Below, piece after piece: positions 1 to 64,000 of a stretch of 64,000 nt of DNA (the stretch's first letter is position 1; each line of letters starts with the position of its first letter). Source of the stretch: a virus. A model generated the notes under the pieces. That model had not been told where the DNA came from. It worked only from the letters and a program-made list of their open reading frames with translations, and searched no databases. The stretch covers positions 38,938 to 102,937 of the IMG/VR virus record IMGVR_UViG_3300005264_000064; one strand, written 5' to 3'. A program made the translations under genes and the position numbers.

Positions 1-466
1 AACCTGCGTAGGCTGTTCTGAAGAACTCGTTGAGGTGTGCATCCTGGAATTTTTGCTGACTTTTCAACTCGTGACCTTTACCTTGTAGGCCACTACTGTA
101 GTTGTGTACCATAAATGACAGGTGGTCGGATATTATTATACGATGGGCGAACATCGGGATTATAGTACCCGCTGAGGCAACTGTGCCTGTTAGGTGTGCA
201 ATAACTATGCCCTGGGTGTTCTTCATTGCATCGCAAATAGCTAGAGCTGAGTCGATTACACCGCCAGGGGTGTTGATATGGAGAATTAGCTGTTCACCTT
301 TGTCGAGGGTGCTAATTGAAAATGCTAACTTGTTGTACATAAAGGGGTCTTCAATACTTCCATGCAGGTAGGCGTGATACACGTCCTTAGATTTGATTAT
401 GGGTACCTCATGGTCCCAGACTGACTTGTCGTCTACTTTTGGCTCGTGCGGGATTATTATTTCCAT
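1..466 (-). CDS. clpP: ClpP-like serine protease (3' end outside window)
   Basis: Manual translation from ATG 466: MEIIIPHEP...LHINTPGGVIDSALAI...GTVASAGTII...FMVHNYS, matching the ClpP INSPGG / ASAG / MxH motifs. Not in the ORF track because it runs off the edge. Confidence 0.8.
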   Translation of the reverse strand, partial: MEIIIPHEPKVDDKSVWDHEVPIIKSKDVYHAYLHGSIEDPFMYNKLAFSISTLDKGEQLILHINTPGGVIDSALAICDAMKNTQGIVIAHLTGTVASAGTIIPMFAHRIIISDHLSFMVHNYSSGLQGKGHELKSQQKFQDAHLNEFFRTAYAG

Positions 467-750
467 TAAGTTTCCTTTACTGTAATTTCTTTAGTTCGAT
501 TTACTATCACGTTTTCTACGAATGTGATCAGTATATTGTCTATTGTGTCGAACGGACTTGACTCATGTTGCACGTTTATTTGCTTTATGGCAAATGCCGC
601 TACTGCGCCTTTGGCAAGTTCACGTATTCGAGGTTTTATGTACGCAAGGATTTCCTCCTCAACTCTGTCAATGAGTTCGGACTGGATTGCCTGCTTAGCG
701 AATTCTGTTGCAACGCGGTCGTTATCGTGAGTTGGTACTGATGCCATCAT
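466..750 (-). CDS. hypothetical protein
   Basis: ORF 466..816; start moved to ATG 747/750 behind an AAGGAGG SD; TAATG overlap with clpP. Confidence 0.6.
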   Translation of the reverse strand: MMASVPTHDNDRVATEFAKQAIQSELIDRVEEEILAYIKPRIRELAKGAVAAFAIKQINVQHESSPFDTIDNILITFVENVIVNRTKEITVKET

Positions 751-1294
751 GTTCCTCCTTAGTGGCTGATTTCTTACTTTCGAAGTATTGAAGGAATGCT
801 GCATTCGTTGCTGCATGGTCTAGGTGTGAAAGTCCGGACTCTGGGTCGTGACTTTCTCCTGCTCTGTAAGCTTCAAGGTGGCGATATAGGGCATCGAGGT
901 AGCGTTCTTCTGCATTATCGACGAGTTGCCAGTTGTTGGGGCCATACTTGGAGGCACCAAAAGTAAGAACTTCTGCAATGCCTTTGATAGCAACTGGTGG
1001 GACTAAGGAGTACCGTAATTTACCAGTATCGTACTTACGACCCTTAGTGGGGGTGTTTTTGGTAGTCTGCAGTATACAACTTATACAGTAGTCTGAGCCT
1101 GATTCAGCAGACTTTTTTCCACATTTAGTGCACGTAGGTGTTTTGTCTTCGTATTCGAACGAGTACTCCTTGTCTTCGATGGATTGCCGTATTGCAGCTC
1201 TCAGGACTTCGTTAGGTAGTTTTTTACTCTCACTAGCTGATGTGTATTTGTCGCAAGTATTTTTTGCTTCATGAATGTGTGCTTCTAGGCTCAT
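722..1294 (-). CDS. dATP/dGTP diphosphohydrolase (DUF5664-like) domain protein
   Basis: GRKYDTGKLRYSLVP...LTFGASKYGPNNW...ALYRHL...DPESGLSHLDHA signature; N-terminal CxxC motifs. Confidence 0.8.
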   Translation of the reverse strand: MSLEAHIHEAKNTCDKYTSASESKKLPNEVLRAAIRQSIEDKEYSFEYEDKTPTCTKCGKKSAESGSDYCISCILQTTKNTPTKGRKYDTGKLRYSLVPPVAIKGIAEVLTFGASKYGPNNWQLVDNAEERYLDALYRHLEAYRAGESHDPESGLSHLDHAATNAAFLQYFESKKSATKEEHDGISTNSR

Positions 1295-1458
1295 GTCAGC
1301 AGCTTTATCAGAGTCTTACGGGTTGGGCCTTTCTTTGGGGAACGGATCATGGAAGGGTTTGCTTTACATAAAGCCTTCATGTTGTCGTAGCCACATAAGC
1401 GGATGATTTGTTTCTTGGATAAGAGCAGTAAGTCTGCTCTTGTATATTCTGTTGGCAT
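1291..1458 (-). CDS. small hypothetical protein (55 aa)
   Basis: MPTEYTRADLLLLSKKQIIRLCG..., AAGGAGG SD, ATGA overlap with the next gene. Confidence 0.55.
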   Translation of the reverse strand: MPTEYTRADLLLLSKKQIIRLCGYDNMKALCKANPSMIRSPKKGPTRKTLIKLLT

Positions 1459-1467
1459 TGCGCCTCC

Positions 1468-1944
1468 TTAGAATAACTTGAATTTTCCGAAGATTGTCCA
1501 TAGCTGGTAGCTGCGGAGATGTTCGAGAAAAGATGATGAGTCTTGGGTACTCTCTTTGGCTGATTGTAGAGCCTTAAGAGTAGACGCCTTTGTGTGAGGA
1601 ATGTCACACTTGGAGCAGTCACAATGTTTGACGTTGCCTGTTGTAAATACAGCGCTAAATCTGCTATTAATTGTGCATATAGATTCAGTGATGTATCCCT
1701 GGATGTCAGGTGCTGGGTTGTCTACTACTTTGAAGTGAGGACAAGCACACTGGAAACAGTTGAGGTCTTTCATATTGTGACAGCGTGTGTTCGACTTGTA
1801 GAGAGGACAGAAGTCTGGCTCATTCTTTCGCATGTTATCGTACATGAAGTACTGATAGACTGCCTCCGGGGATTTATCCCGGAGTGAGCCATAGATTGCT
1901 GCAACTTTCTTCGAGTGTTCAGCTGACCATTCTGAATATGTCAT
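1468..1944 (-). CDS. cysteine-rich small-domain (zinc-binding) protein
   Basis: EPDFCPLY...CH..DLNCFQCACP...CDCSKCDIPH; start at MTYSEW with an AAGGA SD. Confidence 0.65.
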   Translation of the reverse strand: MTYSEWSAEHSKKVAAIYGSLRDKSPEAVYQYFMYDNMRKNEPDFCPLYKSNTRCHNMKDLNCFQCACPHFKVVDNPAPDIQGYITESICTINSRFSAVFTTGNVKHCDCSKCDIPHTKASTLKALQSAKESTQDSSSFLEHLRSYQLWTIFGKFKLF

Positions 1945-1957
1945 GGACGAGGTTCCT

Positions 1958-4900
1958 TTAGAATTCGAGTTCACAATTGCCTCCGGAACAACCGGATGAT
2001 CCTAGAGTGTCCACATCAACGAATTTCTTTGCTGAGAGGTGTGTTGTCCAGTTAATCTCGGATGCTGTTGACGTTATTTTCCACCACTTGTGGAGGTTGT
2101 AAACGTCTTTGAGGCAGTTGGCGCATTGGTCTTCTGAGTCGAAGTTAAATGCGAATTTCTTGAAGCGACGTACGAAGTCTCTTTTTAGGAGATCTTTGTG
2201 GTCGTCTGTTAGAGTTTCACCATAACCTAAGCATGTACTGATTGCAGTCCACAAGTCATTGTTGAAGGCAGAAAGTCCTGCTTCAATGAGGGCTGATGTG
2301 AATAGTGCTGGTTGGCCATAGGTTTCAACGATTTGCTCGTGTGTGAATACCTCTGTGAACGGTGCTTGTGGGTACGCCCTATCTCCTGCTGCTGATAGGA
2401 GTGATACTCCGCAGAGTGAGCGACGGTTTTCGTAGATGTAGTCTGTAACAGCATCCCAGTCGTCTACTGTTATCGTGTTTGAGACGTTGTGTTTGAGGAA
2501 TGGTTTAACGCACAGGTCGTGGTTTGTTCCATGCTCGATCCAGTAGTCTTGTGCTAATTTAACGTATTCTAGCTGCTTTACACCTAGTAAGTCTGACTTG
2601 TAAATTGAGCCTTCGATAGGTTCGATTGGAAACCCTATGGTGTAGTCTAACGAAGACCATACTGATGTCTCTACCATAGAGGGGTTTGTTGCTGCGAATA
2701 GCTGTCCTACTTCTGTCTCCTTGTTCATTTGAACGTGACGGATGTACCGTGGCGAGTGTTCGCCATGAATGCCTGATGCAGTGCCTAGAAGGACACTAGC
2801 GTTGCCGCTGGGCTTCACGCAAGTTACTCTTGCTGCTTGGTTGATACCTATTAATGCTGCTACTGTTTTATTCCAATACTTAACCTCATTTGCACCATCA
2901 ATCATGTTCTTTTTGTCGAATAGAACCTCTGGGTTGTTCATCCATCCAGTAACCCCGACACCTATTAGGGCTTCACGGTCGACGATTTCCTTAGTAGCTT
3001 TTGAGACATACGAGAAGTCCGTATAACCCGCCTGTAGTGTACCGATAATGGCACCTGCCTTACATTGAGCTAAGAATTTTTCTCTAGTCGTACTTAAGCT
3101 ACCATTCAGTTCTGAAAGGTTGCACATCTGGAATCCTGACCTGCCATCCGGGGTGTACCCTTGCATACCAATTTCGACGCAAGGGTTGAAGAGAATGTCT
3201 AGGTCGTCTGTCCAAACAAAGCCAGGTTCACCAGAATGTTTAACTGACTCCATAATAGATGTGAATTGTTCCTTAGTAGTATCAGAGCGGAGTAGTACTG
3301 CTGAATTATTACTACGTCCTCTTTGTGAGGCTTTTTCCCACCAGTCTCCTGTCTTACATGTAATCATATCTTGGTCGTCGGCGGAGAACATGCAGATAGT
3401 GGCTGCTCTTCGTACTCCTCCTGAGATTACCGCATCTGCTATGTGCATGACACAGTCATAGGCTGCTAGTGTTGTTAGGCGAGTTTGACCGTTGCTTAAG
3501 AGTGACTTGATTAAATTCTCAATTTTGTCTAGTGCTTTACGTAGTGGTTCTGGGCCAGGTGCCTTGAAGCCTCCTGAGATCTCAGCGCCTTTTGGGCGAA
3601 TTTGTGATAGGTCAAAGTAGACGGGGTGTCCGCTGTTAGGTTGATCGACGAAGAAGGAATTCATCAGGGCTTGAACTGCGTCAGCCCACCCTTCAATTGA
3701 GTCGTCTACTATGTGGTTGATAGGTGTACCTGAACGTTTAGCTATAGCTGGGAGTTTGGCAATGTGTTGCTTTTGCACTGAGAAGCCGACACCGCAGCCG
3801 CATAACATCAGCCAGAAGCACTCGCCGAAGAAGTCTGGGCGATCAAGGTAGGATGCTGTGCAGTTACCTGTCACTATCCCGCCTTCTAGAAGGAAAGAAT
3901 GGTCGTCTTCTACTTCAAGGCACCAAACTTCTTCAGTCCCTAGGGGACTGATATCAGTAACTTTAGTTACTGCTGAGGTCTTTCCTCCTGGATGGTCTTT
4001 TATAGTGAACTTAATAGTGTACGGGCGTATGCCATAGTTAGTGACTTGATTTGTCAATTCTGTCTCACTAGTTATAGTAATACCAGCTATCGGAAAGCAC
4101 TTTCTGATGAAATTGATGTGTTCTAAATCAGAGGCTTGTATAGAGGTATAGCGTTTGCCAGACTTGTTTTTAGCCTTCTCACCATCTGCTTGTAAGTAAC
4201 CTGCAACAAATGCACGGATTAGACGTGGTTCGTCTACTGAAGGGTCTGGGGAAGTTTTCTTATATGTCCCGGTGTAGGCATAAAAATCCCCAGCAAGAGA
4301 CTCAGTAGTGGATGTTTTGAAGCCTAGGCGACTGAAACGCTCAGCGAATTGCTTATCATGACCACATAAGCGGATGTGAGAGTGCTTGCCGTTTATGGCT
4401 CCGTCCCCGTAGACTAAACCGTATAGCCAGTACTTTTGTTCGTCTGTTGGCGCTGTGTCGAAGTTAAAATCTCCGAAATAGTCAAACGGCTTTAGTAGTT
4501 TGTCTCCTACGGCTAATGCTGTAGTGTCTGTGCCATCAGCGAGTAACCATCTGTGGTCTTTCGTGACTTGTTTAGTGTAAATGTTTGTCCCACGCTGAAT
4601 AGTTATTGAATACAACTGCTGAGTGCCGTAGTTCTTGACTACTGCTTTTTTCCAAGCACCAGTATGTGTAAGTACTCGAATGTTGGCTCCATCTACAAAG
4701 TTGTTGAAAGATCTGAGGCCTTCTGAGGTTACAAAAGTTGTATTAGCTGAGAAGCAGTTATACATCTTTGCGTTCTTGCTTAAGAGTTGCTCCCCTCCGA
4801 ATTGAAGAGCTCTTTGAGCACCTAGTATTTCCTTGTTAGTGTATGCGTCTTGAGCATACTGGATTAAAGACTCAAGTTCCGGTGTCATTACTGACTTGTA

Positions 4901-5032
4901 GCGGGTGCGATGCATCTGCATTACACGAGCGACAGCCTCAGGCCACGTTTCATAGCGGCTGAGGTTATTGTCGTATCTAGCATATGACTCATAGAACTTG
5001 GCGTCTGCCATGAGCTGTGCTGTCTTAGTCAT
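1958..5032 (-). CDS. nrdJ: class II (B12-dependent) ribonucleotide reductase, intein-containing
   Basis: GCGVGFSV, SGGVRRAA, GEPG, NPCVEI, CNLSELN, TCVKPSGNAS and C-terminal CSGGNC motifs. Confidence 0.92.
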   Translation of the reverse strand: MTKTAQLMADAKFYESYARYDNNLSRYETWPEAVARVMQMHRTRYKSVMTPELESLIQYAQDAYTNKEILGAQRALQFGGEQLLSKNAKMYNCFSANTTFVTSEGLRSFNNFVDGANIRVLTHTGAWKKAVVKNYGTQQLYSITIQRGTNIYTKQVTKDHRWLLADGTDTTALAVGDKLLKPFDYFGDFNFDTAPTDEQKYWLYGLVYGDGAINGKHSHIRLCGHDKQFAERFSRLGFKTSTTESLAGDFYAYTGTYKKTSPDPSVDEPRLIRAFVAGYLQADGEKAKNKSGKRYTSIQASDLEHINFIRKCFPIAGITITSETELTNQVTNYGIRPYTIKFTIKDHPGGKTSAVTKVTDISPLGTEEVWCLEVEDDHSFLLEGGIVTGNCTASYLDRPDFFGECFWLMLCGCGVGFSVQKQHIAKLPAIAKRSGTPINHIVDDSIEGWADAVQALMNSFFVDQPNSGHPVYFDLSQIRPKGAEISGGFKAPGPEPLRKALDKIENLIKSLLSNGQTRLTTLAAYDCVMHIADAVISGGVRRAATICMFSADDQDMITCKTGDWWEKASQRGRSNNSAVLLRSDTTKEQFTSIMESVKHSGEPGFVWTDDLDILFNPCVEIGMQGYTPDGRSGFQMCNLSELNGSLSTTREKFLAQCKAGAIIGTLQAGYTDFSYVSKATKEIVDREALIGVGVTGWMNNPEVLFDKKNMIDGANEVKYWNKTVAALIGINQAARVTCVKPSGNASVLLGTASGIHGEHSPRYIRHVQMNKETEVGQLFAATNPSMVETSVWSSLDYTIGFPIEPIEGSIYKSDLLGVKQLEYVKLAQDYWIEHGTNHDLCVKPFLKHNVSNTITVDDWDAVTDYIYENRRSLCGVSLLSAAGDRAYPQAPFTEVFTHEQIVETYGQPALFTSALIEAGLSAFNNDLWTAISTCLGYGETLTDDHKDLLKRDFVRRFKKFAFNFDSEDQCANCLKDVYNLHKWWKITSTASEINWTTHLSAKKFVDVDTLGSSGCSGGNCELEF
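3863..4756 (-). mobile_element. intein (298 aa) with LAGLIDADG homing endonuclease in nrdJ
   Basis: Starts YN|CFSANT, ends HSFLLEGGIVTGN|C; internal WLYGLVYGDG and FVAGYLQADG motifs. Confidence 0.9.
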
Positions 5033-5034
5033 AG

Positions 5035-5274
5035 CTAAGCTACTTGTAGCTTAAAGGCTTCAAATGGACGGAATTTAGGCACTACTTTGCCGTTTGCTAG
5101 CTTGAACGGTTCGAACTTGCCGAAGCCGGCGATGCTGACAGTGTTACCTTCACTTACTTCTGTAGTGATGATGCCGAAGAAATCCTCTACGAATCTCCTA
5201 GACTGTACTTTTGTTTCGAAGTTATCGAATTCGTACACGCGCTCGATTAAAGCGTCTTTGTTAAATGTTGCCAT
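5035..5274 (-). CDS. HU/IHF family DNA-binding protein
   Basis: FNKDALIE...VSIAGFGKF...VPKFRP; the DNA-binding arm is shortened. Confidence 0.85.
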   Translation of the reverse strand: MATFNKDALIERVYEFDNFETKVQSRRFVEDFFGIITTEVSEGNTVSIAGFGKFEPFKLANGKVVPKFRPFEAFKLQVA

Positions 5275-5285
5275 GTGTGGTTCCT

Positions 5286-5579
5286 TTACAATTTTATTAG
5301 TGTTCTGCTGATGCAGACACCATTGTCGTCAAACGTCTCTGATAGTTTGACACCTGGTACGAATGTAACGGCCTCTGCTACGTTGCCGTACTGTTGTGTA
5401 GTAACTTGAGCTACGCAGCCTATTGGTGTTTCCATTACCTTAGTGGACTTCATCCATTCTTCTGCAACGCTCGATGCTTTGCTTAAGAGCTTGAATTTGT
5501 CACCGTCGCCCCAGAATACTATATCTTTGACGTTCTTTGTAGCTCCGTTTGAGTCGGTGTTACTGAGTGTTTTTGTCAT
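5286..5579 (-). CDS. conserved phage hypothetical protein
   Basis: ORF with AAGGAG SD; WMKSTK...QVTTQQ...FVPG. Confidence 0.6.
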   Translation of the reverse strand: MTKTLSNTDSNGATKNVKDIVFWGDGDKFKLLSKASSVAEEWMKSTKVMETPIGCVAQVTTQQYGNVAEAVTFVPGVKLSETFDDNGVCISRTLIKL

Positions 5580-5626
5580 GTGGCTCCTTTATGTGATGTT
5601 GAAGGGTGTTTAGTGGCACACCCTCC

Positions 5627-7480
5627 TTAGCCATGGAATGAGTCGAGGACTGACTGGATGTCGGAAGTCGATGCGTTGTGCGGGATTTGTCTCATGTCGG
5701 CCCAGTCGTATCCGATTTCAGCCGTTGCTTCGTTACGGATGGTCTGGTTGTCCATGAAGTCCCTTGTTAGAACGGGTACAAGCCAGTTGTTGAGGGCCTG
5801 GATGATGACGGGATCGTCGTCTACAACATAGTAGATGGAGTCATAGATGGTGGAAATGCACTCGATTGAGTCTTGGAGTCCTGAGGCATCTATGAGTTGG
5901 TGTACTTTGTTGATTGCCAGTAATGTGAGGAGAGACCAAAACTGGCAGGTGGCGTTATTGAGAGTACGTATGTCCTTACGAGGCGAGTCGGTGCTAATGT
6001 AGCAGCCGAGGCCTAGGTGGATTTTGCCGTTGTCCTTTGCTGTAGGGAGGACGTACTTCTCTCGGTATTCGGTGATACCGGGATACAAGACTTCGTGGTA
6101 ACGGTTGAATATGGCTTCAGCCGCGGGTAAAGAGATCTTGAGGGACGAGGCTACCTTTGGCGGGTATGAGCCATAACTTAAGCCAAACGTGGCAGGCTTT
6201 CCTTTTTGTCGGATTGCCTTGAGGGGTTTGTGGCCGTCTTCTACAAGGCGGTAGAACTCGGTGACGTCGATTCTAGTGTCGTCGGTGAGGGTCATGTGCT
6301 CTGCTATTTCTTCCTTGAAGTACCCGTAGGCATTTAGGCAATGGCCGTCGAGGCCGTCGAGGAATATTGAACACTTGTTGGTGTCTCGTGAAAGGGAGGC
6401 GATAACACGGTCTTCTAACGCACCGTAATCGATTGCCAGTATCACTTTGCCTGGAGGGGCGATGAGGCATTGCTTGACAGGTTTTGCGTAAATTGATCTT
6501 GTTGAAGGGAGATTCAACATGTTAGGATTGGAACTTGTTAATCTAAATGATTTCGCTCCGAAGAGCTTTATGTTTCCGTGTAGTCTTCCATCGTGGGTGT
6601 ACTCGTAAAACCCGGCGATGAAATTTTGTTTGACTATGGCTGAGAATGAGAAATCAATAAATGCCTGAGTAAAGTCCTTGATGTCTTCGTTGTCGGTTTC
6701 TCTGTTGACGCGTTCTACTTCGTCGCGGTCCCACGATGGTAGACCTGTATCCTTTGATTTCTTGTCGGATTCCAGGCCGAGCCAGGCGAAGAGCTTACCT
6801 TTTTGTAGGGATGAAGCAGGGTTAAACGGTGGAAGTGGTATTGTATCGACGTTGCTAATTAGATCGTGGTATGCTCTGTTGTAAATTGTTGCCTTGTCGA
6901 TTGCTAGTTGCTTCATTGCTGCTTTCGCGTATTTGTTGGATGGTGCTATTTTCTTGGATAGTAGGAGGCGAATAGCTGGGTGTTGTGACTCGTAACGCTT
7001 GCAGAGGCGTGCTGGCCATTTGGGTACACCCGTTGGTAGAGTGTCTGTTGGTGGTACAGGTTTATTGGGCATGTCCTCAATTACTTGCTGCATAAAGTAG
7101 GAACGATGCTCCATCTTGGAAGGGTCGAATTCTTTTAAATAGTGTTTGGGTGTTCGCATCTTGGAACGCTTTTCGGCTATGAATTCGGCCTTGAGTGTAG
7201 TGTGCTGCAATGTCTGGAATTGCCGGATTAACGGGTTCTTGGCTAGTCTGCGAGTAACATCTGCTAAGACGTTGTCGAGGACTTGCTCTAGGGCTTCGAC
7301 TTTAGTGAGGTCGATGGGAATGCCGTTGTGCATGATACGGACGGTGTCTTTGATTAAGTGCTTACTGACTTGATGATAGAATTGTCCCTCAGGCGGACTG
7401 ACTGTTCTAGGTTCAGGAGCAGGTAGTAAGTCGTGGGGGCTGTACCCAGGATCTGAAGTTGATGGTATTGTGTATGTCAT
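5627..7480 (-). CDS. family A DNA polymerase, polymerase domain
   Basis: RLTSSNPNMLNLP; motif A IDYGALEDRVIA; motif B RQKGKPATFGLSYG; motif C TIYDS. Confidence 0.9.
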   Translation of the reverse strand: MTYTIPSTSDPGYSPHDLLPAPEPRTVSPPEGQFYHQVSKHLIKDTVRIMHNGIPIDLTKVEALEQVLDNVLADVTRRLAKNPLIRQFQTLQHTTLKAEFIAEKRSKMRTPKHYLKEFDPSKMEHRSYFMQQVIEDMPNKPVPPTDTLPTGVPKWPARLCKRYESQHPAIRLLLSKKIAPSNKYAKAAMKQLAIDKATIYNRAYHDLISNVDTIPLPPFNPASSLQKGKLFAWLGLESDKKSKDTGLPSWDRDEVERVNRETDNEDIKDFTQAFIDFSFSAIVKQNFIAGFYEYTHDGRLHGNIKLFGAKSFRLTSSNPNMLNLPSTRSIYAKPVKQCLIAPPGKVILAIDYGALEDRVIASLSRDTNKCSIFLDGLDGHCLNAYGYFKEEIAEHMTLTDDTRIDVTEFYRLVEDGHKPLKAIRQKGKPATFGLSYGSYPPKVASSLKISLPAAEAIFNRYHEVLYPGITEYREKYVLPTAKDNGKIHLGLGCYISTDSPRKDIRTLNNATCQFWSLLTLLAINKVHQLIDASGLQDSIECISTIYDSIYYVVDDDPVIIQALNNWLVPVLTRDFMDNQTIRNEATAEIGYDWADMRQIPHNASTSDIQSVLDSFHG

Positions 7481-7489
7481 TAGTCTCCT

Positions 7490-8161
7490 TTACGTATTAC
7501 TTTTATTGACTTCTTTTAAGTAAGCCTGCTGGGCTTGCCAAAGAGCGTAAGTAGCCGCAGCGTCTATCCCTGCATATTTAATCAGCTTTTCATCGAAGAG
7601 GTTGTCTTCTACAAATTTGTCGGCAGAGACAGCCCAGGCTCCATACTTGTGGCCCATTAGGAGCTTAAGTTGTGTATTAGCTTGCCAACTGTTAACGTGA
7701 TTGAGGATGGACTTTGCTAGCTGTTGTGTGTCTTCGTAGTTCTTAGGGAACTTGCCTGTTTGATAGTAAATATGTTTAAAGTCGAATGAAGCGTTGTGCC
7801 ATATTTGTAGAATATCTGTCGTCGTTAGCCAGTGAAGTACTCGACGGGTGACTAGCGGTTTGTCTAAGATAACGATACGTGCTGACGTATCACTGTCAGT
7901 AAATGAGACGTGTGTCAGACGGGATAGTGATGGATGTGACAGACCCGTGGAGTTAATACGTTGTCGGAGTACTCTTTTGCGTAGTTTGTCACTAGAGATT
8001 TCTAGCTCTTGTGCGTATCTAGTTTTGTCTTCAGCAGAGTACTTTGAGGCTGTTTCAAAGTCGAAGGCCGCAACAGGTCCCAAGTTATTGAGCCAACGGA
8101 TAGCAGTAAATGGGTCGTTAGTGTACTCATAATCGACTTTCGTGTTTAGGGTTTTGACCAT
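7490..8161 (-). CDS. 3'-5' exonuclease (separate proofreading subunit of the PolA)
   Basis: ExoI AFDFET, ExoII WHNASFD, ExoIII YAGIDA. Confidence 0.85.
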   Translation of the reverse strand: MVKTLNTKVDYEYTNDPFTAIRWLNNLGPVAAFDFETASKYSAEDKTRYAQELEISSDKLRKRVLRQRINSTGLSHPSLSRLTHVSFTDSDTSARIVILDKPLVTRRVLHWLTTTDILQIWHNASFDFKHIYYQTGKFPKNYEDTQQLAKSILNHVNSWQANTQLKLLMGHKYGAWAVSADKFVEDNLFDEKLIKYAGIDAAATYALWQAQQAYLKEVNKSNT

Positions 8162-8170
8162 GGGTACTCC

Positions 8171-9595
8171 TTATAGGTGTTCAGCGTTGTAGAGACGGTG
8201 GCGTGCTCTAGAGCAGGCGACATAGTATAAGTAGATCTCAGACTTCATTTCCTGTGGAAGAGCCTGTGGGCAAAAGTTGTCTGGCAATTGGTCAAAGATT
8301 TTGCTGAGGGCGTGGTTCATATCATCTGCTAGAGAAACGAAATCTGCCTCTAGACCTTTGAAGGAGTGGGCAGTACCCACAAGGTAATTTGTCTTTGTCT
8401 TTTCGTGTGACTTAGCCTCGTTGTAGCAACTTGTTATATCTTCTGCTCCGTAGCGTTGAATTAAAGCTATTGCATTCTGTAGTGAGATGTCGTCCTCGTG
8501 CAAGTGCTTTAGGTACATTAGAGGTGTACGAAATTGGGCTTTCAGTTCATCGTCTAGAAAGTACTCATCTACGTCTTGTTGTAGATGTTTGAAAGATGGG
8601 TCACCTATGAAGCCCTTGAACGTGAGTTTCATTATTGAGAGTATCGGTTTAAAGATTGTATCGGCTGCTCGGACTAAGGTGTACGGCGTGCGGTGCCTGT
8701 TTAGTACCATTAGTTGACTGATTAGACCAGCGTTGGTACGTGAGATAAAAGCAGTTGTTGGTGTCTTTGGTGTAGGACTGTCGACTCCTAGAAACTGCAT
8801 GGTGGGATCGATGTTTGCGTTTGCGAATGCCTGTATTGACGCGGCTATTTGCTTTGAGACACGGAATGACTGTGTCATAGTAAACAAGGTGCCTTGGTTT
8901 TTCATTACATCGAAGCAGTTGATAGTGTGATTGAAGGCGAAGATATTTTGCATTGCGTCGCCAACTAGGATCTTTTTCTTTGCTGGTAGTAGCTTGAAAA
9001 TTTCTAGTGTGACTTCGTTTAAGTCTCCTGCTTCGTCTAACATAAGGAGGTCAAGCTCGTCATATTCTAAGTCTCCCGACGCTAGTAACAGGTGGAAGTA
9101 CTTGAGGTAGAAGTCATGGGAAGCTTCGATGTCGCCTTCCATCATTAAGTTGAGGTGACGAACGCAGTGGTCTGCTATTACTCGTGGTATTTCATACTCT
9201 TCAGCGAATTGCTCGAAGGATGTGAACCTAGAGAGGCAGAATTGCTTTATGTACTCTAGGATAGCTACTTTTTGATCGTAACGTTTTACTTTTTGTATAG
9301 AGCGGTAGTTGAACATACCTAGCTTTATGTTGCGGTCTACGACTGTCGGGCGGTATGCTAATGAGTGCGTAGTACAGCAAGTAACTGAAGAGGGGAATTT
9401 TGTCTTGGCCTCCGTCGCGACTGCTTTTGTGTATGCTAGGTAGAGAGCGCTACTAGGGTTTAATTGCTTAGAGATTTCGACAAGGAGTGAGGTCTTACCG
9501 GAACCGGCTACTGAGCTGACTAATGTGAGGGCATTGTCGGCTGTGTCTGATTTAATATGGTCTATAATTGCTTGCTGCTCAGGTGTACAGTTCAT
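8171..9595 (-). CDS. UvrD/Rep-like SF1 helicase
   Basis: AGSGKT, LDEAGD, VGDAMQNIFAF, TQSFR, TAHSFKGLE, YVACSRA. Confidence 0.9.
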   Translation of the reverse strand: MNCTPEQQAIIDHIKSDTADNALTLVSSVAGSGKTSLLVEISKQLNPSSALYLAYTKAVATEAKTKFPSSVTCCTTHSLAYRPTVVDRNIKLGMFNYRSIQKVKRYDQKVAILEYIKQFCLSRFTSFEQFAEEYEIPRVIADHCVRHLNLMMEGDIEASHDFYLKYFHLLLASGDLEYDELDLLMLDEAGDLNEVTLEIFKLLPAKKKILVGDAMQNIFAFNHTINCFDVMKNQGTLFTMTQSFRVSKQIAASIQAFANANIDPTMQFLGVDSPTPKTPTTAFISRTNAGLISQLMVLNRHRTPYTLVRAADTIFKPILSIMKLTFKGFIGDPSFKHLQQDVDEYFLDDELKAQFRTPLMYLKHLHEDDISLQNAIALIQRYGAEDITSCYNEAKSHEKTKTNYLVGTAHSFKGLEADFVSLADDMNHALSKIFDQLPDNFCPQALPQEMKSEIYLYYVACSRARHRLYNAEHL

Positions 9596-9747
9596 TTATT
9601 ATTTTGTCCTTTATTTTAATTTTTATTAGTGTTTATTAGTCAATGCCTACATTACTGTAGAGGGTGTACCCATTAATCTATGGAAAATGCTGGCTCTTGA
9701 ACTATTAGAGTAGTCGTGGCTGTTTACAATGAAGTAGACTTGTGACA

Positions 9748-9999
9748 TTAAGGTATCCTTACGTAATGGGTACCCTCTTTGACGAAGGTTAGGGAATTGA
9801 GTATTAAAGTTTGCTGTTCTGTGAGCGGTTGCCAGTAAAAACGTGATAGGTGGGTATACCTACGTTCTTGTGCTTGTCCACACTCGGGACAATAGCGATG
9901 GGAAATAATGTCTGTGTGCATAGGCTGCCCTAGGTATGTCGACTGAGTAGCTTTGTGAACATTAACCCAATTATGTAAATGTATCCCGAAGATTTTCAT
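9748..9999 (-). CDS. hypothetical protein
   Basis: ORF with AAGGA SD; CxxC. Confidence 0.5.
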   Translation of the reverse strand: MKIFGIHLHNWVNVHKATQSTYLGQPMHTDIISHRYCPECGQAQERRYTHLSRFYWQPLTEQQTLILNSLTFVKEGTHYVRIP

Positions 10000-10022
10000 A
10001 GCGGTCCTTTGTAGATATTAGA

Positions 10023-10042
10023 GAGCCCTCCGAAGAGGACTC
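10023..10042 (-). terminator. hairpin with cUUCGg loop (terminator or stabiliser)
   Basis: Minus strand GAGTCCTC-TTCG-GAGGGCTC just after the stop of 10050..11189; weak U-tract. Confidence 0.5.
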
Positions 10043-10049
10043 GAAATAG

Positions 10050-11189
10050 CTAAATGACGGTGTATGTGTTGCGAGAAATCTCGCCTCTGTCGTCTTTGAA
10101 GGTAATTGACTTCATTGTACCTAATTGACGTCGGTACCCCATGTCATGGGCCCAGAAGTTGTTGGAGGGTATGTTGCGGAAGGACTCAGCCTTGCATATA
10201 CGTCCGTCGACAACTGCGTCCACATGTGTGTGACCGAAGAAAGCGTAACGAAACTTTGAGTCAGAGAATGTGCTGGCGCAATCTACTGCGAGTACTTCAC
10301 CTGCATTCTTCATCTTCAATGAATCGCCGTGGGCGAATTGAAAGATGTTTTGTCCGAAGTGGTGATACTTGATAGGATTGGCTGAATCACATACAATGAC
10401 TCGTGGTTCGTTGCGGTAGTATTGAAGAATTACTTCGCGGACTGCGGTACTCATAACGAATGAGTGGTTACCAATTATGTTATAGAAGTAGACTATCTCG
10501 TGTTTAGCGAGGGCCTTGTCAATTAGATTGATTAAGGCTTTATACGCTACGCGTAGAACTTTAGGTAGTCTGCTGTCGACGTCTAGCTGGTTTCCTGATT
10601 TGGCGGTCGTGTTAGATGTAGAGTCTGCTTCTACGAGATCACCAAGGTCAACTACAAGACCGTATTTAGACATAGGGGCAGCGTCTACTAAGTAGGTAAC
10701 GGCTTTGTCTAGTTCAGTTTCTGCTGTGTGAATGTCCCAATCTTTGCCAGTTTCATCACCCCAAGAGAGCATTCCGAAGTGTAAGTCATTGCTGATATAC
10801 ATCGTTAGTGAGTGCTCGTCTAGGTTGACGTCTGCTAGCGGCTCGGGTACGGGTTCACTCGGTGTGAGTGTTGCTGCTAGATTTTTAACTGCATCAGCTA
10901 CTGCTGACAGTTGGTCTTCCTTTGCAACGTCTGACTTTACCCACTGAATTATGACATTTCCAGAATCATCATACAGCGTACTTGTGCCTTTTAGGACCTC
11001 TCCAACAGAGACATAGTTCCCAGAGTCTATAGGCAGTAAGCCCTTGCGTCGGTAACGTTCTAGGCGTTCCTTTACGCGTTGTTTTGACATCTTTGGGTTT
11101 GTCTCCCGTATACGTTCGAGCATGGCAGTAAGGTTGTGGTTACAGTCATTAGCTATTGTTATGAATTCTTCTGACTTTATATACGTCAT
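10050..11189 (-). CDS. calcineurin-like metallophosphoesterase with N-terminal helical domain
   Basis: SNDLHFG, DLGD, GNH, HGD, GHTH. Confidence 0.8.
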   Translation of the reverse strand: MTYIKSEEFITIANDCNHNLTAMLERIRETNPKMSKQRVKERLERYRRKGLLPIDSGNYVSVGEVLKGTSTLYDDSGNVIIQWVKSDVAKEDQLSAVADAVKNLAATLTPSEPVPEPLADVNLDEHSLTMYISNDLHFGMLSWGDETGKDWDIHTAETELDKAVTYLVDAAPMSKYGLVVDLGDLVEADSTSNTTAKSGNQLDVDSRLPKVLRVAYKALINLIDKALAKHEIVYFYNIIGNHSFVMSTAVREVILQYYRNEPRVIVCDSANPIKYHHFGQNIFQFAHGDSLKMKNAGEVLAVDCASTFSDSKFRYAFFGHTHVDAVVDGRICKAESFRNIPSNNFWAHDMGYRRQLGTMKSITFKDDRGEISRNTYTVI

Positions 11190-11237
11190 CGAACTCCTTT
11201 GTGTTGATCTAGGACTTACTCCGAGGATGCCTTGATG

Positions 11238-11957
11238 CTATTTGAACTTTGCGAATTTACTACCAGCAGTACCCGTTTTCTTTGGTGCTGGGGCTTTCTT
11301 ACCGCCTTTGCTACCACGTTTTGCTTCGATCCAGGCTGCTACCTCTTCTGGAGTTGGGGCTGCTTCGCCTGCTGATTTATTTTCTTTATAGAAAGGCTGG
11401 GTAGTAGCGTCTTTAGTTAGGATCTTTTCTAACTGAGCGCCTAGTACTACCTTGTCGTCATCTTCTTTCTGTGTTAACTCGTCAGCTGTTGCGCCTTCTG
11501 CTGAAAAGAAGTTATAAGGAACCATAGATTCTCTGATTTCGCCTTTGTATTTAGTAAACTCTTGTTTGATTTGGATTTTAATTTCCAAGTCTGCTAAGTC
11601 TGTTAAGCACATAAACTCTTGAGGCTTGTTATCCTTACCTACGTTGTGCACCTCTTCTTCCATTGTCGGCTCTTGTCCATCTTCCATACCACCTATTACT
11701 AGTAGTTTATTTAGTAGACGTGCTCCGATTTCGTTTGTAGACTCGTCGATGTTTTGTACAGTCGAGCCATATATAGTCTGAGAGTTACCGTTGTAGTCTA
11801 CGTTCATATTGAAAGAGACTGCACCTTTTGCTGATTGGTCTAATGAAACGAAGTTAATTTTAACATCGTAAACTCCTGATGCGCCTATAAAAGATGATCC
11901 TGTAGATTCTTTTAACGCGTCTTTATTTTTACTTACTTTAAGCGGGTTCGAGCTAAA
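11238..11957 (-). CDS. putative ssDNA-binding protein; frame open upstream of ATG 11807 with no start codon (possible +1 frameshift entry)
   Basis: In-frame extension ...LKVSKNKDALKESTGSSFIGASGVYDVKINFVS...; position downstream of a Sak4-like ATPase. The SSB call is inference. Confidence 0.55.
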   Translation of the reverse strand, partial: FSSNPLKVSKNKDALKESTGSSFIGASGVYDVKINFVSLDQSAKGAVSFNMNVDYNGNSQTIYGSTVQNIDESTNEIGARLLNKLLVIGGMEDGQEPTMEEEVHNVGKDNKPQEFMCLTDLADLEIKIQIKQEFTKYKGEIRESMVPYNFFSAEGATADELTQKEDDDKVVLGAQLEKILTKDATTQPFYKENKSAGEAAPTPEEVAAWIEAKRGSKGGKKAPAPKKTGTAGSKFAKFK

Positions 11958-12615
11958 GTTCGAAATCTACTACCTGGTCTGTTAACTTACTAAGTTGTGC
12001 CATATGTTCTGCTAAGTTGTAGCTTTCTACTGGTTGGCTAGCTGGTAGGTCATTTAGAACTGTACGTGCTGGGAACTTTGTTGAGCGGTGATGAATAATA
12101 CGTTTATTGTTTTTAGTTTCTACAAATACGCTATTATCAACTTCTGCAAGGAAGCCCCCTCTTTTGGCAAAATTACCTTTTCCCACTAAGTTGTACATAG
12201 CGGTGTCGGGATCCCATATTGCATGAGAGATTAGCACTACATTTATGTCAGATCCTATGAGAGTATTCTGGACATACGAGGTAAACTCATTTATTTCTCT
12301 ATCTAATTCTGAGTAGACTTTAAACCCTGTATGTTTTTGGTTACAGTTATCTAAGATTGTATCGAATATTTTTGATACGGAATCCCACACAATCGTTGCT
12401 GGGTACGTGCTAAACTTACTTTTGTAAGCCTCTATCTTAGAATTTGTTAGCTTAATTAGCTCATCAACTGAATCAAATGTTGTGATGTTTGTATGAGGTA
12501 TTGGAAAGGGGTAATTCTTACCGTCATGAGACATTACAAGTGTATCTTTTAGTGGTTCTGTCAATGTAGTTTTACCCGCGTTAGACTGCCCACTTACTAA
12601 TAGTTTAATTGCCAT
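11953..12615 (-). CDS. AAA_24 / Sak4-like ATPase (recombinase)
   Basis: LLVSGQSNAGKTT Walker A; IVWDS Walker B; VVLISH. Confidence 0.8.
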   Translation of the reverse strand: MAIKLLVSGQSNAGKTTLTEPLKDTLVMSHDGKNYPFPIPHTNITTFDSVDELIKLTNSKIEAYKSKFSTYPATIVWDSVSKIFDTILDNCNQKHTGFKVYSELDREINEFTSYVQNTLIGSDINVVLISHAIWDPDTAMYNLVGKGNFAKRGGFLAEVDNSVFVETKNNKRIIHHRSTKFPARTVLNDLPASQPVESYNLAEHMAQLSKLTDQVVDFEL

Positions 12616-12638
12616 ATAATTCCTTATTATTTTAGTAT

Positions 12639-12765
12639 GTAGCTGATAATACCATCAGGAAATAGATCTCCTTGAGGATTACCAAGTGTTAGAATTAACA
12701 AAGTTAATTCGCCTATGGAGCATACCGATATAAGTACTACCTGTTGTTGGTATTGTCACGGCTAC
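12639..12765 (-). ncRNA. degenerate retron-like ncRNA (copy D)
   Basis: Imperfect terminal IR; GTAGTA-CTTATATCGG-TATG aligns to the conserved msr stem-loop of copies A-C; internal hairpin GAATTAAC/GTTAATTC. Confidence 0.4.
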
Positions 12766-12772
12766 TCCTTGT

Positions 12773-12984
12773 ATTAAGTTGTCACAATAAAACTAAGTAC
12801 CAAATTTTCGCGCTAAGATGTCCTGGATTCTAGATCTGGCTGATGCAGCATGCGCTAGGTAGTTATCGTGAGCTTTAGCGTAGATAACTACCTTATTAGT
12901 ACCATTATGTTACATAGCTGATGGAGGCTACTACAGTACTAACGTAGTTATTGTTCGTACTTAGCTTTAATGTAACAACTTAAT
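12773..12984 (-). ncRNA. retron-like msr-msd ncRNA (copy C)
   Basis: 28-nt terminal IR (12773-12800/12957-12984), G12956 opposite G12801, motif GTAGTAGCCTCCATCAGCTATGTAAC, 11-bp msd stem 12857-12867/12883-12893. Confidence 0.8.
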
Positions 12985-12989
12985 GAAGG

Positions 12990-13931
12990 CTACTTTAGTC
13001 TATAGTCTTTGTAGAGTAAATAGTTAAGTGATGGATTTTCTTTTGACTTTTGCATTGTTTCTGCCACTAGTTTAAGGAGTGATGTGATGAAACGAATGTC
13101 GTCGAGGTTAATGTACTCTGTTGTTTGGGTACACGTCGCTGGATAATCTTTTATTTTGTTGCCTTTGGTTCCTGTCCTGTTGATATTGTCACGAGTAATC
13201 CAGATAATTCGGATACGGTCCACTTTGTACCCTAACGCTGTGTAGATGTAGGCGTAGCATAGAAGCTGAAGCTTATAGGCATAGGGGATTGTTTTAGGTG
13301 GAGTAAGTGCAGACGTGGTTTTGTAATCCTCAATGCAAAGTGACGTTTTATTTCCTTGGGCTGCGTCACATGACCCACATACGTGATAGCCAGGAATAAC
13401 TTCAGCGTGTATGAGTTCTTCGGAGTGTGCTGGCAGACCATTCTGTCTGATGTACTGAATGAGGGCGTTACCCATTGGTTTATATTGTTGGAGTATGATG
13501 TCGGCGTCTATATCTGGATTTTGCCAACGTTCGCTGAGTAGTTCCTCGATGTCGCATTTAACATCGTCTTTATAACGTACATCGTCGTCGTATGTTTCAT
13601 CGTTTGGAGCAGGCTGTAGGGTGTCAAATTCCTCTAGTAGCTGAAGGAATTGTTGTTCGTAGTTGGCAGGTATTTTACCTTGGGTGAATAAATACTTCCA
13701 CATTTCTCGTGAGTCGACTTTCTGTGTCTTGGTAAAGTCCTCTGCTATAAAGTGTATTAAAGTTCCGAGCACACTGGCCGTTGAACCTGTGAAGCCTTCG
13801 TTACCGAGGATTTCAGTGTCATACCACTTATGCGGTTCTTTAAAGAACCTTGCAAACTGTGATGGAGATATTCCCTCTGTGTTAGGAGGAAGGACTGACT
13901 TCCCACTGATATAGTCTAATTTAGTTTTCAT
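12990..13931 (-). CDS. PD-(D/E)XK exonuclease (RecB/Cas4-like)
   Basis: ISPSQF, GTLIH, GSCD...IEDYKT, QLLCYA. Confidence 0.8.
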   Translation of the reverse strand: MKTKLDYISGKSVLPPNTEGISPSQFARFFKEPHKWYDTEILGNEGFTGSTASVLGTLIHFIAEDFTKTQKVDSREMWKYLFTQGKIPANYEQQFLQLLEEFDTLQPAPNDETYDDDVRYKDDVKCDIEELLSERWQNPDIDADIILQQYKPMGNALIQYIRQNGLPAHSEELIHAEVIPGYHVCGSCDAAQGNKTSLCIEDYKTTSALTPPKTIPYAYKLQLLCYAYIYTALGYKVDRIRIIWITRDNINRTGTKGNKIKDYPATCTQTTEYINLDDIRFITSLLKLVAETMQKSKENPSLNYLLYKDYRLK

Positions 13932-14889
13932 GGACGCGCCTTTTCTTGTAATATGATAGTAAGAGATGATCGAGGAATTTCCTATCTACTTCTTCTGGGA
14001 GGTCACTGTTTCGTATTAGCTGCTCTACTTCGTCAAGTGCAACTTTGATGTTATCTAGAGTTGCTGACAATAGGGATTCATCTGTGTTATATTTGACTTG
14101 TTTGACGCTGTCTGCGTACGCTAAAGGGAACTTGATATTGTTTGTCGATATGAGTTCTCGTAATTCTAAGGTTACCCGTAGAGCATGACTGAGGGCCTTC
14201 CAGTCAGTACCTGTTGCTGAGGACTTAGCCCGTGAACCGTATTGGTCACGTGCTGCGAGAACTCTGTCTTTTAGGAGCTGGACAGGTAGAGACATGTCAT
14301 GAAGCTTGCCGAGAACTGAGATGTACTTCTTACCCTTTTGTTCTATGCGCATGATGTATTTATACCCTTCTGTAGATACTTGATAGCAGTTGGAACATGT
14401 AGAAAGGTGTTTTGCAAATTCTACTATTTCTCCATAGCGTGAGCCCTTGATGCCGTACTTCGATGCTTGTTGCATGCAGTAACCTACAAATGATGATGTG
14501 TTGTTTGTTAGAAGTTTGTCGAGGTTTCTGTGAAGTGTGTCGACAAAACTCGGGTCAGAAAAAATTGCTGAGGATGATTTCATTGAGAACAGTAGGTCGA
14601 GGGCAGATGTTTCTCCCTTGCTGAGAAGCTTAAAGTATTGCTGGACACTGTAGAGACTGATGTCGATGTCGTCTGCTGTGTTCTTTGAGTTCTGGTTACC
14701 GGATGAGTACTCGTATGTGGACTTGTTGCTGCCAAGGATGACAGAGTCAATCGATGGTAGGAAGATGCCCTTGTAGTCGATGTCGGATGATGGAGAGTCT
14801 GTGCCATACAAGGTACTACCGAATTCTGTTAGGTAGATGAGGCGGTCGCCTGGTTGTAATAAAGATTTAGCTCGTTGTACGGGTGTCAT
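13921..14889 (-). CDS. Pol-beta superfamily nucleotidyltransferase
   Basis: FGSTLYGTDSPSSDIDYKGIF; DWKALSHALR. Confidence 0.85.
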   Translation of the reverse strand: MTPVQRAKSLLQPGDRLIYLTEFGSTLYGTDSPSSDIDYKGIFLPSIDSVILGSNKSTYEYSSGNQNSKNTADDIDISLYSVQQYFKLLSKGETSALDLLFSMKSSSAIFSDPSFVDTLHRNLDKLLTNNTSSFVGYCMQQASKYGIKGSRYGEIVEFAKHLSTCSNCYQVSTEGYKYIMRIEQKGKKYISVLGKLHDMSLPVQLLKDRVLAARDQYGSRAKSSATGTDWKALSHALRVTLELRELISTNNIKFPLAYADSVKQVKYNTDESLLSATLDNIKVALDEVEQLIRNSDLPEEVDRKFLDHLLLSYYKKRRVHEN

Positions 14890-15877
14890 TGAGTAGTCCT
14901 ATAAAATATGTGCGAGCTAGTCTGCTTAGGGGTTTGCTGACCTGTTTTGTGGTGAGTTTAGCCTCTTCTAGTATGTCATACTCTTCCTTCCAGGTGTCTT
15001 CGAGGACCCACTTTAAGTAAGTACCTAGCTCTTTGTAACTGATGTCTTGTTCCCAGTTGGGGCCATAGATTTCAAATATTGCCTGTTGGCAACGTTCAGG
15101 TGAGAATAGCTGGCGTGCTACGCGGTCGTAATTGGCGGTGTTTGCTAATTCCTCTGGAGTAAATGGTTGTTTGGGTACACGAGAAGCTTTACTGTGTTTA
15201 TCCCCTTTCACTTTAAAGCGGATTACTTTATCATTGAACATTGCTTTCCAGACTACACCTTCACCGATAAGATTAGTGTCGTCAGGTAGGTAGTGTGCGG
15301 CTACTGGGCAGCAGTCTTCTACTTCTTGTGTATATGGTGCTAAGAGAGTTGTCAGTTCTTCCAAAGACTTGGAGAAGTCGATAGCTATTGATTTGTAGTA
15401 GAATGACTGAATAGCATTGTACGCCGGTAGATTCAATTCTGGATTTAACCAAGGCTCTGTTGTTGTGGGACTCGTATCTTCTATATGACTTTCGATTTCG
15501 AAAGCGTAGAATGATTTTGGTAATTTGCTGATGCCAATGTTCTTTTGAATACCTTTGCCAGCGAATTCTCCGAAGACGATAACGGTCTCTTTGGGGTGTT
15601 GGATGGCGTTAAACAGTACGTCGAAAGAATGTTTGTGCTCTACTACGTACTTGGCGAAACCCATATGGTCGTCTTCTGGAGTAATGATTTTGTTGCGAGA
15701 CTGTGCGTAACGAGTACCATCTGGTAGTTGTACTACAGCAGCATTGACTCCGTGGAGTTTAACTGTACCACTGAAGTTGATAGTTGGATACGGAAGGTTG
15801 TCGTACTCAGCTTGTTCACGAATTGCTTTGTACACGTGACGGAATTGTTCGATTGATGGGTACTTGTAATGTGTCAT
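14867..15877 (-). CDS. ATP-dependent RNA ligase (Rnl2-like)
   Basis: Motif I VKLHGVNA, QSRN, FGEFAG, GEGVVW, FKVKG. Confidence 0.85.
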   Translation of the reverse strand: MTHYKYPSIEQFRHVYKAIREQAEYDNLPYPTINFSGTVKLHGVNAAVVQLPDGTRYAQSRNKIITPEDDHMGFAKYVVEHKHSFDVLFNAIQHPKETVIVFGEFAGKGIQKNIGISKLPKSFYAFEIESHIEDTSPTTTEPWLNPELNLPAYNAIQSFYYKSIAIDFSKSLEELTTLLAPYTQEVEDCCPVAAHYLPDDTNLIGEGVVWKAMFNDKVIRFKVKGDKHSKASRVPKQPFTPEELANTANYDRVARQLFSPERCQQAIFEIYGPNWEQDISYKELGTYLKWVLEDTWKEEYDILEEAKLTTKQVSKPLSRLARTYFIGLLNDTRTTS

Positions 15878-15878
15878 G

Positions 15879-16145
15879 TTAGTCCTTTAGGTTGATTACT
15901 GAGCTGTCTTGAAGGTAGTGAACGCCGCGTATGTTGTAATAATGGTGGAAATCGTGGTTGCCAGCGACTAAGAATTTGTCCTTATAAGGCTGTTGACAAA
16001 ACCAGTCTAGGAACTCAATAGATTCATCTTTGTGCTGTACCCGAGAAGCAGTGAAGTCGCCAACATGGATTAAGACGTCAGCTGGTGGTAGGTTACGTGG
16101 TTTGTAGCCGTGGGTGTCTGATATGCAACATATGGTCATATTCAT
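15879..16145 (-). pseudogene. truncated metallophosphoesterase
   Basis: ISDTHG, HVGDF and AGNHD present; ends after about 88 aa, before the C-terminal H and GHxH motifs. Confidence 0.6.
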
Positions 16146-16146
16146 A

Positions 16147-16374
16147 TCAGTGTTCTCTACCAAAGTAGTTGTACACTGCAGTGTAGAGCTCCAGTAGTAC
16201 CATTCGCATTGCTACTATTGCTGTTAGTAAGAAATAAATTATACCTACGTTAGTCAAATATGCTGCAGGCTGTTCTAAGATACTGGTATGTGGCTGTGTG
16301 TACACAGCTAGGACGAAAGGTGACCCTAGTAGTAGTATAGTTTTTAGGTGTGTTAGTACTTTATGTTTTGTCAT
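16147..16374 (-). CDS. small membrane protein
   Basis: Two hydrophobic segments. Confidence 0.5.
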   Translation of the reverse strand: MTKHKVLTHLKTILLLGSPFVLAVYTQPHTSILEQPAAYLTNVGIIYFLLTAIVAMRMVLLELYTAVYNYFGREH

Positions 16375-16386
16375 GTCTGGCCTTTG

Positions 16387-16494
16387 TTAGTCTTCATTTA
16401 CCGCGTTATATAGCATTACGCCTAGTAGTATGAATGCTGCTACAATTGGTGCAAAAACCACTATGAGGCCTACTGTATGCACTAAAGCGGTCAT
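16387..16494 (-). CDS. small membrane peptide
   Basis: MTALVHTVGLIVVFAPIVAAFILLG..., ATGA overlap with the upstream gene. Confidence 0.45.
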   Translation of the reverse strand: MTALVHTVGLIVVFAPIVAAFILLGVMLYNAVNED

Positions 16495-17207
16495 ATCTGT
16501 CTCTTTACTTGGACTACTTCGAAGGATGGTAGTAGGATAGCTGTGAGGTACCCGCGATGGCGAGTGTCGTAACAGCAACCTGTGTCGAGGTTAAGGGTGT
16601 TATGTTTATATTCGGCTGTTGGTGGTTGAGTGTAAGTGTTAGTATATTTTCCTTGCTTCCAGTAATCGACTGGTGTGTGGCCGAATACGTTGAAGTAAAG
16701 TTGCTTGCGAGGTCTAGTGGAGCGGTTCCATGTTGACGGTTCATCGAGTAAGGTGTGCTGACGGCAGGCGTCGTCATGGATAGCAAAAAGTCCCGTAATG
16801 TCAGTGTGCGATACAATGATTGGTAGGCCTTCTGACGTGACATGGCCAGTGTTAATTGCTAGCGGGAGAGTTTTGAAGTATTCTATGTCGGAGTACAGCT
16901 GTTGCATGTCGTCGGAGTATGACCGTATACAAGTACCACCGCCGTTGGTATACCATGGGGTGTACTCTATGTCAGCGGATTGGAGTGCGGGAGAGTCCTG
17001 AATGGCCATGAGCTCATGGTTGCCAACTACACATTTGTAGTTGTTGTCACGAAATAATTTGATTACTTTAGCGGAGTCAGGGCCTCTGTCGATGAGATCT
17101 CCTACAGCGACTACGTTTGTTGTTGTGAGGTCTACTTTAGTAAGGAGCTCTTGTAATTCAGAAAAACATCCGTGGATATCTCCGATGATTAGCGTTTGTC
17201 GTTTCAT
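16491..17207 (-). CDS. Ser/Thr protein phosphatase-like metallophosphoesterase
   Basis: IGDIHG, VGDLIDRGPDS, GNHE, FGHTP, LDTGC. Confidence 0.9.
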   Translation of the reverse strand: MKRQTLIIGDIHGCFSELQELLTKVDLTTTNVVAVGDLIDRGPDSAKVIKLFRDNNYKCVVGNHELMAIQDSPALQSADIEYTPWYTNGGGTCIRSYSDDMQQLYSDIEYFKTLPLAINTGHVTSEGLPIIVSHTDITGLFAIHDDACRQHTLLDEPSTWNRSTRPRKQLYFNVFGHTPVDYWKQGKYTNTYTQPPTAEYKHNTLNLDTGCCYDTRHRGYLTAILLPSFEVVQVKRQI

Positions 17208-17503
17208 CTTTTTTCCTTATAGAGCTGACATATTAATTTTGTCGTGTCGTGTACTCTTGCTTTTGACCACCAATATGGGAGGTCTAGTGATCCTAATCCG
17301 TAACGTAACCACAGGACTTGCCCAAAGAAGGTGTCCTTGAACATGTGGTCTTTACTGAGGTCGTACTTGCAGAGGAACTCCAGGGCTTCTGCTGCTGAGG
17401 CCTTGCGCCAACGGTACGTGAGTAAGCCTGGGGATTCCAGTGGTACTTTCTCTTTTACCATGAGTACTTGTTTACAGAATCCCTGTTTAAACATATATTG
17501 CAT
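17204..17503 (-). CDS. hypothetical protein
   Basis: ORF in operon context. Confidence 0.5.
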   Translation of the reverse strand: MQYMFKQGFCKQVLMVKEKVPLESPGLLTYRWRKASAAEALEFLCKYDLSKDHMFKDTFFGQVLWLRYGLGSLDLPYWWSKARVHDTTKLICQLYKEKR

Positions 17504-17505
17504 GA

Positions 17506-17655
17506 TTAGCCTTTGATATTGAGGATGGGCACCACTCTGTCTAGGACTTCTACTAGGTCGGACTGGTTGTTCATAACCTCGAAGATGTTTTTGTAGGCTA
17601 GAGGCGCCTCGTCTAAGTTGCTGTCTGAGTGGTTTGTTGCTAGATCTGGTCTCAT
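17506..17655 (-). pseudogene. rtcB: RtcB RNA ligase C-terminal fragment (49 aa)
   Basis: MRPDLATNHSDSNLDEAPLAYKNIFEVMNNQSDLVEVLDRVVPILNIKG matches the RtcB terminal DEAPxAYK...KG motif; has its own AAGGAG SD. Confidence 0.75.
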
Positions 17656-17695
17656 TTAACTCCTTTGTAGGTATTGTTTCTATCGTAACCTGTAG

Positions 17696-19939
17696 TTAAA
17701 ATCTTCTAATTTGCTTAAGTATAGTTTTCTCTAGACGTTCTTCGCTTAATGGGGATACCCAGAAGTCGTTGATGTCTTTGACTAAGTCGATGATTTCTTC
17801 TACTGAAGCACCTAATTCTTTGGCATGGTGTGCTGCTGAAATTAGTCGACGAGATCCCTGTCCGTCAGGTGCGTCGTAGGCATAGTTGAATGTTGCCATA
17901 GTGTCACCGAGGGCTGAGGTTTTCTGAGCTGCTGTTAGGGCCTTCGTTGTTGAAGGATTCTTCGCTGTGTCGTTAGCGTGCATAATGTGGTCACGTACCT
18001 TGATCGGTGAGGCGTCTGTTACGGACAGTACTGGAGATGTCGAGTACGAGAAGAATATCTGTGACTGAGGTAGTGGATCTACATTAAGAGCTAGCTCACG
18101 AGCTATTGACTTGTAGAACGGAATCCATGCGTCGCTGTCTAGGGTGACGACGGCTTCTAATTCGACAATGACACGAAACTTAAAGTTATTTTCAGGGTCT
18201 GACGATAGGGCCACGTGGTGGTTGATGTCGGATAGAATGAAGTGAGCTTCGTCGGCGGTTATTGTGGAGTCATCGATGTCGAGGACTAGCCATTTGGTAC
18301 CTGGTAGGAGGTTGTCCTTATTTCGGATACCATCCTTGAAGCGGTACGGACTATAGGCAAAGTCTCCTTTTAAGAGGTCACCTAGTTCAGCGAACGTTGT
18401 TTCTGCTACCTCGAGACCGGAGTTTGCTGTAGAGGCTACCTTATTTTTGGCAGCGTCGATTAGCTTTTTGTCTTTAGTAGGTACTGCATTGAATATAGGG
18501 GTGTTATCTATTTCTTTATAGGTAATGTTGATTGCCGTTACTGGTTCAATGCCTTCATACGTAATGCCTGTTTCTGATGCTGTATAAACACCGTTAACAT
18601 CGTAAGAAGCTGATAGGTGACAAAGATCTCGTAGTTTTTCGATCATGCGTCCTACCCCGTTTATGTACCCTAATTTACGTAACATGTGCAGAGATGCTGT
18701 AGATTGGTTGTTAACTGCGTTTGCTCGCATATAGTCGGAGAATAGTTGATATGGCTCTTTGATGAGTTCGTTTTCGAAATTTGATAAGTCGTCAGCTAGT
18801 AGTTCACAGAAGTTGATGGCATGGACATAGTCTTCTGGCTCAATGCGGTCGTGTTGATTGTAGAGGGCGTAAGCACCTGCCATTTTAAGTGCCTTCCATT
18901 GCATATGTTCACGTGAAATTGTAGCTATTGGGTGTAAGGGTGACATTGTAAGCGCAACTTCCTGGTTGTAACGTTTATACGTGGCGAATAAGAAACGTAC
19001 CTTAGGGTTTACTTCTAGTGGTTGTCCTAGATGTTTTAGTCCCCACTCAGTCACTATTTCGACACCAGTATTTACTACGGCACGTGCCTCTAGGGCTTTG
19101 TCGTCTATTGCAATTTCTGCTTGTATCATCTCCTCGTTGCTTGTGTAATGTACGAGTGGCATTTCCTCAGGGTTGAAATTGAAGAATGAACGTCTAGCGA
19201 GGCGGTTGGAAAACTCCTCACGAAAGAGGTTCTTGGATACCTGGCTTTCGAGTAAGTTTGCCTGAGAGCCTGCGAATACTGCTGATACAGGAAGGTTGCG
19301 GATAGAACGTCCTTGCTCCTCCTTGGCTCCAATTAACTTGACTTCCTTGTGGCCCGTGTCATAGACTTCTGACATAAAAAGCATAAGTTCTTTGGCGTTT
19401 CCTGATGCAAGTTCGCTTGTTACTTCACCAGTGTAGATAAAACCACCGCCGATACCGGAGTCTTCAAGGTCATTGAAGTGCATAGTCAGACCCTTGATTG
19501 AGGATGCTGATGATGCAATGATGTCTTCTGGTTGTCTATAGAACTCTTCATAGTTTTCTGGTGCTCTAGGGTTGTCAACTCCTGCCTCCATGGCTCTACG
19601 GATTGCAAGGTTTGTTGCTTCTACTTGTCTGCGAGACTCTAGTTGGTCGTAGCCTGATTTGAAGCATTTACGTGCTGCGTTGATTGAGGAGTCTTTTCCT
19701 TTTCCCGACTTTGCAAATATGAAAGTTAGGCAGTTGACGGGGATTAGTCCGCCATCCCAGTGTTGGATATTGCGGCGTAGATGAGATGCAAACAGCATTG
19801 CTTCTGTTGCAGCGATAGTTAATTTCATTCGGTGAGGTATTGCTGCAGGAATAGCCTCTGCTACTTTGGTGACTATTGGTGCATATGTATTTGACAAAGC
19901 TCCTGCTTTTAGAAGTTCGTCTCTTGTTATATCTAGCAT
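17696..19939 (-). CDS. helicase-primase fusion (N-terminal P-loop DUF3987-like, C-terminal AEP primase-like)
   Basis: FAKSGKGKDS Walker A; LVLDIDD and KFRVI primase motifs; helical C-terminus. Confidence 0.7.
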   Translation of the reverse strand: MLDITRDELLKAGALSNTYAPIVTKVAEAIPAAIPHRMKLTIAATEAMLFASHLRRNIQHWDGGLIPVNCLTFIFAKSGKGKDSSINAARKCFKSGYDQLESRRQVEATNLAIRRAMEAGVDNPRAPENYEEFYRQPEDIIASSASSIKGLTMHFNDLEDSGIGGGFIYTGEVTSELASGNAKELMLFMSEVYDTGHKEVKLIGAKEEQGRSIRNLPVSAVFAGSQANLLESQVSKNLFREEFSNRLARRSFFNFNPEEMPLVHYTSNEEMIQAEIAIDDKALEARAVVNTGVEIVTEWGLKHLGQPLEVNPKVRFLFATYKRYNQEVALTMSPLHPIATISREHMQWKALKMAGAYALYNQHDRIEPEDYVHAINFCELLADDLSNFENELIKEPYQLFSDYMRANAVNNQSTASLHMLRKLGYINGVGRMIEKLRDLCHLSASYDVNGVYTASETGITYEGIEPVTAINITYKEIDNTPIFNAVPTKDKKLIDAAKNKVASTANSGLEVAETTFAELGDLLKGDFAYSPYRFKDGIRNKDNLLPGTKWLVLDIDDSTITADEAHFILSDINHHVALSSDPENNFKFRVIVELEAVVTLDSDAWIPFYKSIARELALNVDPLPQSQIFFSYSTSPVLSVTDASPIKVRDHIMHANDTAKNPSTTKALTAAQKTSALGDTMATFNYAYDAPDGQGSRRLISAAHHAKELGASVEEIIDLVKDINDFWVSPLSEERLEKTILKQIRRF

Positions 19940-19959
19940 AGGATTCCTTTATTTTATTT

Positions 19960-20186
19960 ATGTAATTAAATGGATAGTACACGGTACTGAAAAATTTCTG
20001 AAGGAATTGGTCTCCAGGTGTTAACATGTGCTGCCCATAGTGGTGTCCAAACAATTTAGAATAAATTGTTCGGGGAGCCACGGTTGGGCAGCACATGTTA
20101 GTGAATAGCGTTGTGTTACATAACCGATGTAGGCTACTACACTATCCGGTGTGCTTATTCTACCGATACTACCCATTTAATTACAT
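19960..20186 (-). ncRNA. retron-like msr-msd ncRNA (copy A)
   Basis: About 26-nt terminal IR (19960-19986/20161-20186), G20160 opposite G19987, motif GTAGTAGCCTACATCGGTTATGTAAC, perfect 16-bp msd stem 20022-20037/20085-20100. Confidence 0.85.
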
Positions 20187-20397
20187 TACTGCTACCAGAA
20201 ACCTACACGTACGAGACTAGCTCTATGCTAGACATGTGTTGAACTGCATTGAACCTGAGAGATCTCTCGTAGAGTAGATTCTGGGTTCATTCAGTTCAAC
20301 ACATGTGGTCATAAGCAGTTTATAGATAGCCGATGGAGGCTACTCCACTTACGTGTGTGTTGTTTATTTCTACGTGTAGGCTTGTGGTAGCAGTAAT
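20185..20397 (-). ncRNA. retron-like msr-msd ncRNA (copy B)
   Basis: 27-nt terminal IR (20185-20211/20371-20397), G20370 opposite G20212, motif GGAGTAGCCTCCATCGGCTAT, perfect 15-bp msd stem 20232-20246/20292-20306. Confidence 0.85.
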
Positions 20398-20534
20398 TGA
20401 GTCCTGCTGAACTGTAGGCATACCCTGGCTTTCTCCCGTCTACAGGATTTTAAGAATATGTGTAACGGAGTATGTACACCGCCTATTGTGGTCGGATCTC
20501 TGTTACAAAGAATTTCCAGGAACTGTTAGTTTGG

Positions 20535-21278
20535 TTATCTGAGAGCTCTTGGTAGTAAGAGTCTTGACGAGGTGACTAAACCTCCGAGTGATGGACCATT
20601 TCTTTGGTGTCTGGCACATCTGATTTTCTTACGTATTTTTCTGGTAGGTGAAATACCTTCTGATCCTACCATGACTCCTAGAATACGACGGTTGCCGAAT
20701 TTGGCGTGATGTATACGGGTTTTAGCCGGGTTGATGGTAAGTCCGTAGTCTGACATGACCTCGGTGACTATTGCTATTGCTTCGTTGAGTTTTGTATATG
20801 ACGAAGGCGGAAAAGATAGTTGGATATCATCGGCGTATACCGTAAGTTTGTAGTCTGTATAGTATATATCGAATATGTCGCAGATTTCTTTTACCGGTGT
20901 AAGTAGATATATGTTTGCAAGCATAGGAGAGGTTGCAAAACCTTGTGCAAGAGTACCATCCGTGTGGGAAAAATGCTCAGGGTTTTCTAGAGGTACGTTA
21001 ATGGCATCTATTTTGATTGTGTCGAAACAATTAGATATGTCGAGGCCGATAGTATGGGCGTAGCCTATGTGCTGGATAGCTGCTGTTACACAGTTCCTGT
21101 CTTTGATGAATCCATGGAAAATTTTGTTGTCTCCGAAAAGTTGCGTTTCTCTTGAGTTAAATAGTGCTGACAACGTTGGTAATATGTTACGCTGTGTAGC
21201 TAGCAGATCTGCGTCAGGTGCACATATTCTACGATGTTTGCCGTTCTTTTTCTTTATAGTAAATTCACGGTATGTCAT
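20535..21278 (-). CDS. retron-type reverse transcriptase (minimal, 247 aa)
   Basis: IKKKNGKHRRICAP, HGF..DRNCVTAAIQH (region X-like), LDISNCFDTI, LAQGFATSPMLANI, YADD, INPAKTR, RRILG (region Y-like). Confidence 0.92.
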   Translation of the reverse strand: MTYREFTIKKKNGKHRRICAPDADLLATQRNILPTLSALFNSRETQLFGDNKIFHGFIKDRNCVTAAIQHIGYAHTIGLDISNCFDTIKIDAINVPLENPEHFSHTDGTLAQGFATSPMLANIYLLTPVKEICDIFDIYYTDYKLTVYADDIQLSFPPSSYTKLNEAIAIVTEVMSDYGLTINPAKTRIHHAKFGNRRILGVMVGSEGISPTRKIRKKIRCARHQRNGPSLGGLVTSSRLLLPRALR

Positions 21279-21287
21279 GTATGTCCT

Positions 21288-22523
21288 TTATTCGGGGTAT
21301 GCTTCTTCGTGGTATTTCGCTAGTTGTTCGTCTGTGAGATTAACAAGGATAGCTTTATCTACACCTATTGCGAGTAGCTCTTCTTGCATCACAATCTTGT
21401 CATACTCACGTACTGCTAGCTCGTCGTTGATTTCTTCGTAGCCTTCTAATATTGTTGTAACTAAATCTTTGCGTGAATAGATACTGTAATCGGTATAGTC
21501 CAGGTTAAAGAAGTCGTCTATCGTATGTGCCGCGGCATATAATTTTTCTAAAGGTAGTTGCTCTAGCTCAGAGAGTTCATACATCTTTGGCACATCTGGT
21601 CGTTTTACACTCATTCCTGGTAGTTGTGGAGTTTTAAGCCAGCTGCCTGCGGAAGTATAACGGAACGTAGACGGTGATATTGCCTTCTTTGTTACGTGCT
21701 TAGGGTTAATTAAGAGAAGCGGTAATAGAGTAGTTTGTAGGATGGAAACCAAGGCTGTGTTATGGGTTTCCAATAAGGCCGAATTCTTAGCTCTAATTTC
21801 GTAGGGTGTATCTTTGCATTGTCCTAGTAACCTTTCTACTGTACTCAGTTGTATGGGTACTCCCAGTGCTATAGAGTGACAGCGTGCTTCTGTATACGTT
21901 GTAGTAGACTCTGTTGAGTTTACGATGCGATACTCTGTGTGCGCTAAGTTGCACTGCCCATTGTCGATAGCCATAATTGATGCAAAATTCGGTGTTAGGT
22001 TACCGGATGTTAATGGGTATACTATACCTGGCTCAGTGATCGTACGGTCTAGATCTGTACCAGAGAATGATTGTCGCGCAGAGCCTCCAGGATGTCTGTG
22101 GATACTGTTGACTGTTGATGTTACAGGTGTGAATTTTACGTTGAACAGATCTTCTAGTTGCTGCTGGAGGGATGTACCCAATAGCTTAGTTACCTGAGTA
22201 GTGTGTACTGGTCTTATTTTCTCTGATGTGGCTTTGACGTCTTTTAATTCGAAGTCGATGTGTGCACTAGTTACCTGTTGTGGGTAATTGAAGAATACTG
22301 TCGGTACTGCGACGTCGAGTATTGAGTCGTCGGCTGCTATGTGCCTGAAGACTAGAGCGTAATAGTGCACTTGGAATTCGTTGGAAATTGCTGCAGGGCC
22401 TGACCGTGTGTAGATTTCCTGTAGGGTTGCTTGGTTTAAGAGTAGAACTCCTTGATGACGTGATGACTCGTAAGTCTGGAAGGTCTTCTTAGTCTTCTGT
22501 TGTGGTGGTATTATTGGCTTCAT
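21288..22523 (-). CDS. JAB/MPN-domain metallopeptidase (deubiquitinase-like)
   Basis: N-terminal NEFQ glutamate and SIHRHPGG....FSGTD (HxH-x-S-x2-D). Confidence 0.7.
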   Translation of the reverse strand: MKPIIPPQQKTKKTFQTYESSRHQGVLLLNQATLQEIYTRSGPAAISNEFQVHYYALVFRHIAADDSILDVAVPTVFFNYPQQVTSAHIDFELKDVKATSEKIRPVHTTQVTKLLGTSLQQQLEDLFNVKFTPVTSTVNSIHRHPGGSARQSFSGTDLDRTITEPGIVYPLTSGNLTPNFASIMAIDNGQCNLAHTEYRIVNSTESTTTYTEARCHSIALGVPIQLSTVERLLGQCKDTPYEIRAKNSALLETHNTALVSILQTTLLPLLLINPKHVTKKAISPSTFRYTSAGSWLKTPQLPGMSVKRPDVPKMYELSELEQLPLEKLYAAAHTIDDFFNLDYTDYSIYSRKDLVTTILEGYEEINDELAVREYDKIVMQEELLAIGVDKAILVNLTDEQLAKYHEEAYPE

Positions 22524-24102
22524 CGAATTCCTTTATGACATCCTGTAGTGGACGTAAGTATTTAGTTGTCAGTTTAGCGATCAGCTCAGCGCGGGCTACT
22601 TGTGCCATGCGGTAATTTTTAAAGAAGGGGTCTTTTAGAGTACTGAAGTTATCACAGGCAACTACTTTAAAGTAACCAGAACCGACGTATATTGTAGTAA
22701 TATCCGTTGAGGCCATGTTATCTTTAAACAATTGTTCAAAACGTCTTTCTGAGATTAGTGCGGGGACCTCCAGTTCTATGACATAGTGTTCGTCTTCATC
22801 TGTGTACTTTAAGCTTATTTCTTGCTGAGTGTTTGGTTGTAGCTCCAGGTAAGCGTGTATCTCTTTGTGGTAGTATGCTGCTTGTAGTGTTGTGCAGTCT
22901 TGTAACTTTTTAAGTTGGATAATAGCTGCGGCAGGACTGTTGTTCTTGAAAACAGCTATGTGCTCGGCTGGAAAAACTACTGGAGGAGTGGGTTCTTTTA
23001 CTATCGGTGTGTAGTCTTCTATGTAACCTGCTTTGTGGTAAAGGAACATCGAGGTATCAATGCATTGGTCAGCGTATAGAAGAGCTCCTGGTCGTATCAG
23101 TGTACGGTTTAGTGGTGAACCTAAGTATGAGTGATTGAGCGTTGAGAGTCCTTCAAGTGTTTGCTTCGATTGGCTGCCTGTACAGACGTTATTGAAGATT
23201 ATGCGATTGTCGTCTGCTTGGATAGTTGAATATGATATATTTGCTGCTAGAAACGGGGTTATCTGGCAACACTCGCCGTTAGCGCCTGGAGTTAGACGGA
23301 GTATTGATGTTCCGTAATAGGGAGCAATGTTTCCTCTTGTTAGTAATTGGTGAGGAAGAGTGTAGTGTACTGCGGCTGGGTCGTAATATGAGTTGTAGTT
23401 CTCAGGTATGTCGACTGCTGGCACTGTCTTGACTACTGTTACTGATGTGCTATCTTTACTTGGTATTACATCTGTAATTTTAGAAGTGTCTAGTATAACT
23501 TCTGTGTTTTTCTTAGAAAGACGTAGTAAGTTGGTAACAGCTGTTGATACCTCGGCTACGGTAGTATTGTAGGACTTATACGTCTTATCCATTGCTTTTC
23601 TGTTAGGGTAGAAATAAACTAGGACTTTAAACTTTATGTTTGAATACGTAGATGTAGTTAAAATAGCAGACGCTACCAGTGGGTGGAGTGGGTTAATCAT
23701 AAGTGCTTTACTCTTTACACCCCGCAGTACTACACCGTAGAAGTTATTGCCGGCCTTTTTTATTAGTGTATTTATTATAGGTATTGCTTCTTTGATGGTG
23801 TATTCACCATCGAGGGTTAAAATACTTTTTGTGATACTTGTGAAGAACGCTGTACCGTTTGATTGTTCTGGATTGAAGTCTGTACCTAGTCGGCCGCGAC
23901 TGACTGCTAAGCGCTTATAGACGTTTGTGTTTGTGTATATCGGAGTGATGGGTACACCCTTCTTATAGAACATCAGGGGCTCTTGGTTGCTGGGTTGTGC
24001 GCTGAAGGTAGGTACGGCGACTGCTTTTACAAACTCCTTGAACTCGGCTTTGTGCAGGCGTTGTATGAAAGTATCGCTAGTTCCGGTTATTTGATTATAC
24101 AT
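22489..24102 (-). CDS. putative prokaryotic E2-like protein
   Basis: TPFLAANI...NNVCTG resembles the E2 PxxN...VCxG active site; lies between E1 and JAB genes; start MYNQ with an AAGGA SD. Confidence 0.5.
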   Translation of the reverse strand: MYNQITGTSDTFIQRLHKAEFKEFVKAVAVPTFSAQPSNQEPLMFYKKGVPITPIYTNTNVYKRLAVSRGRLGTDFNPEQSNGTAFFTSITKSILTLDGEYTIKEAIPIINTLIKKAGNNFYGVVLRGVKSKALMINPLHPLVASAILTTSTYSNIKFKVLVYFYPNRKAMDKTYKSYNTTVAEVSTAVTNLLRLSKKNTEVILDTSKITDVIPSKDSTSVTVVKTVPAVDIPENYNSYYDPAAVHYTLPHQLLTRGNIAPYYGTSILRLTPGANGECCQITPFLAANISYSTIQADDNRIIFNNVCTGSQSKQTLEGLSTLNHSYLGSPLNRTLIRPGALLYADQCIDTSMFLYHKAGYIEDYTPIVKEPTPPVVFPAEHIAVFKNNSPAAAIIQLKKLQDCTTLQAAYYHKEIHAYLELQPNTQQEISLKYTDEDEHYVIELEVPALISERRFEQLFKDNMASTDITTIYVGSGYFKVVACDNFSTLKDPFFKNYRMAQVARAELIAKLTTKYLRPLQDVIKEFDEANNTTTTED

Positions 24103-24110
24103 GAGGATCC

Positions 24111-25724
24111 TTAAAAATTGTTTGCTTCGGTTGTTGTCATTACGAGATTGTTGTGGTCTAACTGCCAATGGTAGTTACGATCCGGACGGAGTTTTAGTGT
24201 GCCGTCGAATTCGAAATCCATGATGTGTTTATCTGCTTCATGTAAGTCTTGGTCTGAGGCTAATAATTTTAGTAGCTCGATCGTCATTTGTAATTGGTTC
24301 ATAAAGAATGATCCAAGTTGTATGATGCCGTATGTCTCAATTTGGAGATCCATATTTTGTTTAGGGTTAAGCCAAATTGAACATGACGTGTTGGCATGAG
24401 TTGCGCAGATTAAGGGACCAATTTTTGCAAGTTCGTCCCTGTACTCGATTCCGGGTGCGCCGTATAGTACTGTGTTATCTACTACGTGCTCTGTTGGGTG
24501 TCTCTTTACTATTTCTGAAGATATATATTTCTTTGCTGGTAAGTATTGTTCGTGTATTTCTAATGTTCTTGAACCGAGGTTTTTTAGTAGAGGGGTAATA
24601 AGCTGTATTTTGTTCAGGTTGCCTCTGGGTATGTTATAGGCAGAACTGTCTAGTGGGAAACGCAGCATGTTAGAATACTCTACAGATTCTTTTTCGAATA
24701 CTGCTACTTTTGAAAATATTTTATAGGTGCTTGTCAGCTTTGTTAATTCTGATAGCCAATAAGCTGTGTTCATTCCGGTACCCCCCGCCCCAAGAAATAC
24801 GAAGTTTAACTTCTTTCTTTTGACTTCTGTCAGTAGCTGTTTAATGTCCTTTAGGGTGTACCCGAGAACTCTAAGTAGCTGGTCTGTAGGGACTTTTTTT
24901 ACGTTTAGATACTCTGCTACAAATGGTGAGATAGCTACTGCCGTTGATGGTATATCGCTATTTTCTTGGATTTGTTTTTTGTCGCCGTTGTATCTAAACA
25001 TTAATCGAGGAAAGAAGCTGTCCATTACTACGTTGGAAAGTCCTGACTTTGGTCTGTCGAAGAATGCATAACGTACACGAATTTGCTCTGATAAATAGCT
25101 AGAAAATAGATGCATGTCGGCTGTTGTTATTTTGTTGTACTTGCCGTTAGAGTCTCTGTGCAGGTATGCTGGAGCTCGTAAAGTGCCGTAGACGGAGCGT
25201 CCTACATATTTATTTGTAGGGTTATGGTAAGCAACCATCGAAATATAGGTGCCATGCCCTGCTGTAAAAATTGCATGGGCACTATACTCTAGTAGTTCGA
25301 GGGTGCTTATAGGCTCAAGGTAATCGCTACTAATGCGTACCGGCTCCCGTCTGCAGGAAACTGACATACAATAATAAGTGTCTGGTTGGTCTTGGGGAAT
25401 AACTTTAGTCAACAGAGCATCAGGGTGGTTCAGGAAAACCTCATATCTTTCACTAGTCTGTAGCGTTGCCAGTACTACTGCGGGATTAGTGACTTTGTAC
25501 ATCTGCGGGACGTTACGCAGAAGTGTACGTTGGCCTTCTTCTGTTGTGAAATCTAAGGGTACTGGTCTTGCTACATCGTTGTCTTGTGTGTCTATTATTG
25601 TGTACTGTTCTGTGTCGTCGTGTGTCTCCACCTGCATCTTGACTGTGCCTGGTAACCAAGTTAGGATCTTCTTCAGTAGTGCTGTGTTTTCTTCGGTGAC
25701 TGGTGTTGATATATTATATGTCAT
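24111..25724 (-). CDS. ThiF/E1-like adenylating enzyme with long N-terminal extension
   Basis: FVFLGAGGTG Rossmann loop and FEKESVEYSNMLRF (DxDxVExSNLxR-like). Confidence 0.7.
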   Translation of the reverse strand: MTYNISTPVTEENTALLKKILTWLPGTVKMQVETHDDTEQYTIIDTQDNDVARPVPLDFTTEEGQRTLLRNVPQMYKVTNPAVVLATLQTSERYEVFLNHPDALLTKVIPQDQPDTYYCMSVSCRREPVRISSDYLEPISTLELLEYSAHAIFTAGHGTYISMVAYHNPTNKYVGRSVYGTLRAPAYLHRDSNGKYNKITTADMHLFSSYLSEQIRVRYAFFDRPKSGLSNVVMDSFFPRLMFRYNGDKKQIQENSDIPSTAVAISPFVAEYLNVKKVPTDQLLRVLGYTLKDIKQLLTEVKRKKLNFVFLGAGGTGMNTAYWLSELTKLTSTYKIFSKVAVFEKESVEYSNMLRFPLDSSAYNIPRGNLNKIQLITPLLKNLGSRTLEIHEQYLPAKKYISSEIVKRHPTEHVVDNTVLYGAPGIEYRDELAKIGPLICATHANTSCSIWLNPKQNMDLQIETYGIIQLGSFFMNQLQMTIELLKLLASDQDLHEADKHIMDFEFDGTLKLRPDRNYHWQLDHNNLVMTTTEANNF

Positions 25725-25775
25725 TTATGTTTCCTTGTGTTTCTCTACAGTGGAGCTCTCCTGAGAGGGCTATGT

Positions 25776-26663
25776 TTAGAGGAGTTTATTAATAAGTTCT
25801 TCGCGTAGTGCGGTATACTCATCGTCTGTGAAATTCCTGGTGTGTTCGAGGTTGTGGTCACGTATGTACTTGTCATAGAAGTAGGCGCACTCTTTAGCCG
25901 AATCCGCAGTGTGGATTTGAACCTCTATACCCCTTACCTTAACACGTGCTCTGTACGTAGTTTTATCGTGTGATGTAAAGCTTACACCGCGGTAACCTGA
26001 CGTGTTGCTGCTGCGTAAAAGCCTGGTGTTTCTTTGTTGTATGGTTTGTGCAACCCATCGACAGTTGTCTGGGGAGTACCCTTTACTGTTATTAATTCGG
26101 TCTATTGTTAAGTTACTTGCGTAGCCGTTGGCGAGAGACCACTCAAAAAATTTTCTGCGGTCTTGTGCCCATTCATCACATACTTTAATATTAGTAGTTG
26201 TGTAATAGTCATTACCTTTTCGATACTCCCCTGTTCTATTGAGCATATTATTGAAAATATGGTATAATCGATGCTTATTTGTAATACCTAAGTCTTTATA
26301 CTTCTGTGTTTTATTTCCTCGTATACTATCTGTGCATGCTTTACACCCGTAGCGTGTGAATAGGTAGGGTCTATATTGTACTATTGACTTACTACCGCAG
26401 TGTTTGCAGAGCACTTCGCATGTCTTATGTCCATCAACAAATTTTGTTATGTAGAGGCCGTTATCCTTACTGTTGTGTGCGGCTACGTAATCTACTACCT
26501 TTTGTTGCCTAGCTTTCGCTAATTCTTTATTGATGCAAGTAAAGCATGGTTTATGCTGTGCTCGTTTTGCTGTGAAATAGCCAGTTGTCTGTGTTTGACC
26601 ACAGACATGGCAGGTAACCTCTGCTTTTGATTTATCGTCAGTGTGTCTGATGATTGTTTTCAT
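25776..26663 (-). CDS. HNH homing endonuclease with AP2-like domain
   Basis: IKVCDEW, LTIDRINNSKGYSPDNCRW, NTSGYRGVS; own -10 TATAAT at 26696-26691. Confidence 0.85.
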   Translation of the reverse strand: MKTIIRHTDDKSKAEVTCHVCGQTQTTGYFTAKRAQHKPCFTCINKELAKARQQKVVDYVAAHNSKDNGLYITKFVDGHKTCEVLCKHCGSKSIVQYRPYLFTRYGCKACTDSIRGNKTQKYKDLGITNKHRLYHIFNNMLNRTGEYRKGNDYYTTTNIKVCDEWAQDRRKFFEWSLANGYASNLTIDRINNSKGYSPDNCRWVAQTIQQRNTRLLRSSNTSGYRGVSFTSHDKTTYRARVKVRGIEVQIHTADSAKECAYFYDKYIRDHNLEHTRNFTDDEYTALREELINKLL

Positions 26664-26719
26664 TTATCTTCCTTATCCTTGATATGAAGTATTATAGCGG
26701 AGGTTACCTTCAGGTTAGT

Positions 26720-26860
26720 TTAATTAGGGTGTACACCCGATTTTGATTTCGCTTCACTAACTCCGCCTTCTACAGACGTAATAGTTATTTGCTCTTCCTC
26801 ATTCTCTGCCATTTCTTCGATTAGGGCGTCTAAGTCGAATTCTTCTGTATTGTCAGCCAT
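26720..26860 (-). CDS. small acidic protein (46 aa)
   Basis: MADNTEEFDLDALIEEMAENEEEQITITSVEGGVSEAKSKSGVHPN with an AAGGAG SD. Confidence 0.6.
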   Translation of the reverse strand: MADNTEEFDLDALIEEMAENEEEQITITSVEGGVSEAKSKSGVHPN

Positions 26861-26861
26861 T

Positions 26862-27134
26862 TTACTCTCCTTTTTCTTCATCAAGCATTGCGCCTGATAC
26901 TGGTAAGTCGATACTGATTTCACCGCTGAATTTGTAAACTTCAATCTTTGCTTCTGGGCATCTTAGTACGATTGCCTTTGCTGCTTTGATTAAGTCTTTC
27001 TTTGTTGCTGGTCTGTTCTGTAGAACTGAACCGTTTACTACTAAGATGAATTTAGGTGTTGTTTTCTTCTTAGTTTTCTTTGGTGCAAGCATTTCTTGTA
27101 GTGCTGCAGCTACTTCGCTCTTGATGTTACTCAT
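26862..27134 (-). CDS. hypothetical protein
   Basis: ORF with AAGGAG SD. Confidence 0.6.
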   Translation of the reverse strand: MSNIKSEVAAALQEMLAPKKTKKKTTPKFILVVNGSVLQNRPATKKDLIKAAKAIVLRCPEAKIEVYKFSGEISIDLPVSGAMLDEEKGE

Positions 27135-27181
27135 GAGTACTCCTTATAAGGTTGGGCTTACGTATCGTGTACTGCCGTATG

Positions 27182-27670
27182 TTAATTATTTCTTTCTAAT
27201 TCGATCTCTGATAGTGGTGACCAAACACAGCTGTATCTACGAATTCCTGCAGATAATCTTGCAGCTGTTCTGTCTTTTTTATCAGATTCAAGCAATAGAC
27301 CTTGTACTCTGTCTCTAGCTTGGCTGATGTTACAGATGTTATACCTGTTGTTTGATTGACAAATTACTAAGCCGCGTAGTGCCAATAATTTATTGAAACG
27401 TGTGTATGCGGTTAGTAATGCAATCTGATGGTCTTTAACCATGCGAACTATGTTATTGACAGATAGGCCCTCTATGTTTAGAGGAGGAATCGACCACATG
27501 TTTCTAAGGGTAGATTGCGTCATGTAGCTACCGGCTCTGAATACTCTAGGGTGACGATTAATGATTTGATGCATTACTGGTGTTGATAATGAACGCATTG
27601 CCTTTGTTGGTTTCAGAATTCCTCCAATATAGTTGCGGGGTTCTTGCTTTGTTGTGCGTCTTGTTCTCAT
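27182..27670 (-). CDS. basic hypothetical protein
   Basis: Start at MRTRR with an AGGA SD. Confidence 0.55.
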   Translation of the reverse strand: MRTRRTTKQEPRNYIGGILKPTKAMRSLSTPVMHQIINRHPRVFRAGSYMTQSTLRNMWSIPPLNIEGLSVNNIVRMVKDHQIALLTAYTRFNKLLALRGLVICQSNNRYNICNISQARDRVQGLLLESDKKDRTAARLSAGIRRYSCVWSPLSEIELERNN

Positions 27671-27741
27671 GCTATTTCCTATGTAATATTGTAAGTACTT
27701 CAAAGATTGCTGTTATGGCAATCGCTTCAGTAGGTAGTGAT

Positions 27742-28044
27742 TTAACCATGTCTTGGTAACCATGTCTTGGTAACCATGTCTTGGTAAACTTGTCGACTAA
27801 GTGGGCTGTAGTATGCTTTAGCTAACAGAACATCTTCTATTATTTGCCTTGGTAGACGAGACGAGTTAATTCGTGAGGCTGCTATTTCTCTACCTGTCTT
27901 TTTGCAGTACTGGTCGCGTTTTGAGCATTCTGCAATGCCGACTTTGTAGTTGATACCGTCTTGCTCGATGGCGATAGTTCTACCGCCTGTGGCCTTTAGG
28001 TTTCCTTTGTCGTCATATAGACGTATGTGTTTATAGTGAATCAT
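27742..28044 (-). CDS. hypothetical protein
   Basis: Start MIHYKH with an AAGGAG SD; GGRT...AECSKRDQYCKKTGR. Confidence 0.55.
   Translation of the reverse strand: MIHYKHIRLYDDKGNLKATGGRTIAIEQDGINYKVGIAECSKRDQYCKKTGREIAASRINSSRLPRQIIEDVLLAKAYYSPLSRQVYQDMVTKTWLPRHG
27743..27787. repeat. tandem repeat (TAACCATGTCTTGG) x3
   Basis: Three exact 14-bp units plus TAA. Confidence 0.9.
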
Positions 28045-28409
28045 GTGTTGCTCCTTTGCATTAAGTTTGATAACTTTATCCATTTGAGGGTGCCGTCGTT
28101 ATTAGTACATTGAGCGTAGTGTCCGTCAGAGGATACTTGAAGTATGGTCCAGTTGCCGTAGAGTTCTGTGTTTAGTCCCTTGTAAGTGGTGCACTTACGT
28201 AGGTATGTGGTGTACTGTAGCTTCATTTCTTCCCAGTGTGAGAGAGCTTTACAAACTACGGCTATTTTGTCGTCGTGTAGATCTGCGTAGACTAGTGCGT
28301 CTCGGCGTAGTTTGAGCATGGGTATACATTTGTTTGATGCTGCGAGGATGGTACCCGCTAAATCAATTGTCATGTAACCGCCGTAGATATCGGATATTGT
28401 ATATGTCAT
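28041..28409 (-). CDS. hypothetical protein
   Basis: ORF with ATGA overlaps at both ends. Confidence 0.55.
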   Translation of the reverse strand: MTYTISDIYGGYMTIDLAGTILAASNKCIPMLKLRRDALVYADLHDDKIAVVCKALSHWEEMKLQYTTYLRKCTTYKGLNTELYGNWTILQVSSDGHYAQCTNNDGTLKWIKLSNLMQRSNT

Positions 28410-29182
28410 TTTGCTGCCTTGTATAGGGAGTCTGTGAATAAGTACTTATGGTCGGATGGTAAAGTTGAATATATAGTGTTTGCTAAGTCTCTAATTTCCC
28501 ACAGGGCTGCTGGTGCTGTGCGGAGAGATAAGAAATTTTGCAGCGAACGAGCATTGATAGTCCAAACTAGTGAAGTCTTGTAGGCTTCAGGCAGCATGTA
28601 CTTAGTTTTATCGTTTGCTTTTTTGAGGTGACGTTGGAGAATACCTAACGTAAGGATGTTATGAGCGTCAAGTCCGGTATTCCCAGTGAATACTAAAAAC
28701 TCGGCCCCAGTTTTCCAGTCACAATCCTTAGGCGCATCGTACCACATATCAGGAGCATGTTTTAACTCAGCTAAGGTGTAGCGACTTGACTTTACGCTTA
28801 GTGAGGCATGGCGGTGACGTGCTAGCTCTTGTAGGCATGCACGGCTAATGCCGTTGATGTCGAATGTGTAACTTAAATGCTCCAGAGTTGAGCTGTGTTT
28901 GTTCTTGTTACCGACGCGGTCGATGAGCTCACAGTCTTTTGGGCCGCATCCAGTGTATTTCGGGTACATATTAGCGTCGCATTTTGGACACGATGTCATG
29001 CCATCAGGAAATGCGGGTAGATGTAGGTCTGTTATGTCTAAATTGCACGAACTGCAGTATTCTTTCATACTGTCACTCTTATCCTCACTACTCCAGCATT
29101 TTCTTATAGCCTTAGCACATACCCATAATGGTGTGTGATGTAGTAATTGGACTTTGCAGCTAGAGGTCTCTTGTGTAGTCAT
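28406..29182 (-). CDS. thyX: FAD-dependent thymidylate synthase
   Basis: HSSTLEH, ISRACLQELARHRHASLSVKSSRY, NARSLQNFLSLR, WEIR. Confidence 0.95.
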   Translation of the reverse strand: MTTQETSSCKVQLLHHTPLWVCAKAIRKCWSSEDKSDSMKEYCSSCNLDITDLHLPAFPDGMTSCPKCDANMYPKYTGCGPKDCELIDRVGNKNKHSSTLEHLSYTFDINGISRACLQELARHRHASLSVKSSRYTLAELKHAPDMWYDAPKDCDWKTGAEFLVFTGNTGLDAHNILTLGILQRHLKKANDKTKYMLPEAYKTSLVWTINARSLQNFLSLRTAPAALWEIRDLANTIYSTLPSDHKYLFTDSLYKAAK

Positions 29183-29321
29183 TATATGACTCCTTTATTT
29201 TGATTTTTTCCTACTACATGTTCCCCGTAGGAGAATATTTCTGACAGTAGTTTGTTAGTCACATTAGGTAGTGTATGTGCTACTTATGAGGCGTATGGTG
29301 TTGAGTGTAGTAAAATTATAG

Positions 29322-29534
29322 TCATGATTTGTCCTTTATTAGTTTACAACGCTGTTTGTCGATGTAGAATACGTCCTCGCCGTAGAGGTTTGACTTGTGG
29401 GCGAAGGGTGATTTTGGTTCGATGGCACGTACTGTGAGGAAATCTCCGTTACAGTTAAGGACTACGCCACGGTGTCCTTTATGCTTGCTGCCAAAGACAG
29501 CTTCGACTATTGAGTTAATTGGTGCTGTTTTCAT
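29322..29534 (-). CDS. hypothetical protein
   Basis: ORF track. Confidence 0.45.
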   Translation of the reverse strand: MKTAPINSIVEAVFGSKHKGHRGVVLNCNGDFLTVRAIEPKSPFAHKSNLYGEDVFYIDKQRCKLIKDKS

Positions 29535-29742
29535 GAGTAGTCTCTTTTATTTTGTTTATAACATATTTAAACACATTACGTATACCGAGTGGGCCTAGTA
29601 GTATTCCCATTGTTAATATAGCGGTGCCTACGAATATACCTATAGCCATAGGCCCTATGACAGGAAACCAGGGGACTACTCCTAAATGGTTATCAGTGTC
29701 TAGCCAATCTTCTTTGAAGTACAGTATTGCTGTTAGTGAGGT

Positions 29743-30417
29743 TTAATCGTAAATTTTTGCAAATAATATTCTGCCTACGACAGCACGTATTTTGTCTGTG
29801 TATACTCTTTGCTTCTTAGCGCCGAAGTATCTACGTAGTGCGGAAGTAGTGGAGTCACTGGTTCCCTTAAGCATGGGACTTTTCTTGTATTCATTGAGTA
29901 CAAAGCCTATAGCCATAATGTTCTTGGTGGGGTTATACAGGTCGCTTTTGGTTTCAATGATACCTGCTTTTCTGAGCTTACTCATCCAATATGTAGGGAG
30001 AATACCACCAATACCAATAGCATTGTCCTTTTTTCCGTTAATGACAACTTGTGTATGAGTAACCCAAGGTCTAAAGTTAGTTTCTACGTCGCAAACGCCA
30101 TAAAGGATGACAGGATTTACGTTGAACCTGTCAGCAGACTTGGCTATAGCGAGTAAAAAGATCTCTCTATCTGCTTTAGAGATATATTTATAGATATGCT
30201 TTAAGTCGTTGTCTAAGTCAGCCATGGTGATTGAAGCAATGACACCTTTGGGTTCTTTGTAGATAATCTTGTCTTTGTAGATGGTAGTTGTTTTATTTTG
30301 GTCTTGTTTTAGTTTTGCTATTTCAAGATTCTTGCTGTCAAATAAATTTCCTATGTATAAAGATATAAATATTATAACAAGTACAGCGCTGATTGCAATG
30401 GTATTTTTCTTAATCAT
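29743..30417 (-). CDS. membrane-anchored lytic transglycosylase (SLT)
   Basis: N-terminal TM; catalytic VETNF, AIGIGGI, LYNPTKNI, ALRRY. Confidence 0.75.
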   Translation of the reverse strand: MIKKNTIAISAVLVIIFISLYIGNLFDSKNLEIAKLKQDQNKTTTIYKDKIIYKEPKGVIASITMADLDNDLKHIYKYISKADREIFLLAIAKSADRFNVNPVILYGVCDVETNFRPWVTHTQVVINGKKDNAIGIGGILPTYWMSKLRKAGIIETKSDLYNPTKNIMAIGFVLNEYKKSPMLKGTSDSTTSALRRYFGAKKQRVYTDKIRAVVGRILFAKIYD

Positions 30418-30685
30418 CGTATGCCTTTTTAATTAATGTATTAAACTTGTCTTTGCTTATATAATCAGCAATAGTGACTGTAAACACTACGTCTAATTCA
30501 GATATTGGTTCTATAAGAGTTATCTCGATAGATTCATTAAAGTCCTCTACAGAACCATCAGCTATAGCTTCTTCTAGTTGAGCTATTATGTCATCAGTAT
30601 CAGAATTGTCTATCTCGTGAACCCATGTCGTCTGTCCACAATTGCCATCTATATCGGTTTCGTAGTTTTCTGTATAACTAATCAT
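30410..30685 (-). CDS. acidic hypothetical protein
   Basis: ORF with AAGGA SD. Confidence 0.5.
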   Translation of the reverse strand: MISYTENYETDIDGNCGQTTWVHEIDNSDTDDIIAQLEEAIADGSVEDFNESIEITLIEPISELDVVFTVTIADYISKDKFNTLIKKAYDD

Positions 30686-30706
30686 TTGTTATCCTTACTA
30701 GGTTAT

Positions 30707-31018
30707 TTACCTATAGCCATTCTGCATAGACCAGTCCATGTATGCTCCGTATTGCTCTTTGTCCATATATGCAACCATTTTATCCTCGTTGCCTGTACTA
30801 GTCCTAGTACTCATCAGCTGTATAGCAGTCTCTATCTCAGTCATAGCGTAAAAACAACCATTAACCTTGTATTCTAGCGTAGATGAGTCTATTTCAAAAT
30901 GACTCCATACATTATAGTCTTCGAAGTACTCTCTAAATTCTATAAAGTGACTATCTTCGTCTTTTCTATAGTAACCCTCTACAGTTTTACCATCTAGTGT
31001 TTTAGCTCTACTTAACAT
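30707..31018 (-). CDS. hypothetical protein
   Basis: ORF with AGGAGG SD. Confidence 0.5.
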   Translation of the reverse strand: MLSRAKTLDGKTVEGYYRKDEDSHFIEFREYFEDYNVWSHFEIDSSTLEYKVNGCFYAMTEIETAIQLMSTRTSTGNEDKMVAYMDKEQYGAYMDWSMQNGYR

Positions 31019-31278
31019 TATTCCTCCTTTTGAACCAAAATGACATATAGAGTTCCATAATCATTCATATAGGTTGATTGTATTTTGTAATTTGTGTGGT
31101 AGTTGTCATCCCAATGAAACTCACCTTGTTCATTTATTAAACAAGGGAAACCTCTACCTTCTTCTTCTATGTAGCACATAACATGTACCTCTTTTGAAGG
31201 AGCTTTGCTTATGAGTACTAAAAGAAAAATTAAAACAACTAATAGTACTGTAGTTATTTCATTAAATATACGTTTCAT
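31018..31278 (-). CDS. hypothetical protein with N-terminal TM
   Basis: ORF overlapping both neighbours. Confidence 0.5.
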   Translation of the reverse strand: MKRIFNEITTVLLVVLIFLLVLISKAPSKEVHVMCYIEEEGRGFPCLINEQGEFHWDDNYHTNYKIQSTYMNDYGTLYVILVQKEE

Positions 31279-31676
31279 TTTAATTTCTGCTGATCTGTAT
31301 ATACATCATTATCTGTTAGTGTTTCAACCCATTCATGAGCTTCATCCCAAGTCATTTTTTTAGTTGATGATTTAGACCACTCAAGACCATTACTTGACGG
31401 GCGGACACAGCGAACAAAATAGGTATTCGCCTTATCGCTCCAATAGTCTTTGCCGTTGTTGAAGTTGATTCCCCATGCAGCGAAAATAACACCCGCAACC
31501 GTAGTAGACGACCAATAATAGGAATTCTCTGTGTCTATTAAGTCACAAGCAAGATCAGTTTTCTCGTAATTTACGAGTGTAAGCAACTCTCGCATAGTTG
31601 GTAATCTCCAGCCGTAATCACTAGATTCGATTAGGGTTAGTTTGTATTTCTTGTTGTCTATAGTTATAGTTTTCAT
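31275..31676 (-). CDS. DUF1566 (Lcl C-terminal) domain protein
   Basis: WRLPTMRELLTL, YYWSST, FVRCVR. Confidence 0.8.
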   Translation of the reverse strand: MKTITIDNKKYKLTLIESSDYGWRLPTMRELLTLVNYEKTDLACDLIDTENSYYWSSTTVAGVIFAAWGINFNNGKDYWSDKANTYFVRCVRPSSNGLEWSKSSTKKMTWDEAHEWVETLTDNDVYTDQQKLK

Positions 31677-31682
31677 TTTGGT

Positions 31683-31931
31683 TCACCTTGTTTTGCTAAA
31701 AGATTTCGCAGATGATCTAGCATCTTTTCTGGTCCATTTGGTACCTGATCCATGTGGGAAAGCAAATTGTCTAGTTTTTTGCTTATTGCAATGCTTACAC
31801 TTAAAGAGATATGTACCTATTATACTAGGGAATTGTTTATCTATACCATCTTCAAATGCAACATATTGAGTATTTTTCCAAGAGTGTAATCCACATAGAC
31901 ATTTTAATTTGTTGAGCGTACAGATAATCAC
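31683..31931 (-). CDS. hypothetical protein
   Basis: CLCGLHSW...CKHC. Confidence 0.45.
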   Translation of the reverse strand: MIICTLNKLKCLCGLHSWKNTQYVAFEDGIDKQFPSIIGTYLFKCKHCNKQKTRQFAFPHGSGTKWTRKDARSSAKSFSKTR

Positions 31932-31934
31932 TAT

Positions 31935-32978
31935 CTATCCTTCTAATTTTGACTTTATAAGTTTAGATATTTCTACCAAATCATTATTTTTTTGTTTTGG
32001 CAAATTGAGTTTGGCTCCACTAGCGTTAGGGTGTCCACCTCCGCCGAATAACTTAGCAAATTCAACTGCTTTGCTGTTGATGCTTCTAAACATCATAGCT
32101 CCATAGTTTCTATCAATTTTACATAATACAACATTTGCATAGCTAGGGTCATTCTCAAAAAGAAAGTCGAACCCATACTGTGCAGTTCCACTATTAATAT
32201 CAGAATAAATATGAAGTGTGGTTCCAAATAATTCAAATGAGTCAAATGGAGTAAGTGATTCAGCTGGAAATGTTGAAAGCTTGACAGTAGTACAAATATT
32301 AGTATTGCTCATAACTTTTTCCATTGGTAGTGTCTTTGCCATTAAAGTCAGAGTTGAAGAAATGACTTCGATTAAAGTTTTCTCTAAATCTGAAGTTGTT
32401 AAGTCTTCATCAACATAATAGTGAGACATCTTTTCTAAAACGATAGATATATATTCTTGGCTAAATGGAGAGTCAATTTGTTTGTTCTTGACAAAATCAG
32501 CTAACAGTGCAGTTTTGTTGAAATCAAGTCTGTTCTCTTTACGCCACATATCATATGTATCAACGTATTTAATAAATTCATGTAACCACGCCTTGTCTTT
32601 GTCTGTAGAACCAAGTTCATCTACAAAAAAGTAATTAAATGTAGCTAGCGTAGCCGATATAGAAGTATCTAAATGATACCAATCATATATGTCAGCCTGT
32701 TCTTGACCAGTACCGTGATGGTCTAATAAAACCACAACAACACCTGTTTTCTTTATAAATGAATTGTCAACAAATGCTGCTTGTTTAGCAGTAAGGTTTA
32801 AATCAGTTATATATAGAACATCGTTTTTAGTTAGGTTCTTTAGAAGACTATGAAGTACATCTGTTATATCGCTATAGTCTGCGTTTAAATAGTTTATGTT
32901 ATCATTTGGAAATGCTAATTTAGTAATTAGTTGGCAACTGTAACCGTCGAGGTCTGTGTGTGAAAGGTGGTGTATCAT
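31935..32978 (-). CDS. DHH family phosphoesterase (NrnB/oligoribonuclease-like)
   Basis: SHTDLDGYSC, ITDL, LDHH, GGGGHPNASG. Confidence 0.88.
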   Translation of the reverse strand: MIHHLSHTDLDGYSCQLITKLAFPNDNINYLNADYSDITDVLHSLLKNLTKNDVLYITDLNLTAKQAAFVDNSFIKKTGVVVVLLDHHGTGQEQADIYDWYHLDTSISATLATFNYFFVDELGSTDKDKAWLHEFIKYVDTYDMWRKENRLDFNKTALLADFVKNKQIDSPFSQEYISIVLEKMSHYYVDEDLTTSDLEKTLIEVISSTLTLMAKTLPMEKVMSNTNICTTVKLSTFPAESLTPFDSFELFGTTLHIYSDINSGTAQYGFDFLFENDPSYANVVLCKIDRNYGAMMFRSINSKAVEFAKLFGGGGHPNASGAKLNLPKQKNNDLVEISKLIKSKLEG

Positions 32979-33214
32979 TATTGGTTCCTTATATTAGTGT
33001 ATTTTTAAGTACTATATCTATTATGTCTGATAGTAAAAGTCCAGCTGCAAAACTAGAAAATAGTGCTGTTTTATAATTTTGTACAATGTAGTTTACAAAC
33101 ATTAGTGTAAAGTTAAGTACAAAGAAAATTATGATTAAAGTTAGCATTGTTTATCCTTGAGATTTTGAGGAAGTTCGTATAAAATATTCACATGTATTCA
33201 TTGTGTTTCCTTAC

Positions 33215-33586
33215 TTAGTTCCAGAGTTCTGGTAAAATTAGACCAAAATTTGCTAGGGCATATTTAACTTCTGTCTCTTCTTCGTTATTAAACAGTCTTG
33301 CACCAGAGTTTCTTGTGAATATTTTAAGTCCATTGAGAACTCTTTCCCATTTTTCTTCTATCTTGAAGGTTCTGTTTTTCTTCTCTATTTTGATGAAGTG
33401 TTCTAATCTAGGTATAGCGAAATTAATTATAGTGTCTCCTAGTGACCACAATTCAGATTCGTCAAAACCTCTAGATTTTCTCTGTTTTTTCCATTCTTTA
33501 CTACGAATGTCTTTTCCATCTAGTTTATCTAGGCCGTAATACCCAGTTTTACATATTTTCATCATTGGTTCCTTATGGTTTATCAA
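33215..33586 (-). CDS. hypothetical protein
   Basis: ORF; RGFDESELWSL. Confidence 0.55.
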   Translation of the reverse strand: MINHKEPMMKICKTGYYGLDKLDGKDIRSKEWKKQRKSRGFDESELWSLGDTIINFAIPRLEHFIKIEKKNRTFKIEEKWERVLNGLKIFTRNSGARLFNNEEETEVKYALANFGLILPELWN

Positions 33587-33593
33587 TTCACTA

Positions 33594-34510
33594 GAGCAGA
33601 TACTTTGCCGTGGTCATTAACCACAGTGTTATGTGTATCTGCTCCATCAATTGACTGCTTGGCATACTAACGGTGCCATCGCCTGCACATACTGAGTTTA
33701 GAGACATCGCTAAGTGCGTTGGTCTTGTGAACTACTGCGGAATCGAACCACAACCTTCGCCGCGTTACGTTGCTCTCCATGAGCTAATAGTTCATATAAA
33801 AATCTCCCAGCTAATCAGGCTGGGCTAGTTCGCTGGATGTACAGACACCAGTCTCGACTATCGGTTTCAACAGTGTAGCTTCACCTTTATAGCTACCAAG
33901 GTAACAGCTGCATGACCCGGGGCTGTTGATAGGGAGCATTTCCGTAATGCTAGAGGCACATCAATTAGATGCGAGTTTGGAGACTGATTAAGACTCCTAT
34001 GAGCACACTTACTTTTGTATCATACTTATCTCGACTTGAGCGAGTTTCGGTGTGCTCATAGGAGTGTTATGTTGGTTCCCATTCAATAGATGAGGTGCGG
34101 GTAAAAGCGTCCAGGTAGTTAGACTGGACTGGCTCGCAGGTTCTTTAGTGGACCTGTCGGCAGCGTTGGCGTTTCAAACTGCTGGTACTGTCCTCGACCA
34201 GTGGAGGTACAGAACGTTGAAGACTGCCTGTAGAAACTACTTACTCAAGGCGTAAGTGGGCACATGGAGGGACTACCTCCGAGGAACCTGCTGTGTGGCG
34301 TACAGGTTCCTCGGAAGGAGTGGTGCCCGATTTGATGTCGTAGCCTAGGCGGTACTACGTCTGTTGATAACCGTGATGTGAATTCACGGCATACACTTCC
34401 TCGACCAGTTGGAATCGAACCAACCTTGGCTGCCTGGAGGTCACCAGTCCTCTCGTGGCCTACTTGAAATGTACTTTTACCGGATGGAAGGAACCCCTTT
34501 AGAGGGCACC
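33594..34510 (-). ncRNA. ORF-free, hairpin-dense putative ncRNA region
   Basis: Perfect IRs 33594-33603/33635-33644, 33993-34008/34050-34065 and 34278-34290/34303-34315, plus two tRNA-like T-arms. Confidence 0.55.
33728..33794 (-). ncRNA. tRNA-like element lacking a normal anticodon arm
   Basis: Acceptor GAACTAT/GTAGTTC, D-arm TAGCTC-ATGGA-GAGC, T-arm TGTGG-TTCGATT-CCGCA; anticodon arm degenerate. Confidence 0.6.
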
Positions 34511-34722
34511 TACATTGATATGTCTATATCAGGTATAATTGTTAGTGGTTTAAACATAATTTTGTAAAACGATGTACTGACGTTTTTTAGCTGAGATTTG
34601 TTCAGCGAAGTATGTTACGTTGTCAGAAAGACCTAAGAAATGTTTCTTATATTCATTGCCGGCTTTGCAGGTAACTTCAAGTTGATTTTTTTTTTTTAGT
34701 AGGTATTTTTTACTATGACTCC

Positions 34723-36363
34723 TTATAGTTGGTTGCGAAGTCTGGCTCTGATGTCTTCTAGTGACGTTTCATAGAAAGTTAAACCTCCGTTATAGAACAT
34801 TGTCTGGAGTGCATTAACTGCTGATTGCTCCAGTTCTGGTGAGACTTGGTCTTCGAGAGTTAATTGTCCTGCGTCGTCGTGTACACACAATAGACCTTTC
34901 GCTGACTTCTTAGTACCCGAATCGGTGATGGGGTCTTTAAAGATTTCGCGTGGTTCGCCGTCTACTATTCCGTACGTTGCTTTCATTGCGAAACCGAACG
35001 TGTCTCTAGTGTTGTACTGGTAGCTGTATGAGCCTATACCGAATACGACGTTGTCTGAAGCGAAGCCTTGTTGTTCTAGGCGTGATAGGATCTCCTCTTG
35101 GCGGGCTAACGTTATTGAATCGCCATAGATTAACCCGATGCGTGGGTTTAGGGTTTTATAGCCTTTGTCGTTGACTGTACCGCCGAAGGTATTCCATAGT
35201 AGTTGAATTGCTCCTAAGTCTTTAGGAGTAGGTGTATGCTTACGTGCTCTGTTATTCACATCGCTTAGGTAGTATTGGCCAGTTTTACTGTTGAGGTAAG
35301 GAACTTCTATCATGTGTTCCCCGGTGTGTCTATACCCAGTGTACAATGCTTGGTTTTCAGTTAATAAATCCGCTACTATTGCTGTCCCGCAGATGATGTC
35401 GACGGGGTCTCCGCTGTCTGGTCTGATTACGACTTTGGCGTTGCCTAGTGCGTCTGGCTTACGGTCTAAGATGTCTTGTTTGAGTGCTGGCAGGTAGTCA
35501 GTTAGGACTTTCCAGAAGTCCCAAGTGTCTGATACTATCGAGATAATGCCTGATGGGTACAACTCTGTTATGAGACGTTTGAATGTGGCGATTTCAGCGT
35601 CTTTTGTTGAAAGAGCCATTACACTGTGCTCCGTTGCTGGTACACTACAGCCAACTAGCTCTTTTGAAGAATCTGCGTTGTAGAAGTCTTCCGCTCCGTC
35701 AATGGCCCTGATTGTATCAGTACCTACGAACGAAGTTAGGTGACCGATCGACGCTTTGTAACCGTCTTCTCTGTTAGAGAGACCGCGTGCTGAGAAGTCA
35801 TGTCCCTGGAATGGGATAAACTCTTTTGACGCTCCTGTCAGGTCTGCGTATTTATGAAACGTACGTAAGTACTCAAAAGCAATAGTTGCTGTTGTCATCG
35901 GCTTCCAGAGTTCTGTGGATAGAACTGTTTCCAGGTAGTTTGTTAACCAGAAGAAGTCTGGGTGCGTATTTGTTATAGTAAGGACAGGTACCTTGATTGG
36001 GCAACGTGTGCCTTCGGGTAGTGCCTTAATGTGGATAGGCAGGTAGCCTAATTCATGTAAGGCCTTAATGTGGTCTGTTGATACAGCACCCTCGCCGAGA
36101 GAGGTATCCATACGGCGTTTGTACTTCATTAGAACCTTCGTCAGTTTCTTGTTGAAGAAATTCTTTTGAAATTCGTCAATTAGGAAGTCTTTGATGAATA
36201 GCTGAATGCCGAATACAACTACCTTGTCGTCGTAATACTTGCTGCCGTTGAACAGACGAGCTGAACGTGGTGTAAAGTTACTATAGATTTGAGTAGTGCC
36301 TTCTGGGTACATCTTGTGATGAGACGTCTTGTAGAAGTCGGTGCAGTTGATAGGGTTTTTCAC
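34723..36363 (-). CDS. nadV: nicotinamide phosphoribosyltransferase-family protein
   Basis: TDFYKTSH, HDFSARG, SVPATEHSV, SIVSDTWD, IRPDSGDP, IYGDSI, KKSAKG. Confidence 0.92.
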   Translation of the reverse strand: MKNPINCTDFYKTSHHKMYPEGTTQIYSNFTPRSARLFNGSKYYDDKVVVFGIQLFIKDFLIDEFQKNFFNKKLTKVLMKYKRRMDTSLGEGAVSTDHIKALHELGYLPIHIKALPEGTRCPIKVPVLTITNTHPDFFWLTNYLETVLSTELWKPMTTATIAFEYLRTFHKYADLTGASKEFIPFQGHDFSARGLSNREDGYKASIGHLTSFVGTDTIRAIDGAEDFYNADSSKELVGCSVPATEHSVMALSTKDAEIATFKRLITELYPSGIISIVSDTWDFWKVLTDYLPALKQDILDRKPDALGNAKVVIRPDSGDPVDIICGTAIVADLLTENQALYTGYRHTGEHMIEVPYLNSKTGQYYLSDVNNRARKHTPTPKDLGAIQLLWNTFGGTVNDKGYKTLNPRIGLIYGDSITLARQEEILSRLEQQGFASDNVVFGIGSYSYQYNTRDTFGFAMKATYGIVDGEPREIFKDPITDSGTKKSAKGLLCVHDDAGQLTLEDQVSPELEQSAVNALQTMFYNGGLTFYETSLEDIRARLRNQL

Positions 36364-36373
36364 TTAGTGTCCT

Positions 36374-36658
36374 TTAGTTTGCTGAACTGGAACAATTTGG
36401 TAATATGTTGTAAGAGTAGTCTGTAGACGGGTTGACCAGTTTTTTATTTATAAGTATGTAACCCCTCGCTTTAGAAACAATTATTTTGTGTGAATCGAAA
36501 ACACTGTTTTTACAGTAGACATTTTTACCGCTGTTAAAACGTGATGTGATATCGTGCTCTGCGGTATCCAATACCTTGACTACATTGTTTACTGCAAAAT
36601 GGGTAAGTGAACCCAGTAATCCTAGTATCGTTATAGTAACTGCTATAAATAATTTCAT
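36374..36658 (-). CDS. hypothetical protein with N-terminal TM
   Basis: ORF with AAGGA SD. Confidence 0.5.
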   Translation of the reverse strand: MKLFIAVTITILGLLGSLTHFAVNNVVKVLDTAEHDITSRFNSGKNVYCKNSVFDSHKIIVSKARGYILINKKLVNPSTDYSYNILPNCSSSAN

Positions 36659-36879
36659 TTAGTGTCCTTTGATATGTCTACGAACATACGTAATGTTTTA
36701 TAAGCTGACTGTAGGCCAGCTCTGTCATCGAGAAGAGTGCTGTAGTATAGCCTTGAAGTTCCCGACGGTACCGATGAAGCGTTGATACTGCAGTCTGCTA
36801 GGTTGTTGTATCTTAGTACTTCAAGTATTTTGGGTACTTGGTCTGAGGTAGTTTTAGCTAGAACTGCTTTTTAGTAGGG

Positions 36880-37164
36880 CTAAGTGCCCCTGTAAGCAAG
36901 AGTATACCCAAGGTACTGAATATCAACACTGCCATTGTTACATACTCCGGTGCCGTGTTTTGCCTTTTTGTTGAATATCCTACGGAGAGTGTAGCTCCTG
37001 ATGAGACTGATTACTGTAAAGTAAAGTCCGATCAGGAGGTTGTCTGATAACGGGAGATGTACCCCAAATAGCGGGAAGATGGCTAGTTGGCTAAGGATTG
37101 CTACCATGTAGCCGATGAGGATGTTAAGGATTGCTTCTCGTAATGAATCGGTTCTTGATTGCAT
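36880..37164 (-). CDS. small phage membrane protein
   Basis: MQSRTDSLREAILNILIG...IFPLFG...RSYTLRRIFN. Confidence 0.6.
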   Translation of the reverse strand: MQSRTDSLREAILNILIGYMVAILSQLAIFPLFGVHLPLSDNLLIGLYFTVISLIRSYTLRRIFNKKAKHGTGVCNNGSVDIQYLGYTLAYRGT

Positions 37165-37173
37165 TAGAGCTCC

Positions 37174-39459
37174 TTAGAATATGATCTTAGCGAGTTGCTC
37201 GCCATTTGTTAGAACGTTGAGTGTCCCGTTGTTGTCTGCTGAGATGACAGTGTCAGCTGACATTTTGTTCGTAGTAATTTGTGACTTCTTGATTGACTTA
37301 CGAAGTACGTAGTCTACTGACAGACGTTGTGGTAAGTTAGCCAGTAAATGCTTGGTGTTATCAAATGAGGATATGACAGTGTTATGAAGAGAACTATTAT
37401 CTGAGATAGGTTTAGTAATAAATTTACACTTACCAGCCTTAACGTCGATGTATGAACCTACATAAGCCTTTGCTGGGTCATTTAGTTTGATAGCGTATGC
37501 TTGGCGTGCTAAGTCAATTGTTAGACTATTACTTGCCATGACTCTTTTTGATCTTGGAATGAAGTCTATGAACAAATGTGTATCGTATTTGTCTAAAGTT
37601 GCGCCACTGTACATTGTTAATGAGTTGATGATAGTATCTATCTCTGCTGATTGTGCCAGCTTGTAGTCTATGTCGATGAACTCTGCGGAGTATGTCGTAG
37701 TTGAGCATGACGTGATGTCTCCTGAGGATACTGCGAGTAGTTGTGGTTTCCCGGTGGCCTTGTTCCCTACCTGTAGCTGCGGTGCGCCGTAGTAGCATTG
37801 ATACACTTGTTCACCACGTAGGAGGGATGTGTTGAGGTCGATGTCACACGAGCCGTTTCCAGCGTCTCTCCATACTACACCTAGACGTATGAAATCTGTG
37901 TCTACTGGGATAGTTATTGATGAACCTGGAGGTAGGAAATTGCCTGAGACTTGATTATCTGTAGACTCTGCTCCTGAGTATTGAATAGCGATATCTGCTA
38001 GCGATGGATCGATGTAGACTTTACCAAGAGATTTGTTCTGTTCTTTCTTGACTGACTTAATGTAGCTCTTTAAGGTCTTAAGGGCTGACTTAGCCATCGT
38101 TGTGTCAATAGCTGGTATTGGTGTTGTGTAGCGAACTGTGACACCTTGTACCTCACGAGTTGTAATTGGTGATTGATGTACTGGGTTCTTAATTTCTTCG
38201 ATTAACTGCCAAGCTGTTTTAATAGCTGGTGTTGTCTTTGTTAGAAAATCTGAAAAATCGTACTTTAAGAATGCAGTAATATCAGATTTAGCATACTTAG
38301 TTTTGTCTAACAGCAAATCAGTTGTATTTGGAGTTGTCTTACTTGCCAGTGGAGTACCCTTTGGGTATTTCAACAAGTTAACAAGGTTACGTAGTACAAG
38401 TCCTGGACGTTCCTGCAGTATTTCAACAGCTTTAGCGAAGTCTCCTGCTTGCATTGCTGCTGAGTAGCGGCTGTTGAATGTCCAACTACGGTCATTGCTA
38501 TATAGTTTGTCAGTGAGTACTTTGAGGTTCGGGTACCTCTTTAGTTCACGAGAAGCTGATGTCCAGTGGCAATGATGTAGGCAACGTTTCCAAAATTGCT
38601 CGTTTGTTAGGAGTTGTTCTACGATGTAGTCAGTATTCTCACAGTCGTTGAAATACTGAAGTATCACTTTCTTCATTCTCGTTGGTAAGTGGAATTTGAA
38701 GGATTTTAACATACTATTAGTTATTTGTCCTGAATAGTCAATTGCATTATCACCTTGTTGGAAGTTAGTGAGAATGAGCCTCATTAACATTGTTGGTGAC
38801 TTAATATGAGGTGTATTACCTAAGTTGTGCATAAGGTTCATGTAGAATGCTTCAGTTGCCTGTACCTTAAAATCTGTTGATGCAAGTTTAATGATGTGCT
38901 CTGGAGCTGCCTTTAGCAACTGCTTTTGTTGAAGGCGGAGAGGTACTGGAGATGACAAGATTGATTGTAGGTACACAACAGCATCTGCTGTATTTAGCAA
39001 TGTAACTTCCTTAGTAGTCGATGGTAGTTTTACGGCTGTTGTAAAATCATAGTCATTTGCATAGTTTGCCAATACTTTTACAGCAGTTTCTGGGAAATTT
39101 GCCGCGTAAAGGTCTTGCCATCCATAAGTAACAGCGTATTGTGCTAAGATTACTGCTGTCTCTTCAAGAGTATACGTTTCTAACTTAGTAGTGCTTGCAA
39201 ACGAATCTCTGAGCTTATACGCACCAACTTGTGCAGAATTTGCAACAGTTGGTATTTGCTCTAGAGCTATAGCTAGGAAATCTCTGTTTGCTGAAAACAA
39301 TATTTCTGGATTTGTTAGATGCAGGTTTAACTTTGACAGTTTTAGTAAAACTGCAGTAATAAGCTCTCTAGTAGTGTAGTCTGACTGGGTTGGCTTGCTG
39401 TCGATATAAATGTTGCTGGTAGTTCCAAACAGTAATGTTTGAAATTGTGTTGCTTTCAT
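37174..39459 (-). CDS. TROVE/ROT-like helical domain fused to a TerD-like C-terminal domain
   Basis: RPGLVLRNLVNLL (compare Ro60 MPxxALLRNL); C-terminal W...DIDL...SSGDITS...AEFIDID TerD-like motif. Confidence 0.6.
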   Translation of the reverse strand: MKATQFQTLLFGTTSNIYIDSKPTQSDYTTRELITAVLLKLSKLNLHLTNPEILFSANRDFLAIALEQIPTVANSAQVGAYKLRDSFASTTKLETYTLEETAVILAQYAVTYGWQDLYAANFPETAVKVLANYANDYDFTTAVKLPSTTKEVTLLNTADAVVYLQSILSSPVPLRLQQKQLLKAAPEHIIKLASTDFKVQATEAFYMNLMHNLGNTPHIKSPTMLMRLILTNFQQGDNAIDYSGQITNSMLKSFKFHLPTRMKKVILQYFNDCENTDYIVEQLLTNEQFWKRCLHHCHWTSASRELKRYPNLKVLTDKLYSNDRSWTFNSRYSAAMQAGDFAKAVEILQERPGLVLRNLVNLLKYPKGTPLASKTTPNTTDLLLDKTKYAKSDITAFLKYDFSDFLTKTTPAIKTAWQLIEEIKNPVHQSPITTREVQGVTVRYTTPIPAIDTTMAKSALKTLKSYIKSVKKEQNKSLGKVYIDPSLADIAIQYSGAESTDNQVSGNFLPPGSSITIPVDTDFIRLGVVWRDAGNGSCDIDLNTSLLRGEQVYQCYYGAPQLQVGNKATGKPQLLAVSSGDITSCSTTTYSAEFIDIDYKLAQSAEIDTIINSLTMYSGATLDKYDTHLFIDFIPRSKRVMASNSLTIDLARQAYAIKLNDPAKAYVGSYIDVKAGKCKFITKPISDNSSLHNTVISSFDNTKHLLANLPQRLSVDYVLRKSIKKSQITTNKMSADTVISADNNGTLNVLTNGEQLAKIIF

Positions 39460-39476
39460 TATGTTTCCTTTGGGTT

Positions 39477-39563
39477 TAGTGCTTAAATCAACGCAGTGTA
39501 TGTAGTTAGTAGTTTAATCCAAAATAAGTAACTAAAAACAGGACTGCGCTGGTTTAAGAACTA
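39477..39563 (-). ncRNA. Y-RNA-like structured repeat, copy 1
   Basis: About 21-bp terminal stem enclosing AGTCCT...GTTACTTA...AACTAC...ATACACT. Confidence 0.7.
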
Positions 39564-39567
39564 GAAG

Positions 39568-39724
39568 TACTCATTTCAAAGACACACAGTTACTACAGCC
39601 AGAGGCTAGCATAGTGCGTAGGTGTTGCTGCATAAGGTACCAGGGAGCTACCCAGGGTTCTAGTGAATTTAAAATTACTGTAAAACCTGTAATCTACAAC
39701 AACTGTGTGCCTATGAAATGAGTA
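39568..39724 (-). ncRNA. stem-enclosed structured element
   Basis: 24-nt IR 39568-39591/39701-39724 around about 110 nt. Confidence 0.5.
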
Positions 39725-39890
39725 ATAGGTATAATTTCCAGAGTTATACTGGATTCTTATACAATGACAGGCGGTTCTTGTACGCTATCAGTCATAGTGT
39801 AAAGGGGCTCTTTAGTGACAGTGTTGACATAACTGTCAGAGTGAAAGGCGGTGTAATCTTCGATCGAAGACTACGAGAGTTTAAGTGATT

Positions 39891-39986
39891 TACACTTAAC
39901 AAGACGTAGTGTATGTGTGATGTAGTTATTGCAAATTAAAAGTTTGTTAAGTAACATCGATACAGGACTACGCCTTGTTAAGTGTA
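39891..39986 (-). ncRNA. Y-RNA-like structured repeat, copy 2
   Basis: 20-bp terminal stem and the same four conserved boxes. Confidence 0.7.
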
Positions 39987-40057
39987 GGATATAAGCGACT
40001 TTATAACTGTGGCTATTGACTATCAGGGCAACTAAGTATAGAGTACAGGTAGTTGAG

Positions 40058-40139
40058 CTCGGCAAGTGTATAGGTGTAGTAGTTGTTGGTTAGCCCGAAG
40101 GCTATAATATTTAAGTAACTACACGAAGGACTTGCCGAG
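40058..40139 (-). ncRNA. Y-RNA-like structured repeat, copy 3
   Basis: CTCGGCAAGT/ACTTGCCGAG stem, same boxes, apical cUUCGg hairpin. Confidence 0.7.
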
Positions 40140-40315
40140 TTTACTACATTTCGTAAGTTGTTGTAGAGATCTTCTGACCTTTGCTGTTTTTAGAGATTGT
40201 GACTACTGTCTTCATCCCAACTGATGTCTTACGTGCACTACCATTGCCCCAAGTGGAGTTTCTGTTTTTCTTGCATGTGTGTAGAGCTTTGCGCTCCCCT
40301 ACTTTTAGTGCCATA

Positions 40316-40615
40316 CTATTTTCCTTGTAGTGTAATAATTGTGTGCAAGGCTACTACTAATGCCTGCTGTTTACTTGTTGAACATGTCTCCATGTATTGC
40401 AGTAATGATACTATGTTAGTAATTTTGTCGGATACTACAGCATGTAATACCATTATTATTGCCCCTAACGTTTTATCATCTACTGCGTTGAGTGCTAGTC
40501 CTATTGTTAGTAGGACGTAGAGTTCCATATTGTCTTCTGGTACGTCGTTTTTAGTTGAGTAGCCGAATAGGCCTGTTACTGTATCTGCCTCTGGGTGTGT
40601 AATTAGCGATTTCAT
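40316..40615 (-). CDS. hypothetical protein
   Basis: ORF with AAGGA SD. Confidence 0.5.
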   Translation of the reverse strand: MKSLITHPEADTVTGLFGYSTKNDVPEDNMELYVLLTIGLALNAVDDKTLGAIIMVLHAVVSDKITNIVSLLQYMETCSTSKQQALVVALHTIITLQGK

Positions 40616-41160
40616 TTTGATTCCTTTTCATTTACTAATGTCCAGCCTAATCCTAGTAGTCTGTTCACTTCTGATTTTTCAATATTGAAAATCTGCCCGT
40701 TAGGGTTCTTCATGGGTACCATAGGTGTCCTTTATCTCTGTCTGTTGTTTTATGCGGCCAGAATTGCAGTTTTTCTTTTCCGTAGGTTTTACCCGATAGC
40801 CAGTATGGTTATCCCATGTTGGGTTAGAACAGTAATACCATACACCTGCCCAAATTTCAATAGTCTTACCTTCAGCGAATGCTTTACGCTCTTCAAAAAA
40901 CTTATCTTGAATAGCAAAGGGTCCTAGTCCTGAACTTAGCGTTGTACTTGGGTCCATCTTGAACCACTCACCGTTTGAGCCTAAGCTCCGTACTGGTATA
41001 TCGTTTAGTAAGGCTATAATAACCTCTTTTCTATCTTTCAGTTCTGAAGTATAAACTCACAAGCTTCAAAATAGTCGCTGGCCCTGAATTTACCTACGAC
41101 TTTGTAATGATACACGTCTTGCAAGTAACTTCAAGCTGTCGACCTTAGTCAGATATACTT

Positions 41161-42555
41161 TTAGCCTTTTGTTTCTACAACTGGAATTGATGTTGTAAAG
41201 CCTTTATTAAACTTGTAAATACGGATTGTAAACCCAAGATATCCTGGTTTTTGAAGGTCAGCTTTTGCTGACTTTATGTCTGTTGCTGTTGCTTCTGTTT
41301 TCATGTCAAATATATTGCCATTTTGGTTGTATATTATAAGTACTGCAGAAGTAGCTTTCTCCAGAGCTGTTTTAGGCGCCTCTGGTTGTGGTTCTACTTG
41401 TCTAAGTATACTCGCGTCTATTTCTACTGTTACTTTTTCTTGCATTGTTCTTTCCTTTATTGTTTGTGTTTGTTTTTTAAGTTCTTGTGATTCACTGAAC
41501 TCACCGTTCTTGGTGTCATTTACTTTAATTTTAAATAACCTAGGTCTATTGTCCTTTAAGTAGTATACTTGTTTTAAATCTTTAATTATGTCTACAGGTG
41601 TCCACTCGGTAGTACCATAAGCAAAATATTCTAGCGTATGTGTCTTATTAAGCTCTTCCCAAAATTCCCAGTATTCATCAGAGAATTGATCATCAGGACA
41701 ACCTTCTGGCAAGTCTGCCTGTTTATACACAGGAATAAATGTTTTTGATAGCTGTATTCTACGTAATTGCTTGCTTATAGTAGCTGGACTAGTACATTTA
41801 ACCAGAGGTACCCATGAGGGTTTTTGTAAACAAGTGTATACCAATCTAACTCCAGTCTTGTATACTATTTGAAAAGCATCAAAGTATTCTTTAGTTTGTC
41901 TAGGCAGAAGTGAGTTTTGGTCAGCAGATTTTACTAACTCCCAATTTTCGTAGTGTGACGTAAAAGTATCTGTATAATACACAGTTTTTCCAACAACTTT
42001 ACATACCGTATGTTCAGAGTCTATAGGACATAAGTTACTTCCATTAGCTATTCTACGAATTACATCGCCTACTTTGAATGGGTTAGTGGTTACGGTTTCT
42101 TGGCAAATTACACGGAAGTCTTTAAAATTAATAAAGCCGTTATTAGAAGAAATCGTTACTCCGTTTGTGTGTATACACTTCACTTGTTCCAACGTACCTA
42201 TTACATGCTTTTCATACGCATGGTGAGATCTAATAGTAGTTTTAACAACTGTATCACCAACTTTAGCTTCTTCGCCAGGCAATGTTTCAATAAGTTTCCA
42301 GCCGTTAGTTACGTATTCAAAGTCTTGGATAACAGCATTAACGCTGTTTACATAAATACCTTCTTTAGGTACTTCAACAATTTGACGTAGCTCTCCTGGT
42401 TTTATGTCTCTATAGGCATTCTTTGCTTCTACTATGTCACCTACTTGAGCTTGTTCTATTGGTTTGTATGTATATTTCACTGTTATTCCTTTACTAGTTA
42501 AGTAGCATTTTTTGTAAGTACGGTTACACTTTATGTTTTCTTGGTAGACGTACAA
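41161..42555 (-). CDS. hypothetical multi-domain protein (repeated [Q/K]VGDxV modules)
   Basis: QVGDIV, KVGDTV, KVGDVI repeats; start uncertain. Confidence 0.55.
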   Translation of the reverse strand: MYVYQENIKCNRTYKKCYLTSKGITVKYTYKPIEQAQVGDIVEAKNAYRDIKPGELRQIVEVPKEGIYVNSVNAVIQDFEYVTNGWKLIETLPGEEAKVGDTVVKTTIRSHHAYEKHVIGTLEQVKCIHTNGVTISSNNGFINFKDFRVICQETVTTNPFKVGDVIRRIANGSNLCPIDSEHTVCKVVGKTVYYTDTFTSHYENWELVKSADQNSLLPRQTKEYFDAFQIVYKTGVRLVYTCLQKPSWVPLVKCTSPATISKQLRRIQLSKTFIPVYKQADLPEGCPDDQFSDEYWEFWEELNKTHTLEYFAYGTTEWTPVDIIKDLKQVYYLKDNRPRLFKIKVNDTKNGEFSESQELKKQTQTIKERTMQEKVTVEIDASILRQVEPQPEAPKTALEKATSAVLIIYNQNGNIFDMKTEATATDIKSAKADLQKPGYLGFTIRIYKFNKGFTTSIPVVETKG

Positions 42556-42773
42556 ATATTTGGTCGAAGTGTTTAAGCCACTTACGTGTCATTGTCTTTG
42601 TTGCTAGTTTTTTGTAATATAGTTTCCATAACGTTTTAGTTGTCATAATGTCTCCTTACTTACTATCGAGTTTTGGTATGCTTTTTACGAGCATACTCGA
42701 TGTTATCACCCTGTACGATTGACGTAATGAACTCCGTATCTCTCCTTATCTTACCGGCGAGGGTTTAGCCTTG

Positions 42774-43049
42774 TTACGAATGTACATCGAGATACTTATG
42801 TACTCGTTTAGATTGTTGTAACTCAGATGACAGTAATAATGCATCAACTCTGTTTTGTAGCATTGTTAAGTACTTATTGTTTACTTCTTGTTGTTTTTGT
42901 AACTCTGTATTGGTTCTTTTAAGTTTAATAATGGAAGTCAGCTGTTTATGTAACCAGTTAGCGGGTACTGTAATAGTTTCATCTTGTGGATGATGATCAA
43001 CTAGAAACTGGTCTAAGTCAACTACTTCAGCTATGTCGAAAGGTTGCAT
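42774..43049 (-). CDS. hypothetical coiled-coil protein
   Basis: ORF with AAGGA SD. Confidence 0.5.
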   Translation of the reverse strand: MQPFDIAEVVDLDQFLVDHHPQDETITVPANWLHKQLTSIIKLKRTNTELQKQQEVNNKYLTMLQNRVDALLLSSELQQSKRVHKYLDVHS

Positions 43050-43226
43050 TATTTTTCCTTTTCTTCTATAATTTAACGTAGTATTACTTGAAATGTATTT
43101 CTCGTAGCTACTTTAGAACAATTTAGCTTACCTCGTCGGGCTTTAACGTTGTTCTTTTATTCGCAAAGAGCAACTCTTATAAGGATTCCTAGTATTACCT
43201 AGGTTATTTTCATAAGTTATCCCTTT

Positions 43227-43496
43227 TTAGTAATGTTCTTCACTATCGTCAGACATTGTAACTAGTTCCAAACAGTCTGCGTATATAATTGTACCTTGGG
43301 TTAATAGTATATCCCCATCGCTGTCTGTACTATGTACTACTAAATCATTTGTAGTGTTACCGAGGAATTCTAGTATATCAGCGGAACCCCCGCATGCTCT
43401 GGCGTGTACTGCCATTCTCTTGTTTCTTATGTTATCGCAGACAATCTCCCAGTTGTCTACTAGACGTACATTATCACCATCGTTGAACGTTTTCAT
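43227..43496 (-). CDS. hypothetical protein
   Basis: ORF with AAGGA SD. Confidence 0.5.
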   Translation of the reverse strand: MKTFNDGDNVRLVDNWEIVCDNIRNKRMAVHARACGGSADILEFLGNTTNDLVVHSTDSDGDILLTQGTIIYADCLELVTMSDDSEEHY

Positions 43497-43580
43497 GCTA
43501 TTTTTCCTTGTTTAAGTTTTGTAGTACTAAGTGCCTACTTGTGTGTTTAAAGCTGTTAAGGATTATCGAAAATCCAAGTG

Positions 43581-43793
43581 TTAAGGTATTGGTATTGTTT
43601 CAGCTTCGTCTGATATTAAATTTGCTGATTCATGACGGCATATATCTGCTAATATTGAAGTCTTGAGTTCAGCTAATTCTTGTGTCACTTCTGTCAGTTC
43701 TTCGGCTGTCATTTTACGTAATTCGTCGGCGTCGTGTAATACCTGACATGAGAACGCTTGTAGGTGTTGTAATGTTGCTGTTGAAAGTATCAT
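43581..43793 (-). CDS. hypothetical protein
   Basis: ORF with ATGA overlap. Confidence 0.5.
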   Translation of the reverse strand: MILSTATLQHLQAFSCQVLHDADELRKMTAEELTEVTQELAELKTSILADICRHESANLISDEAETIPIP

Positions 43794-44053
43794 TCTAATT
43801 CTCCTTCTGGGAATAATTTACAGTCAGTAGTCGCTATTAGTACCTTGTTGTAAGACACATGAGAGCAAGTACAGTTGTTGATAATTTGGTTTAGCCAAGC
43901 CTTGAGTTTAGGGACTTGCTGTATGGGTACCCTCACTGGCACCATTGGGTGTGGGTTAAACACTATTGCAAGGGCCGTGATTACTGGTGGTACTTCGGCG
44001 CCTAACTCTTGGGGTTTTCCGTTGACAAGTATCTGTAACATTACACTACCCAT
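43790..44053 (-). CDS. hypothetical protein
   Basis: ORF in operon context. Confidence 0.45.
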   Translation of the reverse strand: MGSVMLQILVNGKPQELGAEVPPVITALAIVFNPHPMVPVRVPIQQVPKLKAWLNQIINNCTCSHVSYNKVLIATTDCKLFPEGELE

Positions 44054-44364
44054 CCTGGAACCGATATAATGGTACCTACGGAGTCCCTGGTGGCATGATT
44101 GCTGTCTGGGGCTACAAAGTCTTGTCTACCTAAGTATTGTGCCTGCTGGAGCACTACAGCGGATACTATGTAGTATGTATCCTTGATGACTGGTGGTAAT
44201 GGATCAATGAGGTTGCGAGTTGACTGAATGGGGAAGCCATCTAGCATACCTTTGTGTACCCAATCTAGCGAAGTCCTGATTGGTGGGCCTGATTTTCTAT
44301 ACACCCTTCGGTGGTCTCCGTTTACGAGTACTACGGTATGCGGCGTTAAGTTTATCATGTTCAT
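44041..44364 (-). CDS. NLTPH-motif protein (paralog of 47664..47981)
   Basis: INLTPH...LP....YIVS...RQD..AP....RD..G.I. Confidence 0.6.
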   Translation of the reverse strand: MNMINLTPHTVVLVNGDHRRVYRKSGPPIRTSLDWVHKGMLDGFPIQSTRNLIDPLPPVIKDTYYIVSAVVLQQAQYLGRQDFVAPDSNHATRDSVGTIISVPGWVV

Positions 44365-44449
44365 TGTGTTGTTCCTTTAGGTTTGTATAAACGTTATTAG
44401 TAGTGAAATAATTGCCAATACTAAGATAAGGTATATATCACTTTCCATT

Positions 44450-44842
44450 TTATACTTCCTGTAATAGTATGTTCAGTGTGTCGTAGACATTTCTGAAGTT
44501 CTTTTGGTTCTTTGGATGGCGTAAGAAACGGAATACGTTATTTTCTACATCTTTAGCTGTTTGGTGGCTGGTTAGTTGAAGAAGATAGTTAATGTCAGTC
44601 ATCTTTAGGTCCTCAAAGTAGCAAGCTTTCTCACTATCAAGTAATTGGAGTGCGATAAGAGGTCGTAAGAAGTCTCTAATGAATATTGGTTTAGTAATCA
44701 GACGACGATTGTTTAGACGAGTAGTTATTACAAATTTGTCATATAGTTCCTTTTGTGTCTTCTTACTGAGAGCTTTCTCGAAACCGTCTATAAGAGCCTT
44801 TAGGTACTCGACTTCTGGGGCGTAGTTCCGGGTAGTTTGCAT
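44450..44842 (-). CDS. hypothetical protein
   Basis: ORF with AAGGA SD. Confidence 0.55.
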   Translation of the reverse strand: MQTTRNYAPEVEYLKALIDGFEKALSKKTQKELYDKFVITTRLNNRRLITKPIFIRDFLRPLIALQLLDSEKACYFEDLKMTDINYLLQLTSHQTAKDVENNVFRFLRHPKNQKNFRNVYDTLNILLQEV

Positions 44843-44954
44843 TTATTTTCCTTTTAAGTTTTAGCATTGCTGCTTGATATATTTGATGAACTCGTTGTCT
44901 GGATACTCCTAGTTGTTGGGCAATCTCATCGAATGTCATGGGTTCTTCTGTCAT
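44763..44954 (-). CDS. sigma70 region 4-like HTH protein
   Basis: MTFDEIAQQLGVSRQRVHQIYQAAMLKLK. Confidence 0.7.
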   Translation of the reverse strand: MTEEPMTFDEIAQQLGVSRQRVHQIYQAAMLKLKRKINANYPELRPRSRVPKGSYRRFRESSQ

Positions 44955-45377
44955 TGGTACTCCTTGTTTAGTTGATAACGTGTTGACTATACAATCCTTG
45001 TGAGAGAGTGCCTAGCGAGTTTCCATCAAGAAATCCTGCTAACGCCGGTATATACGTAAGAATGGTATTATTACAGATATCAAGTATTTCTTGCAGTGCT
45101 TTGTCTTCATGTGCTTGTGTGATGTAGATATGTTTACGATACCTGCCTTTGTATTTACGTCGTTTCATGTTCTTCCTTACAGTACTCTGTGATCCCACGC
45201 AGCGTAGTCACGGTAGCTGGATGGGTACCCATAAAGCAAATGTTCATTGTCATGGCACTCTCTACATAGTGAGATGAGTGATGACATTGGTTCGTGTGGG
45301 ATTAATATGTAGTCAGCCATGTGATGTTAAGCGTGTATTAAGATTAGTTATGTTATTGTACCGTATAAGGATTTACA

Positions 45378-46472
45378 ATGGTATTAGCTAAAGGTATTAC
45401 ACACAAAACTATTCTTAAAACGTTCAGTAACCTACCTAGCAGGCTTTTTAAGGTGCATGGTACTAAATACACTTATGATAATGCTATATTTTCTGGGGTT
45501 AAGAAAGAGTTTATTGCTACATGCAGTAAGCATGGGGACTGGAGTACTACGGTGGATAGGCTTGTCAATGCTAGGTCTGGCTGCCCATTGTGCAGTGGTA
45601 TATACACAGGAACTACCGCTACATTTATAGCAAAGTCAAAAGAATTATATGGTACTATGTTTTCTTATGCGTCTACTAACTATACTTGTAGTAGTGAGGC
45701 TGTAGTGGTTACTTGTAGCCAACACGGGGACTTTACAACTATACCTGCCCAACATCTTACGGGTACTTCTGGCTGCAAGATGTGTGCTGGACGGGTTTAT
45801 GACACTAGTAGTTTCATAAGTAAAGCTACTACAGTACACGCCTCTAAGTATAAGTATAACAAAGTTGCGTATAGTACAGCGCACAGAAAAGTTGTAATAA
45901 CATGTCCAATACATGGGGATTTTAAACAAACCCCAAACTCCCATTTAGCAGGTAAAGGTTGTACCAAGTGCAGTAGTACTTTAGTGGGTAACAAGAAAAG
46001 AAAGACTAGCAACACTTTTGCACATGAGGCTAATAAGGTGCACCACGGTGCTTATACTTACGGTCCTTATGTGTCTGCACATACTAAGATTTGTATTACC
46101 TGTAAGGAACATGGGGAATTTTTTCAAACTCCTCGTAACCATTTAGCAGGTACTGCTTGTCCTGGGTGTAGTAGTGGTGGTTTTAACCCAAATAAGCCCG
46201 CTATTTTATACTACCTTTCTATTAATAACGGTAAAGCGTATAAGATAGGAATTACTAATAGAACAGTTAAAAAGCGGTATAGCCCTGAAGATCGTAAAAA
46301 GATTAGTATTTTGGCCCAAGTGCTTTATATAAACGGTAATGACGCTCGCCTAGAAGAACAGCGAATACTTACTAAGTATCAGCATTTCAAGTACAAGGGG
46401 AAACCCTTATTAGCTACCGGGAATACAGAGTTATTCTATTTGGATGTGCTTAATTTCGCGGGTCCGCATTAA
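45378..46472 (+). CDS. putative homing endonuclease with tandem zinc-ribbon repeats and GIY-YIG-like C-terminus
   Basis: Four CxxHG...GCxxC-type repeats, then LYYL...YKIGITN; the only long plus-strand gene in the early region. Confidence 0.75.
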   Translation: MVLAKGITHKTILKTFSNLPSRLFKVHGTKYTYDNAIFSGVKKEFIATCSKHGDWSTTVDRLVNARSGCPLCSGIYTGTTATFIAKSKELYGTMFSYASTNYTCSSEAVVVTCSQHGDFTTIPAQHLTGTSGCKMCAGRVYDTSSFISKATTVHASKYKYNKVAYSTAHRKVVITCPIHGDFKQTPNSHLAGKGCTKCSSTLVGNKKRKTSNTFAHEANKVHHGAYTYGPYVSAHTKICITCKEHGEFFQTPRNHLAGTACPGCSSGGFNPNKPAILYYLSINNGKAYKIGITNRTVKKRYSPEDRKKISILAQVLYINGNDARLEEQRILTKYQHFKYKGKPLLATGNTELFYLDVLNFAGPH

Positions 46473-47019
46473 AGTCCATGTACTCCTGGTGTGTATTAGG
46501 GTAGCCATAGGCTTCATGTGTATTTGTATGGCAAGTTCTGCATAGCGCTACTAAGTCTTTTTCAGTTTCCGATGGTACGTTTTTATACATGATGTGATGC
46601 ACATCGAGTGCTACATCGGTAGCTCCGCATCGTTGGCACACATAGTTGTCTCTCTTTAGTACTGCCTTTCTTTTAGTGTCCCACATAGTAGACTTTAAGT
46701 AGTCTGTTTTCATGAGGCGGAAAGCGTAGGCTGTTTGTTGGTCATCTAAGTCTTCTATATCTATTGGCAGGTCTAAGGGTGTGTCGAGAGTGTTTTTGAG
46801 GAGGTCTTGGAGTTCTTGTAGAGATACTCTGCAGTTAGGGGTCTTGCTAAGTTTCTTTACGTCCTTTAGGTCTTCGGTTACTTGCTCATTGTTAAATACC
46901 GCATATGCTATTACGTACACTACACCTCCCAGTAGCCCTGCGACAATTATAGGTAGTACTGTTAGAGCTAGAAAGAATGCAATCCAGCCAAGGACAGCAC
47001 TGACATGCGTATTATTCAT
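46450..47019 (-). CDS. HNH endonuclease with N-terminal TM
   Basis: VLKRDNYVCQRCG...DVHH..Y...LVALCRTCH. Confidence 0.75.
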   Translation of the reverse strand: MNNTHVSAVLGWIAFFLALTVLPIIVAGLLGGVVYVIAYAVFNNEQVTEDLKDVKKLSKTPNCRVSLQELQDLLKNTLDTPLDLPIDIEDLDDQQTAYAFRLMKTDYLKSTMWDTKRKAVLKRDNYVCQRCGATDVALDVHHIMYKNVPSETEKDLVALCRTCHTNTHEAYGYPNTHQEYMDFNADPRN

Positions 47020-47266
47020 CTAGTGTGTCTTTTGGTTTATACTGCTCAATTATGTCGGCAAGTTCGTCGAGGTCGTGCCAGCCGTTGTTGATGTTCAGTG
47101 AGTCCTCCAGACGTTTAATAGTCTTTGTGATGTCCTTTTGGTTATCTATTTTCTGGTTCTTGGCCCATATTGATATTGACTGCTCAGCCGTTTCCGCGAC
47201 TTCTCTGAAAGCAGACAACAAGAAAAAAATAAATACAAGAACAACAAGTATAATTACTGTATCCAT
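47012..47266 (-). CDS. hypothetical protein with N-terminal TM
   Basis: ORF with AAGGAG SD. Confidence 0.5.
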   Translation of the reverse strand: MDTVIILVVLVFIFFLLSAFREVAETAEQSISIWAKNQKIDNQKDITKTIKRLEDSLNINNGWHDLDELADIIEQYKPKDTLDE

Positions 47267-47268
47267 AA

Positions 47269-47562
47269 CTATATTCTCCTTTTTGTAGATGTACCGCTAA
47301 GACCAGTAAACGGGGTAGCAGTCGTATTGTTTATATTAAAGTGTAAGGGGTACTTAATAAGGTAGAGGGAAAACAGCATAGACGCTATCATACCTATAGC
47401 TAAGGCAGACGTAGAATTACTGAACATATATGAAATGCTGGCAAATACTAATGAGTCAGCAGCAGCATTTGCGTAGTTAGCATGCTTAAGCTTTGATAAA
47501 ATGATAGCAAAGTTAAAGAAAGTTGCTAAACCTATGATTGAGATCAGGTTAAGAGAGGCCAT
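47269..47562 (-). CDS. membrane protein
   Basis: Start MASLN with an AAGGAG SD; three hydrophobic segments. Confidence 0.55.
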   Translation of the reverse strand: MASLNLISIIGLATFFNFAIILSKLKHANYANAAADSLVFASISYMFSNSTSALAIGMIASMLFSLYLIKYPLHFNINNTTATPFTGLSGTSTKRRI

Positions 47563-47615
47563 GGTGTACTCCTTAAGTAAAATATTCGTATTCTTCTTGA
47601 TAAAAATAAAGTAAC

Positions 47616-47660
47616 AAAAAAAAAATAAATAGATAACCACAATTAAGTGATTACCTACTA
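47616..47660 (-). terminator. intrinsic terminator
   Basis: TAGGTAATCAC/GTGGTTATCTA hairpin followed by a long T run. Confidence 0.65.
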
Positions 47661-47663
47661 TTC

Positions 47664-47981
47664 TTAGAGCTGCTTAAAACCAAGACATCCAACTATGTCG
47701 CCATTTTCATTTCGTTGTGTGTTGCCTGGTGATACTACGTCTTGTCTTTCTCTTGGTACTCTGTTATGCACTAGACTAGATACTATATACATTGTACCTT
47801 CTCTTGGGTCAGGTAAACCATCAACTGTTGACACACGGGTACGGTAAATCGGTGCCCCATCTACTGTTCTTAGGGTTGTTTTGCTTGTTTTCACTGTTGC
47901 ACGTCTACCACTCGGTGGTATTGTGCGGCCTGATACCATTTCATTTACAGTATGGTTCGTTAAGTTTATAAAGTTTATCAT
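47664..47981 (-). CDS. NLTxH-motif protein (paralog of 44041..44364)
   Basis: INLTNH...GLPDP....YIVS...RQDVVSPG...RNENGDIVG. Confidence 0.6.
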   Translation of the reverse strand: MINFINLTNHTVNEMVSGRTIPPSGRRATVKTSKTTLRTVDGAPIYRTRVSTVDGLPDPREGTMYIVSSLVHNRVPRERQDVVSPGNTQRNENGDIVGCLGFKQL

Positions 47982-48038
47982 ATTTTCTCCTTAATTATTG
48001 AACACAGCACAGGACCTCTGCACTGTGTATGTGGTATG

Positions 48039-49967
48039 TTATTTCAATACCATTGGGTTTAGTTCAAAGTCTTCTGCTACTGGTAGCACTTTACTGGCAA
48101 CTTCTTGATTCCATTTAACAATTGCTGTAGCAGGAATGCCTATAGAGTGAAAGTAGTTGCTTAGTATAGCTTTACGGTTTACGTAGGTATGTTTTAACGA
48201 TGGCTGGTTTTCGTTAGCACCATTGCAATAGATATCTCTGCAGAAATCTGCTGCTTCACAGCATAGTATAGTTGCGTCATGGATAGGTAATGCCCAACCG
48301 TATTTTTCTATTACTTCTCTAACTGTGTTGTCTTCTACCTGGTTGTCTACTCTGTGGATTATACCAGTTACCATGTACTTACGAAATCTTTCAAGGTCAG
48401 GTATTTTAATTGTGTCCGTGTGTTTGATTAACTTGATGCTATTTGTAGCAGTGTCGTATAAATCGTACGCAACTGTTGTTTCACCTTTGTTGAAGAAGTG
48501 GTTACAGTTAGTTGTTATAACTTCATTGTCTACTTCTAGGTGCATTACAGCCGCAGGGTTACAGTTATTAATTACAAAGTCTTTAAACGCTTTAGCTAGT
48601 GCTAATTCACCGTTTTGTAGTTCGGCGTTGAAAGCTGCTACCTCTTCTGCTGTGTAGTCTATACCCATCTCTTGCCACATTTTCACAGGGCTTAAGTTAC
48701 TGCCATATAGAGTTCTCATAATTGTCTTGAATTGGTCACGGTTTGTGATTTTGTCACTTCCCCATGCGTCGTTTAGCTTTTCTGATTTAATGATGTTACA
48801 TCTCTCTAAGTACAGTGCGTGTCCAAGTAATAGGCCCAAGTAACCAAGGACTGACGCTGACATGTCGATTTCTATTGGATACATCCAGTTGTAGTCTTCA
48901 AGTGTTTCAACTTTTGCCTCTAATGCTGATAATGTAATTTTATAACATCCCTTTCTAGTTTTGTCGTTGTAGAGTTTGATGATGAATTGCTTGAAACGGT
49001 TGTTAGCGATGCCGAACGCGTTATCTAGGTCTTCGTAAGTGTTTTCTAACCCTATGTTGTGTATTGGGTTATTTGTCATTTTACGTGTATAGTAGCATTC
49101 TCGCCCTTGTGCAACTTTACTTTCTACAGTACCTTCCCTAAAGCCGCTGAGTTCTGCTATTGCTAGGAATTTGTTTTTGACACCTTTAGCAGTAGCTTTG
49201 TTGCGGTACCCTTCAGGGATTACTAGGTTTTGTCTCATTACCTTGTAACCAACTGGGTTACCTACACGATTTAGATAGCCAGCAATGTCTCTACCTCTAG
49301 GGTCTAGTCTATTTTGCCCACTCATATAAGTAGCGTCGTGGTTAGCATAGCTTTCTACTATTTCTGATGAAATTGTAGCGTAGTTAGCCTTGTTATTTAG
49401 GAGTCCTGGGTACCTCTCGATAGTTTTGTTGATGCCCTTGTTTATTTCTCTTGTGAACAGGCCCATGTTAGCTGCGATTCTACTGGTATTGAATTTAAAA
49501 GGTACAGTCGATGCCATTGCGAAGCCAGGTCTGTAAATGCCATTATAGTCTTCCTTAGCAATGAATGTAGCGTCATATGTCTCAAGGGTGTACTCTTGTA
49601 GTTTAGCGAATTTACGAGTAGACTCTAACGTTGTAGCTGACACATATTCCAGCAGTTTTGCTTCATTTAATTGTACTTCTGACCAGTTTCTAGATGGTTG
49701 AGTTAGCACTGTTATCCAACCTGCTTGACTTAGTGTCATTAGTAATACGTTGAAAGCTTTAGGGTTAGCAAATCTCTTAGCCCAGTACACTGTTGAAGTA
49801 GTAGCATTGTCAGCGTTCTTTAGGTAGTGATACCATAGAGATTTGAAGAATGCTTCCGCTAAGTATTGGATGTCGTCACCAAACTCATCAGCATAGCCAG
49901 TTATTGTTGGTAGTGATAATCGGCCTTGTTCTATTTGAATTGTTATTGTATTGTGGATGTCTATCAT
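48039..49967 (-). CDS. single-subunit (T7-like) DNA-dependent RNA polymerase, compact
   Basis: DPRGR; motif A IEIDMSAS; motif B RDQFKTIMRTLYGS; IIHRVD; motif C PIHDA. Confidence 0.8.
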   Translation of the reverse strand: MIDIHNTITIQIEQGRLSLPTITGYADEFGDDIQYLAEAFFKSLWYHYLKNADNATTSTVYWAKRFANPKAFNVLLMTLSQAGWITVLTQPSRNWSEVQLNEAKLLEYVSATTLESTRKFAKLQEYTLETYDATFIAKEDYNGIYRPGFAMASTVPFKFNTSRIAANMGLFTREINKGINKTIERYPGLLNNKANYATISSEIVESYANHDATYMSGQNRLDPRGRDIAGYLNRVGNPVGYKVMRQNLVIPEGYRNKATAKGVKNKFLAIAELSGFREGTVESKVAQGRECYYTRKMTNNPIHNIGLENTYEDLDNAFGIANNRFKQFIIKLYNDKTRKGCYKITLSALEAKVETLEDYNWMYPIEIDMSASVLGYLGLLLGHALYLERCNIIKSEKLNDAWGSDKITNRDQFKTIMRTLYGSNLSPVKMWQEMGIDYTAEEVAAFNAELQNGELALAKAFKDFVINNCNPAAVMHLEVDNEVITTNCNHFFNKGETTVAYDLYDTATNSIKLIKHTDTIKIPDLERFRKYMVTGIIHRVDNQVEDNTVREVIEKYGWALPIHDATILCCEAADFCRDIYCNGANENQPSLKHTYVNRKAILSNYFHSIGIPATAIVKWNQEVASKVLPVAEDFELNPMVLK

Positions 49968-50017
49968 TTTAACTCCTTAATTATGAGGTACCGTTTTATG
50001 AGTACCTCTGTGCTAAT

Positions 50018-50647
50018 CTAGTCCTCTAGTGTGAATCTATCGCCAGTCTTTATTAGGTCAGCGGCTTTGTTAAATTCAGCTAGTTTGCGGTTGGCAGTTG
50101 CTTCTGCTTTAGCGAACCACAGGTCGTATTTAGCCTTACTCATTTCCATTGAGCAGTCGTGTATTTCCAGTTTTAGTGCTAGTGACTTGATGATTTCTAC
50201 CAGTTCGTAGTAGTCTCCCTCTACAGCTGGGAACACGTCACCATCTTTGTAGTAAGCAGGTGAGCCTAGTGCAAGTGATGCTTGCTGTAACTCGATGAAC
50301 GGAACGTTGATAACAGCTTCGAATTGCATTTGTAGTTCATCAGTAAATGCACCTCTACTGCCTTGTACGATGCCTATTAGCTCTCCTAAGCCGATACCAA
50401 AGAAAGGTACAGAGAATACGTTGAGGTTAAATTTACGGCCGTCGTTAGCGATGAATGGCGGTAGTTTATTTAATGTTGTCATTGCAGTCTGTAACTTGCT
50501 TACTTCGGCACTCATTGCTGTTAGCTTTCTCTGTGATTCAATAAAATTAGTGTCCTCTAGTAGGGCTTTCACTCTTGTCTCTACTGACTTTTGTTTAGCT
50601 TTTTGTGCCGTTGCTACTTTGTCTGCGATTAGTTGATTGATGTCCAT
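50018..50647 (-). CDS. hypothetical protein
   Basis: ORF with AAGGA SD. Confidence 0.6.
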   Translation of the reverse strand: MDINQLIADKVATAQKAKQKSVETRVKALLEDTNFIESQRKLTAMSAEVSKLQTAMTTLNKLPPFIANDGRKFNLNVFSVPFFGIGLGELIGIVQGSRGAFTDELQMQFEAVINVPFIELQQASLALGSPAYYKDGDVFPAVEGDYYELVEIIKSLALKLEIHDCSMEMSKAKYDLWFAKAEATANRKLAEFNKAADLIKTGDRFTLED

Positions 50648-50778
50648 TTGTTTTCCTTGTTGTTGTTGCCGGTCATTGCCGGTGAAGGTGTTATTACAGC
50701 GGGTTGATTTGCGTGGTTGACTTGTGTTTTAATGCATTGGCGTTCCTTCGATGTTAGTTTCATTTAGGATGTTTATAC

Positions 50779-51144
50779 TCACCATTCGTCGCCCATTGTT
50801 CTACGAATGATATCGCCTAGCGTTTCCCTATCATCCCCGCATTCGTCTTGCGTACGCTCTGCGGTAGCACTGTTGCGCGTTTGCTGTTGTGCTATCGTGC
50901 ATATCTCCATACCTCTCAGTACAGCGATAACAGCTTTCACATTGGAACAGATTTCAGCATCGATACCGTTGATCACGATTTTGATGCTGTCATCTGTGAA
51001 GCATAGTTCTGTACTGAAATCTGTTATTTCATTCAGGTCGTTAACTGTTGTATTCAGCATTGCCATATTATTGATAGTTTTGCTCATTTTTCCAATCCTT
51101 TTTGTGTTTGAGTTTGCGTTTATACTTTGTTTTATCGGGTACAC
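50779..51144 (-). CDS. hypothetical protein
   Basis: ORF; the true start may be MSKT. Confidence 0.45.
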   Translation of the reverse strand: MYPIKQSINANSNTKRIGKMSKTINNMAMLNTTVNDLNEITDFSTELCFTDDSIKIVINGIDAEICSNVKAVIAVLRGMEICTIAQQQTRNSATAERTQDECGDDRETLGDIIRRTMGDEW

Positions 51145-51216
51145 ACCGTGTTTTGAGAGATATCTGTCCGGTACTAGCCAGGTAGATGTTATAGTCTCTC
51201 TTTGGCTGTTTCTTAC

Positions 51217-51579
51217 TCACGGTATCACCCAGCCCAGATGTTTGAACGAGTTTACCTTTACAACCGTACCGTCCGGTTGAGTTTGCTCTTCAGACACTCT
51301 TTGAGAGAACGAGTACATTGGGCTGATGCCGATAGCTCGGAGTGTTGTCTCTAACGGTGCCATTAAGTAAGGTGCTCCACCTACCATTACGTTACTGACG
51401 TGTTCACGCATTGCCAGTGCGCTGATAGCTTTGGCTCTTTTAGCTATTTCCTGTTGCGTTGGTAATTCGTCGAATGTTAGCAAGCATTGCAGTGTCATTT
51501 TTTCTTTTTCACCTAGGTCGATTACTCCGGCTTTCAGTTGTTCTACAGTTGCTGGGTGTTGAGTTAGATTTAGTATCAT
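51217..51579 (-). CDS. small alpha/beta protein resembling Csx15/Csx20-type proteins
   Basis: MILNLTQHPATVEQ...VGGAPYLM...YSFSQRVSEE...DG..VK...FKH. Confidence 0.5.
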   Translation of the reverse strand: MILNLTQHPATVEQLKAGVIDLGEKEKMTLQCLLTFDELPTQQEIAKRAKAISALAMREHVSNVMVGGAPYLMAPLETTLRAIGISPMYSFSQRVSEEQTQPDGTVVKVNSFKHLGWVIP

Positions 51580-51871
51580 AATGGCCCTTTCAAGATGTTA
51601 TACGGAATATCGTATAGTTTGGTTGGTCAGCTGTATATTTAACACAGTTCAGTGTTAATAGCTGACATAGGTTTTGGTATGTATTAAGGTTTCCTTAAGT
51701 CTTTTGGTTACTTTTTAAGCAGTTGATTTTAGGTAGCTGGTTGATTTTTAAGCAGGGTTGGGTAACTTGGATAATTAAAATAACTAGAATAGCTAGAGTA
51801 ATTAGAATAACTAGAGTAATGTAGCTACTCTGCCTGTTAGTCTCTTTACTCTACCTACGTGAGGCTATTTC

Positions 51872-52084
51872 CTACGATCTAATTTTAATATCTCCCCGAC
51901 TAGGGCTATTTTGCCAGCGTTGAAACGGTTTCCAGAACTCGTCTTTGAAGCTTACCATACCATTACTGTCGATGCAGATGAGGTGAGCTTCCGTTGTACT
52001 GATGCCTGTATAGAGGACGAATGCCTCTTCTTCTAGCTGTGCGTCTAGTTCGGTTTGATGCTTGTACGGCTGTATTTTCAACAT
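51872..52084 (-). CDS. hypothetical protein
   Basis: ORF with AAGGA SD. Confidence 0.5.
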   Translation of the reverse strand: MLKIQPYKHQTELDAQLEEEAFVLYTGISTTEAHLICIDSNGMVSFKDEFWKPFQRWQNSPSRGDIKIRS

Positions 52085-52298
52085 GGTTGTCCTTTTGTTG
52101 TTAGCGAGGGTTTGCCTCTTGCGGTTCTCTCTGACCCTCTGAAAGAAGGGATTGCCCTCTTCCTGTTATAGTACTTGTTGTATTAATGATATGAGTGGTA
52201 CCCATATACTAATACCTACTACTATTGGTGTTATCGACATAACGTTTCCTTTAGGTTTATTGTCCCGCCATTATACTGAGACGGGAATCAGTTGTTGG

Positions 52299-52586
52299 TT
52301 ACGCTGCCTTAGGTGATTTACCTTTTAGCAATGCGTCTAACTCGTCTATAGTAACTATAGATGTCATAGCTTGTGCTCTAACTGCTAGCTCGTTGCGGTG
52401 TTCAGCGTTGTCTAGTTTAAGGTCGAACGCGTAAGTACCAGCTGTGTCGTCTGCGACGTCTGCAACTGTATCAACTACTTTAGCGCCTGTTTGTACAACT
52501 CTCTCTGCTGATGATGCCATTGCACTGATAGCCTTACCGAAGTAAAAGATTACCGCGATGATTCCTACTATGTATACTAATTCCAT
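52299..52586 (-). CDS. hypothetical protein with N-terminal TM
   Basis: ORF with AAGGAG SD. Confidence 0.55.
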   Translation of the reverse strand: MELVYIVGIIAVIFYFGKAISAMASSAERVVQTGAKVVDTVADVADDTAGTYAFDLKLDNAEHRNELAVRAQAMTSIVTIDELDALLKGKSPKAA

Positions 52587-52677
52587 TTTGTCTCCTTAGT
52601 TACCCGATGTGGGTTGTGTGACTACAATTATTTGTATACCGCCCCTAGTCACCGTTGCGGTTAGACATATAATAATA

Positions 52678-52698
52678 TATCTATTTAATAAAAATTGA
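52678..52698 (-). promoter_or_regulatory. 21-bp direct repeat, copy 1
   Basis: TATCTATTTAATAAAAATTGA, identical to 53123-53143. Confidence 0.55.
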
Positions 52699-52720
52699 TG
52701 TGTACATGGTCGGTGTAGTA

Positions 52721-52762
52721 GTTAGTATGGTCTGTTAGTATGGTCTGTTAGTATGGGCTGTG
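52721..52762. repeat. tandem repeat (GTTAGTATGGTCT) about x3
   Basis: 13-bp units; the third has one mismatch. Confidence 0.75.
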
Positions 52763-52836
52763 TAGTATGTACGGTGGTATTTAAACCGTTCTCTCTGACC
52801 ATGGACTGTAAGGAAAGAAAAAAAGGGACCTACTCG

Positions 52837-53097
52837 TTAGAGTAGATCACTGACATCGATAGGCGCAGCGCGCACTATTTCACCTGTGTATAGCTTCCTA
52901 GCCATACTTAGGAAGAAGAGGCATTTATCCTCGTCTTTGTCTAACTTCAGACCCTCTGAAGCTAGGAACAGTACTGCCCATTGGGCTGGTACAGTTAACT
53001 CAGCAGGCATACGCTCTGCTAGTTTAGTTGCCACTGTCCAACCTTTGGTTGTCAGTGTCATCTCGTCTTCGACTAGTGTATCAATTAGCTTGCTCAT
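52837..53097 (-). CDS. hypothetical protein (first leftward early gene)
   Basis: ORF with AAGGA SD. Confidence 0.55.
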   Translation of the reverse strand: MSKLIDTLVEDEMTLTTKGWTVATKLAERMPAELTVPAQWAVLFLASEGLKLDKDEDKCLFFLSMARKLYTGEIVRAAPIDVSDLL

Positions 53098-53122
53098 TGT
53101 AGATCCTTTAGGTTTAATAGTT

Positions 53123-53143
53123 TATCTATTTAATAAAAATTGA
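53123..53143 (-). promoter_or_regulatory. 21-bp direct repeat, copy 2
   Basis: Identical to 52678-52698; lies just upstream of the SD of 52837..53097. Confidence 0.55.
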
Positions 53144-53614
53144 ACTGTGAACGGTTTTAGTGAGCAGTTTGTCTTAGGGGGGGCACCCCAGCAGGGAAAG
53201 AAAGAAAGTAGGGAACTGCCCCTACTCGCAAAAAAATGTAATTACAGGTATGAAATTCTTAAATTATTCTTAAGTACACCGCCCTTCCACGAAAAAATAA
53301 CAATGTACACACATGGAATTCTTAAACGAGCCTTGGAACCCCTGCCTGCTGTGTACAGTAAAATACGTAACTTATAAACTACGTATTTCCGAACATGGAA
53401 AGAAATATGTACAATTCCTGCAAAGTTATCGATAACGAGTACCCGCCGTTAGAAGTGTATATATTATTAATTAATAAGGGAAGACTTACAAAATGATCCG
53501 TAGGTCCTACAGAGAGGGCAGAGCTCCCGATATCGAGTGAATATAAATGAGCGTGAATAAGTACCTATTCGCACATTAATGTGCGTTTGACCCCCACAAA
53601 AAACCTATTAATGA

Positions 53615-53650
53615 GACAAGCTTATTTTCAGGTGTATTGCAGTATAATAT
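53615..53650 (+). promoter_or_regulatory. sigma70-type promoter for rightward genes
   Basis: TATAAT at 53643-53648, about 30 nt before an AAGGAG-led ATG. Confidence 0.5.
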
Positions 53651-53679
53651 GCACATAAATAAGTAGCCAAGGAGCTAAC

Positions 53680-54024
53680 ATGCATAAAATCAAGAAAAGG
53701 AGTATAGTGATGCACGCAAAAGCAGCGTATAGATGTAGAATACCAAGTGACGAGGCATTATCTGCAATGAAGGACTTATCAGCCGGTGCTTTTAAGTTGT
53801 TGGTGTACTACTATAGTAAGAGTACTGGATGGGAATTTATCGACAAAGAGATAGCAGAAGCCTTAGATGTTACAGAGAGACGGTTAGCTGTACTTAAGAA
53901 AGAGTTGACAGATAAAGATTACCTGTTGCTGTTAAAGGGGTCGGATATTGACAACTACTTTATAGGCAGGCAAGCAGTACAGGCCTGGAAGAATCCGAAG
54001 AATGACAGCGGAGAGGATGAGTAA
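53680..54024 (+). CDS. winged-HTH protein
   Basis: LSAGAFKLLVYY...W.F...EIAEAL..TERR....KKEL...YL. Confidence 0.6.
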   Translation: MHKIKKRSIVMHAKAAYRCRIPSDEALSAMKDLSAGAFKLLVYYYSKSTGWEFIDKEIAEALDVTERRLAVLKKELTDKDYLLLLKGSDIDNYFIGRQAVQAWKNPKNDSGEDE

Positions 54025-54233
54025 TGGAGCCTAACAGTGTAACAATACCGGCGCAGCTGCTGGATATATTCCTGATGGTAGACAAACCCGACCAGGTACT
54101 GATCCAACGTATACTGCGGAATGATGGGTACCACCCGACGGCAGAGGAACTGTCGATGGTGAGGCAACTGCTGAAGAGACGCGTCATCAGAGAAACACCG
54201 AGCGGACTAAAGGTCGACAATGGCCAAGCGTAG
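54024..54233 (+). CDS. hypothetical protein
   Basis: TAATG overlap with the upstream gene. Confidence 0.5.
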   Translation: MEPNSVTIPAQLLDIFLMVDKPDQVLIQRILRNDGYHPTAEELSMVRQLLKRRVIRETPSGLKVDNGQA

Positions 54234-54630
54234 CGCGGTGAGTACCCGAACAACAACCTTCGACATCGAACCCGTACCAGCAAGTAGACCGAGAGTTACA
54301 AGATGGGGGGCGTACTACGGGAAGAAGTATACTAAGTTTAAGAAGGACATGGAGGAACTGGTCGGAGGTATGGAGAAGACGGAGGGGTTGCTGAAGGTAG
54401 ACCTTGTTTTCTGGGTACCAATGGCTAAGTCATGGAGCAAGAAGAAGAAAGCGGAGTATGATGGGCAGTGGTGTGACTCTAATAGTGACATTGATAATTT
54501 GCAGAAAGCTGTGTTAGACTCTATGAACGGGTATGCGTACGATGATGACAGACAGATTGTTGACATACATGCCGTCAAGAAATGGGCGGTTGATGGAAAG
54601 ATCGAGGTGCGCATTGATCAAGTTGCCTAA
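54220..54630 (+). CDS. rusA: RusA-like Holliday junction resolvase
   Basis: PVPASRPR, DIDNLQKAVLDSMNG.AYDDDRQIV. Confidence 0.9.
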   Translation: MAKRSAVSTRTTTFDIEPVPASRPRVTRWGAYYGKKYTKFKKDMEELVGGMEKTEGLLKVDLVFWVPMAKSWSKKKKAEYDGQWCDSNSDIDNLQKAVLDSMNGYAYDDDRQIVDIHAVKKWAVDGKIEVRIDQVA

Positions 54631-55021
54631 ACTTAGAGTGAGTAAGAAAGAGATGGCAGATGACGAGGGGATATTGTACTTGCTGTATGTAATGCATGAA
54701 GGATGTAAGTTAGTGAAGATCGGTATCACCAAGAGGCCGACTATTGTTGACAGAGTGTTGGAAATTGTTGCCGGGTACTATAAAGTGTATAGGATATTCC
54801 CAGAGGTGTACCCGAAAAGGCATAGACGGACGACAATGGTCTTCAAGAAGGAGGCGATGATGCATGCATACTACAGGGATATGAAGGTAGAGTTCGATAA
54901 ACCGTTTACTGGGTACACAGAGATGTTTAAGATTGATGATGAGGAGCATCTGTTAGAAGTATACCAGCGAGTGGTTGATGGTGAGGAGCTTAAGGTAAAT
55001 AACAGCGAAGAAAAGGTATAA
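54623..55021 (+). CDS. GIY-YIG / T5orf172-like nuclease domain protein
   Basis: GILYLL...LVKIGITKR...E..MH...GYTEMF; start uncertain. Confidence 0.6.
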   Translation: MPKLRVSKKEMADDEGILYLLYVMHEGCKLVKIGITKRPTIVDRVLEIVAGYYKVYRIFPEVYPKRHRRTTMVFKKEAMMHAYYRDMKVEFDKPFTGYTEMFKIDDEEHLLEVYQRVVDGEELKVNNSEEKV

Positions 55022-55052
55022 TGGTCAATAAAGTAGTAGCAGGAGGTAGACC

Positions 55053-55247
55053 ATGTATGAATGGTTATGTAAGTTTGCGTTAAAAAGAACTAGCAGACAG
55101 TTTCAAATATTATTAGCAAAGTATATAGTTGAAGACATACAGGGATGTACCGACTACAGTATAGGCAATACCGTGGCAGAAAAGATAATCGAAGCTGTAG
55201 TCAAAAGTAGCGGAAATAAAGTGACCGCTTTCGTACTAAAGGACTAG
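55053..55247 (+). CDS. hypothetical protein
   Basis: AGGAGG SD; TATAAT upstream. Confidence 0.55.
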   Translation: MYEWLCKFALKRTSRQFQILLAKYIVEDIQGCTDYSIGNTVAEKIIEAVVKSSGNKVTAFVLKD

Positions 55248-55249
55248 AT

Positions 55250-55504
55250 ATGGTAACTGAGACTGTTGTACTTGATAGATCGGATAACGAGTGGATAAGC
55301 GTAGTGAACACTGCGGGTACTATCATTATCGCAGGCATGACAGGAAGTATTAGACTTAGGTTCGGTATAGATAGTAGTAGTGCCGGGATGTTGTTGGATG
55401 AAGAGGATACAATTACTGCCCACGAGACGTTTTACATACAGCCCGTGCCTAAGACATCAAAGAGACAGTATGGGTACACAGAAGTATGTGTACATAAAGG
55501 GTAG
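55250..55504 (+). CDS. hypothetical protein
   Basis: Operon context. Confidence 0.55.
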   Translation: MVTETVVLDRSDNEWISVVNTAGTIIIAGMTGSIRLRFGIDSSSAGMLLDEEDTITAHETFYIQPVPKTSKRQYGYTEVCVHKG

Positions 55505-55506
55505 AG

Positions 55507-55845
55507 ATGATATCTAAGGGTGGAAAGAACGTAAACTTCGGAAGCACTTCAGCAGGTGGTGGAGAAGGTATAAGCCCTAGCCAGACTATTATCATAGAAC
55601 AGAACCTGGGAGCACAGATTGACGAGAGGGAAGGGCATACCGAAATTACGTGGAGTAACGGGCTGCCCAGTAAAATAGAAAAGTGGACTGACAGCGGGAA
55701 GACGAAGAAGTTGTGGACAATTAGTCCCACGTTTGTAGGGGGAGTACCCATACAGGTAGTGAGACTTAATGAGGATGACGGCATTAGTGAAACTGTGACA
55801 ATAGAATGGGCTGACGGCGTGCCTATTAAAGTAAGTAAAGGGTAG
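55507..55845 (+). CDS. hypothetical (possibly virion) protein
   Basis: Operon context. Confidence 0.55.
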   Translation: MISKGGKNVNFGSTSAGGGEGISPSQTIIIEQNLGAQIDEREGHTEITWSNGLPSKIEKWTDSGKTKKLWTISPTFVGGVPIQVVRLNEDDGISETVTIEWADGVPIKVSKG

Positions 55846-55847
55846 TA

Positions 55848-56531
55848 GTGAAGTACTCAACAAAGAATGTAATGGTGGTGGTACTAATAGTGATGAGTAC
55901 AATCACTATAGACACGTGGTGGGCGTATAACCTGGAAAACAGTGCAAGAACGCAGGCAAGATACAATTTAGAACAAATAAAGGCTTGCGTAAATGACTTG
56001 ACGGTAGAGGGGACCAATGAAGAACTCGAAAAGACATTGAAAACGTGCGCTAGGAGAAGTAGAGTAAGTCCAACAGGGGATGTATTCGCGTATGATATGG
56101 GTAGTAGAGAATTTGTATTCGATCCTAGCCTAGACTGCTTTGTTGAGGGTGGTAAATTTATGACAGTAGAAAGTGAATGCCAGTTACACACAGAACCTAA
56201 GCAATGTGAACAAGCACTAGCAGTACTAGGACAAGGATACGATAGTGATGAGAATACAAAATTGAGCTGGCAATTTGATGACTCGGAAGAATATCTAGAA
56301 TTTAAAATATTACCAGAAGAAACGTTAGGGTTCAAAGGAATACAACGTGGCTCTAATAGAAAAAGACCACATCAGTTGGTTGTGGTTCAAGGGATACAGG
56401 AAGATGAAATAAGAAATAGGTATGCTGGATTTCGCGGTTTGGTGTATGCAATAGGATTCATGTCAATAATATTAAATTTGGCAATAGCAGTACATACGCC
56501 AAATCACGGGAGAAAAAAAGATGACCGCTAG
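55848..56531 (+). CDS. two-TM membrane protein with Cys-containing extracytoplasmic domain
   Basis: Hydrophobic N- and C-terminal segments. Confidence 0.55.
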   Translation: MKYSTKNVMVVVLIVMSTITIDTWWAYNLENSARTQARYNLEQIKACVNDLTVEGTNEELEKTLKTCARRSRVSPTGDVFAYDMGSREFVFDPSLDCFVEGGKFMTVESECQLHTEPKQCEQALAVLGQGYDSDENTKLSWQFDDSEEYLEFKILPEETLGFKGIQRGSNRKRPHQLVVVQGIQEDEIRNRYAGFRGLVYAIGFMSIILNLAIAVHTPNHGRKKDDR

Positions 56532-56865
56532 AGAAGGAATAGAGATAGCAACAGAGGTGGCAGTAGCACTAAAGAATGTAATGCTAGGTGGGGCAGGAGG
56601 AATCGTGGCTTATATGTATGATTACTCAAAAACAAAAAAGATGAATAAAGAAATAGAATGGTCGAATAGCGCAGTGGTGATAAATATGTTCATAGGAGCA
56701 TTTGTAGCAAGTTCGCTAGCAACATTCATACCACAGGATATGGGCGGTAGAGATGGAATAGTGGCATTCATAGGTGTATCAAGTTATGCAATATTAGGAA
56801 TAGTAGAGAGTCGATTTGCTAAGTATATATTAGGAAAAACAATAGGATTCAAAGATGGGATGTAG
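56521..56865 (+). CDS. holin-like membrane protein
   Basis: 114 aa with three hydrophobic segments. Confidence 0.5.
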   Translation: MTAREGIEIATEVAVALKNVMLGGAGGIVAYMYDYSKTKKMNKEIEWSNSAVVINMFIGAFVASSLATFIPQDMGGRDGIVAFIGVSSYAILGIVESRFAKYILGKTIGFKDGM

Positions 56866-56993
56866 CAAGTGTATGTATGGATATACAAAAGAAACATGTC
56901 CGAAAAGGAAATATGAGAACCACAGACTGATACTTAGTGGGGTGGTGTTGGTTCTCATAGCAATAATAGTATATATAGCGTAAAGGTTAACTG

Positions 56994-59522
56994 ATGGCAT
57001 ATAAGATAAGTAGTACATACGAGTACATACTAAATACAGATAGTCTAGGAAATAATATACAGCCTCCATTCCTAGCAGACGTGAAAGCTGGTGATGTGCT
57101 TATTATGATGTGGAATCAGAATGATGATGATAAAATTACTATCGACGATGGGTGGAGTGAAATACCAAATACAGACCCAAAAGATACCTCACTTGAAGTA
57201 AGAGCGTATTACCATGTAGCTACAAGTGATGGAGAGCAATGTAGTAGTTACTCAAATACTTTTGCAGGTTACTTATATATGCACACTATGTGTATCAGAG
57301 TTGATGGGGCTTGGGAATTTGTTGATAGTGGGGCAATTAAGCAAAAAAGTGCATCAAATACAAATATAGACTATCCTGCACTAGAGGCAACAGCAGCAGG
57401 ACAACTAGTATTCTATCTTGGTGGTTCAGATGCAGATAATATACAAGAGGGAGTTCATCCTGATAAAAGACAAATCAGCGGCGTATATGACGTAAATGAT
57501 AGTGTAGCTTATGAGTATGTAACTACAGGAGCTGGAACTATACCTGCATTTCAAGACCACGTAGATAGTGACCAAACAACCGCTTTAGGGTTTATAATTG
57601 GTGATGAGGGTGGATTACCACCACTTGACATACAGCCTGTAAAAGCACTTGCACCAATAACCGATATAACCCATAACACGCAATGGATGGAAGATATATA
57701 TGCAAGCGGCTATGATATAGACACTGGAGAGCCTAGAGTACCTTTAAACGTGACATTAACTGCGTATACTGGAACTACATACGTAATAAGAGTTGACCAA
57801 GCGAGTTCATTAAGTGGTTGTGTTGATGGGGATACAGTAACTTTTGGAAGTGGTAATACAGCTACTTTTAGAAGTTATAGACAATACCAATCCTCGTCGG
57901 GTGGTAAAGGCTACATAACTATAAGTGACTACACAGGAAGTGGTGAAAGCGACAATGAGACTGTTGAATGTAACGGAAATACTGCTCTATGCTACGGTAG
58001 TGGTGCAGCTTACCAAATCAATGTAACAGGGTTGATTAAGAGTTCTGAAAAATTAGCTGACTACAAGTCATACAAAGTTAATGGTTATGAGGCTATTGGA
58101 TTAACTGATGGTAGTGTTTATTGGGTGAGAGACACAAGTAACGCAGATAGTGAAAATGAAGGGTATTGGTATACTTTTACTAGTCATGCACATAAATATG
58201 AAGCAGGTACTACTGTGACACCTACTGGTGGTGGGGCAATAACAGGAACGCTTAATAATTATGGAATGTGTCATTATGAACATAATATAGATGCAGATAA
58301 TGATTATCCAGCAACTCCAAAAGAACCAAGCGGATATACAGGCTGGAAAAAAGCTTTAGTAGGTAGTGTAAAGACTTTTGATAGTCCTAAAGATATGAGG
58401 GATGAACTTATGGCAGTGTGGACTAAACCAACTGGTGTTAGTACCGCTTATATGTATGTACTAGCAATAGATACTTCTAACAGATGGAAGCTATGGAAAA
58501 TTAGAAGTAAGTATATAAGCGGTTATATAGCTACGGCGATATATCATAATCTAATTAGTATGAGTAGTGTAGATACTCCAATGTTTCAAGTACCGGGCTT
58601 TGACGCGACAGCAGTTAAGAAGTACGGAATTATGTTTAGGTTAAGTAGTGATACGCAGAGAAATGGTTGTAGTACATACGGACAATCACTAATTCAGAAG
58701 CAGACTATAACAGGCGGTGGAGAGGGTAAGCAAGTAACATTTAGCGACATAGCAACTATGCTGAGTTCAGAAGTATCAGCAGAGGGTATAGCGTACACAG
58801 AGTCCCTAACAAATAATGCAGATGCACAATTTGTATTAAGTCGAGATTTGGTATTAAGTTGTAATATACATATGGATACTCAGTCACTTATAACCCCTCT
58901 ACAAGCAGACGGTGTAAGCACTTTCTTGTCTAATGTGGACGGTGGAAAAGTAGGTATTGAGACTAATAATGCAAATGGTCAGATAACAACGTCACTAATA
59001 TCAACAAGTAAAGGTGGATATTGGAAAAGTGGAACTGGGGACTCAATAGAGTACAACGGTACTACACTAGGTAAGTTTGATGTAAGCCTAGTAAGTGGTA
59101 AAACCTACACAGGTGTAACATATACAGGGTGTAGTCAAATACTACAAAATGGGGCAACCCTAAACAACTGTAACATCAAAAATACTACAAGCTCGCAAGG
59201 GGCAATATTGCTAAATGGTACTATTACGGGTGGTTCAATTACAGATAACTTGTACGGTATAGAGATAGCAAGTGCTGGTACATATACACTTAATGATATA
59301 AGCTTTAGTAACAACACAAAAGATATAAATGTAACAGCTACAACTGGCACAGTAACGATAGTGACAAATGTGGCTGGAATTACTTGTATAACAGCTGGAG
59401 CGACAGTCGATTTACAAGCACCTGAGACGACGTATACGATGAAAGATATACCGGTAGGTGCAGAGTATAGGTTGTATGTGAAAGACCCTCTGGAGGGGGT
59501 TATAGGAACCATAGGGACGTGA
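56994..59522 (+). CDS. virion structural / tail-associated protein
   Basis: 842 aa rich in G/T/S/N, beta-helix-like C-terminus. Confidence 0.6.
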   Translation: MAYKISSTYEYILNTDSLGNNIQPPFLADVKAGDVLIMMWNQNDDDKITIDDGWSEIPNTDPKDTSLEVRAYYHVATSDGEQCSSYSNTFAGYLYMHTMCIRVDGAWEFVDSGAIKQKSASNTNIDYPALEATAAGQLVFYLGGSDADNIQEGVHPDKRQISGVYDVNDSVAYEYVTTGAGTIPAFQDHVDSDQTTALGFIIGDEGGLPPLDIQPVKALAPITDITHNTQWMEDIYASGYDIDTGEPRVPLNVTLTAYTGTTYVIRVDQASSLSGCVDGDTVTFGSGNTATFRSYRQYQSSSGGKGYITISDYTGSGESDNETVECNGNTALCYGSGAAYQINVTGLIKSSEKLADYKSYKVNGYEAIGLTDGSVYWVRDTSNADSENEGYWYTFTSHAHKYEAGTTVTPTGGGAITGTLNNYGMCHYEHNIDADNDYPATPKEPSGYTGWKKALVGSVKTFDSPKDMRDELMAVWTKPTGVSTAYMYVLAIDTSNRWKLWKIRSKYISGYIATAIYHNLISMSSVDTPMFQVPGFDATAVKKYGIMFRLSSDTQRNGCSTYGQSLIQKQTITGGGEGKQVTFSDIATMLSSEVSAEGIAYTESLTNNADAQFVLSRDLVLSCNIHMDTQSLITPLQADGVSTFLSNVDGGKVGIETNNANGQITTSLISTSKGGYWKSGTGDSIEYNGTTLGKFDVSLVSGKTYTGVTYTGCSQILQNGATLNNCNIKNTTSSQGAILLNGTITGGSITDNLYGIEIASAGTYTLNDISFSNNTKDINVTATTGTVTIVTNVAGITCITAGATVDLQAPETTYTMKDIPVGAEYRLYVKDPLEGVIGTIGT

Positions 59523-59569
59523 AAGTCAAACTAGTTAGAGACACAAATATATAATAAAAAGGAAAATAG

Positions 59570-60988
59570 ATGAGTGCAGTATTAGGGGATTATGTTCAGA
59601 GTACACAAGGTAGAGCGGGGACGCCAGATGGGAATGTATACTTCGATGTAGCAAGTGGAAAGCTGGAGTTTTTCTTCGATACAGAAGTAGCACAGGTGGA
59701 TTATGGTTCAGGGCTAGAAGCAAATAGATTAACAGCTGATAATAGACCGACGCTGGCAACGCTGTATGCATTCGAGAGAGCAAGAAGAGGGGCTGATGAA
59801 GTACTAAGACAATACGACGTGTTCTTAGAGGGTTCGTATAAGAGAGCTGGAGCGTATAACTTTGTTAATGGAAGAACATTTGCGACAGCAAATGAGTGGA
59901 AAAAGACAGATGCGTCAGGCTGGAATGAAGTTGACACAAGTGATGTGATACAGAAGATATGGTACGGAGCTATTTCGCTTGGTAACATTGAACCAACATC
60001 ACAACCATTCTACAGTTTTGCTGATGGGGTTCCTGTAGATTTTGATAGACCTGGGCCAGTTTCAGAACCAGTGCTGGTATACACAAATGGTGGAGCTGAT
60101 AACAGAGGGGTGTTCAATATTGGTGTAAGAACATTCGGGTACTCGTTCTCAAGTAAGAGTTTGCTGGATCTACCATACGATACAACAGATGCCGATATTG
60201 GTGGTTTTGCGATTACTGAGTCTGAAAAGAAATGGATTACAGACGCAGGGTACACGTTTACGAGTGTATACTCAACGCCAGTAGCACCATTTGATGGTAT
60301 GACTCTAGCTAAGCTAAGTAGCCCAGTTACTAGAAGTGGGTTTGCAGGAGCAGACAAAGCCTTTACGTATGTGGTTCTGAACACAGGTGCAGGAACAGTA
60401 CAGGAAGTAATGGCAAAGCTAGATGCATTTGCAAGTACAGATGACAACATAAACACAGGTACAGGTAACGACTCTAGTATAATACACGGGAAGCGTGAAA
60501 GTGAATGGTATAGTATAGACGCTAATGGTAGAATGGTTACGAAACAAGGGTTGTTCATAGACGGATTGCCAGCAAGTGAGAGCCAAAAGATTGTGCAAAC
60601 AAGTGATGATGGTACAGAATGTACATACGCATACTACCCAGCATGTGAGATAGCAGTTGGAACCAGTGCAAAAACTGACAGCAACGCTTGGTACCAAGTG
60701 TACTACAAAGACGGAGCAGCTGATGCGGATTTTAATAAAGCAAATGCTGTGACAGTAAAAGACAAAGATGGTGTTGACGTTAAAGGTAGTGTCGGTGGTT
60801 CAGATATATCATTCCTGTACGACTATGTAGGTAACACGCAGGCTGGGTTGCCTGGAGATACCGATAAAGTAATGGTAGTCGAAGTAGAAGGTGACGGTGG
60901 TTGTACAGCAGCTAAGACAGAGTTCGTAATGAAAAAACAAGATGTGAACAGTGTAACGTGTGCACCTAGTCCAGAGAGTAACATCTAA
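59570..60988 (+). CDS. putative virion structural protein
   Basis: 472 aa beta-rich composition; late-gene context. Confidence 0.55.
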   Translation: MSAVLGDYVQSTQGRAGTPDGNVYFDVASGKLEFFFDTEVAQVDYGSGLEANRLTADNRPTLATLYAFERARRGADEVLRQYDVFLEGSYKRAGAYNFVNGRTFATANEWKKTDASGWNEVDTSDVIQKIWYGAISLGNIEPTSQPFYSFADGVPVDFDRPGPVSEPVLVYTNGGADNRGVFNIGVRTFGYSFSSKSLLDLPYDTTDADIGGFAITESEKKWITDAGYTFTSVYSTPVAPFDGMTLAKLSSPVTRSGFAGADKAFTYVVLNTGAGTVQEVMAKLDAFASTDDNINTGTGNDSSIIHGKRESEWYSIDANGRMVTKQGLFIDGLPASESQKIVQTSDDGTECTYAYYPACEIAVGTSAKTDSNAWYQVYYKDGAADADFNKANAVTVKDKDGVDVKGSVGGSDISFLYDYVGNTQAGLPGDTDKVMVVEVEGDGGCTAAKTEFVMKKQDVNSVTCAPSPESNI

Positions 60989-61000
60989 TAAAGGCGTGAT

Positions 61001-61315
61001 ATGTTAGAACAAATAAGAGCTTCGAAAATAACAATAGATTTACCCAAGGTAGGAAGTATGCCTTGGGTTCAGATAACAGTACAGAAAGTATTGAGAGACG
61101 AAAATACTTACGAAATAAAAAATACACTAACGAGGTGGGAACAATTCAGTATGCCACTAAGTGAAGTGATGGGTAAAACATTACCAGTATCGACGGAAAG
61201 TAACGATGTCGTATCAGGGGGAGAGGTGTTCAACTCAATATATACACTAGTAATATTGGCATTGCAAGATAAGTACGGTGGAACCATCAATGATAAGCAG
61301 GACCTAATACTATGA
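61001..61315 (+). CDS. hypothetical protein
   Basis: ORF. Confidence 0.55.
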   Translation: MLEQIRASKITIDLPKVGSMPWVQITVQKVLRDENTYEIKNTLTRWEQFSMPLSEVMGKTLPVSTESNDVVSGGEVFNSIYTLVILALQDKYGGTINDKQDLIL

Positions 61316-61782
61316 TAGCATCAATAGATGGAGAAAATAGGCTCATATACTTAGATGCAAGTACAGTAAATACGTCGATACATCCGATAGACATATACAA
61401 AGAAATGAGAGCATTAAGAAGGACTGACGAGAGTCTAAGGAAGTATGAGATATTCCTGAAGGCGTATGGGAACGCCCCAAAAGGCGGGGGTAAAAGTACA
61501 GAAAGGTACGTACAAACTATAAATGGAACCACAATAGTTCCTTATGATGTAAGTCAGATGCTGACTGTGGTGGGGACAATAATAACAGATGATGGAAATG
61601 AAGGCGTGTACTGCTTTAATAGAGCAGAGCTTAGTCCAAGTGTAGAAGTGGATATAAACTACGTACCACCACAGGTAGAGGTTATAACTGTAGCCACTGG
61701 CGGAGCAATGACACAAGCGGAGCATGATAAATTGATGTCAACTAGCAGTAAAAGTGATGTATACGGTGCAGCCTTCCTATGA
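61312..61782 (+). CDS. putative virion protein
   Basis: N-terminus loosely similar to the start of 59570..60988 (R..RR.DE.LR.Y..FL). Confidence 0.55.
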   Translation: MIASIDGENRLIYLDASTVNTSIHPIDIYKEMRALRRTDESLRKYEIFLKAYGNAPKGGGKSTERYVQTINGTTIVPYDVSQMLTVVGTIITDDGNEGVYCFNRAELSPSVEVDINYVPPQVEVITVATGGAMTQAEHDKLMSTSSKSDVYGAAFL

Positions 61783-62187
61783 TTAGGTTGGTTGTCAGTA
61801 AGGGCCTTGTGACAGAGGTCGGGAGACTTGAGGACGAGCTGGAGTATATGCTGGAGTACAGACTTCCGAAGGCTTTCTATCATCAGAGTGAATGGTTCAG
61901 GGATGGTACCCGAATTAACAAACTGAAAAGAGAGATCAGGAAATTAAGGGAACTATAAGGTTCCCTCTGGTAGAATAACGGCATTAAAGAAAAAGGAGAT
62001 GCTCGTGGCACAGACTACATATAGTTCGTATAATTTTAGTAATTATAATCAGCCGCAGATGAGTACACTCAGTTTTCATGGACTGAGAAAGTAAACTTTC
62101 TTAGAGACTTCAAAAGAAATTTCTAAGAAGGTTTAACTTCTTGGGATACTGCATATAAATTCAAGAAATTAAATCATTGTTAGGCAC

Positions 62188-62264
<77 letters not shown>

Positions 62265-62269
62265 AATGT

Positions 62270-62344
62270 ACGGATGTACTTTAGTGGTAAAAGGCCAGTC
62301 TGTTAAGCTGGAAGCCGTTGGTTCGAATCCAACCGTCCGTGCCA
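62270..62344 (+). tRNA. tRNA-Asn(GTT)
   Basis: CCAGT-CTGTTAA-GCTGG; canonical T-loop; CCA. Confidence 0.9.
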
Positions 62345-62346
62345 TT

Positions 62347-62421
62347 CGTAAGGTAACTCAGGAGTAGAGTGCTAACCTGAAAAGTTAGAGGCCGTTGGTG
62401 CGAGTCCAACTCTTACGACCA
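62347..62421 (+). tRNA. tRNA-Phe(GAA)
   Basis: CTAAC-CTGAAAA-GTTAG; T-loop TGCGAGT; CCA. Confidence 0.85.
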
Positions 62422-62424
62422 TAT

Positions 62425-62498
62425 ATGGATATAGTGAAGTGACATAACACCTGTTTTGGGAACAGGAGTCGGAAATTTGATTCTTCCTATCCGTACCA
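62425..62498 (+). tRNA. tRNA-Pro(TGG)
   Basis: CCTGT-TTTGGGA-ACAGG; T-loop TTTGATT; CCA. Confidence 0.8.
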
Positions 62499-62501
62499 TA
62501 C

Positions 62502-62575
62502 TGAGGGATCGTATAATAGTAGTACACTGCACTTTGACTGCAGGAACAAAGGAGCGTTACCTTTTCCCTCAACCA
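62502..62575 (+). tRNA. tRNA-Gln(TTG)
   Basis: CTGCA-CTTTGAC-TGCAG; T-loop AGCGTTA; CCA. Confidence 0.8.
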
Positions 62576-62585
62576 TCATGCATAT

Positions 62586-62661
62586 GGTGGCTGTAGTACA
62601 ATGGCTAGTACACTCGGCTGTGGCCCGAGGTATCTGAGTTCGATTCTCAGCAGCCACACCA
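62586..62661 (+). tRNA. tRNA-His(GTG)
   Basis: CTCGG-CTGTGGC-CCGAG; G-1 present; CCA. Confidence 0.9.
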
Positions 62662-62668
62662 TTTCTGT

Positions 62669-62754
62669 AGAGCGTTAACTAGTCGGGGACTAGGCTGGCT
62701 TGCTAAGCCAAGCGTACCATAAGGTATGGGCGTCGGTAGCTCAGCGCTCTGCCA
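62669..62754 (+). tRNA. tRNA-Ser(GCT)
   Basis: TGGC-TTGCTAA-GCCA; long variable arm; G discriminator; T-loop GTCGGTA; CCA. Confidence 0.75.
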
Positions 62755-62811
62755 TCTAACTTAAACTAAACTAAAGCAACCTTTCAGTATACTGTCATCA
62801 AGGAGAATGAG

Positions 62812-63054
62812 ATGAGAGTATTAGTAGACACGACAAAACAGGAAGTGCCCGCAGTGTGCGGTACTGAAATTGTCAAAGTGAATAGCGAGGAACTGCCGAC
62901 AGTGTCATTTGAACACGAGAGGCCGGAATTGCTGAGAGCAGAGTACCTGTATAAAGAGTGTGTAGATGGCGGTATAAAGCAAGCAGCAGTAGAGGACGCG
63001 TTGGTGGCCGAGGAATTGAAGACCTTGGGTATTGAGACCGTTCATATAATATAA
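62812..63054 (+). CDS. hypothetical protein
   Basis: AAGGAG SD. Confidence 0.55.
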   Translation: MRVLVDTTKQEVPAVCGTEIVKVNSEELPTVSFEHERPELLRAEYLYKECVDGGIKQAAVEDALVAEELKTLGIETVHII

Positions 63055-63095
63055 ATAAACATATAACCAACCTGAGAGGGAGTTAAAGGAATACG

Positions 63096-63800
63096 ATGGC
63101 AGGAATAGGATTAATAAAGAGGTCAGAGACTCTGACTGTAGAAGAACTGAAAGAGAAGTTACCAAGTAAGAGACAGGTAATTAACCAGGAGACTGTTGAT
63201 TACTTAAATGAAGTAATGCAGAACCCGGACTACGACAGTAGCACATTTATGGACGCGTTGATCGATTACCAGAGTGTAATGGTCGACTGCAAGGTGAGTA
63301 TACCTGAGTATGTGAACGCTATTAAGTTCGTCGGTTATTTGGAGACTGGAGAGACGCTAATAGGGAGTTACAAGAAAGCGAGGGCACAGGATGCCTTTGT
63401 ACAGAAGCGGTGGAACGATGCCCCTGATAGTGATGGGTATAACGCGCTGTTGGCTGCTGCTAGTAGGTATAGACGAAGTAAGCTGGTGAAGCAACTGATG
63501 GTACAGAGCCTGCTGCCTGTGAGTGTACTCGCGACAGAGATGGAGAATGCTGCGTACAGTAAGGACAGGATTGCTGCTGCTAAAGAGTTGCTGACGGCGA
63601 CTAAAGGACCTGAGCAAGCGAATGTTGAATTGCAGATAGGGCCGAGTTCACAGGCGGTGGACTTGACGACGAAGTTATTTGATCAGTTGAGCAAGATTAG
63701 TGAAAAGCAACATGAGAGACTTGTGGACGGTGCAGACATCGGAGACGTACAGAAAATTGGAATTACGACTGAGTTCGTCGAGGCAGATGTCGATGAGTAG
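63096..63800 (+). CDS. N4 gp69-like protein (putative terminase small subunit)
   Basis: LTVEELKEKLP...INQETVD...YVNAIKFV...KLVKQ...DRIAAAKELL pattern, recalled from N4-like phages. Confidence 0.55.
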   Translation: MAGIGLIKRSETLTVEELKEKLPSKRQVINQETVDYLNEVMQNPDYDSSTFMDALIDYQSVMVDCKVSIPEYVNAIKFVGYLETGETLIGSYKKARAQDAFVQKRWNDAPDSDGYNALLAAASRYRRSKLVKQLMVQSLLPVSVLATEMENAAYSKDRIAAAKELLTATKGPEQANVELQIGPSSQAVDLTTKLFDQLSKISEKQHERLVDGADIGDVQKIGITTEFVEADVDE

Positions 63801-64000
63801 TAGAGAAAGAGAGCCGATATTCGGAAAGATTGAAGGTGATGAAAGTGTACCTTATGAGAACTGGAAAGAGTACGAGCAGGCTGTAGCCAAAGGTGCTGAG
63901 GAGTTACCGAAAGAGATTAAGACTAGGAAGAGACCTGACTACGAGTTTAATGTGGATAAGGCACTGGACAATATCGACCTGTTGTTTAATGGGTACACCC
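63793..64000 (+). CDS. probable terminase large subunit, N-terminus only
   Basis: Open to the window end (...LDNIDLLFNGYT); position after the gp69-like gene. Confidence 0.4.
   Translation, partial: MSSREREPIFGKIEGDESVPYENWKEYEQAVAKGAEELPKEIKTRKRPDYEFNVDKALDNIDLLFNGYT

Follow-up and report, generated by a model that had tools for sequence, protein, structure and literature searches.

A candidate ubiquitin-like peptide-conjugation operon in phage genomes, frequently adjacent to a retron-type reverse transcriptase

Does a phage operon with genes resembling E1, E2 and JAB components encode a protein-conjugation system, and is such a system the effector or partner of the retron-type reverse transcriptase (RT) that follows it? 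Both possibilities were raised by an initial annotation of the window, the 64,000-nucleotide stretch of viral DNA analyzed here, in which three tightly packed genes (21288-25724) were noted to carry ThiF/E1, candidate E2 and JAB motifs and to run into the RT. The phage carrying the operon is a marine podophage. According to our comparative and structural analyses, the operon is, with somewhat better than even probability, a phage-encoded module for ubiquitin-like peptide conjugation, and we read it as a new phage form of the E1/E2/JAB conjugation systems. Cultured phages yielded no relatives of the triad (E1, Cys protein and JAB), nor did two scans of prokaryote genomes, both of them pattern-limited, and no phage peptide-tagging system of this kind was found in the literature searched.

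Table 1. Features of the operon and its surroundings in window coordinates; all operon ORFs lie on the minus strand.
Feature	Position	Strand	Description
c4, small accessory protein	26862..27134	-	90 aa
Pro-peptide gene, putative modifier	26720..26860	-	46 aa
HNH homing endonuclease	25776..26663	-	phrog_374 HNH endonuclease, E 1.7e-34
E1-like adenylating enzyme	24111..25724	-	537 aa; fold and signature motifs
Cys protein, E2 position	22489..24102	-	537 aa from ATG at 24102
JAB/JAMM-type metallopeptidase candidate	21288..22523	-	411 aa; JAMM-type motif
Short retron-type RT	20535..21278	-	247 aa; RVT_1 and PADLOC retron RT models
ncRNA-like units in tandem (two), downstream of RT	19960..20397	-	inverted repeats

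All motifs cited beforehand (GAGGTG, VEYSNMLR, PFLAANI, VCTG, HRHPGG and SGTD) are present in the three ORFs, and chance matches are not the explanation because these motifs fall on invariant columns of family alignments with 34, 94 and 37 sequences, respectively. Against curated families, all three proteins score below threshold. The reported spacing to the RT was likewise confirmed, the RT ATG (21278) lying 9 nt beyond the JAB stop codon (21288-21290). The operon reaches further upstream than the three genes, with a 46-aa peptide gene and the 90-aa gene c4, both parted from the E1 gene by an HNH homing endonuclease gene. The latter is an insertion outside the system: its product clusters with none of the ORFs in loci L001-L014, and the distance from the end of the peptide gene to the E1 gene is ~40-100 nt wherever this gap was read (e.g., 5686/5740 in L028). 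The ORF of the Cys protein as listed (22489-24168, 559 aa) has a TTG start; its most likely start, as judged from the alignment, is the ATG corresponding to M23, because residue 1 of the closest relative aligns to residue 23 of the query, and this start leaves a gap of 8 nt after the E1 stop.

The order E1, Cys protein and JAB is kept in every locus with enough sequence, and these genes abut or overlap. The module sits in the early/replication region, with thyX on one side and an N4-type primase on the other, and it is missing from the nearest cultured relative of the phage; because of this location and absence, it resembles an accessory cassette that would serve to take over the host or to counter its defences.

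The assignment of the first protein as an E1 is supported by a predicted fold and by signature motifs. Its residues 1-200 are variable and poorly modelled by AF2, and residues ~210-537 form a conserved E1 domain (pLDDT mostly >85 from residue 210 on). A Foldseek search with this model against the PDB gave 115 matches at E<=0.001, with MccB, ThiF, UBA7 and Uba4 on top (probability 1.0); MccB, ThiF and PaaA were the first matches. When the C-terminal domain was compared with VIA-align, the best match was CBASS Cap2 (7to3_A; Z 14.4, rmsd 3.4, 187 aligned), followed by a bacterial E1-E2-Ubl complex (8tz0_B, Z 12.9) and by UBA6, UBA7 and UBA1, among 235 chains with Z>=8. Furthermore, the GxGGxG and SNxxR motifs line up with those of E. 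coli MoeB (hhalign, E 0.0019), corresponding to GAGGTG at residues 312-317 and VEYSNMLR at 348-355, and the residues invariant in the 34 sequences of the family include G312, G314, G315, E349, S351, N352, R355, K372 and R429. Cys448 is kept in only 30 of the 34 relatives. MoeB D130 is a Mg-binding Asp, and it pairs with the near-invariant Tyr of a YGAP motif in the phage protein in a low-confidence alignment; if this pairing holds, adenylation may run differently or not at all.

The second protein, proposed as a candidate E2, comprises a conserved core (residues ~40-360) and a variable C-terminal region (376-537), and its family amounts to 215 representative clusters in metagenomes. C307 (C329 in the longer ORF), N288, N137 and S329 are invariant in all 94 sequences aligned, and H324 is found in 86 of them. 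The motif order PYYG, NIS, VCTG recalls the PYxGG, HPNI and IC of UBC enzymes, and the elements of secondary structure succeed one another as a helix, four strands, the Cys loop and further helices. The Cys and Asn to which the initial annotation pointed are among the invariant residues, but the 94 relatives had no match to an E2 Pfam family, and the E2 identity is not established. Structure prediction recovered the E1 fold, but the core of the Cys protein, modelled with confidence (pLDDT >90), had no match in the PDB at E<=0.001, the best E2 being Ube2S (5bnb_A, E 0.45).

As for the third protein, its catalytic domain spans residues ~1-240, and its variable C-terminal region is, in some relatives, similar to a Rho_N-type helix-extension-helix motif. 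H142, H144, P145, S154 and D157, located within HRHPGG (142-147) and SGTD (154-157), are invariant (37/37), E49 is present in 35 sequences with the other two gapped at this position, and HRHPGG lines up with HSHPGG of lambda K. At least five lineages have a split gene, the break falling exactly behind HxHP. Searches of the protein against Pfam and PDB sequences gave no significant match, and Prok-JAB, the second most recurrent Pfam family across the 37 relatives after Rho_N, was matched below threshold (4/37, best E 0.19). The invariant or nearly invariant JAMM-type motif, together with weak Prok-JAB matches, supports a JAB/JAMM-type metallopeptidase candidate.

What could such enzymes act upon? 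Of the loci, 43 have 260 nt or more of sequence upstream of the E1 gene, and all 43 contain a homologous ORF of 38-54 aa just before that gene; the peptide HMM found exactly one match per locus among 3,924 small ORFs. In the window, the peptide (46 aa) begins with an acidic amphipathic helix, continues with a middle rich in Ser/Thr and the residues K-S-G42, and closes with a tail, VHPN; the alignment of 29 unique peptides displays this conserved K-S-G followed by a short variable tail. The gene starts 1 nt past the c4 stop and is preceded by the ribosome-binding site AAAGGAG. For a beta-grasp fold, the peptide has too few residues and too little complexity. Judged by its sequence, it has the form expected of a modifier precursor that the JAB would trim and the E1 activate. 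The accessory protein c4 (a helix at the N-terminus, joined by a Lys-rich linker to a short strand-helix-strand-strand core containing ILVVNG) is encoded directly upstream of the peptide in most main-clade loci (HMM, E 1e-15 to 1e-35), often with overlapping stop and start codons, and is missing from several lineages. It is unlikely to be the modifier itself, since its C-terminal Gly is not conserved. No Pfam family matched c4, and among PHROGs only phrog_3710 (unknown function, E 6e-4) did so.

The four core genes, namely pro-peptide, E1, Cys protein and JAB, occur in a fixed order, with c4 upstream in many lineages. The scheme that we propose is inferred throughout, in its chemistry as in the direction and the target of the transfer. 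The JAB metallopeptidase would cut off the short variable tail, freeing Gly42; the peptide would then be bound by the Cap2/Bil-like E1, and its Gly carboxylate adenylated with ATP. The downstream protein, acting in the E2 role, would accept the acyl group on its invariant Cys, possibly via Cys448 of the E1, and hand it on to an amine on a target, which could be a protein of the host or of the phage; the JAB may also reverse the conjugation. The conjugation system originally proposed is more plausible because a pro-peptide with a conserved Gly plus tail precedes the E1 gene in every locus, but its E2 component is not established.

Among known systems, type II CBASS shares with the operon its Cap2, the best structural match of the E1 domain, and a JAB partner; there, Cap2 activates a protein lacking the ubiquitin fold via a single C-terminal Gly/Ala, and the JAB protein Cap3 cleaves at the C-terminus of this protein (PMC10097602), similar to the non-beta-grasp substrate with a single conserved Gly considered here. 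Conversely, no CD-NTase was found in the phage, no phage protein matched the PADLOC Cap models, the modifier would be a free ~45-aa peptide rather than an enzyme, and the genes reside in lytic-type phage genomes instead of a bacterial defence island. In addition, Cap2 is an E2-E1 fusion, whereas the phage protein at the E2 position is separate, 537 aa long and devoid of detectable E2 homology. The Bil (BilABCD) and Bub systems display the same set of E1, E2, deconjugating peptidase and modifier, and the complex ranking second against the phage E1 is of this bacterial E1-E2-Ubl kind; however, their modifiers are beta-grasp Ubl proteins rather than a short low-complexity peptide, Bub works through oxyester intermediates and with a serine protease (PMC11601596), and the system described here resides in phage genomes. 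In operon 6d of Iyer et al., the E2-like protein is without the classical His and carries a conserved His behind the Cys (PMC1779556), as H324 comes after C307 in the phage protein.

A different use of the same enzymes would be a carrier-peptide pathway, which we consider unlikely: the trimmed peptide, adenylated by the E1, would become a thiocarboxylate or a small-molecule scaffold, as in ThiS/MoaD, CysO-Mec+, QbsE-QbsD or the RiPP enzymes MccB and PaaA, with the Cys protein as a sulfur or acyl relay for the modification of nucleotides, DNA or metabolites in the replication module. The adenylating Rossmann fold with its two motifs is indeed that of ThiF/MoeB, MccB and PaaA, the lead of MccB, ThiF and PaaA in Foldseek agrees with it, as do the flanking thyX and primase and a middle protein that is not detectably an E2, and known sulfur-carrier pathways have the same layout, with a JAB, an E1 and a small carrier that ends in Gly and a tail (PMC1779556); the adenylases with JAB-processed carriers (CysO-Mec+, QbsE-QbsD) likewise act on the C-terminus of a small substrate, from which a JAB removes a tail behind Gly. 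However, VIA-align favours conjugating E1s (Cap2, the bacterial complex, UBA6, UBA7) over ThiF/MoeB; ThiS, rhodanese, cysteine desulfurase or another sulfur-transfer partner were not detected in the phage genome; MccB chemistry requires the C-terminal Asn of MccA, which the phage peptide lacks, conserving Gly and a variable tail instead; and the operon always adds the invariant-Cys protein. Improbable, in our judgement, is the absence of any conjugation chemistry, with the E1-like protein as a non-catalytic scaffold without the Mg-binding Asp, the other two proteins unrelated (e.g., a protease, and a protein with a structural or regulatory role), and the small ORF a leader peptide or unrelated. 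The Tyr opposite MoeB D130 and the failure of all three proteins to pass curated thresholds favour this view, but the invariance of residues in the nucleotide loop and the Arg finger speaks for nucleotide binding, and both the strict co-inheritance and order of the four genes and the Gly kept just before the peptide end over the 29 unique sequences fit a shared pathway.

The remaining alternative, that the triad is the effector or partner of the RT, for instance by tagging the RT, the msDNA complex or their target, has been weakened and is in our view unlikely. The RT itself is well supported (Pfam RVT_1, E 1.6e-20; PADLOC retron RT_III-A, E 4e-32), and the two ncRNA-like units that follow it carry inner hairpins, and long inverted arms close each unit in the style of a retron msr-msd (20185-20211/20371-20397, 27 nt, 93%; 19960-19979/20167-20186, 20 nt, 95%), so that retron-like elements do lie directly after the operon. 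Beyond the window, the RT adjoins the JAB in 9 of 24 informative lineages (spacing -85 to +22 nt) and lies within 5 kb of the triad, at 0.9-4.6 kb, in three more; 7 of 10 viral-contig loci with this RT family belong to triad-type phages, six on triad-bearing records and one (L022) on a fragment of the L020 type; and the identities of the RT (40-52%) and of the triad proteins (35-48%) denote a similar divergence. This co-occurrence is partial, however, and the partnership is weakened because complete genomes carry the triad without the RT (L004, L010, L011 and L012; CheckV 100% complete) and one complete record, L024, carries the RT without the triad; positive controls worked. Moreover, 4.6 kb and other genes separate the two in L001 and L002, the triad bears no resemblance to known retron effectors in PADLOC, and the phages with both are kin, so that common descent can account for a large part of the association (the tree of the E1 being without resolution). 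With the conjugation module as the preferred reading of the operon, the RT and its ncRNAs are a separate module often found directly downstream, and the RT is a facultative neighbour, frequent and not obligatory.

The genes for the E1-like protein, the cysteine protein in the E2 position (Cys protein) and the JAB candidate, which together form the triad, lie downstream of a small gene for a putative pro-peptide and often of c4, which encodes a small accessory protein of 90 aa. The best-supported explanation for this operon is a phage-encoded peptide-conjugation cascade, a reading that we consider somewhat better than evenly balanced. The motifs on which the initial annotation relied were all found in the ORF sequences of the three triad proteins, and a gap of 9 nt separates the stop of the JAB gene from the ATG of a short retron-type reverse transcriptase gene (RT). 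Since the first residue of the nearest relative aligns to query residue 23, the ATG at 24102 is the more likely start of the Cys protein, and its residues are numbered from there.

Features of the window and of related loci (L, related loci from viral contigs or metagenomes)
Feature	Position	Strand	Remarks
Two abutting units downstream of RT	19960-20397	minus	about 215-225 nt each
RT	20535-21278	minus	247 aa; RVT_1 E 1.6e-20; PADLOC retron RT models down to E 4e-32
JAB candidate	21288-22523	minus	411 aa
Variable C-terminal tail of the JAB candidate	21288-21800	minus
Cys protein	22489-24168	minus	559 aa from the TTG start
E1-like protein	24111-25724	minus	537 aa
HNH homing endonuclease gene	25776-26663	minus	free-standing, between pro-peptide and E1 genes
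Pro-peptide	26720-26860	minus	46 aa; small ORF homologous across loci
c4	26862-27134	minus
Cluster of six tRNA genes	62188-62658	plus
Split JAB gene	L001:10032-11748
Split JAB gene	L010:10394-11580
Split JAB gene	L011:10213-11934
Paired RT genes	L023:2593-7741		long form 806 aa, short form 360 aa
Paired RT genes	L024:4186-7800		long form 582 aa, short form 270 aa

The window belongs to a 102,937-bp IMG/VR virus record rated 100% complete by CheckV, and its N4 gp43-type primase shares 43% identity with the counterpart in Alteromonas phage vB_AmaP_AD45-P1. In the latter, ligase, thioredoxin and other genes occupy the interval between thyX and the primase gene and the triad is absent, which indicates that the operon is an accessory cassette of the early/replication region. 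No ORF related to the HNH gene was found in L001-L014, and in L028 54 nt run from the end of the pro-peptide gene to the E1 gene; in the window the HNH gene is an insertion between these two genes. The window also carries a cluster of six tRNA genes.

Related loci were recovered from viral contigs (14) and metagenomes (40), and the order E1, Cys protein, JAB was kept in every locus with enough sequence. Clustering at 90% nucleotide identity yielded 37 lineages, 24 of them informative on the region downstream of JAB. Single-sequence searches with the triad proteins gave nothing significant in Pfam, PADLOC, PHROGs or PDB sequences, and profile searches of PDB sequences with each of the three families gave no significant match either. 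Likewise, nothing significant was obtained by tblastn against 50,697 phage records, with no match in cultured phage genomes, and two pattern scans of limited sensitivity over 185,579 prokaryote genomes found no triad relative.

The E1 superfamily is characterized by a glycine-rich nucleotide loop and an acidic-x-acidic...SNLxR signature with an Arg finger, its Mg-binding Asp being D130 in MoeB and D127 in ThiF. Judged by its predicted structure, the first triad protein is an E1. Its relatives came from metagenomes only (59 clusters), and the conserved stretch, residues 210-537, was also the region modelled confidently by AlphaFold from a 34-sequence alignment. A Rossmann-type E1 adenylation fold was recognized in this model by both structural comparisons. 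Foldseek against the PDB gave 115 matches at E<=0.001, the top rows listed being all E1-superfamily enzymes, led by MccB, ThiF, UBA7, Uba4 and PaaA; in VIA-align the best match was Cap2 of Enterobacter cloacae (7to3_A; Z 14.4, rmsd 3.4, 187 residues aligned), followed by a bacterial E1-E2-Ubl complex (8tz0_B, Z 12.9) and then by UBA6, UBA7, UBA1 and the SUMO E1, with 235 chains at Z>=8. Furthermore, the nucleotide loop G312-A-G-G-T-G and the segment E..E..E349-x-S351-N352-x-x-R355 were aligned by hhalign to their counterparts in E. coli MoeB (E 0.0019) and in ThiF (E 0.025), and residues G312, G314, G315, S351, N352 and R355 were invariant in 34/34 sequences. Fold and MoeB-aligned motifs together bear out the E1 originally proposed for this gene. 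In an extended hhalign alignment, of low confidence in that region, the position of the MoeB Mg-binding Asp falls on Y421, the near-invariant Tyr of a YGAP motif. A catalytic Cys for thioester formation is expected of conjugating E1s only; here the sole well-conserved Cys is C448, located after the core strands, present in 30 of the 34 sequences and replaced by Ala or Val in 4. The window protein had no match to Pfam ThiF (PF00899) above the curated cut-off; ThiF was matched by 3/34 relatives, with a best E of 0.014. A Cap2-like fusion, with the N-terminal region in the role of the E2, was considered and rejected because this region has no conserved Cys.

The third triad protein is probably a JAB, as the initial annotation had held: its HRHPGG...SGTD residues fall on a JAMM-type motif, with HxH and SxxD invariant in the whole family. 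Residues H142, H144, P145, S154 and D157 were found in 37/37 sequences and E49 in 35, the remaining two being gapped at that column, so that the protein carries the JAMM metal-binding motif in the form E...HxH-x9-SxxD. An alignment of HRHPGG to the lambda K sequence HSHPGG spans 10 columns (E 0.021). The window protein gave no match to Pfam Prok-JAB (PF14464) or JAB (PF01398); Prok-JAB was among the weak Pfam matches of 4/37 relatives (best E 0.19), second in recurrence to Rho_N, and the Atlas feature search returned weak leads to Prok-JAB clusters (scores 0.81-0.82). The genome search gave nothing, a profile search of PDB sequences gave no JAB, and another, for shorter relatives, recovered family members alone, mostly split N-halves. 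In at least five lineages (L001, L010, L011, L039 and L062), the JAB gene is broken into two ORFs exactly after the active-site HxHP. In L001 and L011 the halves are separated by an ORF of 109 and 184 aa, respectively, with no relationship between the two; in L010 the first half ends in a plain stop codon, and the second opens with its own ribosome-binding site and ATG. This arrangement, together with the lack of any Rfam match, led us to reject a group I intron. As a separate observation, the variable C-terminal tail matches the Rho_N helix-extension-helix in 6/37 relatives (best E 0.002), which hints at nucleic-acid binding by this Rho_N-like tail.

For the Cys protein, with 215 representative clusters in metagenomes, the E2 assignment originally proposed is not established: the catalytic-type Cys is invariant, and neither an E2 family match, nor an HPN motif, nor a significant structural match was found. 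C307 is present in 94/94 sequences, N288, N137 and S329 are likewise invariant, and H324 occurs in 86. None of these 94 relatives matched any E2 family, UQ_con or Prok-E2, at E<=1, PADLOC and PHROGs gave no E2 match, a BFVD search returned one uncharacterized member of the same family and nothing else, and an Atlas search with the core gave no usable match. The core was modelled with pLDDT above 90. Foldseek of this model against the PDB found no chain at E<=0.001, the best E2 being Ube2S (5bnb_A, E 0.45, TM 0.36 by target); the matches from both VIA-align runs fell mostly on the variable C-terminal domain (Z<=6.1), with the core barely probed. The HPN motif of E2 enzymes is expected about 8-10 residues before the catalytic Cys, and what is found here is a lone invariant N288 (in ...NIS), 19 residues before the Cys and with no His-Pro. 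UBC enzymes carry PYxGG, HPNI and IC motifs, and we note as a lead from the sequence that the order in the Cys protein (PYYG, about 25 residues, NIS, about 19 residues, VCTG) is reminiscent of them. An E2-like role is favoured by this motif order, by the location of the gene between those for E1 and JAB, by the invariant Cys and by the secondary-structure order of the model (helix, four strands, Cys loop, helices).

A small ORF upstream of the E1 gene was found in every related locus, being preceded by an AAAGGAG site in the window. The 29 unique pro-peptides align along their full length. They share an amphipathic N-terminal helix, a Ser/Thr-rich stretch and ...K-S-G with a tail of 1-5 variable residues, and AGxD(T/S) is a further motif that often occurs. 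When 3,924 small ORFs were searched with an HMM of this family, exactly one match per locus was obtained, always directly upstream of the E1 gene, and the pro-peptide was found in 43/43 loci in which the upstream sequence extended to 260 nt or more. The last residue varies widely (Y, K, A, R, W, Q, S, C, I, E, L or N). The distance between the conserved internal Gly and the end is 1-5 residues in the 29 sequences of the alignment and larger in three others, and some HMM-found loci outside the seed alignment have about 7-10 residues after the Gly-rich motif. A conserved Gly with a disposable tail looks like a precursor that would be trimmed by the JAB and activated by the E1. The c4 gene precedes the pro-peptide gene in most main-clade loci; its product was rejected as the modifier, its C-terminal Gly not being conserved. 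It has a Lys-rich linker (KKTKKK-like), kept in most relatives, and a short core with ...VNG... that resembles ThiS, and it could be an acceptor or adaptor for the pro-peptide.

Bacteria are known to defend themselves against phages with E1/E2/JAB systems (type II CBASS, Bil and Bub). In type II CBASS, the substrate of Cap2 is a protein without ubiquitin fold, activated at one conserved C-terminal residue, Gly or Ala; this C-terminus is also where Cap3, a JAB protein, cleaves the substrate (PMC10097602). CBASS offers a precedent for a non-ubiquitin-fold substrate with a C-terminal Gly. The phage operon is not itself a CBASS, given the absence of a CD-NTase: the complete phage record had no SMODS match at E<=10, and PADLOC Cap models had no match. 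MccB-type RiPP precursors end in an Asn that is adenylated; this chemistry was rejected, the pro-peptides having no conserved terminal Asn. A carrier-peptide pathway, in which the pro-peptide would serve sulfur or small-molecule chemistry, we regard as unlikely, and against it stands the failure to find the sulfur-relay partners ThiS, rhodanese and desulfurase in the phage. That the operon proteins share no chemistry at all seems to us improbable.

A functional partnership of the triad with RT, raised initially when the operon was viewed as a possible effector or partner of a retron, is an unlikely reading. RT lies directly after JAB in 9 of the 24 informative lineages, as well as in the window, and 0.9-4.6 kb downstream in 3; in the other 12, it was not found within at least 1.5 kb. 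Searches of whole records, in which positive controls worked, showed that four records (L004, L010, L011 and L012), all rated 100% complete, have the triad and lack RT, and that the complete record L024 has RT and lacks the triad. Each thus occurs alone in complete records, so that the association is real but facultative, whereas an obligate link to the RT and ncRNA would be expected of a retron effector. Phages having both RT and the triad are related to each other, and the poor resolution of the E1 tree does not allow RT gains and losses to be counted or a single clade of RT-bearing lineages to be recognized. What co-occurrence leaves of the proposed coupling is a frequent neighbour, with no obligate link.

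Returning to the peptide-conjugation cascade, a fuller version is tentative, falling somewhat short of an even chance: a minimal tagging system in which a disordered, non-beta-grasp peptide of about 45 aa would be trimmed by the JAB, activated by the Cap2-like E1 and passed through a Cys enzyme of new fold onto host or phage proteins, as an unrecognized viral post-translational modification, with RT perhaps co-acting in about half of the lineages. Our results place the E1/E2/JAB logic, in a diverged form, on the side of the virus: uncultured podophage-like genomes of several environments carry it, and they make up at least 37 lineages. In the literature library searched, we found no account of a phage operon with the pro-peptide/E1/Cys protein/JAB make-up; if the chemistry holds, it would be that library's first case of a conjugation cascade encoded by a phage, such cascades could employ a short unstructured peptide as modifier, and an invariant-Cys protein without recognizable fold would become a candidate for a new transfer-enzyme class. 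Since the pro-peptide ends in K-S-G, trypsin digestion would leave a Ser-Gly remnant (+144.05 Da) on a tagged lysine, and targets could therefore be identified directly by mass spectrometry. The retron reading is corrected as well, RT being a frequent neighbour of the operon and not its obligate partner.

Regarding RT itself, two abutting units lie downstream of it in the window, each closed by inverted arms of 20-27 nt and containing an inner hairpin, like a retron msr-msd. In addition, the triad-free phages L023 and L024 carry two RT genes of the same family as that of the window close together, one long and one short, with the conserved small genes c23 and c24 beside and between them.

What the first reader, a model, noticed from the sequence alone, without database searches (positions are those of the whole stretch)
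37174..40147. Three Y-RNA-like ncRNAs upstream of a TROVE-like/TerD-like gene
Seen: units at 39477-39563, 39891-39986 and 40058-40139 have unrelated terminal stems but the same ordered boxes on the minus strand: stem-AGUCCU-N6-8-GUUACUUA-variable loop-AACUAC-N-AUACACU-stem. G-U pairs and a cUUCGg loop point to minus-strand RNA. The gene downstream has a Ro60-like LRNL motif and a TerD-like end. Established: Ro60/TROVE proteins bind the bulged stem of Y RNAs encoded nearby. Inference: a phage ribonucleoprotein with several interchangeable RNA subunits, a second ncRNA system distinct from the retron.
Basis: partly seen in the sequence, partly recalled or inferred. Interest (0 to 1): 0.8.

Follow-up and report, generated by a model that had tools for sequence, protein, structure and literature searches.

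The report
Phage Ro60-like protein with handle RNAs
A marine N4-like phage encodes three small folded RNAs that share one conserved "handle" and sit just upstream of an unannotated 761-residue protein (a Ro60-shaped helical domain plus a TerD domain). The pairing recurs in distant phages, where sister RNAs mimic tRNA, so it looks like an undescribed cousin of the Ro60/Y-RNA particle.

Summary
Three minus-strand units (39477-39563, 39891-39986, 40058-40139) share AGUCCU, GUUACUUA, AACU and AUACACU boxes inside unrelated stems. A covariance model built on 15 such units finds exactly these three in the 103-kb genome. It also finds same-strand copies beside the homologous gene in 11 of 15 other metagenomic contigs. 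Three more carry a YrlA-like unit, a weak unit, or are near-duplicates.

On 28 units, 88.5% of cells pair, against 29-43% in slid controls. In relatives, handle-bearing sister RNAs carry a permuted tRNA-like insert that Rfam YrlA matches at 31-48 bits, below its 69-bit cut-off. The tip of the window's second unit carries the 7-nt loop CUUUUAA, identical to the anticodon loop of a tRNA-Lys(UUU) gene in a relative.

The protein has no Pfam hit. Its C-terminal domain has a TerD fold (Z 12-17). The best three of 48,161 PDB chains for its N-terminal domain are all Ro60 proteins, but only at Z 6.0-6.6. Profile comparison with TROVE is not significant.

Best reading: a Ro60/Y-RNA-like particle with interchangeable RNAs that display tRNA parts. 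Binding and function are inferred, not shown. No paper describing this pairing was found in the library searched. Earlier notes of this scan report the same pair in at least 80 other genomes.

The parts
39477..39563 (-). Handle RNA unit 1. It ends 18 nt upstream of the start codon. It has a long closing stem, the AGUCCU / AUACACU internal loop, helix 2 (UUAGU/ACUAA), the GUUACUUA box and a small tip containing UGGAU.
   Evidence: Fold -26.4 kcal/mol, z -5.4. R1 hit 39485-39555 at 60.5 bits.
39891..39986 (-). Handle RNA unit 2. It has a 20-bp closing stem, the same handle (helix 2 GAUGU/ACAUC) and a tip that forms an anticodon-arm-like hairpin.
   Evidence: Fold -33.2 kcal/mol, z -7.6. R1 hit 39898-39979 at 81.3 bits, the best in all sources. 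Consensus fold of 7 orthologous units.
39932..39946 (-). Tip of unit 2: a 4-bp stem (CAAA/UUUG) with the 7-nt loop CUUUUAA.
   Evidence: The loop is identical to the anticodon loop of the tRNA-Lys(UUU) gene in relative L021. Orthologous units carry CUGUUAA, which equals the loop of the window's tRNA-Asn, as well as CUGAUAA and CUUUAAA. The stem shows one compensatory change. The hairpin is not stable on its own by energy.
40058..40139 (-). Handle RNA unit 3. It has a 10-bp closing stem, the same handle (helix 2 GUGUAGU/ACUACAC) and a tip hairpin with a c(UUCG)g tetraloop.
   Evidence: Fold -29.5 kcal/mol, z -6.5. R1 hit 40055-40142 at 62.3 bits.
37174..39459 (-). Gene for the 761-aa protein, the presumed RNA partner.
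   Evidence: ORF. No Pfam hit. phrog_33734, function unknown, E 1.5e-13. NCBIfam NF041916 at 61 bits, far below its 600-bit cut-off. 1593 cluster representatives at E<=1e-3.
37960..39459 (-). N-terminal, mostly helical domain (aa 1-500). Residues about 156-500 superpose on the Ro60 TROVE ring.
   Evidence: AF2 model at pLDDT 91.3, pTM 0.76. The top three hits of pdb_via_wide are all Ro60, Z 6.0-6.6 over 253-270 aa. The whole-protein model gives the same result.
37360..37947 (-). TerD-fold beta-sandwich domain (aa about 505-700), in the position where Ro60 has its vWA domain.
   Evidence: 3ibz Z 15.1, 2qz7 Z 13.9, 2kxt Z 12.3. Foldseek E 1.4e-5. Family member P0078 hits Pfam TerD at 4.5e-11.

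Best explanation
The three units are genes for small structured RNAs of about 70-95 nt, transcribed on the gene strand. All three carry the same protein-binding 'handle':
- a variable closing stem ending in AGU/ACU;
- a small asymmetric internal loop (5' CC(U), 3' (A)UAC);
- a covarying 5-10-bp helix;
- a conserved GUUACU junction.

Each unit carries a different tip. The 761-aa protein encoded directly downstream binds this handle. The particle is built on the plan of Ro60 with Y RNAs: one protein with several interchangeable RNAs.

In this protein family the tips display parts of tRNA. In relatives they show a YrlA-type elbow (T-arm, capped acceptor stem, D-arm). In the window's unit 2 the tip is an anticodon-arm look-alike with the exact loop of tRNA-Lys(UUU).

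The likely job is therefore tRNA-centred. The tips could act as adaptors or decoys that bring tRNA-recognising enzymes to the protein, or titrate them away. Candidate enzymes are host anticodon nucleases and tRNA repair, modification or CCA-adding enzymes.

Shown: the RNA family, its structure by covariation, its strict genomic linkage to the protein family, the TerD fold, and Ro60 as the best fold match.

Inferred: physical binding, discrete processed RNAs, and the tRNA-related function.
For: Structure and covariation:
- On 28 units, 88.5% of cells pair against 29-43% when partners are slid.
- The covariation score is 0.737 against at most 0.154 in controls.
- 19 of 21 pairs show changes on both sides.

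Specificity: R1 hits only these three places in the whole 102,937-bp genome.

Linkage to the protein:
- Same-strand R1 hits lie within about 700 nt upstream of the gene, or just downstream of it. They occur in L001, L020, L021, L022, L024, L025, L027, L028/L036, L029, L030 and L032, at 27-62% protein identity.
- L031 has a YrlA-like unit with the handle.
- L037 has a weak unit.
- Flanking protein genes are not conserved between loci, so the RNAs and the gene travel together.

Y-RNA character:
- Rfam YrlA matches handle-bearing RNAs beside homologues in L001 (37.1 bits), L027 (48.3), L029 (38.7), L031 (40.1), L022 (33.2), L021 (33.1 and 30.8) and L024 (31.5).
- It also matches beside distant family members in L013 (34.6) and in the cultured phages RpAliso (42.3, 34.7) and RcXuper (40.7).
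- The conserved UUAC of the handle fits the YUAY that Chen et al. report at the start of the YrlA V loop (PMC4201824).

Protein: the top three PDB fold hits are Ro60, and a TerD fold replaces vWA.

tRNA link:
- Unit 2's loop CUUUUAA equals the tRNA-Lys(UUU) loop, and orthologues carry the Asn and Ile loops.
- The cassette sits among tRNA genes in relatives.
- It lies next to a tRNA nucleotidyltransferase in RpAliso and RcXuper.
Against: - No experiment or transcript data exist. Binding rests on co-occurrence only.
- Sequence methods do not link the protein to Ro60. There is no Pfam TROVE hit in the window's protein or in 58 family members. hhalign against a TROVE alignment gives probability 0.5%.
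- The fold Z of 6.0-6.6 lies in the range the tool warns can arise by chance for helical repeats.
- The window's own three RNAs have no tRNA-like elbow and no Rfam hit.
- All YrlA matches in relatives are below Rfam's gathering score of 69 bits.
- The handle's 5' box (AGUCCU) differs from the bacterial GNCGAA motif.
- The anticodon-like hairpin has only 4 A-U/C-G pairs and is not predicted to fold in isolation.
- Only one compensatory change supports that hairpin.
Confidence: 0.62

Rival explanations
1. The units are cis-acting elements of the gene's own transcript. They could be autoregulatory operator hairpins in the 5' leader that the protein binds to control its own translation or stability, or processing and stability signals. 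On this view they are not free trans-acting RNAs.
For: All units lie on the gene strand. In the window they sit directly upstream, and the last one ends 18 nt before the start codon. No separate promoter or terminator signal stands out.
Against: In L021 and L022, units also lie downstream of the stop codon. In relatives they are interspersed with tRNA genes. Tips are conserved between distant phages and include full tRNA-like domains, which a simple operator does not need. Copy number per locus ranges from 1 to 6.
Confidence: 0.15
2. The RNAs are real and tRNA-related, for example decoys or regulators belonging to the phage tRNA island. However, they work without the 761-aa protein, and adjacency reflects shared expression timing or a shared mobile cassette rather than a complex.
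For: The cassette sits in or near tRNA/tmRNA clusters in many relatives. There is no direct binding evidence. The protein shows no sequence-detectable RNA-binding domain.
Against: Handle sequence differs between clades while linkage to the protein persists, for example GCGCAUG..CAUCCUUCUA four times in RpAliso. That is what protein-RNA co-evolution predicts. In the window the tRNA genes lie 22 kb away, yet the RNAs stay with the gene. Neighbouring genes are not conserved. Ro60 proteins are the best fold matches.
Confidence: 0.15
3. The units are DNA-level or transcription signals: N4-type hairpin promoters, terminators, or a miniature repeat or mobile element.
For: The host genome is described as N4-like in earlier notes, and N4 virion RNA polymerase uses DNA hairpins (own knowledge). 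The units are long inverted repeats.
Against: G-U pairs at covarying positions fit one strand only. The conserved boxes are internal and asymmetric. The units are 70-95 nt, not short 5-7-bp hairpins. There are no T-runs after them. There are only three copies in the genome, all at this gene. Sister units contain tRNA-like domains.
Confidence: 0.04

Closest known systems
Ro60 (Rsr; TROVE + vWA) with Y RNAs, especially bacterial and phage YrlA/YrlB (Rfam RF02553; Chen et al. 2014, PMC4201824; Thermus phage phiLo Ro60 with Yrl1/Yrl2, PMC12135203; mycobacteriophage Bxz1 gp220)
   Same: - One protein gene is flanked by one to several small RNAs on the same strand.
- The RNAs have a long terminal stem with a conserved bulged or internal-loop region, plus a variable module.
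- In relatives that module is the same permuted tRNA mimic (T-arm, capped acceptor stem, D-arm), and the YrlA model matches it.
- A YUAY-type box is present.
- Ro60 proteins are the best fold matches of the N-terminal domain.
- The 5' box AGUCCU shares GUCC with the vertebrate Ro60 contact GGUCCGA quoted in PMC4201824.
   Different: - No TROVE or vWA_Ro60 Pfam hit, whereas Bxz1 gp220 scores 170 and 183 bits.
- hhalign probability is 0.5%.
- A TerD domain stands where Ro60 has vWA, and there is an extra N-terminal region of about 155 residues.
- The handle has an additional lower stem and a different consensus, with no GNCGAA.
- The window's three RNAs are minimal, without a tRNA elbow.
- All YrlA scores are below the gathering cut-off.
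MXAN_6230/SCO0854 family RING-domain proteins (NCBIfam NF041916)
   Same: This is the only curated family with sequence similarity. The window protein scores 61 bits, E 6.6e-17, over the TerD region. More distant family members score 316-415 bits over profile positions about 385-757. The Atlas structural search also lists this family, TM 0.62 by query.
   Different: The score is far below the 600-bit cut-off. No RING domain is present in the phage protein. No function or RNA partner for that family turned up in the paper library.
TerD-family tellurite-resistance / Ca-binding proteins (Pfam PF02342; PDB 3ibz, 2kxt)
   Same: The C-terminal 200 residues adopt the TerD beta-sandwich (Z 12-17). Conserved SSGD...E..DID residues recall the TerD acidic metal-binding motifs (motif identity from own knowledge).
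   Different: The domain is fused to a 500-residue helical domain. No ter operon genes are nearby. Pfam TerD does not reach significance on this protein itself.
Phage tRNAs and tRNA mimics that counter tRNA-targeting defences (e.g. T5 tRNA-Lys against PARIS AriB; PMC11464382, PMC12409363)
   Same: Unit 2 displays the exact anticodon loop of tRNA-Lys(UUU), a known nuclease target. Orthologues display Asn and Ile loops.
   Different: It is not a tRNA. There is no acceptor end, and the loop sits on a Y-RNA-like handle. A decoy function is only an inference.

Membership tests
Ro60 / TROVE protein family | Match to Pfam TROVE (PF05731) above 23 bits | tested here: not met
   There is no hit at E<=1 on the protein and none in the six-frame genome at E<=10. 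None of 58 family members hits at E<=10. The positive control Bxz1 gp220 scores 170.5 bits. hhalign of A4 against TROVE alignment A5 gives probability 0.5%.
Ro60 / TROVE protein family | Ring of HEAT-like repeats (Ro60 fold) | tested here: inconclusive
   The top three of 48,161 chains are Ro60 (9l5y_B Z 6.6 / 256 aa / rmsd 4.3; 2nvo Z 6.3 / 270 aa; 1yvp Z 6.0 / 253 aa). The next hit is Z 5.2 over 59 aa. The Z values lie in the range the tool calls common for helical repeats. Ring closure could not be inspected.
Ro60 / TROVE protein family | C-terminal vWA domain with MIDAS (PF25045) | tested here: not met
   There is no vWA hit. The C-terminal domain has a TerD fold instead.
Ro60 / TROVE protein family | Y RNA genes encoded next to the protein gene | tested here: met
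   The window has three handle RNAs directly upstream. Handle RNAs, including YrlA-like ones, lie beside homologues in at least 13 other contigs.
YrlA RNA (Rfam RF02553) | Score at or above the gathering threshold (69 bits) | tested here: not met
   The window has no YrlA hit at E<=10. Relatives score 30.8-48.3 bits.
YrlA RNA (Rfam RF02553) | tRNA-like domain: T-arm, capped acceptor-like stem, D-arm, in that order | tested here: not met
   The domain is absent from the window's three units. It is present in sister RNAs of relatives L001, L021 (two copies), L022, L024, L027, L029, L031 and L013.
YrlA RNA (Rfam RF02553) | 5' GNCGAA(N)G motif thought to contact Rsr (PMC4201824) | tested here: not met
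   The handle has AGUCCU (variants AGUCA, AGUGU) in that place.
TerD domain (PF02342) | TerD beta-sandwich fold / Pfam match | tested here: met
   The fold matches at 3ibz Z 15.1, 2qz7 Z 13.9 and 2kxt Z 12.3. Pfam is silent on this protein but hits family member P0078 at 4.5e-11.
NF041916 MXAN_6230/SCO0854 RING-domain protein | Score at or above 600 bits and a RING domain | tested here: not met
   The protein scores 61 bits over the TerD region only. No RING family appears in Pfam.

The most novel reading that the evidence does not exclude
The protein and its handle RNAs form a phage particle that presents modular mimics of tRNA parts. These are an elbow in some RNAs and exact anticodon loops in others (Lys-UUU here; Asn-GUU and Ile-GAU in relatives). 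The particle would trap, sense or redirect host tRNA-targeting defence nucleases or tRNA-processing enzymes. The anticodon shown would be swapped between phages according to the defence they face. That would make it a programmable RNA-guided counter-defence, unrelated by sequence to Ro60.
Probability: 0.22. Interest if true: 0.9.

Novelty: new variant of a known kind. Interest (0 to 1): 0.78.

Why it matters
Y RNAs have so far been tied to one protein, Ro60. Here the same RNA plan is coupled to a protein family that no sequence method links to Ro60 and that carries TerD in place of vWA. That plan is a conserved stem handle plus an exchangeable module, including the YrlA tRNA mimic.

The family is large, with 1593 cluster representatives at 50% identity. 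It is annotated as 'hypothetical' in all the cultured phages checked. Two of these, Ruegeria phage RpAliso and Rhodobacter phage RcXuper, have tractable hosts, so the question is directly testable.

If the tips really imitate specific anticodon loops, this gives a new handle on how phages deal with tRNA-targeting immunity. It may also say something about what Ro60-type particles are for in general.

Earlier notes of this scan report the same pairing in many other genomes. I found no paper describing it.

Tried and rejected
- **Rfam on the window (E<=10):** only noise, such as mir-449 at 22.7 bits against a cut-off of 60.4.
- **DNA similarity to 50,697 phage records:** none.
- **Genome contigs:** both scans (alignment A2, then protein P0131) found no relative. 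Alignment A4 was too diverse to seed a scan. Bacterial contexts, such as the RtcB linkage claimed in earlier notes, were therefore not tested here.
- **The genome search 'relatives':** not available for a virus record.
- **Sequence homology to TROVE:** rejected at present sensitivity. The only aligned stretch (RK.IL.W..., against Ro60 LR.AV.WY...VKYRQ) has E 0.12. My TROVE alignment was of low diversity (55-100% identity).
- **PDB by sequence profile:** nothing relevant.
- **Exact-pattern scan of IMG/VR for the handle:** one true locus (the L001 contig) and three matches without flanking stems, taken as chance. This says little about handles without the protein.
- **Promoter/terminator scan:** counts at or near shuffle level.
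- **Conserved neighbours:** none except one ORF in the closest relative. NAMPT downstream is not part of the conserved cassette.
- **Hairpin promoter, terminator and MITE readings:** rejected on strand-specific covariation and copy number.
- **R1 on cultured-phage loci and on the Bxz1 Ro60 locus:** no hit. The handle consensus is clade-specific.
Full report
**What is in the sequence**

On the minus strand, the 700 nt upstream of ORF 37174-39459 (761 aa) hold three hairpin-shaped units at 39477-39563, 39891-39986 and 40058-40139. Aligned, they share AGUCCU, GUUACUUA, AACU(AC) and AUACACU in the same order, while their closing stems are unrelated in sequence.

The two half-patterns are strongly over-represented: 4 matches against 0.37 expected, and 3 against 0.08 expected. 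Each unit folds much better than dinucleotide shuffles, with z from -5.4 to -7.6.

**Anatomy of the RNA**

I compared the three units with copies from related contigs and found a common 'handle':

- A closing stem of free sequence ends in invariant A-U, G-C and U-A pairs (AGU with ACU).
- An asymmetric internal loop follows, with CC(U) on the 5' side and (A)UAC on the 3' side.
- A second helix of 5-10 bp follows. Only its last two pairs are conserved. In the window it reads UUAGU/ACUAA, GAUGU/ACAUC and GUGUAGU/ACUACAC.
- A junction holds the most conserved element of all, G(U/C)UACU. The variable tip comes after it.

On my hand-given structure, 15 units pair in 88.6% of cells. On 28 units the figure is 88.5%, against 29-43% when the 3' partners are slid by 1-3 columns. 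The covariation score is 0.737 against at most 0.154, and 19 of 21 pairs show double changes.

G-U and U-G pairs are common at several positions. They would be mismatches on the other strand, so the RNA is read on the gene strand.

**Specificity and linkage**

The covariance model R1 finds exactly three places in the complete 102,937-bp virus record, and all are here.

The protein has 16 close relatives in the large protein collection. Its gene was recovered on IMG/VR and JGI metagenome contigs. R1 hits, always on the gene strand and just upstream or just downstream of the gene, occur in L001, L020, L021, L022, L024, L025, L027, L028/L036, L029, L030 and L032. These span 62% down to 27% protein identity.

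L031 has a handle RNA of the tRNA-like kind. L037 has a weak one at 14.9 bits. L042 looks like a broken gene.

Copy number ranges from 1 to 6 per locus. The protein genes around the cassette are not conserved between loci. The RNAs and this gene therefore travel as a unit.

**Why 'Y-RNA-like' is more than a shape**

In L001 the first handle RNA carries a 100-nt insert in its tip: a T-arm, a 7-bp stem capped by a loop, then a D-arm. This is the permuted tRNA mimic that defines bacterial YrlA (Chen et al. 2014, PMC4201824).

Rfam's YrlA model matches it at 37.1 bits, E 2.9e-6. It also matches equivalent handle-bearing RNAs in L027 (48.3 bits), L029 (38.7), L031 (40.1), L022 (33.2), L021 (33.1 and 30.8) and L024 (31.5). 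All lie below the curated cut-off of 69 bits, so none is a formal member. However, they recur in one genomic context.

The same holds beside much more distant members of the protein family:

- L013 scores 34.6 bits.
- In the cultured Ruegeria phage RpAliso (42.3 and 34.7 bits) and Rhodobacter phage RcXuper (40.7 bits), an unannotated gap of about 1.8 kb upstream of the gene also holds a permuted tmRNA. A tRNA nucleotidyltransferase follows the gene.
- RpAliso has its own fourfold-repeated handle, GCGCAUG..CAUCCUUCUA. R1 does not match there. Handles that differ by clade while the linkage persists are what co-evolving partners would show.

**The window's own tips**

None of the three window RNAs has the tRNA elbow.

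Unit 2's tip is conserved in six relatives. RNAalifold predicts it as a 4-bp stem with a 7-nt loop. The loop reads CUUUUAA, letter for letter the anticodon loop of the tRNA-Lys(UUU) gene in L021.

The orthologous units read:

- CUGUUAA in L022, identical to the loop of the window's tRNA-Asn;
- CUGAUAA in L024, with a compensatory change in the stem;
- CUUUAAA in L029.

Variation is thus confined to the three 'anticodon' positions between a fixed C-U and A-A. The hairpin is weak, at 0 kcal/mol in isolation, so this is suggestive rather than proven.

Unit 3 ends in a UUCG hairpin. Unit 1 ends in a short loop containing UGGAU that recurs in L001, L021 and L022.

**The protein**

Pfam gives nothing. 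PHROGs gives an unnamed family.

An exhaustive profile search finds 1593 cluster representatives at E<=1e-3. Many are about 700 aa long and match both halves of the query. The only named relatives are the NCBIfam MXAN_6230/SCO0854 RING-domain family and, for one member, Pfam TerD at 4.5e-11. The window protein scores 61 bits against that NCBIfam family, and distant members score up to 415 bits.

AlphaFold models give pLDDT 78.6 for the whole protein and 91.3 for residues 1-500 with a 58-sequence alignment.

Residues about 505-700 are a TerD sandwich: 3ibz Z 15.1, 2qz7 Z 13.9, 2kxt Z 12.3.

For the N-terminal domain, an all-against-representatives search of 48,161 chains puts three Ro60 proteins first. 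They are Thermus phage phiLo (Z 6.6, 256 aa), Deinococcus Rsr (Z 6.3, 270 aa) and Xenopus Ro (Z 6.0, 253 aa). Nothing else lies above Z 5.2, and no other hit aligns more than 131 residues. The whole-protein model gave the same ranking.

These Z values are modest for helical repeats. Sequence methods see no TROVE:

- Pfam finds no TROVE domain in 58 family members.
- hhalign against a Ro60 alignment seeded from mycobacteriophage Bxz1 gp220 gives probability 0.5%.

I therefore call the protein Ro60-shaped, not a Ro60 homologue. TerD stands where Ro60 has its vWA domain.

**Mechanism**

The best-supported reading is a ribonucleoprotein on the Ro60/Y-RNA plan. The protein grips the shared handle, and the tips are exchangeable modules.

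The tips are tRNA pieces, and the cassette keeps company with tRNA genes, tmRNA and a CCA-adding enzyme in relatives. I therefore expect a tRNA-centred role. Two candidates fit: adaptors that bring tRNA-recognising enzymes to the protein, as Y RNA tethers PNPase to Rsr (PMC4201824, PMC12135203), or decoys for tRNA-targeting defence nucleases. tRNA-Lys(UUU) is a known target of such nucleases (PMC11464382, PMC12409363).

The linkage and structure are shown. Binding, processing and function are inferred. The rivals are a cis-regulatory leader, RNAs that act without the protein, and DNA-level signals. They are weighed in their own sections. The last is essentially excluded by strand-specific covariation.

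**Novelty**

Phage Ro60 with Y RNAs is known (PMC4201824, PMC12135203). A jumbo-phage survey lists TROVE proteins and stand-alone TerD separately (PMC7824862).

I found no paper linking YrlA-like RNAs to a TerD-fused, non-TROVE protein. All cultured-phage members are annotated as hypothetical or 'cytoplasmic protein'.

Earlier AI notes of this scan describe the same protein-RNA pair in at least 80 other genomes. I reached the core reading before seeing them. They agree with it, but they are not independent proof.

I class this as a new variant of a known kind.

Noticed in passing
window 39575-39722 (-): The 330-nt gap between units 1 and 2 holds another candidate structured RNA. A 12-13-bp closing stem (AGGCACACAGUU with AACUGUGUGUCU) encloses about 120 nt, with z -2.3. 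Both stem halves and parts of the interior are conserved in the closest relative L020. It has no handle and no Rfam hit.
   Followed up: partly
window 33728-33793 (-) and 34403-34460 (-): A separate non-coding island downstream of NAMPT holds a tRNA-shaped element that Rfam tRNA scores at 34.2 bits (above its cut-off of 29). ARAGORN does not call it. A second T-arm-like element scores 17.4 bits. R1 finds no handle there, so it is not part of this RNA family.
   Followed up: partly
L051 1102-1323, L049 1303-1605, L021 1212-1452, L022 27-215: Permuted tmRNA matches lie just upstream of the cassette in relatives. Ruegeria phage RpAliso scores 129.5 bits and Rhodobacter phage RcXuper 108 bits, both inside unannotated gaps. 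Two metagenomic relatives give sub-threshold hits of 40.8 and 35.4 bits.
   Followed up: no
L051 4551-5552, L049 5002-5991, L048 742-1605: A tRNA nucleotidyltransferase (CCA-adding type, as annotated) lies directly downstream of the family member in RpAliso and RcXuper. A 'nucleotidyltransferase' lies just upstream in Xanthomonas phage XacN1.
   Followed up: no
window 34723-36363 (-); L050 1070-1816: NAD-salvage genes lie near the cassette in two unrelated phages. In the window, nicotinamide phosphoribosyltransferase is two genes downstream. In Lactobacillus phage LpeD, an NMN transporter is directly upstream. This is possibly coincidence and is not conserved in the metagenomic relatives.
   Followed up: partly
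L021 2738-2811 and 2850-2932: In relative L021 a tRNA-Lys(UUU) gene (ARAGORN and Rfam) sits immediately upstream of the handle RNA whose tip shows the same CUUUUAA loop.
   Followed up: partly
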